64,000 nt of DNA, from assembly GCF_028641065.1 (NCBI RefSeq), contig NC_073406.1:4960001-5024000 (forward strand), written 5' to 3'. The DNA is from Leucoraja erinacea. Its lineage: Eukaryota. The notes below the pieces were generated by a model. It saw nothing but the letters and a program-made list of their open reading frames with translations, did not search any database and was not told the origin of the DNA. Positions 1 through 64,000 of the stretch are shown here, one piece after another. Both the position numbers and the translations under genes were made by a program. Position 1 is the stretch's first letter. Each line of letters opens with the position of its first letter.

Positions 1-419
1 ATAGAGGCTGCCTGACCTACCAAGGTGCTTCAGCACTGTGTGTTTTCACAAACAAACCAACCCCTTCTGAACTATTTTTCAAAGTCTGTCTATCCTTTCT
101 CTCCTTCACCTGTCAGATTGGAGTTGGTTACAGGGCCGCCCGAAACGTTGCCTATTTCCTTTGCTCCATAGATGCTGCTGCACCCACTGAGTTTCTCCAG
201 CACTTTTGTCTACCTTCGGTTTTCCAGCATCTGCAGTTCCTACTTAAACACTTAGAAAACCATGGCATTAGTTTTATCCTACACACTGTGAAGTATCCAT
301 GGTGTAGGATAAAACTACTGCAGTGGTTCGATTTTTCCTCCCAGACAGTGTACGGGTGATCGCTGGTTGGCTCGCAGACTCGGTGTTTCAACGCTGTGTC
401 TCTAAAACTAAACTAAGAT

Positions 420-558
420 AAAACGGTTCAAAAACCCCATTCGCTCTATACAACTAGTGGTCCTTCCGTGAAACAACAAACTCGGTCTACCAGGGATTTG
501 GTCCGCTGTAACTGAAATACATTATAAAGAGGTCCGTTACAGCAAGGGTTTACTGTAT
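420..558 (+). mobile_element. Tc1/pogo(Tigger)-like DNA transposon end
   Basis: Ends gtccgttacagcaagggtttactg|ta, a TIR-like sequence followed by TA. Its reverse complement resembles 25801-25826. Confidence 0.45.
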
Positions 559-714
559 ACCACTCTCACCTGGATTTGAATCTCTCTCTCACCCAACAGA
601 AAGGCCAATTACTAGTTAAAAAAGCTTTCAAATTATCCTCAGATCCACTGATTCTGACAGAATAGGTTTGCTATCCAAAACAGCACTTGGTGGGAGCCAC
701 CATTAATTCTGCTC

Positions 715-950
715 ATAAGTTCTAAGAGCAGAATTAGGCCATTTGACCCATCAAGTCCACTCGGTCCTTCAATCATGGCTGATCTATCTTTCCCTCTCGA
801 CCCCATTCTCCTGCCTTCTCCCCATAACCTCTGACACCCTTACTAATCATGAATCTATCAATCTCTGATTTTAAAATATCCATTGACTTGGCCTCTGCAG
901 CCGTCTGTGGCAATGAATCCCATAGATTCACTGCCCTCTGATTAAATAAA
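715..950 (-). mobile_element. CR1/HER1 LINE 3' fragment in the CPTP 3' UTR
   Basis: FNQRAVNLWDSLPQ...YGEKAGEWG, the CR1 ORF2 C-terminus. Confidence 0.8.
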
Positions 951-992
951 TGATTGCACCGAACATCCCACGACTTTACATAAAACACAGAA

Positions 993-1515
993 TCAAGGAA
1001 GGTCAAGTAAGCCATGTTGAGCGTACAAGTCCTGCGTGATATCGTAGGCCTTTGAAATGAGTGGCACAGCCTCTCCGAGCGTCTCCACGACCTTTTCAGT
1101 TGTGCCCATGTTCATGACCTCAAAGAAGTCTGCGCGACCGGGCAGAAAATGGAATGCAAGAACGGCAGACTTGCGCACTATCCACTGGTGATAGTTTGCC
1201 AGAGAGTCGTTGTAGGCCTCTGCGCACAAGACGGAGGTGTTGCTGTCATCGGAGGACACCCGTAGCTTTTCCAGGAAGAGCTGCAGCCACCTGAGGGCAC
1301 GGTGGAGTCTCAGTAGAGTACGGCAGCCAGAGTCCCAGTGATCGCCTCGCTTCTTCATGTCCACCAGCTTGTTGTCGACCTCGTACTTCACCATTGACTG
1401 GATGGTTTTATACTCGCTGCCGTTTTCGCCACTTTGGTAGTTTTCCAGAATTTGAATTTTGGTGACAGCATCCTTTGAAATAAAGGAAAAGGCTGTACCC
1501 AGGCTGCTCATGAAC
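993..1515 (-). CDS. CPTP: Ceramide-1-phosphate transfer protein (GLTP domain), coding exon 2 (last)
   Basis: Acceptor ...ccctgtttag|G at 1515, TGA at 993-995. Translation FMSSLGTAFSFISKDAVTKIQIL...SGCRTLLRLHRALRWLQLFL...LLDLP is GLTP-fold/CPTP-like. Length 523 nt (3n+1) fits the phase-2 exon 1. Confidence 0.95.
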
Positions 1516-2008
1516 CTAAACAGGGAATGAAATAACACACTTTAAATGTCGATGCAATTAAAATTTGAAGTAAAGAGAAAGAAAATTAGATATTAGAAAT
1601 TGAAAATAGGTGGTATTCGAGTGCACAATAATCACAGCCAGGGCATCCTATCCAAATTCTGAACTTATTTACTTGCAAGCCACTATTCCAACAAAATTCC
1701 ACTTTATTTTGTGGTTTTAAGAGGGGGTGGGAGAGAAATCATGATGTGCAAATCGTGAAAAATTATTAAGTGTAACAGTTATGATAATCAGCCTTTGGGT
1801 AGCATACAAAACAAAGAAACAAAACGCTGGAGTAACTGAGCGGGTCAGGCAGCAGCTCTGGAGAAATGAAATAGGTGACGTTTCGGATCACGACCCTTCC
1901 TCAAACTTAAGCAATATTTATCTGGTGTTATTTTGGATTTGCCGCATCTGTAGTTGTTGTTGTTGTTAGTGGATTTTGAGGATGACATTAGGTCGGCCGC
2001 ACACTCAC

Positions 2009-2127
2009 TTCACCAGACCCTTCCACCCAGCCAGGTAGTGCTGCTGCTCCAGCTCGCCGCTCTGGGTCAGGCAGTGTTTGAATGATTCCAGGACCTCGCT
2101 CAGCCTGAAGGCCTCCGCCGCCGCCAT
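2009..2127 (-). CDS. CPTP: CPTP coding exon 1, copy A (proximal)
   Basis: ATG at 2125-2127, MAAAEAFRLSEVLESFKHCLTQSGELEQQHYLAGWKGLV, donor AA|gtgagt. 119+523 nt gives 213 aa plus stop. Confidence 0.9.
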
Positions 2128-2545
2128 CTTGCCGCCAGCGGCCGCCGGCCAATCACACGGCGCGTACCACAGACTCCCGCCCGGGTCCTGTATGGAAGCG
2201 GCAACACGATTGGCTGAGCCCGGCAGAGGGGCGGGGAAGTAGGCGTTGTCGAGGCAACGGCGGTAGGTAGGCCCGAAGCCTCGGTCTTGCGTGACGGGCC
2301 GGCTGGTGTTGTCGTTCTTGGTTCTTGGTTTCTTCGTCCTCCAAAGTATTCCAAATGGAATTTAAACTGGAGGTGGTGAAGGTAGGGATTAAGCCAGAAA
2401 GGGTTATTGGGAAGAAAGAGCTACTTTAAATTTAGTTGCATCTGGTTGGGTAACTATAGTAGAGGTAACTATAGTAGGGTCGTTCGCATGTTTCCTCGGT
2501 GCTGGTCCGTGTGAGGAGCGGCTGCCCGCCACGGAAAGGTGAGGA
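2110..2545. promoter_or_regulatory. CpG-rich bidirectional promoter, copy A
   Basis: YY1-type GCCGCCATCTT over the CPTP ATG, opposed CCAAT boxes (ggccaatca, gattggc), GC box ggggcgggg, ETS ggaagt, CRE half-site gtgacg, and a plus-strand donor AAG|gtgagg at 2538/2539. Confidence 0.7.
2317..2478 (-). mobile_element. 162-bp insertion in promoter copy A with 6-bp TSD
   Basis: Absent from copy B. Flanked by GTCGTT at 2311-2316 and 2479-2484. The minus-strand end reads GAAGAAACCAAGAACCAAG, like a retroposon repeat tail. Confidence 0.65.
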
Positions 2546-3564
2546 CGGCACCCCGGTTCAATGGAAAGAGAATGGGTGGTTAAGAACAAGAAGGCTTTTA
2601 GTGCATCAGTCAGGGTATTGAGTAAAGAAGTAGAAAAAAATGATCTCGACCCGAAAGGAGATGCTGTATGTAAGACCGGCTGAGATACTCCAGCACTTTA
2701 TATCCATCTATCGAGTAGAGAAGTTGGGTTAGACACAAAATGCTGGAGTAACTCATCCATGCCCTGCACATTAGAAGCAGTTTAAAGAGGCTAATTAACA
2801 TACAAACTTGTGCATCTTTGGGACTCAAGAGGCAACCGGATCCACCTGGAGGAAACCCACGTGGACACAGAAAGAATGTGCAAATCTCCACACAGACAGC
2901 AGCCAAGATCAGGAATGAACCCTACCAAAGGACCATTAAACTAATTCCATTGCTCTACTCACTCTCTGTAACTTCACAGCTGCCCATACACCAAATAAAT
3001 GCACAGGAAAGCTCAGAATTGTTTTCTTTTTCTCTGGATGGGCGATGGTTCAGGACTAAACCAATATATTCCCCAAAGTTATAAAGTTGCCTTGAGGAAG
3101 CAAATAAAGATCACCCCCCTCCCACAGGTCACTAACAAGTAGCGTAATTATCCAGACAAAGATGGACAAGATTCATTTCCCTTGCAGATGCTGGTTTACA
3201 CCGAAGATAGGCACAAAAAGCTGGAGTAACTCAGCGGGACAGGCAACTTCTCTGGAGAGAAGGAATGGGTGACATTTTGGGTCGAGAACCTTCTTCAGAC
3301 AAAGTCACGCGAAAGGGAAATGAGAAATATAGACCATGATGTAGAGATATAGAACAATGAACGAAAGATATGCAAAAAAGCTATGATGATAATAAAGGAA
3401 ACAGGCCATCGTTAGCTGTTTATTAGGTGAAAATGAGAAGCTGGTGCGACTTGGGTGGGGGAGGGATAAAGAGGGAATGCCATGCTTACTTGAAGTTAGA
3501 GAAATCAATATCACTGGATTGTAAGCTCACCAAACGAAACATGAGATGCTGTTCCTCCAATTTG

Positions 3565-3853
3565 CATTTATAGCATGGAAACATGCCCTTCAGTCTACCA
3601 ATTCCACACTGACCATTGATCATCTGTTCATGCTAGTTCTATGTTATCCCACTTTCTCATCAGCTCCCTACACAATAGGGGCAATTTGCAGGGGGCCGAT
3701 GAACCTACAAACCCGCTGGTCTTTGAGATGTGGAGGGAGACAGGAGCACCCGGAGGAAACCCACGCAGTCATGGGGTGGAACGTGCAAACTCACACAGAC
3801 CGCACCCGAGGTTAGGATCGAACTTGGGTCTCCGGCGCTGAGGCAGCAGCTCC
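3565..3853 (-). mobile_element. HE1/V-SINE
   Basis: tRNA-like head, V-domain, CR1-like tail. Very similar to the copy at 8735-9042. Confidence 0.75.
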
Positions 3854-4738
3854 AGTGATCTAGAGATTATATTCCTATCTCCATAATGCAACATATGATG
3901 CTGGATGGTGCAAGATATCCAAGATGTGCTAGATGGTGCAAAACAAGAAATACTTTTTGCCTTCCATCACAGTGAGGAATCCGCTGTGGTAGATATTTAT
4001 GTCAACTTTTATGTAGTTGTGTGTCTTGTTTTTTTTGAGTGTGGCTGTATGGTAATCGAGTTTCACTGTATCTTAATTTGTACATGACAATAAAAGATCT
4101 TTGAAACCTTTGAAGTAGATACGATAGTAACAAAGGTGTATAGATTGCTTACATTCAGGACAATGAGTATAAAAGATAGGAATTTCACATTACAGCTTTA
4201 TTAAAGTGGTTTGATCACATGTGGATCTTTGTGTGAATTACTGGTCGCCCTATTACAGGAAGGGCGTGGAGGATTTAGAGAGGGTGCAGAAAGAGGTTTA
4301 CCAGGATGTTGCCTGCATTTAGGTATAAGTGTCACATGTACCAAGGCACATTGACAAGCCGGGGTGAAACTGGTCTTTGATTATGCTGATGGCCTTGCCG
4401 AGGCAGCATGAAGTGTAGATGGAGTCAATGGCATTAAGAATGTTTAATTTAGCAGTTCTACTGTGCTACCCACTACCTTGGCGCTGTATGGCAGCAACTC
4501 TACCGCTGCGCCACAGTGTTGCCCTAACATTGCCAGTGTTCTGTAACATAATGTCCCAACTTCCATGCTCAATATCCTGACTGATGAAGGACAAGGTTCC
4601 AGAAGCTTTCTATGCTTTGTATCTTAGTTTAGTTTATTGTCACGTGTACCGAGGTACAGTGAAACGCTTTTTAAACGGGCATCTGCTGTTGTGGCCCCAC
4701 GATCTCTGGGCCTGGTCCGGTGATTGTGGATTGTTGCT

Positions 4739-5247
4739 CTAACTCCTGTGGACGCGATGGTGCCCGATGAGGTTGGAGGCGCTTTTGAAGCCCTTGCCGC
4801 ACTTGAGGCAGCAGTAGGGCCGATCCTCGGAGTGTGTGCGGTAGTGCACCTGCACGGTGGAGGTTCGCCGGAAGGTCTTGCCACAGATGGGACAGGTGTA
4901 GGGCCTCTCTCCCGTGTGGATGCGCTTGTGGGTGACCAGCTGGTGCTGCTGCACAAACTCGCGGCCGCACGCCCTGCACTTGTACTGCTTCTCCCCGCGG
5001 TGGATCAGCTGGTGAATCTGCAGGTTGTAGGAGGTGCTGAAGCGTTTGCCGCAGGACGGGCACCAGTATGGACGCTCGCCGCTATGTACCCTGCCGTGTC
5101 GCTTCAGGTCGCAGTGCTGCTTGAAGCTCCTGCCGCACTCCGCGCAGGTGAAGGGCCTCGGGTCTCCGTCAGCACCAGCGCTGCGGCCAGCAGCAGCATC
5201 CTGCGAACCGGTGCCCGCATCTGATTGCTGCATTGTCCCCATCTCAC
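4739..5247 (-). CDS. C2H2 zinc-finger protein (5 fingers), exon 2
   Basis: Five CxxC-x12-HxxxH fingers with SGERP/RGEKQ/TGERP/SEDRP linkers. Acceptor tgcattgcag|GT at 5247, TAG at 4739-4741. Length 509 nt (3n+2). Confidence 0.88.
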
Positions 5248-6469
5248 CTGCAATGCAGCATGTCGCATTCACTATGCATCACAATCACATGCATTAGAAA
5301 CATAGAAAATAGGTGCAAGAGTGGGCCATTCGACCCTTCGAGCCAACACCGCCATTCAATATGATCATGTCTGATCATCTAAAATCTGTTACCATGTTCC
5401 TGCTTTTCCCCCCCCATATCCCTTGATTCCGTTAGCATCAAGAGCTAAATCTAACTCTCTGTTGAAAACATTAAAATTCAACACCTGCTAGAAGTATATA
5501 AATTAAGAGAGGCATAAATAGGGTAGACAGTCAGAACCTTCACCTCAGAGTGGAAATGTCAAAGAATAGAGGGCATAGCTTTAATGTTTAGAGATATGGA
5601 GCAGAAACAGGCCCTTTGGCCGACAAAATCCATCCCACCAGCGTAAATATAAAACATACCCAGAGCCAACCAGCTGTTTTCTTACTGGTTTAGTTTGGAG
5701 ATACAGCATGGAAAGAGGCCCTTCGGCCCACCGATTGCGCGCCGACCAGCGACCCCTTCACACTAGCACCATCCTACACACTAAGGACAATTTTGCGAGT
5801 CATTGCAGACATGCAGAATCTCCTCAATCGCACTGTTCTAGGTTCTATGCCTACCCTATTTATGCCGTTTGTATAGTTAGGACATAGAACAGCACAGCAG
5901 AGCAACAGACCCTTCAATTTACAATGTTTGTGCCGAACCTGATTCTAAGACCGACTCTTATTTCCGACTACATTCTTTCTTTGTCCGGCCCCCTCCCCTG
6001 ACAGTCTGAAGAAGGGTCTGACCCGAAATATCACCCATTCCTTCTCTCCAGAGATGCTGCCTGACCCACTGAGTGACTCCAGCATTTCCTGTCTACCTTT
6101 GATTTAAACCAACATCTGCATTTCTTTCCAACACCAACTATTATCTGACTTGAATGGTGCTTGATGGAGCTAGATACAGTGACATTCTTTGTTTTGCATT
6201 ACAGTTCAGTAAAATCACTCTATGCAGAAGCACAATCATAATGTCACTCGTGTCAGGCAGGATCTGGTGGAGATGTAGATGTAGTGTGAGCAATAAATCG
6301 CCCACGTTGTGACATTGGCAGAGAACAATGCAGGTCTGTTTGGAAGGGATGGGGATGTAAACAGTGAGCGTCCTGGGCCTAGCAAGCCTCCCATGCGTCT
6401 GTCGTTTTAATTCAGGCGAAGCAAGTTGTCTCTTTGCAAGCATGGCGTTGCATTGCATAGTAAGCCCGG

Positions 6470-6612
6470 TGTGTGCGCGGTCTGCCGGCCTGTGTTCCCG
6501 GGGTGTTTACCTGCCATCGTCCCACCGCCGCCGCCACTGGCCTCGCCCTCTGACCCTCCGCACATGCGCCCGCCCGCCCACTGCGGAGATAGAGGCCTTT
6601 CCCTCGCGACAG
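6470..6612 (-). promoter_or_regulatory. CpG-rich promoter/first exon of the zinc-finger gene
   Basis: Local CpG enrichment, NRF1-like cgcacatgcgc, GC boxes (cccgcccgccc), and a ggcggcggcgg leader before the ATG. Confidence 0.55.
6511..6517 (-). CDS. C2H2 zinc-finger protein, coding part of exon 1 (ATG GCA G)
   Basis: gggacgATGGCAG|gtaaac in a CpG-rich patch. The phase-1 donor matches the 5247 acceptor, giving MAGEMGTMQQSD..., 171 aa in total. Confidence 0.65.
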
Positions 6613-7992
6613 GGATTCTGGGTAACTGGTCACGGCTGACATTTTCTTTCAAATGTTACACCTCACCCATTGCTTCTCTCCAGAGATGCTGCCTAACCCA
6701 CTGAGTTACTCCAGCATTTTTACGTCAATCCTCAGCTCAACCCAATGGGGTAAAGGCAGGAGAATGGGGTTGAAAGGGGAAAAAAATCGATCAAATAGAG
6801 AAGAAAAATGAGTGCTGATCGATCAACAGGGATTGTGAGAAGCAGGGACTCGATGTGCCAAAACTTTGCACCCTCCTATGGTCTACAAGCAGATGTGAAT
6901 GAGTGCTGATGTTAATTATTTTGATCAAACAGGGATAGTGTGAATTGGTCAAAGCCTGGGACAAACATTTAGAAAGGAGATGAAGATGAATTTCAGTTGG
7001 AAATCACATAAAATTGCCACAGAACACCCTCCATATTTTTAAGGTGAAATTGACAGATTTTAATTAGCCTTATTGAGGTACAAGCAGATGACATTTTTGA
7101 ATTGTCCAAATGCCTACCTCTTACGATGTATGAATTGCTAAAATGCTGATGTCAGGCAGCAGCTTAAAGGTTTATGCTAGATTGCCAAATTATCTGCCGT
7201 GAAAAGAAACTAACTGTTTTACACTAGTGAGAGTGTCTAGAATCAGATTTTGAGGATCAAATTAGGTCCTCAGAATAAGCTCCTTCCATCCAGCAGGTAG
7301 ACAGATTCTTAATTAGTACGGGTGTCGAAGGGGTTATCTGGGAGAAGGTAGGAGTATGGGGTCGAGAGGGAAAGATAGATCAGCCATGATTGAATGGTGG
7401 AGTTGACTTTATGGGTCGAATGTCCTAACTCTGCTCCTACAACGTATGAATTCAAATAAATATAATTGCCTACAGAACACTGTGGCCAGGCCATCTAATC
7501 AATTGATATTTTTAAGGTGATGATTGACAGATTCTTAATTAGTACAGGTGCAACGGGCAGTTTAGGTCTGGTAGTAATGGGGCAATATAGAAATAAAGAC
7601 AGAATAAGCAACCAATGTGACGGATAGACTGGGGAAATCTATCGGCGGGACTCCGAGTTCAGCAATGTGATAGTGTTGTTGAAGAAGCTGCACCTTTATC
7701 ATTGCATAACTTTCATTCATTTGTTCTTTATCACTCTACATCACCGTCTAAATCTCTCGTTTCCCTTTCCCATGACTCTCAGATTGAAGGGTCTCGATCT
7801 GAAATGTCACTCCAGAGATGCTGTCTGACCCAAAATGCTGCTGAGTTACATTTGTGTCTATCTTCGGTATTTTAAACCAAAGATCTTAAACCAGCATCTG
7901 CAGTTCCTTCCTACAATATCCTTCCTGCTATACTCATGGGTTGTTGTTGTTATTGGATTTTGAGAATGACATTAGGTCGGCAGCTCACTCAC

Positions 7993-8111
7993 TTCACCAG
8001 CCCCTTCCACCCAGCCAGGTAGTGCTGCTGCTCCAGCTCGCCACTCTGGGTCAGGCAGCATCTGAATGATTCCAGGACCTCGCTCAGCCTGAAGGTCTCG
8101 GCCGCCGCCAT
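7993..8111 (-). CDS. CPTP: CPTP coding exon 1, copy B (distal duplicate; alternative first exon or relic)
   Basis: ATG at 8109-8111, MAAAETFRLSEVLESFRCCLTQSGELEQQHYLAGWKGLV, intact donor AA|gtgagt. 7 differences in 119 nt versus copy A. Confidence 0.6.
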
Positions 8112-8360
8112 CTTGCCGCTAGCGGCCGCCGGCCAATCACACGGCGCGTACCACAGACTCCCGCCCGGGTCCTGTATGGAAGCGGCGACGCGATTGGCTA
8201 AACCCGGCGGAGGGGCGGGGAAGTAGGCGTTGTCGAGGCAACGGCGGTAGGTAGGCCCGAAGCCTCGGGCTTGCGTGACGGGCCGGCTGGTGTCGTCGTT
8301 CGCTTGTTTCCTTGGTGCTGATCCGTGTGAGGAGCGGCTGCTCGCCACTTAAAGGTGAGG
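8095..8360. promoter_or_regulatory. CpG-rich bidirectional promoter, copy B, with probable non-coding INTS11 leader exon (donor after 8354)
   Basis: Same YY1/CCAAT/GC-box/ETS/CRE array as copy A. Plus-strand donor AAG|gtgagg at 8354/8355 and a matching acceptor ctgacag|A at 9599/9600 before the INTS11 ATG. Confidence 0.72.
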
Positions 8361-8734
8361 AGGGCACCCCGGTTCAATGGAAGGAGATGGGGTGGTCAAG
8401 AAGGCTTTTAGTGCATCAGACAGGGTATTGAGTAAAGAAGTAGAAAAAAAGGCCCCCGACCCGAAAGGAGATGCTGTATATGGCCCCCTGAGATACTCCA
8501 GCACTTTATGTGTATCTATCGAGTATACGTTGGGTTAGACACACAATGCTGGATTAACTCAGCGGGTCAGGCAGCATCTCTGGAGAACATGGATAGGTGA
8601 CATATCAGGTCAGGGTGCTTCTTCAGACTGAGAGTCGAGACATTATGTTACAGTTGTACAATATGTTGATGAGGCCACTAATTACCAAAGATCCTCTCTG
8701 CTATAAGATCTTTGCTGATTACTGTAGTTTATTT

Positions 8735-9042
8735 TAGAGATATAGCATGGAAACGTGCCCTTCAATCCACCCACTCCACACTGACCATTGATCACCCATT
8801 CATGCTAGTTCTATGTTATCCCACTTTCTCATCCACGCCCTGCATACTATGGGGCAATTTGCAGTTGCCAATTAACCTCCAAACCTGCACGTCTTTGGGA
8901 TGCTTGGGAAACCGGAGCACCCAGAGGAAACCCACGCAGTCACAGGGAGAACGTGCAAATTCATCACAGACAGCACCCGAAGTTAGGATCGAACCTGGAT
9001 CTCTAACGCTGTGAGGCGGCAACTTTACCTACTGTGCCACAA
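8735..9042 (-). mobile_element. HE1/V-SINE
   Basis: Same SINE consensus as the other copies. Confidence 0.75.
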
Positions 9043-9617
9043 TATTGCCGCAGTACTCTGTTCAGTTTTAGTCAACCGGCTGTAGGAAGGATTTCATTCT
9101 GCTGGAAAGGGTGCAGAGATGATTTATGAGGATGTTGCCAGGCATCAAGGGCCTGAGCTATGGGGAGAGGTTGGGCAGTTCTTTGGAGTGTATAGGCTGA
9201 AGGGTTATCTTATGGAGGTGTATAAAATCACGATGAAGGGGATAGATAGGGCGAACGCACAGGCTTTTACCCAGATTAGGGGAAATCAAAGCTGAAGGAT
9301 AGAAAACCTGTGAATTGTGGAGCTGGAGGAAGGATTAAGGGGGAAGGGAAGGGGAGGGGAGAGGGGTGTTTATAGAAGTTACCTAAAACTGGGGAATTCA
9401 ATGTCCATACCGCTGGGCTGTAAGCGGTGCTGCTCCATCAGTTTGTGTGTGGCCTCACTCTGGTAATGGAGGAGGGCCAGGCCAGAAAGATCAGTATAGA
9501 TACTTTGTGTTGTGTTTTGCTTATATTGAGTTCTTCAAACTTAACAGCTTTCCTTGACAACATTTAGAATGACTGACTGACTTCACTCCAATCTGACAGA
9601 GCGAAACCTAGTTACAA

Positions 9618-9645
9618 ATGCCTGAAATAAAAGTCACGCCTTTGG
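9618..9645 (+). CDS. INTS11: Integrator complex subunit 11, coding exon 1
   Basis: MPEIKVTPL-G|gtaag, 28 nt. Confidence 0.93.
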
Positions 9646-9734
9646 GTAAGAAATCCAACATTATGGCAAATTTTACAATGGAACTCGTGGTGCAATGAGT
9701 TCAGAAAATGGACCCTTTCTTGATTTTATTTCAG

Positions 9735-9832
9735 GTGCGGGCCAGGATGTGGGCCGGAGCTGTATTTTGGTCTCAATTGGTGGGAAAAACGTGATGCTGG
9801 ATTGTGGAATGCACATGGGATTTAATGACGAT
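9735..9832 (+). CDS. INTS11: INTS11 coding exon 2
   Basis: [37 protein letters not shown] boundaries, 98 nt. Confidence 0.95.
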
Positions 9833-9954
9833 GTAAGTAAATGTGATTATTTAAGATGAAAGAAAATACAGGAACGATGTTATCGTTCGCTTATTTTTAC
9901 CTAAAGGAATATCTTGTCTGGAGCATTAAATTAATGGGCAACGTCAAGTCAAGA

Positions 9955-10300
9955 ACCGATCTCTCTGTCCTGGGTCTCCTCCATTGCCAGAGTGAGCAAC
10001 ACCGGAAATTGGAGGAACAGCACCTCATATTCCGCCTGGGTTGCTTGTGTCCGGATGGCATGAACGTTGAATTCTCTCAGTTTTGCGAGCCCTTGCTGTC
10101 TCCTCCCCTTCCTTAACCCTCGAGCTGTCTCCTCCCATCCCCTCGCCCCCGGATTCCCCCTCCTCCCTTTATTCCTTCCTTCTCCCCCCCCCCACCCCCC
10201 ATCAGTCTGAAGAAGAGTTTTGGCCCAAAACGTCGCCTATTTCCTTCACTCCATAGATGCTGCTGCACCTGCTGAGTTTCTCCAGCATTTTTGTGTACTT
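9955..10300 (+). mobile_element. Penelope-like element 3' fragment
   Basis: DLSVLGLLHCQSEQHRKLEEQHLIFRLG...GMNVEF (GIY-YIG endonuclease C-terminus) plus a terminal repeat with a degenerate hammerhead core. Confidence 0.8.
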
Positions 10301-11135
10301 AGTGAGTTTAAATGTCATTGCACCGAAACAGAACCATGGAATTCTTGCTTGCATCAGCTGTAAACACAGTACTCAATGAATAACATAATAAACACAATAA
10401 GTTCAATATATTAAAAAAGGCCAATGTTAGAGCAAAACCAAATAAAAGGCCAAAATCCCACCACATAAATCATCCTCGCCATACCCGCTCTATCCAAGCC
10501 TTTAACTATTCGGTAAGTTTCAATGAGGTCCCCCCCCCCCCCCCACCTTCTAAACTCCACCGAGTACAGGCACAGTGCCGTCAAATGTTCATCATATGTT
10601 CACCCAATCATTCCTGGGATTATTCTCGTAAACCTCCTCTGGACCCTCTCCAATGCCAGCACATCCTTCCTCAGATATGGGGCCCAAAACTGCTCACAAT
10701 ACTCCAAATGCAGTTTGGTCATTAAGGCCAAAATGAGACTCTACATTTTTACCAGATGTGGACTCGAGTCACACAAACTGGTGCCAGATATGTGGCGACT
10801 CTTTTGTATTGTCTCTGTAAAATCTACTGCACCTACACTCTTGTACTTAAGCATAATTGTGCCCATGTACGGTAAGATTTTTATTGAATTGTATACAAAA
10901 TTTCACTGCAGCTAGGAACATGTGCCAATAAAGTACCAGGCAGCATAGAGGTTACGGGCATGGATAAAATGCCAATAGAGCCAAATATGCCAAATGTCCT
11001 TATTCATTGCTGCAAACCTCCCAAAAATGCATCCCAGCTGCATCGATAACACCGATGAGAATGGAAGCAGAGCTTTGCTGATCTTCCTGTCTCCGTGCGG
11101 CCTCTGTGATTAATTGCGGCTTCCTTCTTTTCCAG

Positions 11136-11209
11136 AGACGCTTCCCTGACTTCTCCTACATAACTCAGAATGGAAGACTCACAGAATTCCTCGACTGTGT
11201 CATTATCAG
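11136..11209 (+). CDS. INTS11: INTS11 coding exon 3
   Basis: [24 protein letters not shown], 74 nt. Confidence 0.95.
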
Positions 11210-11829
11210 GTAATTATTGATGCCCCTGGGTAAGAATTTGTGAGGTTACTGGAACTGCGGCGGAGTTGTAGAGAAGAAATAGCTTCTGACTGTGGCCCTT
11301 GTTCACGGCTTAGTGCTACATGTTCTGGTATTTTGTGGTTCTATTTCAGATTTCTAACAGTGACAATATTTTGCTTAATATGCGAACAATGCATTTCAAA
11401 CATTGATTTTGGTCCGGAAAGGTTCAATGAAAGATTCATTGTTAATTTCATAATGCAAGATTATTTTAGCGTGTTGCAGTAGATTTTTAGTTCCATTCAG
11501 ATTGTGCCTTTGTTTAACAACCTGTAAAACTAGAACCATAAAGTGTGAGGAAAGTGGGAAAATTTTAATGCAAAGCCAGAAATGTAGGTGATTGGTGTCA
11601 GAGGTAGGCATTTTATGACGATTGCAAGGTACCCTTACCACAACTCTCCAAAGGGCATCGGCCTTGTTTGGCTGGTAGTGAAAAGGGCTCTCCCTGTCTG
11701 ATCCCTGTGCACGGCTAGATTCTCAGTGCCACTGCACGCTGTCCTTGAGATGGCTGTGGTACAGATGAGATGGTCATCCACCTCTTTGTGGGGCTGTGTA
11801 TTTTACCAAGCAGTTTTTAATAAAATTGA

Positions 11830-12150
11830 AAGACACAGTATGGAAACCGAATCCACGCTGACCACCGATAACCAGTTGACGCTCGTCCTGTGTTATCCCA
11901 CTTTGCATCCACTCCCTGCACACCATGGGCAATCTGCAGCGCTTCGTTTCTGCAATTTACAGAGGCCCAATTAACCTACAAACCCGCACATCTTTGGGAT
12001 GTGGGAGGAAACCGGAGCACCTAGAGGAAACAAATGCGGTCAAATGGAGAACGTGCAAACTCCACACAGACAGCACCCGTGGTCAAGATGGAACCCGGGT
12101 CTCTGACACTGTGCAGCAGTAGCTCTACCCGCTGCGCCACTGCGCCGCCC
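11830..12150 (-). mobile_element. HE1/V-SINE
   Basis: Full head ggcggcgcagtggcgcagcggg...tagagctactgctg and V-domain. Confidence 0.75.
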
Positions 12151-12362
12151 TTTCAGACACGTGCTGTAAATATTGTAAACGAATGTAATATTATGTCAGG
12201 TACAGTGAATGGAGATGACACCCTATCCCATTTGTATTGCTGTATATTTTATGAACATAGTATGTTTTTGGGGGAAAAGATGCTGTTAATTCAAGATTTA
12301 CTGACTTGCTATAAAATGAGCACTTGCTTTAGTTTTCACCAAATGGTCTTTGTTCCTTCCAG

Positions 12363-12591
12363 CCACTTTCACCTGGACCACTGCGGAGCTCTTCCTTACA
12401 TGAGTGAGATGATTGGTTACGATGGCCCTATTTACATGACACATCCCACTAAAGCCATTTGTCCCATCCTCCTGGAGGATTATAGAAAGATCACTGTTGA
12501 TAAGAAAGGAGAGACCAACTTCTTTACTTCTCAGATGATAAAAGACTGCATGAAGAAAGTTGTGGCCATTCATCTCCATCAGACAGTGCAG
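12363..12591 (+). CDS. INTS11: INTS11 coding exon 4
   Basis: Metallo-beta-lactamase motif [13 protein letters not shown]...HLHQTVQ, 229 nt. Confidence 0.97.
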
Positions 12592-13000
12592 GTAAGTAAG
12601 GCACTGCTTATATTTGGTATTTAAGGAATAGCCGGTGCTGGAAATTTGAAAATGCTGTAAGAACTCAGCAGGCCAGGCAGCACATGTAGAAAGGGAAATA
12701 GAGTCAACAAGATTCTTAATCAGATCAGGGAAAGATCTCATAGTTCAAGATCTTTCCCACCCTAGTCATTCCTCCTTCTCTCCTCTCGCACTGAAACAGT
12801 TCTTAGCTGGATGTGTAGAGAGTTTTTGTTTTAACATTAGCAGTAATAAATGTCTTCTCAACTCTGCTGCCTCTTGATCCTGAGATGAATGATTCACCCT
12901 TACATTCTCTACGCGGTTCCTGTACCATAAACAAAGCTCTTCATTTGTCTGATTTGTCTCAGTTCAAAGATACGTGTCTTATGTTTTTGGAATGATCCAG

Positions 13001-13099
13001 GTTGACGATGAGCTTGAAATAAAGGCGTATTACGCTGGACACGTGCTGGGTGCAGCCATGGTTCAAATCCGGGTGGGCTCGGAGTCTGTGGTGTATACG
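13001..13099 (+). CDS. INTS11: INTS11 coding exon 5
   Basis: [33 protein letters not shown], 99 nt. Confidence 0.96.
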
Positions 13100-14721
13100 G
13101 TGAGTATAAATACTGCACTGTGCTTGCAGAACCACAAGACAGTACCAGCGAGCAGTTGTTTCAAGGGTCAGAATTAATGACTTTCTGAAATTTGATTTTT
13201 ATTATTACTACCACATTATTTTGAATCCTAATCATGACGTTCTCTCGTTGAACAACTGGTATAACATGGCAAGATTCATAATCCCAGCCGCAAAGGATGC
13301 TTGCTTGCTGCAGTATGAACTGAAGAAAGGTCCCGACCCAAAATGTCACCTGTCTATTCTCTCCCCGCACGCTGCCTGACCGGCTGAGTTCCTCCAGCAC
13401 GTTGTGTTTTGCTCAAGATGCCAGCATCTGCAGTTCTGCTTCAGCAAGTTGAGCAGAACGCAAAGTGCTGGGGCAACTCAGCGGGTCAGGCAGCAACTAT
13501 GGAGGGAATGAACAAGCGACGTTTTGGATCGGAACCCTTCTTCAAACAGTGGGATGGAGAAAGCTGGAAAAGAGAGGCGGGGAGGTGATGGGTGGATACA
13601 TTTGAGAGGTTGGATTGGCAGAGTAAATGACAAAGGCTAGAGGTAAATAGGAGACAAAAGGGTGTCAGATAAGGAGAGAAAACAAGTGTGATGTAAAGCC
13701 AGAGAGAGGGATAGCGGAGGGAAGGGAAAGGGGGTGGCGGGGGGGGGGAAAGAAGCAATCAGGGACTCCGAGATGGACGATGAGTACAAGGAGGGGGTAA
13801 GGAGTGACTGGGGTGGGATGGGGTAGGATAGTGGTACTGTGGTAGGAGGAGGGGTTCTGCAGGAAATAACTTTTCAAACTTGATTGAACATCTTTAAGCC
13901 TTGATCCTACAAGTGGCCTCGTTGGATCAACTGGTCAAAGTCAAAGTCAATTTTATTCGCCACATGCACCAGAAGGTGCAGTGAAATGAATTTGCTAGCG
14001 ATACACTTAAAAAGAACACGCAATACACAATAGAATTGAACACAAACATCCACCACAGCATTTTTCACTGTGGTGGAAGGCAACAAAGTTCAGCCAGTCC
14101 CCCTTGAACTGGGGAGTGTGATGTGGTCGTGGGACTCAGGCTGACTTACCCTGTCTGCTGGCAGGGAATGCTAAGTTTGTTTCTATCTCCCACTGACAGC
14201 CTCGTGTGAACGGGTTTTCAATTGGTTTACCTTAAAAGTGCATTTGGAACAGATAGTCCGTCAGTAACTTCAACAAAAAAATATAAAAATTTGCTCGAAT
14301 TGTTTGCAAGTTATAGTGTCATAAAGTCTTACAGCATGGACCTTCAGTCCAACTTGCCCACACCGGCTATCATGCCCCATCTACACTAGTCCCACCTGCC
14401 TGCATTTGGACCATATCCCTCTAAACCTGTCCTATCCATGTACCTGTCCAAATGTTTCTTAAACGTTGTGATAGTACCTGCCCCAACTACCTCCTCCGTC
14501 AGCTTGTTCCATACACCTACCACCCTTTGGGTGTAAAAGTTACCTCTCAGGTTCCTATTAAATCTTCCCCACCCACCTTAAACCTATGTCCTCTAGTGCT
14601 GGATTCCCCTACTTTGGGCAAGAGAATCTGTGCATCTATTCCGCTCATGTCTGTACACTGTTGTGTTTTGATTTTTCTTGTGTTCTCTCTGATGGTGTTT
14701 ATTTGGTTTTAATATCCACAG

Positions 14722-14756
14722 GGTGACTACAACATGACACCCGATCGACACCTGGG
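14722..14756 (+). CDS. INTS11: INTS11 coding exon 6
   Basis: GDYNMTPDRHLG, 35 nt. Confidence 0.93.
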
Positions 14757-15740
14757 GTAGGTCCGCACATTGGCTCACTTTCATTTTAATGCTTCAATTA
14801 TAATTGATAAAACTATTTCCAGTTGTAACGCTCCAGTAAATAACTGTTATAACACAGTGACTCCATTTTGAAACTGAGGAAAACTGAGAGGTGCAACTCC
14901 ACCATAACTACTTTAATTCTCCTGAATTTATTTTTAACTAGTCAGTGGGCTGTGATTGTCACCTCCCTGAGCCAGTAGATTATACCATATTAGTATGTTT
15001 TTTCATAATATAGATTTGTAAGTTGGATTTCCCTCCCCATCATTTTCTGTTCAGACTGTCGCAAGTCAACAAGGTTGGGAGACGTGTGTCAAACTATAAC
15101 AATATTTTCTGCTTTTAAAATGTCTCCATCCTGAGACCCGTGGTGTTTTGGCTGCACCTCAGACAACAGAATTAAGCTTTGTTAAGTCAGTCAGAAGAAG
15201 GGTCTCGACCCGAAACGTCGCCCATCCCTTCTCTCCAGAGATACTGCCTCACCCGCTGAGTTGCTCCAGCATTTTGTGTCTACCTAAGCTTTGTTAATTG
15301 TGGACAAAAAGAACCGCAGATGTTGGAATTTTGACTATAACACGAAGTGCTGGAGTAACTCGAGGGGTCAGGCAGCATCTGTGGAGGGAATAGATAGGCA
15401 ATAATGGACAGACGATAAGCATCGTCTGTCCATTCCCTCGATAGATATTGCCTGACCCGCTGAGTTAATCCAGCACTTTGTATTTTATTTACAGTTTGTA
15501 TACCTTACACAATAGCATTTTTCCAAATGAGAAATGCTATTCTCTGGCATTAATATAATTTTCATATCTAAACTGTAGCTTAAATGTTCTGGGATTTATT
15601 TGGTATCAACCAATATTTAATTGTTTGTTGTGGTTCATACATTCTTTCAACATCACTAAGGTTGATTGAAATGTTTTGGGTGTAAATACTGTGCATCACA
15701 AGCATCAGAACAAGGTCAGGCTGTAGTGTGTTCAATGTTA

Positions 15741-16205
15741 CACAAAAAAGCTGGAGAAACTCAGCGGGTGCAGCAGCATCTATGGAGCGAAGGAAATAGG
15801 CAACGTTTCGGGCCGAAACCCTTCTTCAGACTGATCGGGGGCGGGGGTGGGCGGGGACAAGAAAGGGAAAAGGAGGAGGAGCCCGAAGGCTGGGGGATGG
15901 GAGGAGACAGCAGGGGGGGCTGAGGAAGGGGAGGAGACAGCAAGGACTAACAAAATTGGGAGAATTCGATGTTCATGCCCCCAGGATGCAGACTCCCCAA
16001 ACGGAATATGAGGTGCTGTTCCTCCAATTTCCGGTGCTGCTCGCTGTGGCCATGGAGGAGACCCAGGACAGAGAGGTCGGAGACGGAGTGGGAGGGGGAG
16101 TTGAAGTGCTGAGCCACCGGGAGGTCAGCTTGGTTATTGCGGACCGAGCGGAGGTGTTTGGCGAAACGATCGCCCAACCTCCGCTTGGTCTCACCGATAT
16201 AGATC
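15741..16205 (-). mobile_element. Penelope-like element 3' fragment with 14-bp TSD
   Basis: GET-RRLGDRFAKHLRSVRNNQADLPVAQHFNSPSH...GMNIEF (GIY-YIG). TSD tgtgttcaatgtta at 15727-15740 and 16206-16219. Confidence 0.88.
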
Positions 16206-16865
16206 TGTGTTCAATGTTATTTGTTTAATTGAGGGGGGCCACATGCAGAGCCATGGATAACCACAAGGTGTCTCCCCAGCACAATTATTAACCTTTGGTG
16301 CATGACCTTAAAGTGTTTTACTGCCCTGCCTCCGGAGGCTGGTCCAAATCTGACAGTAGAGTTTACTATAAGTGACTTAGTGCGCCAGCTACTGTAGTAT
16401 TAGTAAATTCCACCCCACCAGATTTAAATATCAAATATATCCTGACCCAGCCAGCTGTTTCCTCGCTAGTTTAGTTTAGTTTAGAGTGCAGCGTTCCCCG
16501 TACACTAACACTGTAGGGACAATTTTTACTGAAGCCAATTAACCTACAATTCTGTACATCTTTGGATTGTGGGGGGAAACCAGAGCACACGGGGAAATCC
16601 ATGTTAATTTATAATACAAATTAAATATTTAAGAGTGATAATGGAAAGATGGAATTGTGGAAATGTGATGAAAGAGCAGGGAAGTGTAATTAATTTTTTC
16701 CCCCCAATGAGCTGACACAGTTACAATGGGCTGTCTCTCTCCCTGTGATGAAATGTTATGTTGTGCGTACGTGAACAGGCGATATTTCTAGCTGATAACA
16801 GTTTTACCTGATACCAGTGGAATGACTTTACATTCTCATATCCTGGTTGCCTTCCCGTGCTGTAG

Positions 16866-17004
16866 AGCTGCCTGGATTGACAAGTGTCGCCCTGATTTAT
16901 TAATCTCCGAGTCCACGTATGCGACCACCATCCGAGACTCGAAGCGGTGCAGAGAGAGAGACTTTCTGAAGAAGGTGCATGATGCCATAGAACGGGGCGG
17001 AAAG
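16866..17004 (+). CDS. INTS11: INTS11 coding exon 7
   Basis: [46 protein letters not shown], 139 nt. Confidence 0.96.
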
Positions 17005-18401
17005 GTACGATGTAAATAATGTACTCGCTGCGGAAATGTTGTTCCTGATTACACCCTCTTTACTAACATTCGCACAAGCTTGCTGACGGCACCTAACCAC
17101 AGAGCACCATTGCCTCAGTCGATGGCGCCAGTAAGCTCCTGAGGCTCTGTGCTTCATTCTGATCACAGCCGTAATGCTGCATCCAATCTGAGTGCTTCAA
17201 GATAAAATAGACTGTGTGGAAATGTACAACAGGGATAGTATCAACCCATAGAATAACACAGTACAGGAACATGTCCTTCTGCCATTAATGCCTGTGCCAA
17301 ATATAATATCAAGATCAACTCTTATCCACCTGCACATAGCCCATATCTCTCCATTCCCCGCATATCCATGTGCCTATCTAGCAATCTCTTAAATACCACT
17401 GTTGTATCTGCCACCACTACCCCAGGCAGCATGTTCCAGGCACCTACTGATCTCTGTGTAAAAAAAAAAACGTGCCCCTCACATCTCCTTTAAACTTCGC
17501 CCCTTGCAACTTAAAGTTAAGCTCTCCAGTATTTGACATTTCCACCCTGGGGAAAAGGTTTCTGACTAACTACCCTATCCATGCCCCTCATCATTTTATA
17601 AACTTCCATCAAGTCTCCCCTCAACCACAGGTGATTGAGAGAAAGCAATCCAAGTCTATCCAACCTCTCCCTGTAGCTAACCCCTCTCCCCTAATCCAGG
17701 TATCAGTCTGGTAAACCTCCTCCGCAGCCATTCCAAAGCCTGCACATGCTTCCTGTATTGGGGCGACCAAAACTGCACGCAATACTACAAATGCGACCTC
17801 CCCAATGTCCTATAAAGTTGCATTGGAACATCAGCTCTTTATTGTCATTCACTGCTTGAAGCGTCAGCTATCAGAGTGATGTTCTGGAGAGCAAGTGGTG
17901 TCCAGGGATTCGTGGTAGATATCAGGCTAGGTGACGGAAGGGACAAGAAGAACCAACAATATTCTTGGTTTACAACCTACCTGCCAGCCTCCCATGGGTT
18001 GAACACAGATAATCACGACAATATGAAGTGGGAGCCCCTTAAATGATCTTTAATTTAAATATTGCACCCTTTATCCCTGTACACTGTGGGTGGCGTTTCA
18101 CTGTACCTCAGTACACGTGACAATCATCAACTAATGTCCCATCTAACCACAGCCCCCTTTCCAGAAGGAATCAGCACCAGGATCTTCCTCCTTCACTTCT
18201 CCTCTCTCCCTCTGGTTTCAAGTTAGCCCATAGCAGCCGGACAAAAGGCTCAGCTCAGTCCAAGAAGTCAACCAGGAACAGTCAGCTTGTGTTACTTCCC
18301 TCAAATAGCGTGCGGGCGACCGGTAATGAATGGTGAATAAAATGGAATCATCGTCTTGCAATAGTTTGTTTAGTATTTTGATGAGCTTTCATTGTTAACA
18401 G

Positions 18402-18466
18402 GTGCTGATTCCCGTCTTTGCCCTTGGACGAGCCCAGGAACTGTGCATCCTGCTGGAAACCTTCTG
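18402..18466 (+). CDS. INTS11: INTS11 coding exon 8
   Basis: VLIPVFALGRAQELCILLETF, 65 nt. Confidence 0.95.
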
Positions 18467-18582
18467 GTAAATGTTGGCCTTTTTGTAAAAGAAACAGTAC
18501 TGTTTAAAAAAATATTGGAAATTTTAAACCAGCCCTTGCCACCCAATTCACTAAAAATCCGTAACAGTGTGGTGCCATGTTT

Positions 18583-18845
18583 ATGGTGGCGCAGCGGTAG
18601 AGTTGCTGCCCCACAGCGCCAGAGACCCGGGTTCGATCCTGACTACGGGTGCTGTCTGTACGGAGTTTGTATGTTCTCCCAGTGACCTACTGGTTTGTGG
18701 GCTAATTGGCTTGGTAAAATTTGTAAGTTGCCCCGAGAGTGTGTAGGATAGTATTAGTGTATGGGGATTGCTGGTTGGCGCGGACTCGGTGGGCCGAATG
18801 GCCTGTTTCCGTACTGCATCTCTAAATTAAACTAAACTAAACTAA
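18583..18845 (+). mobile_element. HE1/V-SINE
   Basis: A-box/B-box tRNA-like head, internal deletion, (TAAAC)n tail. Confidence 0.8.
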
Positions 18846-19219
18846 ATGTGCATCTAACCCGATTGTTACGATTTGTGCTTTCAATTGTTTTGTCAAAGTT
18901 GCTCAGCAATTTGAACACACAAGTGTGATTGGAAACTGAGTCAGTCCCACGTGTCATCACAATATCCTGTAACTTTTGCTACTGCCTTGTTTCTTGATTC
19001 TCTGCTGTGTGGAAAGGGTCAAAGATGTCCCGAATTCAATATTCTGGCTAGGCCTGCACCTATTTTCTACGTTTCTATATGACAGCAAGTTGGAAGAAGG
19101 ATTCCGTCCTGAAATGTCCCCTGTCCTCCACAAATCCATCCCCAGATGCTGCCTGACCGTCTGAGTCCTTCAAGCCCTCTGTGTTTTGCTCAGAATATAA
19201 TTGTTGTTTGTACCCACAG

Positions 19220-19409
19220 GGAGAGGATGAACTTGAAGGCGCCCATTTATTTCTCAACTGGACTGACGGAGAAAGCCAATCATTACTACAAACTGTTCAT
19301 CACATGGACCAACCAAAAAATCAGGAAGACATTTGTGCAGAGAAACATGTTTGAGTTTAAACACATCAAGCCGTTTGATAGGACCTACGCTGACAATCCG
19401 GGACCTATG
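19220..19409 (+). CDS. INTS11: INTS11 coding exon 9
   Basis: [38 protein letters not shown]...DNPGPM (beta-CASP), 190 nt. Confidence 0.96.
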
Positions 19410-19814
19410 GTATGCTGCCGTTAAGTTTTGTTGCATTGTGTACCAAAGTTTCTAGATCCAAAAACATTTTAGTTTTCCCTGCTCCAGTGCTTGTTCTGAA
19501 TGTTTTTAAATGGTTTATGTAATGTTCTGTGAAGAACTGTAGATGTGTGTGTTCACAGGATAATCCAAACACAAATGGCACACAAGGCTCTTCCCAAGGT
19601 GTGAGCAGGTGAGAGGTTTGGGGCAGACTGAGGCGACTTTTCCCAAAACAGGGAAAGGGAGGCCCAGGGTGACAATCCAGATGCTCAAAACTGAAGCATT
19701 TTGGTGAAAAGCAAACAAAAAAAAAAAACTAATTAAGTGACTTTTACTACCCAGCAGTTATCACTTGAGAGCATCACTAGGAAGATTTTGTCCATGCAGC
19801 TCATTACATTAAAT

Positions 19815-20103
19815 AGTTTAGCGAAACAGCGCGGAAACAGGCCCTTCGACCCTAGGAGTCACCGCCGATCAGTGACCTCCACACACCAACACTATCCTAC
19901 ACACTGGGGACAATTTACAATTTTACCAAGTTAATTAACCTACAAGCCTGTACGTCTTTGGAGTGTGGGAGGAAATCGGAGATCCCAGGGAAAACCCACG
20001 CATGTCATGGGGAGAACGTACAAAACCCGTAGAGCCAGCACGTGTAGTCAGGATGGAACTCGGGTCTCTGGTGCCGTAAGGCAGCAACTCTACCGCTGCA
20101 CCA
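19815..20103 (-). mobile_element. HE1/V-SINE
   Basis: Matches the SINE consensus. Confidence 0.78.
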
Positions 20104-21032
20104 TGTCCTTATAGCAGGGTGACCAAAAATGGACATAGTTCTCCAAATAAAGACAGAAAGTGGTGGAGTAACTCGGTGAACCTGGCAGCATCTCTGGAGA
20201 ACATGGTTAAGTGACGTCCTGACCCGAATTGTCAGCTATCTATGTTCCCTGCCTGACCCGCTGAGTTACTCCAGCATATTATTTCTTTTTTTTTTTTGGT
20301 AAGCCAGCATCTGCAGATAGTTGTATCTCCAGGTGCGGCACTAACCAAGGTCTTGTACAACTGAAACATTGTCTGCCCATTCCCACGGCAGATGCTGCCT
20401 GGCCCGCCGAGTTACTCCAGCGCTTGGGAGTTTTGTAGAATGAGCACTTTGTGCGTGAATGCTGGCGAATCCCTCAAGCGTAAAGGGGGCAGCTGTGTCG
20501 GCCGCCAGTCCTTGCCCAGATACCACATACTGTTTTTCAGCAGGGAACACTGAGCCGTATTCATCAGCTTACTTTGGGCTTTTTAGTTTTCCAGCCTGAT
20601 GGCAGTGAAGCTAATTGTGGCGACCCAGCCTCCACTGTAATGAGATTAAGGAATGTGCAATGCATCGGTAATGGGAACCGAATAGTCCCATCATCCTGAG
20701 CTACTCATGGAGTGGACACTACTGGGTTAATCAGTGGGAATTTACCTCTTTTGATGTTGGACAAAATCCTTGAAACTTTGGTTTAAAAACCCCCCAAAAA
20801 AGCTTCCTCAATTTGTACCGCTCACAATTATAGTTCAACATTGATCGGATTCAGTTCCTGGTTGTTTACCCTGTTACCCCCACATCGCACCCCTTACACA
20901 CCCAGGCCAGTCCCTCAGCCCCCGGAAACCTGAGATGAGCCAACATACGGGTTTGTGTTTGTGATGGAGGCTGTTCACCAGCATTTGTGGATGCTTGTGA
21001 TAATTGTTTGAAATGTCCCACAAAGAGTGGCC

Positions 21033-21305
21033 GCTGCCTCACAGCACCGGAGACCTGGGTTCGATCCTGACCTCGGGTGCTGTCGGTGTGTAGCTTGCAC
21101 ATATTCCCTGTGACTGCGTGGGTTCTCTCCGGGTTCTCCCATTTCCTCCCACATCCCAAATGTGTGCGGGTTTATCGATTCCATTGCCCCTAATGAGCAG
21201 GGAGTGGGTGCGAAAGTGGGATAACATATTACTAGTGTGATCGGGTGATCGATGGTCGGTGTGGACTCGGTGGGCTGATGGGCCTATTTGCACGCTGTAT
21301 CTCAA
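21033..21305 (+). mobile_element. HE1/V-SINE
   Basis: Matches the SINE consensus. Confidence 0.75.
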
Positions 21306-21439
21306 AAGAATGTTTAAACTGAAAGAAAGACCTGCTCTGAATTATTATCACCGTACTTTCGCTGCTTCTCCTGTTTTGATTTTCCGAGCTCTGAACCAAT
21401 TACTTTTCTAATTAGGTTTTTGCATTGGGAATTTGAATT

Positions 21440-22146
21440 AAGATTCAATTTAATTCAATTCAATTCAACTTTATTGTCATTGCACAGATACAAGTATGGG
21501 TACAACTAAATGCAGTTTAGGATCGGTTCATAGTAATAGTGCAATATAGAAATAAAAATACAGAATAAGCAAACAATGTGGACGGAGAGACTGGAGAAAT
21601 CTATCGGCGGGACTCCGAGTTCAGCAATGTGATGGTGTTTTTGAAGAAGCTGTTCCTCATCCTACTTGTACGAGACCTGAGGCTCGTGTACCGCCTCCCT
21701 GATGGGAGGAGGGCAAACAGTCCATGGTTAGGGTGGGAGGGGTCCTTGATGATCTTCCCGGCCCGTCTCAGACACCGTTTTCGGTGGAGGGCAACCATGG
21801 CAGGGAGCGGGGCACCGATGATGTACTGAGCGGTTTTCACCACCCGTTGTAGTGCCTTCCTGTCCGCTACGGTGCAGCTGCTGTACCATACCGTGAAGCA
21901 GGTGGTCAGGCTTTCGATGGTACAGCGGTAAAAGTTGGTCAGGATCTGGGGGGACAGGTGAGCTTTCTTGAGCCTCCTCAGGAAGTAAAGGCGCTGCTGT
22001 GCCTTTTTGATCAGTTTGGAGGTATTGAGGGACCAGGACAGATCCTCCGAGATGTGTACCCCGAGGAATTTGTAGTTGGAGACGTGCTCCACCTCAGTCC
22101 CGTTTATATGGATGGGGGTATGTCTGCCCCCTCTGTTCTTCCTGAT
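21440..22146 (-). mobile_element. Rex1/Babar-type LINE 3' fragment
   Basis: ORF 21601-22092 YKFLGVHISEDLSW...KKAQQRLYFLRRLKK...LPSGRRY (RT C-terminus/DUF1891-like), (GAATT)n tail. A short sister fragment lies at about 7570-7692. Confidence 0.8.
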
Positions 22147-22209
22147 GTTAAAGGTTTTGTGTACATGCTAACGTAAGTTGTGATAAAGTCTGGTGTTTGT
22201 TTGTTTCAG

Positions 22210-22293
22210 GTGGTGTTTGCTACCCCAGGCATGCTCCATGCTGGACAGTCCCTGCAGATATTCAGGAAGTGGGCAGGAAACGACAAAAACATG
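22210..22293 (+). CDS. INTS11: INTS11 coding exon 10
   Basis: [28 protein letters not shown], 84 nt. Confidence 0.95.
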
Positions 22294-23357
22294 GTTAGCA
22301 ATCAGATCCACTTACTCAAACACTTCAGTACAAATCCCTTCCTTCCATAGAGTCATACGGCACAGAAACTTCCCCATCGGTCCAACTTGGCCATGTCGAC
22401 CAAGATGTCCCTTCTACGCTTTTCCCCCTCCCTTATCCCTGTAAACCTTTACCATCCACGTACCTCAACAAATATATTTTAAATATTGCGACATTACCTC
22501 CTCGGGCAGCTCGTTCCACATACTTACCGCCCTCTGTATGGAAAAAGTTGCCCCTCGAGTTCTTACCCCTCTCACTTTAAACCTATGTCCTCTGGGTATT
22601 GATTACCCTACTCTGGGTAAAAACCACTGTGCATTCATCCCATCTATTCCCCTCCTGATCTTACACACCTCTGTAACCCCTCAGCCTCCTGCGTTCCAAG
22701 GAACTGCTCAACCTCTCCATATAGCCCAGGCCCTCAAGTCCTGGCAACATCCTCGTAAATCTTCTCTGCACTCTTTCCACCTTAATGACATTGATCCCAT
22801 AAAAAGGGGTGACCAAAACTGAACACAATACTTCAAATGCAGCCTCACCAACACCTTGTACAACTGTAATGTGCAACAATGTGTAAGAAAGAACTGCAGG
22901 TGCTGGTTTACATCGAAGGTAGATACAAAATGCTGGAGTAACTCAGCGGGTGAGGCAGCATCTCCAGAGATGCTGCCTCACCCCCTGAGTTACTCCAACA
23001 TTCCCAATGGGTCTCGACCCGAAACGTTGCCCATTCCTTCTCTCCAGAGATGCTGCCTCACCTGCTGAGTTACTCCAGCATTTTGTGCCTATCCCAACTT
23101 CTATACTGAATAGTCTGCAGAAGGGTCCCGACGCAAAACGTCACCCATCCATGTTCTCCAGAGACGCTGCCCCCCCCGCCCGCTGAGTTCCTCAAGCACT
23201 TCTATACTCAATACTCTGACTCATGAAGCTTTCTTGACCACCCTCTCTATCTGTGACACCACTTTATGTGGGGAAAAAAGGGGAATTAAATCTGAAATCT
23301 CAACGGATTTGTCACCATATTTAGTTTGGATTGTAATCTGCACCCTCGTTGCCGCAG

Positions 23358-23447
23358 GTTATCATGCCTGGATACTGTGTACAAGGAACGGTGGGACACA
23401 AGATTCTGAGCGGACAACGGAAACTTGAAATGGAGGGGAGACAAACG
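23358..23447 (+). CDS. INTS11: INTS11 coding exon 11
   Basis: [30 protein letters not shown], 90 nt. Confidence 0.95.
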
Positions 23448-24046
23448 GTGAGGACTGCTTTGCTTTCATGAACGAGAGTCGTGCTGTTAGTTCTTCTCAC
23501 TGAGGGGAAACTCTTGCCTATCCAACTCATCCCAAAAAGCAGAAGATCTCATCAAATTGGTCCGCACCGCGGCAGACGATAAAACGTGATCGCTCAAATG
23601 GAACTGAGATAAATGATTAGTTTGCGCAGGAACGAACTGCAACTGTTGGTTTACACCGATGATGGACACAAAATGCTGGAGTAACTCAGCGGGTCAGGCA
23701 GCATCTCTGGGGGAAAAGGAATAGGTGACGTTTCGAGTCGGAACCCTTCTTCATACACACTTTTAGTCTGAAGAAGGGTCTCAACCCGATACATCATCTA
23801 TTCCTTTTCTCCAGAGATGCTGCCTGACCTGCTGAGTTACTCCAGCATTTTTGTGTCCGCTTTGTTGTGTTTTATTGCTGTCACGTGTGGTACTGGGTGA
23901 ATTTAATGGGCTAAAGACACTTTGCAACATGTCCTGTAGTCCGCTACCATTCACTTAGTGATTCCAGTAGCATTCCCCCTCTCTGTATTTGTCCACAACT
24001 GGCAGTTGTTTGAGCCGTAATGTTCCCAGATTTTCAGCAGTTGATT

Positions 24047-24562
24047 CTAATTTGAGGAAGGACATTCTTGCTATTGAGGGAGTGCAGCGTAGGTATACAA
24101 GGTTAATTCCCGGGATGGCGGGACTGTCATATGCTGAGAGAATGGAGCAGCTGGGCTTGTACACTCTGGAGTTTAGAAGGATGAGAGGGAATCTCATTGA
24201 AACATATAAGATTGTTAAGGGCTTGGACACACTAGAGGCAGGAAACATGTTCCCGATGTTGGGGGAGTCCAGAACCAGGGGCCACACAGTTTAAGAATAA
24301 GGAGTAAGCCATTTAGAACGGAGATGAGGAAACACTTTTTCTCACAGAGAGTGGTGAGTCTGTGGAATTCTCTGCCTCAGACGGCAGTGGAGGCAATTTT
24401 TCTGGATGCTTTCAAGAGAGAGCTAGATAGGGCTCTTAAAGATAGCGGAGTCAGGGGATATGGGGAGAAGGCAGGAACTGGGATGATCAGCCACGATCAC
24501 ATTGAATGACGGTGCTGGCTCGAAGGGCCGAATGGCCTACTCCGGCACCTATTGTCTATTGT
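24047..24562 (+). mobile_element. CR1/HER1 LINE 3' fragment
   Basis: LRKDILAIEGVQRRYTRLIPGM...FFSQRVVSLWNSLP plus the ggccgaatggcctactcc tail. Confidence 0.88.
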
Positions 24563-25800
24563 TCTCTGTGATTTGTGGCTGTTTTCTTCCCCTATTCCCG
24601 TTTTCTGTCATCATCAACAAAATCAAACAACACATTGTTGGTCCCAGCACTCTCAATTGATTATATCTATTATTTAAAAGGCTCCACGCTGATTCCTCAG
24701 GCAGACATTAATCACTTCCCGCTCGCTCGCTGGAGCTGTGTCCTTTACTGCCTCTGACTCAACCAATTTTCTATATACTGCAGCAGCTCTTTCACAGCCC
24801 CCGCTGTTTCACTGGCGAAATGGTTGCTTCAAATGTGTTTCCAAAAGCCTTTTACCATAATCACGTCCCAATTCCCCGTCAGTTTAAATCTTATTATTCC
24901 AACCATTTTTTTTAGGTCTCCATTTTATATCTACCTTTTTCCCCCCCAATTCGTTTGTGGAATCATCGTACAGAAAGATGCCTTTTCTTTTTGTTCGAGG
25001 AGCTTATAGTTTTAGTTGGCTTATCTGTTACGAACATTGTTAGTGTATTTAGAACATTAAAAAGCACAGTCTTTGTCTGAAGATGGGTCCCGACCCGAAA
25101 CGCCACCTATCCATGTTCTCCAGAAATGCTGCCTGACCGGCTGAGTTACTCCAGCATGTTGTGCCCTTCATTGAAAATTACAGCACAGGAGCAGGCCCTT
25201 CAGCCCACAATGCCTGTGCTGAACGTAAGGCCAAGGTAACCTAATCGCTGCCTACACATGATCCACATCCCTCCATTCCCTCCATCTCCATGTGCTGTCT
25301 AAACGCCACTTAAACGCCACAAAACCCCACGCCAGCCAAGCTTTAAGTTTAGGTTTATTATTGTCATGTGTATCGAGGTACAGTGAAAGGCTTTAGCTTG
25401 TGTGTTCTGGAGTCAAACCAGGTAATGTTACACGTGAAAATAATCAAGCCAAACGCAGGTACACAAGGTGGAGGGAAGAGGAAGAATGCCACAGTGCAGA
25501 CAGATGGAAATAATGGCAGATTTACAGGTGGAAAAATTATTTAAAAGCGTGGGGTGACAGTTGTCCCTCCTCTGGGCCCAGCACGCACAGAGCCGCCACA
25601 CTCCGACACAGTCTCACACTTGCAAATGCTTTTCTGCCCTGAAAATAGCTGAGGAGGCTTTTTTTCTCGGCAAACTGATATCATTAGTCAGGCTGACCTT
25701 GTCTTCTCGTAAGCTATTATTGGAGATTAGTTGACGGCGAGGCATAAGAAGTCACAATATGATATGTTACAGGATACGTAGTCCATCTAAAAATTAATGT

Positions 25801-26323
25801 ACTGTAAACCCTCGTTATACTGGACGATGTGGGGGAGGGGGAATGGTGATTGTTATTGCTGAGTGAGGAGGGTAAATAGTAAGTAGTTTAATCCAAGGCC
25901 GGGCAGGAAGATGCGTGCGCTGGGGGAGTGGGGGTTGATCTAGGGAGAGACGCAGAGTCCCTGGACACACACGCAGAGAGCCAGCTCGTTGGCCACATGG
26001 TGGATGCAGGGGAGCGCTGCAACGGGAGCCTGACGCCGTTAACCTGCGACCGAGGCACGCGTTGTGCGCGCCAGAAATCTTTGGTGCACGCTGCGTCTGC
26101 ACCCAACTCCCCGGGACCTCGCTTAGTTGCAGCTGCTGCAAAACCGTGACCAATGCGACGTTCTTCACGAGCGTTTTACTGCTCATCCTCTCCCCAACGC
26201 CCAACGCTGTCCCACCAACCACCACCACGATCGGACACCGAGGTCCACTGCAACCAAAATGGTGGAATGAAGATATAACCAAAGTCCATCATAAAGAGAT
26301 CCATGATAAAGAGGGGAGATTGT
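25801..26323. mobile_element. Non-autonomous Tigger/pogo-like DNA element
   Basis: Left end ctgtaaaccctcgttatactggac, degenerate right end atccatgataaagagggg, GC-rich interior. Confidence 0.4.
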
Positions 26324-26453
26324 GAAGCTTTCGTTATTTCTTTTGCATTGTCTAATTAAAGCAATTGAGATTTTGAGTTGTTCTAAAACTTGTTTCACTT
26401 CAGTTGACAAGTCAAATGTTCTAATGGTGCTGTTCCTCCCTCGTGCTTGCCAG

Positions 26454-26616
26454 CTGGAGGTGAAGATGCAGGTGGAGTACATGTCGTTCAGCGCACATGC
26501 AGACGCCAAGGGCATCATGCAACTCATCCGTCAGGCAGAGCCACATCACGTGCTGTTGGTGCACGGGGAAGCGAAGAAAATGGGATTCCTCAAACAGAAG
26601 ATTGAGCAGGAATTTA
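26454..26616 (+). CDS. INTS11: INTS11 coding exon 12
   Basis: [43 protein letters not shown]..., 163 nt. Confidence 0.96.
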
Positions 26617-27074
26617 GTAAGCCTCCTTTAAACTGTTTCTGTTTCTGTTTAGTTTATTGTCATGTGTACCGAGGTACAGGGAACAGCTTTTGTTGCGTGC
26701 TATCCAGTCAGCGGAATGGCAATACATGATTACGATTGAGCCATTCACAGTGTACAGGTACATGATAAGGGAATAGCGGGGAGAAGGTATCAACAGTACC
26801 CGTGGTCAGGATTGAACCTGGGTCTCTGGCGCTGTGAGGCAGCAACTCTACCGCTGCGCCACCGTGCTGCAAATCTTTTCTTGTGATCGCAATTGTGAGG
26901 ATTACATAAAAATATGAATTGGACAAGACATTCATTACATTTGGCTCCACTTTCAATTTATTATTAAAAATGGCTTTCCTATCAATTTTTCATGTGTATT
27001 TTCCCCTCATAGATCCATAGAACGTGGGGCAGTACATCACAGGAACTGCCCCTTCGACCAACACTCTCAATGCA

Positions 27075-27462
27075 TAGAAACATAGAAACATAGAAATTAG
27101 GTGCAGGAGTAGGCCATTTGGCCCTTCGAGCCTGCACCGCCATTCAATATGATCATGGCTGATCATCCAACTCAGTATCCCGTACCTGCCTTCTCTCCAT
27201 ACCCCCTGATCCCCTTAGCCACAAGGGCCACATCTAACTCCCTCTTAAATATAGCCAATGAACTGGCCTCAACTCCCTTCTGTGGCAGAGAGTTCCAGAG
27301 ATTCACCACTGTGTGTGAAAAAAAGTTCTTCTCATCTCGGTTTTAAAGGATTTCCCCCTTATCCTTAAGCTGTGACCCCTTGTCCTGGACTTCCCTAACA
27401 TCGGGAACAATCTTCCTGCATCTAGCCTGTCCAACCCCTTAAGAATTTTGTAAGTTTCTACA
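27075..27462 (-). mobile_element. CR1/HER1 LINE 3' fragment
   Basis: Near-identical to the copies at 31492-31915 and 44931-45367, with a (TTTCTATG)n tail. Confidence 0.85.
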
Positions 27463-27879
27463 ATGCTGAGCACAATGTCAAGTTAAATTGATCTCCTCTG
27501 CCCACACATGACCCATATCCCTCCATTCCCTGCATATCCATGTGCCTATCCCAATATCCCTGTGGAACAGCCCCTCATATTCCGCTTGGGTCATTTCCAA
27601 CCCAATAGTATGAGCATTGAATTTTCCAACTTCAATTAGCCCGCACTCCCTGGGTTCCTTCTCTGTCCTGATCCGAACCCATGTTCTTTCACCCCACCCT
27701 TCTTCCCCACCCCTCCCCCAAGACCCCATTACACATTCTATCACCGTTCTCATGCTGGTTCCATCTCCCTTATCCAGTTTCACTTCCCACATTGCTTACA
27801 TATCAGATTCCAGAGCCTCTGCGGTCTCTGCTCTTCACCTTTCAGCCTCTGTCTCTACCTCCAGCCTCCTCAGCCCCCA

Positions 27880-28075
27880 CCCGGCTGCATCTGTCCACCG
27901 TCCCCCTCCCCCATCATCACCTGTCTCCCTCCCCCCCCCCCCTCTTCCTTCACCCCCTCCCCCTTCCCTCCCTCCCCCCTCCTCCCTCACCCCTTCTCAC
28001 TGCTCCCTACCCCCTCACCCTTGCTCCTCTCCCCGTTCCGCTGGCTCCCTCTCCTCTGCACCCTCATTCCCCAAC
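27880..28075. repeat. C-rich low-complexity tract (G-quadruplex-prone on the minus strand)
   Basis: Dense runs of CCC to C12 within a Penelope-type 3' region. Confidence 0.6.
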
Positions 28076-28279
28076 CCAAAACGTCACCTCTTCCTCTGCC
28101 TCCACAGATGCTGCCTGATCCGCTGAGCTCCTCCAGCAGTTTGTTTCTTGTTGTAGATGGAAGGACCTGCTCTTGTGCTGTGCTAACATCAGTTCCATTT
28201 TACTCGAAGTATAACCATGAATAAGTGTTTGTCAGCAATGGTCATGCCTGATACCTATTGGTGTTCATGTTTTCCCTAG

Positions 28280-28387
28280 GTATTAATTGCTACATGCCAG
28301 CCAATGGAGAGACCTCTACAATCGTGACCAATCCCAATATTCCTGTGGATATTTCTCTCTGTTTGCTCAAAAGGGATTCGGCTCTTG
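28280..28387 (+). CDS. INTS11: INTS11 coding exon 13
   Basis: [36 protein letters not shown], 108 nt. Confidence 0.93.
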
Positions 28388-28612
28388 GTAATAAAATTAT
28401 TCTTTCTTTCGAGTCTTAAAACAATCCTATAGTTGTGTTTGCAAGTGAATGTTTTGTCACGTGGTTTGCCTCATCAAGATGGACCTTGGTTTGATCACCG
28501 CGGTGTTTGTGGCGAATGACCACAACTCAGATAACACGCAGCAATGAGTAACAGGCTTTTTGTTAAAGATATAGTTTGTTGTATGTGTAACCTGGGGTTT
28601 TCCTTGATTGAA

Positions 28613-29043
28613 GGTACACAAAATTGCTGGAGAAACTCAGCGGGTGCAGCAGCATCTATGGAGCGAAGGAAATAGGCGACGTTTCGGGCCAAAACCCTTC
28701 TTCAGACTGATGGGGGGTGGGGGGGGAGAAGGAAGGAAAAGGGGAGGAGGAGAAGCCCGCGGATGGGAGGGTGGGAGGAGACAGCTAGAGGGTAAAGGAA
28801 GGGGAGGAGACAGCAAGGGCTAGCAAAATTGGGAGAATTCAACGTTCATGCCATCCGGACGCAAGGTCCCCAGGCGGAATATGAGGTGCTGTTCCTCCAA
28901 TTTCCGCTGTTGCTCACTCTGGCAATGGAGGAGACCCAGGACAGAGAGGTCGGATTGGGAATGGGAGGGGGAGTTGAAGTGCTGAGCCACCGGGAGGTCA
29001 GGTTGGTTATTGCGGACTGAGCGGACGTGTTCGGCGAAACTCC
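28613..29043 (-). mobile_element. Penelope-like element 3' fragment with about 17-bp TSD
   Basis: GIY-YIG C-terminal coding remnant, intact hammerhead core at 28675-28711, TSD ggttttc(c/t)ttgattgaa at 28596-28612 and 29044-29060. Confidence 0.87.
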
Positions 29044-29424
29044 GGTTTTCTTTGATTGAATTGTTTGAAAGCTACTGCATGGAAACAGGCCCTTCGGCCC
29101 ACCGGGTCCACGCTGACCAAACTCCACACAGGGTCAGGGTCAGGGTCGAACATAGGTCTCTGGCATTGTGAGCTACCAGCTGTGCCATTCTGATGCACAC
29201 AATAGCCTGTCAAAGGTTACTATTGGCACTCACATGAACACATTCAACTGGAGCACTACATCCTCCTCTACCTTGGGACTGAGAAAGTATTTCTGTATCA
29301 AATTTGACTTATTTGCTTCTGGTTTTATGAGACTGGAGGTGATGCTTCTTGGTGTCCACAATGAGATCTGCAAATAGCTCCGGAGATGAGGCAGGGGGTG
29401 ATGGGACTGATGGATGGGTAGCTG

Positions 29425-29712
29425 TGTTTAGTCTATCGATACAGCGCGGAAACAGGCCCTTCGGCCCACCATGTCTGCACTGACCAACGATCACCCTGTA
29501 CATTAGTCCTATCCTACACACTGGGGACAATTTACAGAAGCCAATTACCCGACCATCTTGCACGTCTTCCGAGTGTGGGTGGAAACCGGAGCACCCGGAG
29601 AAAACCCACGCGGTCACAGGGAGAACGTACAAACTCCACACAGACAGCACCTGTGGTTTGGATCAAACCCAGGTCTCTGGCGCTGTAAGGTGGCAACTTG
29701 GCCACCGTGCCG
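29425..29712 (-). mobile_element. HE1/V-SINE
   Basis: Matches the SINE consensus. Confidence 0.78.
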
Positions 29713-29956
29713 ACTGCACTGTGCTTTCACAGAGCCCCGGTACATGGCCTCAAGATCCTCAGGACCAGCCCTAATGTTTCCTCAACATTATGATTACTCA
29801 AGGGTCAGATTTCTCACACGTTGGTGAAACCTGGACCTTATCTTGAATTTTCTTTATTTTTTAATTTAATTTTTTAAATTATTTACGTAAGCATTTTACT
29901 TTATGAAAAATGTTGTTTGTTATGAGAGCTGCCTATATTTCCTTCCCACACTTTAG

Positions 29957-30018
29957 GTCCGATACCAGATCCAAAGAAACAGAAGCTGATGCACGGCACG
30001 CTGATCATAAAGGATAAT
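29957..30018 (+). CDS. INTS11: INTS11 coding exon 14
   Basis: GPIPDPKKQKLMHGTLIIKDN, 62 nt. Confidence 0.92.
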
Positions 30019-30139
30019 GTGAGTAATGCGTTTCAATCCAATTATGACTTCAATTATAAAGTTAGTTAAAGTTAATTGTAATTGTAAATTTGCTGATCTA
30101 TTGAAGGGGAAAAAATTTAATTCTCCTCTGCTCATTACA

Positions 30140-30539
30140 TCTTTAACGGACTTGCCCCCACCTACATCAAACGTCTGCTTACCCACCACACCACCTCCAG
30201 GTCCCTCAGATCGGCCGATTTAGGGTTACTGAACATCTAGGCATAAGCTCAGGGGCGACCGTGCCTTTGTGGTTGCAGCTCCTAGACTGTGGAACAGCAT
30301 CCCTCTTCCCATCAGAACTGCCCCCTCCATCGACTCTTTTAATTCGAGACTTAAAACTCATCTTTACTCTCAAGCCTTTCTTGATGTCCTCTGAGGGAGG
30401 GCTATATGTATGTATTTATTTATGTACTTAATCTATGAACCAATGTTGTATAACGTTAGTACCTCCACCAATGTAAAGCACTTTGGTCAACGAGAGTTGT
30501 TTTGCTATAGAAATAAAAGTGACTTGACTTGACTTGACG
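30140..30539 (+). mobile_element. L2-clade LINE 3' fragment
   Basis: GLAPTYIKRLL...SRSLRS...GDRAFVVAAPRLWNSIPLPIRTAPSIDSFNSRLKTHLYSQAF, then AATAAA and a (GACTT)n tail. Confidence 0.82.
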
Positions 30540-30544
30540 TCTAG

Positions 30545-30687
30545 AGCCTTCGTCTGGTTTCACCTGAACAAGCTGTAAAAGAGTTGGGTCTGAGCGAGCA
30601 TCATCTCCGCTACACCTGTAAGGTACAGATACAAGACCACCACTCAGAACAGGACACCTTGAACCGGATATACAACCACCTGAAAAA
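30545..30687 (+). CDS. INTS11: INTS11 coding exon 15
   Basis: SLRLVSPEQAVKELGLSEHHLRYTCKVQIQDHHSEQDTLNRIYNHLK, 143 nt. The acceptor context is disrupted by an L2 insertion. Confidence 0.92.
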
Positions 30688-30704
30688 GTGAGTGTTTAGC
30701 ACAG

Positions 30705-31010
30705 TTTAATTTAGAGATACGGCACGGAAACAGGCCTTTCGGCCCACCAAGTCCATCCGCACCAACCAGCGATCCCTGCACATTAACACTATCCTACACA
30801 CACACACACTGGGAACAATTTTGCACGTACACCAAGCCAATTAACCTACAAACCTGTACGTGTGGGAGGGAACCGACGATCTCGGAGAAAACCCATGCGT
30901 TCACGGGGAAAACGTACAAACTCCATACAGACAGCACCTGTAGTCGGCATCAAACCCGAGTCTCCGCCGCTGGATTTGATCGCTGTAACGCAGCAACTCG
31001 TGCGCCATCG
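30705..31010 (-). mobile_element. HE1/V-SINE
   Basis: Matches the SINE consensus and starts about 18 bp after the exon 15 donor. Confidence 0.75.
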
Positions 31011-31491
31011 TGGTCGCCCGAGTACGTCGGAATAATTGGGCCAACTCAGGATGTAGCTATCTTTGTCTGTGTTTATGGCAGTTCCAGCAAAGTACCGCGA
31101 CACACACCACATAGAATGTCCTCCCGAACAGAGAGAATACCCTTGATAATACACTGCTAAATTTATTCACACTAAAGCACCTTCCAAACATAAGAAAACC
31201 TGATACAGAAATAATTACTCTTCTGTACAGTTGCCTCGTGGGATGTAAGACGGGTGTATTTGTTCCTTATGTGCTACAAATAACTTGGGATCCCTCTTAT
31301 CTATTATAATTAAATCTAACCCAGGGGATCACAATGCTGGCGCTGTCTGAATCTAGTGTCTTTAGCATGCATTTTAATGTGTTTCTGCATCTCTTTTAGC
31401 TGCTCTTTCGATCAGACAAAAACTGCTGATTATGTGCACCAATTGTAATTAGACTCACTAAAGTGAGGGGTACAGTTTGTCCTTTGTAATA

Positions 31492-31915
31492 GAAACATCG
31501 AAAATAGGTGCAGGAGTAGGCCATTCGGCCCTTCGAGCCTGCACTGCCATTCAATATGATCATGGCTGATCATCCAACTCAGTATCCTGTACTTGCCTTC
31601 TCTCCATACCCCCTGATCCCTTTAGCCACAAGGGCCACATCTAACTCCCTCTTAAATATAGCCAATGAACTGCGGCCTCAACTACCTTCTGTGGCAGACA
31701 ATTCCACAGATTTACCACTCTCTGTGTAAAAAATGATTTTCTCATCTCGGTCCTAAAAGATTTCCCCCTTATCCTGAAATTGTGACCCCTTGTTCTGGAC
31801 TTCCCCAACATCGGGAATAATCTTCCTGCATCTAGCCTGTCCAACCCCTTAAGAATTTTGTAAGTTTCTATAAGGTGCCCCCTCAATCTTCTAAATTCTA
31901 GCGAGCACAAGCCGA
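31492..31915 (-). mobile_element. CR1/HER1 LINE 3' fragment
   Basis: LEFRRLRGHLIETYKILKGLDRLD...FFTQRVVNLWN. Confidence 0.87.
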
Positions 31916-32089
31916 ACCATAAACTAATTAATCATAAACTAATGAGCAAGCAACGTGTTCCACTTCATCAGTTGCTTGTATTACTCAACCTGAGAAGCAT
32001 CTCTTGGCCCCCAGTATATAAACCACCGATGCTTAGGCCAAGGCTTACCGTATAAGATGTCTATTTAAAAAGATATTATTCAATTTGTA

Positions 32090-32324
32090 GGCACACAAAA
32101 ATGCTGGAGAAACTCAGCGGGTGCAGCAGCATCTATGGAGCGAAGGAAATAGGTAACGTTTCGGGCCGAAACCCGGATGTTGCCTATTTCCTTCGCTCCA
32201 TAGGGTTTTGGCCCGAAACGTTGCCTATTTCCTTCGCTCCATAGATGCTGCTGCACCCGCTGAGTTTCTCCAGCATTTTTGTGTACCTTCGATTTTCCAG
32301 CATCTGCAGTTCCTTCTTGAAAAC
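32090..32324. mobile_element. Fold-back Penelope terminal-repeat insertion with 15-bp TSD
   Basis: Inverted arms. TSD attattcaatttgta at 32075-32089 and 32325-32339. Confidence 0.8.
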
Positions 32325-33720
32325 ATTATTCAATTTGTATTTGTGTTCAAACACCTTCTATACTATTCTGGTGGAGCTACTGTCTCACCGCGCCAGAGAC
32401 CTGGGTTCGATCCCGAATTCGATCCCGAATTGTCTGTGCGGAGTTTGCACATTCTCACTCTGACTACACGGGCTTCCTCTGAGTGCTCCGGGCTTCCTCC
32501 CACATCCCATGTGGGTTGGCGGGTTAATAGGTCTGCGTAAAATTGTCCCAGTTGTGTAGGGAGTGGATGTGAAAGTGGGATAACATAGAACTACTGTAAA
32601 TAGATGGTCAGCATGGACTCGACGGGCCAAAGGGCCTGTTTCCATTCTGTATCTCTAAACTAAACTTAGCGATTCGATCTATTCTTTTGTGTCTTTAGTT
32701 CCAATATAAGGAATTAAACATTTTCCAAGTAGACTAACTAAACATTGGTTGTGATTTGATCCTGGAAGAGAGGAAACTGCTACAATATCACAAGCTTCTA
32801 AACCATTATTCTGATTTTTTTTTTATTGGAAAGACTTGCTTTTAAAATATTTAAATTTACCTTTATTTTATACCTATTGAAACATGATCAAATATTTCAT
32901 GTTCCGTTTCCGCGCCGACCAGCGATCCCCATAGAGCACTATCCTACACACTAGGGACAATTTACAATCTTACCAAAGCCAATTAACCTACAAACCTGTA
33001 CATCTTTGTGGAGTGTCGGAGGAAACCGGAGCACCCGGAGAAAATCCATGCGTTCTCGGGGAGAACCTGCAAACTCCACACAGACCGCACCTGAGGTTGG
33101 ATCGAACCCGGGTCTATGGCCGTATTTGACAGAAAATGTCAAATAGTCAATAGTCAATTTAATTGTCATTTGGACCCCTTGAGGTCCAAACAAAATGCCG
33201 TTTCTGCAGCCATACATTACAAACAAATAGACCCCAGACACAACATAATTTACATTTTACATAAACAATAAAATGAGAGGGAATCTGTACGATGGAGTTA
33301 ATTAGTTGTGTGTTAGGATGGAGGGAGAAGCTGGAGAAAGGGAAGCCTCCACATGGTATATGTGACTCTTTGACTTCCACAGACCGTAACAAAATGGCTG
33401 TGTATTTTGAACCAGGAAAGGCAGAACAAATTATCCTAAGAGAGAGAATGTTAGCCTGCCTGTGATAAATGCTGGTTAATCGTGAGTCCATGTTGCTGTA
33501 CAGTTTATAATGAAAGTAATGAACTGGCTGCTGATAAAATGCTGGCCAAAAGCTGGCTTGGTTGTGATCTCCAACATCAATGTGAGGAAAATAGTCTCAT
33601 GCATTCACAACAGGAATTAGTGAACCTGACAGTTGCTTAATATTAACATTGTTTATGAGGCATTAAGTTTATAAGATGTGGTAGTGTTGTATAACTCAAC
33701 AGTTTTTTTATTTTTTAAAG

Positions 33721-33850
33721 CATCCTGAAAGATTATCCAATCCAGCACCTCCCCGATGGGTCAGTGATGGTGGAATCCATTCTCATTAAAGTCAGTGCAA
33801 CATCTGATGACCAGAGCACGAAAGATGTGTTGGTTTCGTGGACTTACCAG
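33721..33850 (+). CDS. INTS11: INTS11 coding exon 16
   Basis: [43 protein letters not shown], 130 nt. Confidence 0.94.
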
Positions 33851-34104
33851 GTGAGCGAAGGTTTTGGAAAACCAACGAACTTCAGGCTAAAAGGAGAATC
33901 TTTCAATATTCAGCTCAGCTTTCTGTTCACAATATTCCATGGGTCACTGTGTGACTCGCTAAAGGCTCTGATGCTACCTGTAAGTGTCCTGCTTAATATG
34001 AATGATGGACAATGTTCACGTTTGCTACACTTGTTTAAAAATGCTCCTACTCCAATACAGTAGATGGACACAACAAAGTTAATCTATAACATGATTAACA
34101 TGGG

Positions 34105-34387
34105 CAGCAGAGTTGCTGCCTCACAGCGCCGGAGACCTGGGTTTGATCCTGACTATGCGCGGAGTTTGTACGTTCACCCCATGACCTGCGTGGGTTTCCC
34201 CCGGGTGCTCCAGTTTCCTCCCACGCTCCAAAGACGTACGGGTTTGTAGGTTAATTTGGCTTTAGTAAAAATTGTAAATTGTCCCTAGTGTGTAGGATAG
34301 TGCTCGTGTGTGGAAATCGCTGGTTGGCACGGACTTGCTGGGCCGAAGGGCCCGTTTCCGCTCTGTAATTTTAAACTAAACTAAACT
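34105..34387 (+). mobile_element. HE1/V-SINE
   Basis: Matches the SINE consensus with (TAAAC)n tail. Confidence 0.8.
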
Positions 34388-35412
34388 TGAATGAAAGAGA
34401 GAATGCAATTCGATCTAAATTCCCATTCAGCGTTTAACCTACACTGTACCCTGCACAAATGTTGCAAATAAGTATTTGAGGTACTCGGCAATGGGAAAGT
34501 GACACACTGGCTAGTTTCACTACATAAATGAGAAAAAGAGACATTTTCTAGTTGGCAAGTGTGTATATCCACGGTGACCACAAGTGAGTGTTCCGTTTCA
34601 TGAGGATCTGTTTAATTTCATGCGATAAAGGATTTGAAAATCGAAAGTTACATCTCATTTGCGGTTTAACTTGGCGCGGGAGCAAGTCAAAATGTCATTC
34701 TGTTTGTAAAGTTAGTCATTTGGAAATAAAAGATTCCAAATGACTAATGCCATTGTTGGCAAATGATTTCTACACAATGAAGCCAAATACTTTACTCAGA
34801 GCTAACGTATATAACTATTTGTAACAACAATAACACAAAGCAGCATCTGTAAATACAGAAGATGGAATAGAATAGAGCATAGAACAGTACAGCACAGGAA
34901 CAGCCCCTTCGGCCCACAATGTCTATGCTTAACCTGATTTCAAGCTAAACTAATCTATGTCTGCTTGAGATCCATATCCCTCCATTCCCTGCATATCCAC
35001 GTGCCTATCTAAAAGCCTCTTAAATGCCGCTATCTAGTCTGCCTCCACCACCTCCCCTCACAGTATATTCCAGGCACCCACCTCTCATTGTGTGAAAAAA
35101 ATACCAGCCCCACCCATTCCCAAGAAAGTTTGTGCCTCTCACCTTAAAGGTCTGCCCTCTAGTCTTTGATATATCCATCCTGGGACAAGGTTCTGACGGT
35201 CTACCCTATCTATATAGGCCTCTCATAATTTTATAAACTTCTGTCAAGTCTCCCCTCAGCCTAGGCCCCCCGACATGCCAGAGAAACAGAGTAAAGCATC
35301 AAGGAGGCTCTTCAGGCTGTGGAATATATTCTGCTGCCAAACAGGGAAATATACAATTGTATTAAAACTGAGCTGTCGTAGAGCATACACAAACTACGGG
35401 ACAATAAAATGT

Positions 35413-35700
35413 CGGCACAGTGGTCGAGCTGCTGCCTTATCCTCCCCGACACAGTAGGCTCGATCCTAACTGCGGCTGCTGTCCTTATGGAGTTTGTACT
35501 TTCTCCCCGTGACCACATGGGTTTTCTCCGGTTTCCTCCCACATCCCAAAGACACAAGTTTGTAGGTTAATTGTCTTTGGTAAAATTGCAAATTGTCCCC
35601 AATGTAGGATTGTGCTAGTGGTTGAGGTGATCGCTGGTCGGCACGGACTCGATGGGCCGAAGGGCCTGTATCTGCGCTGTATCTCTAAACACTAAACTCT
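35413..35700 (+). mobile_element. HE1/V-SINE
   Basis: Matches the SINE consensus. Confidence 0.78.
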
Positions 35701-35945
35701 AAAAAGACCGACCGATGGAGAAAGTTTCCTTCTAAAGCATTTGGATGTTTAAAGCCAGCCTGGGACAAAACCATGGGGTTATAATCACATGGGGGAGAAT
35801 ACAATAAGAGCAGTAATAAAAAAATAGGATCATAATACCGCCCTAAGATGATCGATGGCCCTGATTGATCATCAAAGATTTTTGCTCCCAGCATAAACGA
35901 CTCCAGTACTTGGTAATAATTGTCAATGTTCCTTTATGTTTTCAG

Positions 35946-36014
35946 GATGAAGAGTTGGGCAGTTACCTGATAACATTGTTGAAGAAAGGGCTGCCTCCAT
36001 CTATTCCTCTCTGA
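35946..36014 (+). CDS. INTS11: INTS11 coding exon 17 (last)
   Basis: DEELGSYLITLLKKGLPPSIPL*. The summed CDS is 1806 nt, 601 aa plus stop. Confidence 0.93.
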   Translation, partial: DEELGSYLITLLKKGLPPSIPL

Positions 36015-36483
36015 CCAGCGGGAATAACAAAGTGAAAAGGCATGGAAAAATGACTGCTTTGATATTTTTGTATTTGCCCCGTGTAAACGTCTGTGCAGCA
36101 GCGGGATCCAGTGAGATGATGCAAGGTGTTGGGCTATTGGCAGCTGCCCAATGCGTGGGCTGGAGGTTGTCTCACCAAAGCCTCCTCCACAGCTCGGCGA
36201 TGATGCTAGTGATTATTTACTTCACCCACTCGACCAACTGGTGATATTTTTCCAGCAAATGAAGGTTGACAAAAAAAAAACGACAATTATTTTTTCTCAG
36301 CAAAGATTTATTATTGGGTCGGAGCTCCTCAGCAATCGATGAGTCAAATGGCTGACTCCTGTTCCCGTGTGTCCATAATGGTCCACTTTCTCAAGGGAAA
36401 CAAAGGTTGGTCAACAAACACTGGCCTTAACAGATTCTTGGAAATGAATAAGTTTAAAAAAAACCCCTTCATGATATTAAACA

Positions 36484-36693
36484 TGACACAGTCTGTTGGA
36501 GTAACTCAGTGGGCCAGGTTACATCTCTGCAAGACATGGACAATGTTTCGGGTCAGGTGCCTTCAGACTGATTGATGGAGCCCGACTATAAACGTCACCT
36601 ATCCATGTTCTCCAGAGATGCTGCATGACCCGCTGACTTACTCCAGCACTCTGTGTCTTTTGTTTGTAAAGCAGCATCTGTAGTTCCCTGTGT
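36484..36693. mobile_element. Fold-back Penelope terminal-repeat insertion in the INTS11 3' region
   Basis: Inverted arms. TSD cttcat(g/a)atattaaaca at 36467-36483 and 36694-36710. Confidence 0.75.
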
Positions 36694-36702
36694 CTTCATA
36701 AT

Positions 36703-36708
36703 ATTAAA
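36703..36708 (+). terminator. Candidate INTS11 polyadenylation signal ATTAAA (second copy at 36476-36481)
   Basis: ATTAAA followed by the GT-rich tract cttgtatgatgttgttctc. No AATAAA seen between the stop codon and this site. Confidence 0.4.
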
Positions 36709-36919
36709 CACTTGTATGATGTTGTTCTCAATATTCCCTGCAGTATCCCAGTGTCTCCCCATTACTGCCACCCTTCATCCCTGGAAGAGCTCTACACGCC
36801 CCGACATCCTTCCTCAGCCGTTGCCCTGAACTGGACCCATCAGCTTGTTCACATCTAACTACTGACTCTCCAAGCTTCAGGTTAACACATTACTGACTAA
36901 AACTTGTTTCAAAGACAGC

Positions 36920-37212
36920 CGTAGAGTTGCTGCCTCACAGCGCCAGAGACTCGGGTTGGATCCCAACTGTGGGCTCTGTCTGTTCGGAGATTTATGTTCT
37001 CCCCGTGACCTGCGTGGGTTTTCTCAGAGATCTTCGTTTTTTTTCCCCCACACTCCAAAGATGTACAGGTTTGTAGGTTCATTGGTATGAATGTAAAATT
37101 GCTCCTAGTGTGTGTAGGATAGTGTTAGTGTGCAGGGATCGCTGGTCAGTGTGGACTCAGTGGGCTGAAGGGCCTGTTCCCACGCTGTATCTCTAAACCA
37201 AACTAAACTAAA
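36920..37212 (+). mobile_element. HE1/V-SINE
   Basis: Matches the SINE consensus. Confidence 0.8.
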
Positions 37213-37634
37213 GGAGATAAGAAGGAATTTCTTTAGGCAGAGGGTGGTGAATCTGTGGGATTAATTGTGGCTGTGGAGGCCAAGTCAATGGATATTTTTA
37301 AGGCGGAGGTTGACAGATTGTTGATTGGTATGGGTCTCGGGAGTGACTGGGAGAAGGCAGGAGAATGGGGTTGAGAGGGAAAGATAGATCAGCCATGAAT
37401 GAATGGAGGAGTAGACTTGATGTGCTGAATGGCCTAACTCTGCTCCATTAACATATGAACCCAAGTTGAATGAATAATAATAATAATAATAATAATCTTT
37501 ATTTATTTAGCACTTTTCAACAAAACCAGTATTTGAACCAAAGTGCTTTACAGAGATTGATTAAATTAATTGAACAGATCAAATGTCAATAAATCCATAC
37601 AAAACAAAAAAGAAAAAAAAAAAGAAAAAAAAAT

Positions 37635-38023
37635 TTGAATGAATAAGTTTATTGGCCAAGTAAGGTATTCACATACAAGGAATTTGCCTTGGTGCTCCGC
37701 CCACAAGTGACAACATGAGACTCAGTGACAGTTACGAATGACACATAGAACACTAAACATTAATAATAAAACACCATTGGTCAAACATGTGAACCAAACA
37801 AAATACCAGAGCAAAAGGCAGTTAGATTTTTGGTTATTGAGTAGAGCTACTACTCGTGGAAAAAAGCTGCATTTATGTCTGGCTGTGGCAGCTTTGACAA
37901 TCCGGAGTTGCCTTTCAGAGGGAAGTGATTCAAAGTTTGTGGTCAGGGTGAGAGAGATGAGCTTACCCGCACACTTCCTGGCCCTTGCAGTGTACAGTTC
38001 GTCAATGGAGGGAAGGCCTTTGG
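37635..38023 (-). mobile_element. Rex1/Babar-type LINE 3' fragment
   Basis: LPSIDELYTARARKCAGK...FESLPSERQLR...T-RHKCSFFP. The 3' end is shared with copies near 58003 and 63915. Confidence 0.7.
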
Positions 38024-38050
38024 TCACATCTCTTAGTTACAGCTCTCAGT

Positions 38051-39007
38051 CTAGCGCAGGGCCACGGTGTAAACCTTCTGCGATCTCCTCTTTGTGCTGT
38101 ACTTTGGCCTGAACTTGTTGGTTGCAAAGAAGTATATGAGAGGGTCGAGGCAGCAGGTGAGGCTGACTAAGGCCATGGTGACACGCCGGCTCTTGTAGAG
38201 GAAGCTGCGGAAAGCACAGTCCTCGATGACTTCCAAACGGCCAAACACGTAGAAGACGTGGGTGACGTGATACGGGACGAGGCAGAGAATGGAGATGACC
38301 ATAATGGCCCAGATCATTCTCAGAGCCTTGTCCCTGTGAACGCTGCTCTTCAGCCGGGCGATTTTCCTGGCGGCCAGCGGGTAGAATATAATGATGATTG
38401 TGAAGGGGATGAAGAAGCCGAAGAAGAACGCTATGATGTTGTAGGCCGCCATCCACTCGCTCCAAGCCTTGGCGTCAAAGTTCTCGAAGCAAGCGGTGGA
38501 GTTGCCGGTGCCGGCGTTGTTGAGCGTGCCGCCGGTGACCAGCGGCAGCATGATGGCCAAGGCCAGCAGCCAGACCAGCGCCGCCACCACCCGCGGGACC
38601 CTTGACCCCCTCACCCGGAGGTACTTGCGAGGGTAGACCACCGCAATGTAGCGGTCCAAGCAAATCAGGCTGAGGAAAGTAACGCTGAGGTAAACGTTGG
38701 CGTAATACAAAGTGCCTGTGATCCTGCAGGTCACGTCCCCAAATACCCAGTTGTTGTGCTTCATGTGGTAATGGATTCTGAAGGGCAAGGTGCAAATATA
38801 AATGATGTCCACCACGATCAGGTTTGCAATGTAGATGAAGGATGGGGAGGCTTTTTTAGTTTTCTTTATAAAAATGCAGAGGGCCGAGACATTTCCGGTC
38901 AAGCCCAGGACAAACACGATGGTGTAGACCGCGGGGAACAACTGGTACTGGAAATGGGCCTCGTCGGTGCAGTTCCCGCTGGAGGGGGCTCGTCCCAAGT
39001 TGCCCAT
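38051..39007 (-). CDS. Class A GPCR, P2Y/LPAR6-like (delta group), single coding exon, 318 aa
   Basis: Seven hydrophobic segments, TM1 GN, LPFRI-Y, W-FGD--C, CLDRY, ECL2 TACFENF (LPAR6/LPAR4-like), TM6 CLVPYH, TM7 CCLDPLIY, N-terminal NCT sequon, Kozak aacATGG. Candidate upstream acceptor at 39075. Confidence 0.92.
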   Translation of the reverse strand: MGNLGRAPSSGNCTDEAHFQYQLFPAVYTIVFVLGLTGNVSALCIFIKKTKKASPSFIYIANLIVVDIIYICTLPFRIHYHMKHNNWVFGDVTCRITGTLYYANVYLSVTFLSLICLDRYIAVVYPRKYLRVRGSRVPRVVAALVWLLALAIMLPLVTGGTLNNAGTGNSTACFENFDAKAWSEWMAAYNIIAFFFGFFIPFTIIIIFYPLAARKIARLKSSVHRDKALRMIWAIMVISILCLVPYHVTHVFYVFGRLEVIEDCAFRSFLYKSRRVTMALVSLTCCLDPLIYFFATNKFRPKYSTKRRSQKVYTVALR

Positions 39008-39204
39008 GTTTCAGTTGGTCGCCCACAACGTTGGGTGCTTTGGCAGAGCTGGTCCCAAGGCAACGCCCAGATCACCTGGATACAAGGCAGCAAAGATCAG
39101 ACATTCACTGATAAATGCAAGGCCAGAGAGAGGCATCTCAGTGGGAGGAGGAGGGGGGGGGGGGGGGGGGAAGAGCAATCTAATCATGGGAGAGTTGTGT
39201 GTGC

Positions 39205-39642
39205 ATCCTGGGATGGTAGGACTGTCATATGCTGAGAGAATGGAGCAGCTGGGCTTGTACACTCTGGAGTTCAGAAGGATGAGAGGGGATCTTATTGAAA
39301 CATATATGATTGTTAAGGGCTTGGACACGCTAGAGGCAGGAAACATGTTCCCGATGTTGGGGGAGCCCAGAACCAGGGGCCAGTTTAAGAATAAGGGGTA
39401 AGCCATTTAGAACGGAGACGATGAAACACTTTTTCTCACAGAGTGGCGAGTCTGTGGAATTCTCTGCCTCAGATGCTTTCAAGAGAGAGCTAGATAGGGC
39501 TCTTAAAAATAGCGGAGTCAGGGGATATGGGGTGAAGGCAGGAACGGGGTACTGATTGGCGATGATCAGCCATGATCACATTGATGGCGGTGCTGGCTCG
39601 AAGGGCCGAATGGCCTACTCCTGCACCTATTGTCTATTGTAT
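39205..39642 (+). mobile_element. CR1/HER1 LINE 3' fragment
   Basis: GLSYAERMEQLGLYTLEFRRMRGDLIETY... plus the CR1 tail. Confidence 0.87.
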
Positions 39643-40163
39643 CTAATTCATATCACCCGGGTGTAAGCTACCCAAATGGAAGATGTGGTCCATGTGGAAC
39701 ACTGAAAACTGCCATTGCTTCTTTAAGAAGGGCGGCATGGTGGCACCTAGTTGTCCCCAGTGTGTGTAGGATAGAGTGAAATGTGCGGGGATCGCTGGCC
39801 GGCATGGAGTCACTGGGCCGAAGGGCCTGTTTCCGCGAGATCTCTGAACTAAACTAAGGAAAAAATAACTGAAAAGAACAAAAGAAAGACATTTGAAAAC
39901 ACAAGGAATTGTCGACACTGGGATGTTGAGTGAAGTACACAGTGTGTTGGTTGAACTCAGCGGGCCGGGCAGCCTCAGTGGAAGGAATGCGGAGGTGACG
40001 TTTCAGGTCGGGACCCTTCATTGGACTGATTATAGTGAGAGGTAGAAAGCTGGAAAAGAGAAGTGGGGTGGACAAAGTCAGGTGGTGATAGGTGGATGAA
40101 GGTGAGAGGGGTTTTAGTTTGCAGATGGGTGGACAAAGGTGAGAGGTTAAAATGAGACAAAGG

Positions 40164-40909
40164 TAAATGCCTGTGTCAAGAAGCTACCATAGCGCACTCT
40201 TTTGTTTTTTGTACAAAAATCCAAAAATTCTGGTATGAAATATTTGATATTTTTTCAAAATTAATCAAAATAAAACTGGTACCAAAACCAGAATGGATTA
40301 TTTTTGGAATATCGGAAGGTAACCCTGAACTAAACATGTTTCAGAAGAATTTATTCAATTACGGGCTAATAATGGGGAAAAAAGCTTATACTTAAATTCT
40401 GGAAAAATGCGCCCACACCAACAATAAAAATGTGGATATCAAATATGTTTGAAACATTACATCTGGAAGAGATGAGATTCCTCTTAGCAGGTAAAGCAGA
40501 CCAATTCCAAAAGACGTGGTCTATGTTTCTGGACCTATTACAAATATGAGGTGCAACAGTCATTTTTAAAAATAAATAAATACATAAATGGTATCAGGAC
40601 CTGGTAACGGGAGGTAAAACAACAAAAACAGACTTGGTTGGTAGTCCCTTTTCTGGGGAGAGCGATTGTTCCTAGAGGAAGTTTCTTTTCTAATACTTTC
40701 ATTTACTTCCTTCTAGAACTTTTCTAAGGGGCTTTCGATTCCCAACACTCTTGCACTTCACGACTCTTGCGCACTTTCTTTACTTTCTTTACTTCTATCT
40801 TTTTCTTAAAGCTCAAAAAAAAATGAAGCGGTTAAAAAAATGTATTAAGATATGTGTTGTGTAGTATTGTAATTTACCGTACTTCTAATAAAATAAAAAA
40901 ATAAATAAA
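40164..40909 (+). mobile_element. 5'-truncated L1-clade LINE with 15-bp TSD
   Basis: ORF2 C-terminus-like ILKFWKNAPTPTIKMWISNMFETLHLEEMRF...FQKTWSMFL, AATAAA and A-rich tail, TSD aaaatgagacaaagg at 40149-40163 and 40910-40924, TT|AAAA target. Confidence 0.82.
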
Positions 40910-42925
40910 AAAATGAGACAAAGGGTGTCAGACGGGGAAGCCCAGAGGAAGTGTAATATGCATAATAGGACATAAAGCTGCAGCATTAATGGATAGAACA
41001 AAAGAGCTGGCATGAACTCGATGGGCTGAATGGCCCACCTGGGCTACTGTCTATGCAAACGAGTGCTGAATGGGGTCAAGAGAGCATCATCGAATAGATG
41101 AGACGGGTTGAGCCAAAACCAGAAGATGCTGGAAGCACTCAGCAGATCAGGCAGCCTTTGTGGGAGCAGAGAGAGTTCATGTTTCAGGTCGGGACCCTTC
41201 ATCTTTCCTCAACCCCATCGATGAAAGTCAAGTCAAGTTTATTCGTTACACACACATACGAGATGTGCAGTGAAATGAAAAGTGATGCAGGTACCATAGC
41301 CGAAACGCTAATGGTTTCTCTCACCATAAAATAAAAACCACCCAGAGGGACATGTTGCTAAAGTTAGACCCCCACAGGAAGCTACAAGGTGCTTATTGTC
41401 ACGAATAGTCAGAGACCTGATGCTTGCAAAGAGTTTTAGAAACCAAATACACAAGGACCAAAGATTTGGCAAGGTAGAACATGGGAACGTTACCGAGACG
41501 TAGAAGAAGAAATGTAAAACGTTGCATAAATGAGTAAGAAAGAATAGAGCAAAATAAATCTAGCAGAAGCTGGAGAAATTGTGGTGGAAATGGGCAAAGT
41601 AATAAACTTGTTTCATAATGCATCGAACACAGAATGGTACAGCACAGGAACACAAATGTCCGTGCCCAACGATGATGCCAGGTTAAACTTATCTCCTCTG
41701 CCTGATCTATTCCCTGCATATCCATGTACCTAACTAAAAAGGCTCTTAAATACCACTAAGGTATCTGCCTCCACCACCATCCCTGGCAGCAAGTTCCACG
41801 CACCCACCCTCCTCTGTGTTTCAAAACTTGCTCTGCACATCTCCTTTAAACATTGCTCCCTCTCACCTTAAGGCTATGCTCTGTAATCTTTGCCATTTCC
41901 AGCCTGGGGAAAAAAAGATCCCGACTGTCCACCAGATCCTTGCCTCTTAGTTTAGTTTAGAGATGATAATTTTATATATTTTTATCAGGTCTCATTTCAG
42001 CCTCTGACACTCCAGAGAGAGCAACTCCAGTCTGTTCAACTTCCCCCTCTAGAAGATAGTTAGAACACACCAACTATAGTTTATAGACACCAAAAGCTGG
42101 AATAACTCAGCGGGCTAGGCAGCATCTCTGGAAAAAAGGAATAGGTGATGTTTCGGGCCGAGACCCTTCTTCAGACCCGACCCAAAACATCACCTATTCC
42201 TTTTCTCCGGAGATGCTGCCCGACCCACTGAGTGACTCCAGCATTTTGTGTCTGTCTTCGGTGTAAACCAGCATCTGCAGTTCCTTCCCACACTAATTAT
42301 CCAGTTTTCTCTTGGAGAGCCACGGGTTGACGTGAGATGTCTAAAATTATAAAAGGCTTTGCACAATTAAGTTTACACACTTACTTGCCGAGAAGTTGCA
42401 ATGTTAACTCTATGGACACTGCGGGTAATAAATGGAAAGCCACTCACCAGTCGATCTCTGCCAGGTTTGTGAAGCTCAGTTCCTCAATACTCCAGCTGAG
42501 GAATAAACGCGTGGCTTGAGGATAGCTGTGCCTCACATGCACTGAAGAGACAATTGCTCTCGGCAGTTTGATGGGGTGAGGGATTGCAACCTTCACCTGG
42601 TCCGCCCTGTTTCGACAAATGCAATCAACCCGGTGTGCACAATCAAATAATATCAAATAGAACAAGTTGTCCTCCAACTTTAGGCTGTGCACGCCGTACG
42701 CAAGAAGCGCAGTTTCATGGTGACAAATGATCTATATCCGCTGAACTCCTCTACATATAGGAAGGGCTGAAAATAAACATTGTGGTTGGCCAATGTGCAG
42801 GCATGAAGGGAAACTCAGAAACACAAGCCTGATGGTTCTCCGAACCAGCCAGCACCTTCACAGTTGTTGAGATGAGACAAAACAACTCAAGCACCTCTGT
42901 AAGTAACCAAGGCATTTTGAAATAC

Positions 42926-42931
42926 TTTATT
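42926..42931 (-). terminator. Candidate PUSL1 polyadenylation signal AATAAA
   Basis: First visible minus-strand AATAAA about 0.8 kb past the PUSL1 stop. An N gap lies between them. Confidence 0.4.
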
Positions 42932-42997
42932 TTCTGTTATGCAAACTAATGCAAATATTGCAAACAATTACACTTTTGTTCTGCCATCTTTTAGTTT

Positions 42998-43460
42998 TGT
43001 GTGTGCGCGTGTGTATGAGTGTGTGTGCGGGCGTGTCTGTGTGTGTGTGTGTATGTGCGCGTGTGTGTGTGTGCGCGCGCGTGTGCGAGCGTGTGTATGT
43101 GTATGTGTGCNNNNNNNNNNNNNNNNNNNNNNNNNNNNNNNNNNNNNNNNNNNNNNNNNNNNNNNNNNNNNNNNNNNNNNNNNNNNNNNNNNNNNNNNNN
43201 NNNNNNNNNNNNNNNNNNNNNNNNNNNNNNNNNNNNNNNNNNNNNNNNNNNNNNNNNNNNNNNNNNNNNNNNNNNNNNNNNNNNNNNNNNNNNNNNNNNN
43301 NNNNNNNNNNNNNNNNNNNNNNNNNNNNNNNNNNNNNNNNNNNNNNNNNNNNNNNNNNNNNNNNNNNNNNNNNNNNNNNNNNNNNNNNNNNNNNNNNTTT
43401 ATGTATGAGTTTGTGTGTGTGTGCGTATGTGCGCGCGTGTGAGTGTGTGTGCGTGTGTCT
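42998..43460. repeat. (TG/CG)n microsatellite spanning an assembly gap
   Basis: Alternating purine-pyrimidine tract on both sides of the N run. Confidence 0.9.
43111..43397. other. Assembly gap (N)
   Basis: Run of N. Confidence 1.
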
Positions 43461-43744
43461 GTCTGTCGGGGCTGGGGGCCATAGACTTTGCCAAGCTGGG
43501 AGATGCTGGCTCCATCCCCACTCACTGACACCCACCACCAAGCCAGAGTTTTAGAAGCTGATGATTTTTGGCAGCTTAACATGAGCCTGCATCCAGCATT
43601 GTATCTTCTCCATAACTCCAGACACATTCGGGAGTATTGATGCAATACCGGGCATGTCCACACGAGTCGATGTAGGTGCCCGGTCCGCTCTTGGTCCTAG
43701 ATGCCGGTTGCCATGACAACAGGCGGTCCACGTACTCCCTCCCG

Positions 43745-43776
43745 TCACCCAGTGATGTCATCTTTCACTCGAAGAT
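43745..43776 (-). CDS. PUSL1: PUSL1 last coding exon
   Basis: Strong acceptor gttttgctttgcag|AT, phase 1, DLRVKDDITG*. This tail is poorly conserved, so it is inferred from phase and position. Confidence 0.6.
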
Positions 43777-44930
43777 CTGCAAAGCAAAACACAGCGGGGC
43801 TGGTGATGGTTGCCATGACAACCCTCGGTTCAGTTTCTGGTCACCTTCAGGACGAAGCTACGGAGAAACATAGTAAATAGGTGAAGGAGGTGGCCATTCG
43901 GCCCTTCCAGCCAGCACCGCCTTGGAATATGATCATGGCTGACCATCCAGAATCAGTAACCCCGTTCCTGCTCCCTCCCCTCCCCCAATATCCCTTGATT
44001 CTGTTAGGCCTAAGTGTCACATCCAATTCTCTTTTGAATACATTCAGTGAATTGGCCACCACTGCCTTCTGTAGCAGAGAACCACGCTCACTGGCATCTG
44101 CAGCTGGAACATCTGGCGTGCGTGTAACATCTGGGGGCTCCACTCTCTTGAATGATGCGGCCCATCCACACTCTCCACATCCTGCCGTCGAATCAACGCT
44201 TTCAATTACACAGAACAGCCCAGCACGGGAACAGGCCCTTCAGCCCACGATGCCTGTGCCCAACATCATGCTCACACCAACCATCATTTTAGTGTTTTTT
44301 TAAGTTTAGAGATACATTAAACACTATCCTACACCCACTAGGGAAAATGTCACACATACACCAAGCCAATTCACCTACCTACAAACCTGCACGTCTATAA
44401 AGTGTGGGTGTAAACCGAAGATCTCGGGGAAAACCCACGCAGGTCACGGGGCAAACGCACAAACTCCGTACAGACAAGTACCCGTAGTTGGGATCGAACC
44501 CGGGTCTCCAGCGCTGCAAACCCTGCAAGACGGCAACTCTACCACTGCGCCACTATAACGTGAGAGGGGGGAAGGGGGAAGTTTAATGGAGATGTGGGGG
44601 GGGGGGGGGGGGGCGGGGGGGGACACACTTTATTTACACAGACTGGTGGGTGCCTGGAATTTGTTTGCGAGGTTTCATCACGGTTTGTCTTTCAGCTGAC
44701 TGGATAGCATGCAACAAAAGCTTTTCATTGCCCCTGGGAACACGAGACAATAAACTAAACTGAACTGAAGGCCGGTTTAGTTTACTTTAGTTTAGTTTAG
44801 AGATACAGTGTGGAAACAGGCCCTTCGGCCCACCGGGTGGGCACCGACCAGCGATGCCCGCACACATTGACACTATCCTACACATACTGGGAACAATTTA
44901 CATTTATGCCAAGCCAAATTAACCTACAAA

Positions 44931-45367
44931 CTGGATAGACTTGGTTTATACTCTCTAGAATTTAGAAGATTGAGAGGGGATCTTATAGAAACTTACAAAA
45001 TTCTTAAGGGGTTGGACAGGCTAGATGCAGGAAGATTGTTCCCGATGTTAGGGAAGTCCAGGACAAGGGGTCACAGCTTAAGGATAAAGGGGAAATCCTT
45101 TAAAACCGAGATGAGAAGAACTTTTTTCACGCAGAGAATGGTGAATCTCTGGAACTCTCTGCCACAGAGGGTAGTTGAGGCCAGTTCATTGGCTATATTT
45201 AAGAGGGGAGTTAGATGTGGCCCTTGTGGCTAAGGGGATCAGGGGGTATGGAGAGAAGGCAGGTACGGGATACTGAGTTGGATGATCAGCCATGATCATA
45301 TTGAATGGCGGTGCAGGCTCGAAGGGCCGAATGGCCTACTCCTGCACCTAATTTCTATGTTTCTATG
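44931..45367 (+). mobile_element. CR1/HER1 fragment nested in a minus-strand HE1 SINE (44775-45415)
   Basis: The SINE motif aacctacaaac|ctgcacgtctttgga is split by the CR1 copy. Confidence 0.82.
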
Positions 45368-46404
45368 TTAAACCTGCACGTCTTTGGAGTGCGGGGAGGA
45401 AACCAGAGATCCCGGCTGGTGGGAGTGGTAGTGGCGGGCACGAGGCTTTTAGACAGGCACATGGAAGAAGAGCAGGGATTGGAGGGGTGTGGATCGTGGA
45501 ACAGGCTTCATGCTCGGCACAAACATTGTGGGCTGCAGGACATTGCGTGCATGGGCCCGTTACTGCGCCACGGTTTGCATCAGCCTCAAACGCCACCTCT
45601 GGGCCCCGCGCATCTTTGCAGAGCTGATGTGCAAACCAGCGAATGCTCCCCTTACACCCTCTGTGGCAAACGCAGTGTAAATTAGTGCTGTCCAGACCCG
45701 AGATAGCTCCTCGTGGAAAACAACAGTAGCATGCGTGTAGGAAGTGAAATGCAGATGCCAGTTAGATAGACACAAAATGCTCAGCGGGACAGGTTTCGCC
45801 AGCATTTTGTGTCTATCTGCAATATAATTAGTGGCGTGGGTTGGAAATAAATCCTGATAAACAACTCTGTTGTGCAATGAGTGAGCTCAGCTTCAGAGAG
45901 CGGGGACTGGTGCAGTGAAGAGCAGACCGGATGCCAAAGATAGACACAAAATGCTCAGTAGTAACTCAGCGGGACAGGCGGCATCTCTGGAGAGAAGGAA
46001 TGGGTGACGTTTCGGGTCGAGACCCTTCGGGTCTCGACCCGAAACGTCGCCCATTCCTTCAAGGGTCTCTACCCGAAACGTCACCTGTTCCTTCTCTCCA
46101 GAGATGCTGCTGCCTGTCCCTCTGAGTCACTCCAGCATTTTGTGTCTATCTTCAATATTCATACCGCTGGGCTGTAAGCTGCCCAAGTGAAATACGAGAT
46201 GCTGCTCCTCCAATGTGCATTTAGCCTCCCTCTGGCAATGGGGGAGACCCCTCACTGGATGCTGAACGCTAGCGCTTCCCTTCCTGTAACCTGCGAACCA
46301 TTAAATTACTTCACTTTCACGTTTTTACCGGGATGAGAGAATTCCCCTGCTCGCTGGCAACCCTGCAGACGGGCTCCAGTACTGCCCTTGAGAGGCGCAG
46401 GGAC

Positions 46405-46792
46405 GTTATTGAAACATGTTAGATTGTTAAGGGCTTGGACACGCTAGAGGCAGGAATCGTGTTCCCGATGTTGGGGGAGTCCAGAACCAGGGGTCACACA
46501 CAGTTTGAGAATAAGGAGAAAGCCATTTAGAACGGAGACGAGGAAACACTTTTTCTCACAGAGAGTGGTGAGTCTGTGGAATTCTCTGCCTCAGAGGGCG
46601 GTGGAGGCGGGTTCTCTGGATGCTTTCGAGAGAGAGCTAGATAGGGCTCTTAAAAATAGCAGAGTCAGAGGATATGGGGAGAAGGCAGGAACGGGGTACT
46701 GATTGGGGATGATCAGCCATGATCACATTGAATGGCGGTGCTGGCTCGAAGGACCGAATGGCCTACTCCTGCACCTATTGTCTATTGTCTAT
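46405..46792 (+). mobile_element. CR1/HER1 LINE 3' fragment
   Basis: PFRTETRKHFFSQRVVSLWNSLPQRAVEA...YGEKAGTGY plus tail. Confidence 0.85.
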
Positions 46793-47549
46793 TATTGTCC
46801 CTGGATGTTTACAGGAGCTTGGTGCATGGCCGTGTGGGCATGTGTGTTTAAAAATGTGTGTATATACTGATTATAGTCAGATTGGTGTCATTATCAATGT
46901 GAATCTGTCTATGTGCAGGGAAATGTGTACAAATACCTCTTGTGTATATGTGACACCTGCATTTAAGTTAAAATGCAGCAGTGATCTGGTGTATGGTGTA
47001 AATCTTGTACATGCCAGCATCTTAGTGTATGTATATCTGTTCTGATGGTTTATCATGTCTGCATGCGTCTATTCATGTGAAACTATATTTGCTGTAGGTG
47101 TGTGTGTCGATACCATCGAATGTGCATGCTTGCCTGCATGTGTGTGCGCGCATGTGTATGTACTAATATTTGGGGATTTGCACACACACATCCCTGCATG
47201 TGTGTGTGGTTGCATGTGTGCTTACATTTGGGAATGTGCATGCATGTGTGCATGCATCCCTGTGTGTGTGTGTATGTTTATATCCTGGAATATGCATTCT
47301 ACTTCCATGTGCATGCATGCATGTGCAGTTCTGTACTTAGAGGGAGAGACAGTGTATTTTCCTGTGCTTTCTCTTTGGAGTCAACCAGTGTGGCGACCAA
47401 GATGCCCCATCTACGCTTGTCCCACCTGCCCAACATTTTGCCCAAACCCCTCTAAACCGTTCCGATCCATGTACCTCTCCAAAGGCCTTTTACAAGCTGT
47501 TCTAGTAGCTGCCTCCTGTATCCTGTACATTCGCCTCCTCACCGCTTAC

Positions 47550-47712
47550 CGTTTTCATCGTACTCCACGGTGTTGAGGAAGAGGCCGCTGGGTGGTGCGA
47601 TGAAACTGCCGGGATAGGCCCTGGAGTCACGGCACTCCAGCAACTCGCCGATGTGCTGCGGTGTTAGCCTGCCCCGGCCAACGGCCACCAGAGCACCCGT
47701 CATTCTCCGCAC
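47550..47712 (-). CDS. PUSL1: PUSL1 (TruA-family pseudouridine synthase-like 1) exon
   Basis: VRRMTGALVAVGRGRLTPQHIGELLECRDSRAYPGSFIAPPSGLFLNTVEY, 163 nt, AG/GT. Confidence 0.92.
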
Positions 47713-48721
47713 CTGCAACAACACGCACATGATCCATATCCTTCCAGGTTCCGTGCTGGTTTTACCTTGCACTAAACGTTATTCCCTTATCATGTATCTG
47801 TACAATGTGAACGGCTCGATTGTAAACGTGTATTGTCTTTCCGCTGGCTGGTTAGCACGCAACAAAAGCTTTTCACTGTACCTCGGTACACGTGACAATA
47901 AACTAAACTGACCCAAGAGGCGAACATTGGGGAAAAGGGATCAAGCAGAGCATTTGGGGATGCTTCCCGAGCTCGGGGGGGGGGGGGGGGACAACAGTCG
48001 GGGTCTGGGTCTGGGGGGGCAGTGGAGCAGGTTTCTCAACAGAGAGGAAGGAACGAGGGCTGACTCGGTAAAATGGTGAGGGCCAGGACATGACATTGGG
48101 GGCAGCACACGTTGGGGGGTGGGGGCAATGGGGTCGGAGGCAGTGGAGCAACTTTCAACAGCAGTCTAGACCGGGTGGTGGGGCGAGAGAGGGCGCAGTT
48201 AGATTTTGGGCGGCAGGGGGTTCGGCAATGGATGGACCGGATTGAGAGAGCGGGCGGTTAGATCCGGGCAGGGAATGGATGGAGTTGGCGGTGGGGACCA
48301 GGAATGACATCTTCCCTCTCTGCATTGTCCGTCCTCGAACTCAGCTGCAACGAAGTCTCGGCGTGGCCGAGCGGCTGGGGTGTGAAAGTTGAAGGTTGAA
48401 GCGTGGAGATCATGTGGATATCGTGGTGACAGCAATGAGTTGGGAAACCACAACGTAACGTGTGGGATTGTGACTCACTCTTTCCATTACCTGTCTCATT
48501 GACACATAGACCACTAACTAAACCAGCAAGGAGGAGGCTCAGCGCTGGTGCAGCATTAATAATAGTCTGGAGATATCAAATGGAAATTTCAGCACCAAAA
48601 TATCTCCAGTGGGTGTCCCAGCTCAGTCACGGCAAGTTGCGTCTATTGTCACTTTCATTAAGTATGATGAGGTGGACGACCTCGCTTGCTGCAGCATCAC
48701 AGCCACATAGATTCAGGCAAC

Positions 48722-48952
48722 GCACAGTGGTGCAGCGGTAGAGTTGCTGCCTCTCAAACGCCAGTGACCCGGGTTCGATCCTGGCTACGGGCCGCTGTCT
48801 GTACGGAGTTTGTACATTCTCCACAACATGACCTGCAGTTTGTAGGTTCATTGGCTTTGGTAAAATTGTAAATTGTGGGATGGTGTTAGTGTGGGGGATC
48901 GCTGGTCGGCACAGACTTGATGGGCTGAAGGGCCTGTTTCTGTGCTGTATGT
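48722..48952 (+). mobile_element. HE1/V-SINE
   Basis: Matches the SINE consensus with an internal deletion. Confidence 0.75.
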
Positions 48953-49165
48953 ATAAAGAGATAGGTTTTCAAGAGAGAGTTAGATTTAGCTCTTAGGGCT
49001 AAAGGAATCAAGGGATATGGGGGAAAAGCAGGAACAGGGTACTGACTTTAGACGATCAGCCATGATCATATTGAATGGTGATGCTGGCTTGAAGGGCCAA
49101 ATGGCCTACTCCTGTACTTATTTTCTATGTTTCTAAAACAATGTGGACAAACACTCTGCCCTCAC

Positions 49166-64000: not shown

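What the first reader, a model, noticed from the sequence alone, without database searches (positions are those of the whole stretch)
1954..8561. Duplicated CPTP/INTS11 bidirectional promoter plus CPTP exon 1, with a zinc-finger gene between the copies
Seen: about 1954-2755 and about 7941-8561 are direct, diverged copies. Each has an intact CPTP exon 1 (ATG, 119 nt, gtgagt donor), the same YY1/CCAAT/GC-box/ETS/CRE array and a plus-strand donor. The exons differ at 7 of 119 nt (3 synonymous; A6T, K17R, H18C) and copy A carries a private 162-bp insertion, so this does not look like a collapsed or duplicated haplotig. Known: CPTP and INTS11 are a head-to-head pair in human. Inferred: the shared promoter was duplicated around an inserted gene, so copy A could serve CPTP and copy B could serve INTS11. 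Alternatively, both genes have two first exons with overlapping sense/antisense transcription across the 6-kb interval.
Basis: partly seen in the sequence, partly recalled or inferred. Interest (0 to 1): 0.8.

Follow-up and report, generated by a model that had tools for sequence, protein, structure and literature searches.

The report
Skate two-way promoter split by duplication
In a skate, the two-way promoter shared by a lipid-transfer gene (CPTP) and an RNA-processing gene (INTS11) is present twice together with a neighbouring zinc-finger gene; RNA reads show the second copy starting INTS11 and splicing its leftover CPTP first exon onto the shortened zinc-finger gene while the first copy starts CPTP, so one shared promoter has likely become two partly specialised ones.

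Summary
The duplication is real, but larger than described. The zinc-finger (ZF) gene between the copies is not an inserted stranger. It is a five-finger copy of a ten-finger gene just beyond CPTP, colinear with it and of the same age as the promoter copies (dS 0.15 and 0.12). A [ZF–CPTP–promoter] unit was likely duplicated in tandem, and the second unit lacks CPTP exon 2.

RNA reads: INTS11 starts in copy B (about 8249) and splices 8354→9568/9548, not 9600. No copy-A route was seen; copy A's INTS11 arm carries a young 168-bp LINE fragment. Copy A exon 1 splices to CPTP exon 2. Copy B exon 1 splices onto the short ZF exon (7 reads, 2 runs), out of frame, and probably also to CPTP exon 2 (indirect evidence).

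Amblyraja RefSeq isoforms carry both exon types and the ZF first exon, so this is no assembly error. In one relative's DNA, one copy has lost the CPTP start codon.

Verdict: a promoter-retaining partial duplicate with fusion transcripts, a known kind. The uncommon twist is that a bidirectional housekeeping promoter is being uncoupled while CPTP and INTS11 appear to stay single here. Moderate interest.

The parts
993..1515 (-). CPTP exon 2, coding part; the only close copy found in the genome
   Evidence: PF08718; 98% to Amblyraja CPTP; one full match plus a 46% paralogue on C896; in RNA contigs
2009..2127 (-). CPTP exon 1, copy A (K17 H18 type), ATG at 2127, donor after 2009
   Evidence: X1 contig joins 2111-2007 (1 other letter) to 1513-900; same N-terminus as RefSeq P0122 and Amblyraja P0125
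2128..2310 (.). Promoter core, copy A (CpG island, motif array)
   Evidence: 175 of 182 columns identical to copy B; CpG observed/expected 0.84 vs 0.53 for the window
2311..2485 (-). 5'-truncated LINE 3' end inserted in copy A's INTS11 5'-UTR exon, with a 7-bp target-site duplication (2311-2317, 2479-2485); adds an upstream ATG
   Evidence: 38 dispersed matches at 93-98% among the 40 candidates scored; variable 5' truncation; a longer copy encodes RVT_1; TSD; upstream ATG
2479..2538 (+). 3' part and donor of INTS11 exon 1, copy A; no use seen in RNA
   Evidence: copy-A letter at B position 8294 in 0 of 28 (X23) and 0 of 11 (X24) reads; no copy-A rows at 8304 or 8342
4179..5247 (-). Short ZF gene, terminal exon: five C2H2 fingers (ORF 5242-4742), acceptor at 5247, inferred poly(A) site near 4179-4200
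   Evidence: Pfam; fingers 4-8 of the ten-finger paralogue missing in frame, dN/dS 0.33; RNA contigs 4179-5251 and molecule ends at 4198
6510..6664 (-). Short ZF gene's own first exon and CpG promoter
   Evidence: 151 of 156 columns identical to the paralogue's; Amblyraja CPTP isoform X3 N-terminus maps to 6548-6510
7246..7300 (-). Weak third remnant of the CPTP exon-1/intron boundary, donor lost
   Evidence: local score 50; best of 1000 shuffles 36
7993..8111 (-). CPTP exon 1, copy B (R17 with C or R at 18), with no exon 2 in its own unit; spliced to the ZF acceptor at 5247 and probably to CPTP exon 2 at 1515
   Evidence: loose ends at 7988 match the short ZF exon exactly in 4 (X23) + 3 (X24) reads; proteins P0001, P0126, P0129-P0131; depth arithmetic
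8112..8294 (.). Promoter core, copy B, active in both directions
8249..8354 (+). INTS11 exon 1 (non-coding), copy B; 5' ends at about 8249, donor after 8354
   Evidence: adapter-like loose ends at 8249 in 3 + 5 reads; spliced loose ends at 8348/8354 in 12 + 17 (X23) and 14 + 9 (X24) reads; X1 contig
9548..9646 (+). INTS11 exon 2 with two acceptors (9548, 9568); ATG at 9618
   Evidence: downstream exon 12346-12594 matches Integrator subunit 11 at E 4e-48

Best explanation
A roughly 9-kb unit (ten-finger ZF gene, CPTP, and the CPTP/INTS11 bidirectional promoter) was likely duplicated in tandem in an ancestor of rajid skates; the second unit lacks CPTP exon 2 and five fingers, the first copy's INTS11 arm carries a LINE fragment, and RNA shows INTS11 starting from copy B, CPTP starting from copy A, and copy B's leftover CPTP exon 1 spliced onto the short ZF gene. 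Copy B's minus-strand transcript meets the ZF terminal exon first (2.7-kb intron, inferred poly(A) near 4179). It reaches CPTP exon 2 (6.5-kb intron) only when that exon is skipped (inferred). The ZF fusion is out of frame: 40 CPTP codons, then a stop, with the ZF ATG one base after it. It is therefore predicted to give little ZF protein unless ribosomes reinitiate or scan past the first ATG. Each copy is thus likely kept by complementary losses, i.e. subfunctionalisation. The split appears complete for INTS11 and partial for CPTP here, and appears complete in a relative whose likely copy B has lost the CPTP ATG.
For: Structure: ZF paralogues are colinear over 3' flank, coding exon, intron, first exon and upstream SINE (88, 85, 79, 92, 88%). 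Divergence is similar across blocks: ZF dS 0.146, exon-1 dS 0.121, non-coding blocks 0.065-0.132. There is no CPTP exon 2 in 6803-7940. INTS11 is from B: 5' ends at 8249, two acceptors, copy-A letter at 8294 in 0 of 39 reads; contig 8244-8348 then 9734-9832. CPTP is from A: contig, P0122 and P0125. B to ZF: 7 reads in 2 runs, agreement 1.0, matching the short and not the long paralogue. B to CPTP: 4 unnamed Logan proteins carry the B-type R-C exon plus exon 2, and Amblyraja X1 carries R-R. One of them, P0130, carries a change 21 nt from the donor that X24's single minus-strand read shows on a B-type exon, and that read starts at 7991, the clip position expected for CPTP exon 2. Age: Amblyraja has A-type, B-type and ZF-exon-1 CPTP isoforms. 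DNA runs X15 and X19 each hold two versions of the promoter, and X19's both lack the LINE.
Against: Read numbers are small: 52 and 32 reads laid, from two runs of one study, about 5% of each read. No row shows the B-exon-1 to CPTP-exon-2 junction directly (11 loose-end rows hidden), and de Bruijn contigs can recombine copies through the 41-nt identical stretch. In X23 only 1 of 7 reads over 8043 carried the copy-A letter, so copy A may not be the main CPTP source there. Copy-A-like letters occur in INTS11 reads at 8313, 8321 and 8349-50, and at 8269 in 2 of 11 X24 reads; I read them as ancestral or polymorphic alleles of B. Exon-1 dN/dS (0.38) is not significant (p 0.35). No pre-duplication locus could be read, so the tandem origin and the order of losses are inferred. 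The two versions in X15 and X19 could be alleles.
Confidence: 0.75

Rival explanations
1. Same present-day wiring, different origin: one complex template-switch event copied the ZF gene and then the promoter, so the second unit never held CPTP exon 2.
For: No trace of CPTP exon 2, its 3' UTR or most of its intron in 6803-7940. A stray remnant of the exon-1/intron boundary at 7246-7300 hints at multiple switches.
Against: A plain tandem copy followed by a deletion explains the order and equal ages equally well. The ZF copy itself shows a later in-frame internal deletion. No junction microhomology was identified.
Confidence: 0.15
2. One reading: only the promoter was duplicated around an inserted, unrelated ZF gene, with strict division of labour (A for CPTP only, B for INTS11 only).
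For: INTS11 reads come from B and a CPTP contig from A.
Against: The ZF gene has a colinear, same-age paralogue 9 kb away, with intron and promoter. B exon 1 is transcribed and spliced in the CPTP direction.
Confidence: 0.04
3. The exon-1B/ZF junction is a selected regulatory device: it diverts part of copy B's CPTP-direction output to limit CPTP dosage, or gives the ZF gene a housekeeping promoter throttled by an upstream ORF.
For: About half of X23's reads at the exon-1B donor go to the ZF exon (4 of about 8). The ZF pair is under purifying selection (dN/dS 0.33, p 0.003). A relative has lost the upstream ATG in its likely copy B, which would free the ZF start.
Against: Out-of-frame fusions are the usual by-product of promoter-retaining partial duplicates (PMC6169893, passages). 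The ZF gene keeps its own promoter. Several apparent B alleles change amino acids in exon 1, as expected of relaxed constraint. No protein or ribosome data.
Confidence: 0.15
4. False duplication from an uncollapsed haplotype.
For: Depth and long-read span in the assembly's own sample could not be tested.
Against: The copies are 7-13% diverged in non-coding blocks. The B-to-ZF junction needs B and the short ZF gene on one molecule. A second genus has both exon types.
Confidence: 0.01

Closest known systems
3'-truncated segmental duplicates with fusion transcripts (SRGAP2B/C, NOTCH2NL-NBPF, ARHGAP11B; Dougherty et al. 2018, PMC6169893; passages read)
   Same: The duplicate keeps the ancestral promoter and first exon, lacks downstream exons, and splices onto neighbouring gene sequence, rarely in frame.
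   Different: Here the promoter is bidirectional and the truncated copy appears to be the only working promoter of an essential neighbour (INTS11). It lies in tandem upstream of the parent's last exon, so it can probably still feed the parent. The copies are older (7-13% non-coding divergence).
SRGAP2-FAM72 divergently paired genes duplicated in human (PMC12672016; passages read)
   Same: A head-to-head pair's shared promoter is duplicated.
   Different: There the pair was multiplied to four copies. Here CPTP exon 2 is single at this locus, no second INTS11 exon 2 was seen between the copies, and the two promoter copies serve different directions.
Drosophila hydra, tandem duplicated alternative first exons (Chen et al. 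2007, PMC1904467; abstract and outline read)
   Same: Tandem promoter/exon-1 copies act as alternative starts of one gene.
   Different: hydra duplicated exon 1 of one gene. Here a third gene lies between the copies and captures one of them, and the promoter is bidirectional.
Conserved INTS11-CPTP neighbourhood (PMC10781636; one passage read)
   Same: INTS11 lies next to CPTP, and a rhodopsin-family receptor in the window could be the LPAR6 of that gene order (name not tested).
   Different: The passage describes the order for sarcopterygians and mentions no duplication and no skate.

Membership tests
3'-truncated duplicate with fusion transcript | Duplicate keeps the ancestral promoter and is transcribed | tested here: met
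   175 of 182 columns identical; exon-1B reads and INTS11 5' ends
3'-truncated duplicate with fusion transcript | Downstream exons of the parent are missing from the duplicate | tested here: met
   no CPTP exon 2 in the second unit
3'-truncated duplicate with fusion transcript | Splices to a segment of another gene | tested here: met
   4 + 3 reads join exon 1B to the short ZF exon; out of frame
Segmental duplication, strict definition (over 90% identity, PMC6169893; over 1 kb is recalled) | Over 90% identity across the duplicated segment | tested here: not met
   blocks of 79-94%; this is an older duplication of the same kind
Duplicated alternative first exons (hydra type) | Both copies splice to the common downstream exon | tested here: inconclusive
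   A shown; B supported by 5 database proteins and depth arithmetic but by no listed junction row
Duplicated alternative first exons (hydra type) | Duplication confined to promoter and exon 1 | tested here: not met
   the ZF gene is part of the unit
Duplicated divergently paired genes (SRGAP2-FAM72 type) | Extra copies of the paired genes arise | tested here: not met
   CPTP exon 2 has one close match in the genome; no INTS11 exon 2 in the first unit; INTS11 copy number genome-wide was not searched
Bidirectional promoter | Transcription in both directions from each copy | tested here: inconclusive
   copy B: both directions seen; copy A: CPTP direction seen, INTS11 direction not seen in 2 raw runs
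Bidirectional promoter | Promoter activity of the isolated fragment in both orientations | not testable with these tools
   needs reporter assays
Non-LTR retrotransposon insertion | Target-site duplication, 3' repeat tail, variable 5' truncation, reverse transcriptase in longer copies | tested here: met

The most novel reading that the evidence does not exclude
A tandem duplication has uncoupled a head-to-head housekeeping pair and built a dosage valve: the duplicated zinc-finger terminal exon intercepts about half of the second promoter's CPTP-direction transcripts, and in some skate lineages loss of the CPTP start codon turns that exon into a clean leader that hands a housekeeping promoter to a young zinc-finger gene. 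Skates would then hold a graded natural series from shared promoter to full promoter capture.
Probability: 0.2. Interest if true: 0.65.

Novelty: new variant of a known kind. Interest (0 to 1): 0.42.

Why it matters
Head-to-head gene pairs are usually described as locked together by a shared promoter. This locus shows one route by which the lock can be opened without adding copies of either gene, with different skates apparently at different stages: both exons intact, LINE present or absent, start codon lost. It offers a compact natural test of which sequence changes make a bidirectional promoter effectively one-way. It also matters for annotation: CPTP isoform lists in skates mix three first exons, and the two ZF proteins were not found by the look-ups tried. 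It reveals no new molecular mechanism.

Tried and rejected
Inserted foreign ZF gene: rejected by the colinear paralogue. Unique private insertion: rejected, it is a LINE end. In-frame CPTP-ZF fusion protein: rejected, a stop follows codon 40. INTS11 acceptor at 9600: not among the listed loose ends.

One search listed no holder on record as RNA; this is no evidence either way, and raw RNA runs under the same species label were laid instead. One search's joint table was swamped by SINE reads (15 of 252 rows shown) and could not show the CPTP or ZF junctions, so one search used the repeat-free copy B only.

Searches for ZF orthologues in other cartilaginous fishes failed. One search returned only generic multi-finger proteins (best listed about 50% identity; 120 of 3401 shown). 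One search found 1 candidate and none significant. One search found 0. Exact look-ups found 0 of 7 ZF variants. These blanks are not evidence of absence.

The tool that fetches DNA around a database protein was closed, so no relative's locus could be read as contiguous DNA.

Literature: CPTP + skate gave 0 papers. CPTP/INTS11/bidirectional promoter gave 18 papers, 15 listed, none on this locus by title or abstract start. Searches listed no case of this layout. (divergence date of the two skate genera) was seen as a listing only and no date is claimed. Earlier scan notes held nothing for this place or sequence.
Full report
Organism and genes. The window is G000:C30:4960001-5024000. The minus-strand exon at 1515-993 is CPTP: PF08718, 98% to Amblyraja radiata CPTP. 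Copy A exon 1 plus this exon reads the same as RefSeq protein P0122 of Leucoraja erinacea, so this is a rajid skate. The plus-strand gene is INTS11 (E 4e-48 to Integrator subunit 11).

The observation. Copies A (1956-2755) and B (7940-8561) align at 93.9% over 377 nt and 87.0% over 277 nt. Both have a 119-nt ATG-to-donor exon, with 7 differences of which 3 are synonymous. The motif array is in register and both cores are CpG-rich (motif names recalled). The genome search found the core only at these two places. The insertion in A is 168 bp net, bounded by a 7-bp target-site duplication. It gave 38 dispersed matches at 93-98% among 40 scored of 1170 candidates. The 8 loci examined share its 3' end and extend to different lengths, and one carries a reverse-transcriptase frame. 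It is a young 5'-truncated LINE, and it adds an upstream ATG to copy A's would-be INTS11 leader.

The duplicated unit is larger. The ZF exon has an 86-90% match about 9.4 kb away, beyond CPTP exon 2 and outside the window. I fetched 40 kb upstream. The two ZF genes are colinear over 3' flank, coding exon, intron, first exon/promoter and an upstream SINE. The outer gene has ten C2H2 fingers and the inner one five; fingers 4-8 are missing in frame. Over 163 shared codons dS is 0.146 and dN 0.048 (ratio 0.33, Fisher p 0.003). Exon 1A versus 1B gives dS 0.121 (39 codons; ratio 0.38, p 0.35). Non-coding blocks give 0.065-0.132 and the two promoter cores 0.033-0.039. These values fit one event. The order is ZF-long, CPTP exon 2, copy A, ZF-short, copy B, INTS11 exon 2. 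Between ZF-short and copy B there is no CPTP exon 2, and the genome holds one close match to that exon plus a 46% paralogue elsewhere. A composite SINE at 3569-3851 and 8741-9024 forms a reciprocal best pair within 104 kb, so the right edge may lie there (tentative, next-best score 260 vs 277). A 55-nt remnant of the exon-1/intron boundary lies at 7246-7300 (score 50, best of 1000 shuffles 36).

RNA, INTS11 direction. I laid 6 of the 24 runs listed (X1, X3, X15, X19, X23, X24). That organism A is the window's species is inferred from low difference rates and shared reference alleles. In one search an X1 contig of 2557 nt lies on 8244-8348 and 9734-9832, and the 9644/9734 junction has 20 and 16 reads in X23 and X24. 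laid raw reads on copy B alone at 85% likeness, so that copy-A reads would also land. Loose ends at 8249 (3 and 5 reads) read like a template-switch adapter (identity recalled) and mark 5' ends. Loose ends at 8348 and 8354 (12 + 17 reads in X23, 14 + 9 in X24) continue into 9568 or 9548. The copy-A letter at 8294, the LINE edge, was in 0 of 28 and 0 of 11 reads, and no row appears for copy-A letters at 8304 or 8342 (a row needs 3 reads). Against this: copy-A-like letters are common at 8313, 8321 and 8349-50, and occur at 8269 in 2 of 11 X24 reads. The first two are carried by all contigs of both relatives, so I read them as ancestral. The 8269 reads appear to run on past 8294 without the LINE.

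RNA, CPTP direction. An X1 contig joins 2111-2007 (1 other letter, so copy A) to exon 2. In one search, 4 reads in X23 and 3 in X24 end at 7988 with loose letters identical to the short ZF exon; the long paralogue differs at 3 of those 30 letters. Exon 1B therefore splices to 5247. The product is 40 CPTP codons and a stop, with the ZF ATG one base later. Splicing of exon 1B to CPTP exon 2 is less direct. Of 12 members of the skate CPTP cluster, 4 unnamed Logan proteins (P0126, P0129-P0131) have the B-type R-C exon joined to exon 2, and 1 (P0127) mixes A and B letters. Such contigs can recombine through the 41-nt stretch shared by A and B. However, P0130 carries A34D, which lies 21 nt from the donor and breaks that stretch. 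X24's single minus-strand read has this change, is B-type at 8059-8062, and begins at 7991, where a CPTP junction would be clipped. X23's depth fits four more reads beginning at 7991, at least two of them B-type (inference from binned depth, other solutions exist; 11 loose-end rows were hidden). Only 1 of 7 X23 reads over 8043 had the copy-A letter, so B may supply much of the CPTP mRNA there.

Other skates. Amblyraja RefSeq has an A-type isoform (K-H, P0125), a second type (R-R, P0001), and one (P0124) whose N-terminus maps to the ZF first exon at 6548-6510. The last requires a ZF copy upstream of CPTP exon 2. Rhinoraja's one listed protein is R-R (P0123), so K-H looks derived in A. These are gene models whose read support I could not see. 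In DNA run X19 two contigs span 8217-8329 without the LINE (depths 26 and 21, merged neighbour 44). One exon-1 version is A-like at 8062 and 8190. In the other, 61 nt including the ATG are replaced by 27 nt without one. In X15 two versions cover 8128-8238, and a second contig appears to begin at 8295, as expected if the LINE is present. Alleles rather than paralogues cannot be excluded from contigs alone.

Mechanism. Shown: two promoter copies and two ZF genes of like age; INTS11 from B; CPTP from A; exon 1B spliced to the ZF exon; a LINE in A. Inferred: tandem duplication followed by loss of the second CPTP exon 2; competition between the near ZF terminal exon and the far CPTP exon for B's minus-strand transcripts; retention of both copies through complementary losses; little ZF protein from the fusion. 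Untested: any selected role of the fusion.

Comparison. It works like the 3'-truncated duplicates of PMC6169893 (passages), which keep the promoter and often form fusions that rarely alter the reading frame, and it meets those features, though it is too diverged for the strict definition. It shares a duplicated bidirectional promoter with SRGAP2-FAM72 (PMC12672016, passages) but adds no CPTP copy here. It shares tandem first exons with hydra (PMC1904467, abstract) but includes a third gene. Searches found no report of this locus in the open library; subscription papers and supplements were not seen.

Verdict. Real, shared between at least two skate genera, and a new variant of a known kind. 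What remains notable is the asymmetric uncoupling of a housekeeping pair and the apparent series of stages across skates.

Noticed in passing
G000:C30:4954885-4955793 (L017:4885-5793, minus strand): Ten-finger C2H2 gene, parent of the short ZF gene; no exact or close database protein was found for either paralogue although the short one is expressed.
   Followed up: partly
G000:C896:37795-38316: A second CPTP-like open frame, 46% identical to CPTP exon 2 over its whole length, on a separate contig.
   Followed up: no
window 7993-8120 in runs X23, X24, X15: Copy B exon 1 shows several apparent alleles (R-C and R-R at 17-18, A or T at 6, A34D), and one DNA contig mixes T6 with K-H like protein P0127; this may be gene conversion between A and B or a contig chimera.
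   Followed up: partly
window 9568-9580: INTS11 exon 2 begins with a three-codon upstream ORF ahead of the main ATG; two acceptors lie 20 nt apart.
   Followed up: partly
window 38054-39010, minus strand: Intronless rhodopsin-family receptor frame (PF00001); it may be the LPAR6 placed next to INTS11 in PMC10781636 (name not tested).
   Followed up: partly
L019-L020 and L018 (G000:C30:4920001-4950000): Open frames that look like SDF4 (EF-hand) exons and TNF-receptor-family exons, with repeated TNFR-like pieces; names recalled, not tested.
   Followed up: no
L005 and the other loci: A young LINE family with a 6-nt repeat tail; copies are 96-100% alike and pieces of it appear in the RNA runs.
   Followed up: partly
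window 3579-3998: RNA contigs lie beyond the inferred ZF poly(A) site, suggesting read-through or a longer 3' UTR toward copy A; part of the stretch is SINE.
   Followed up: no
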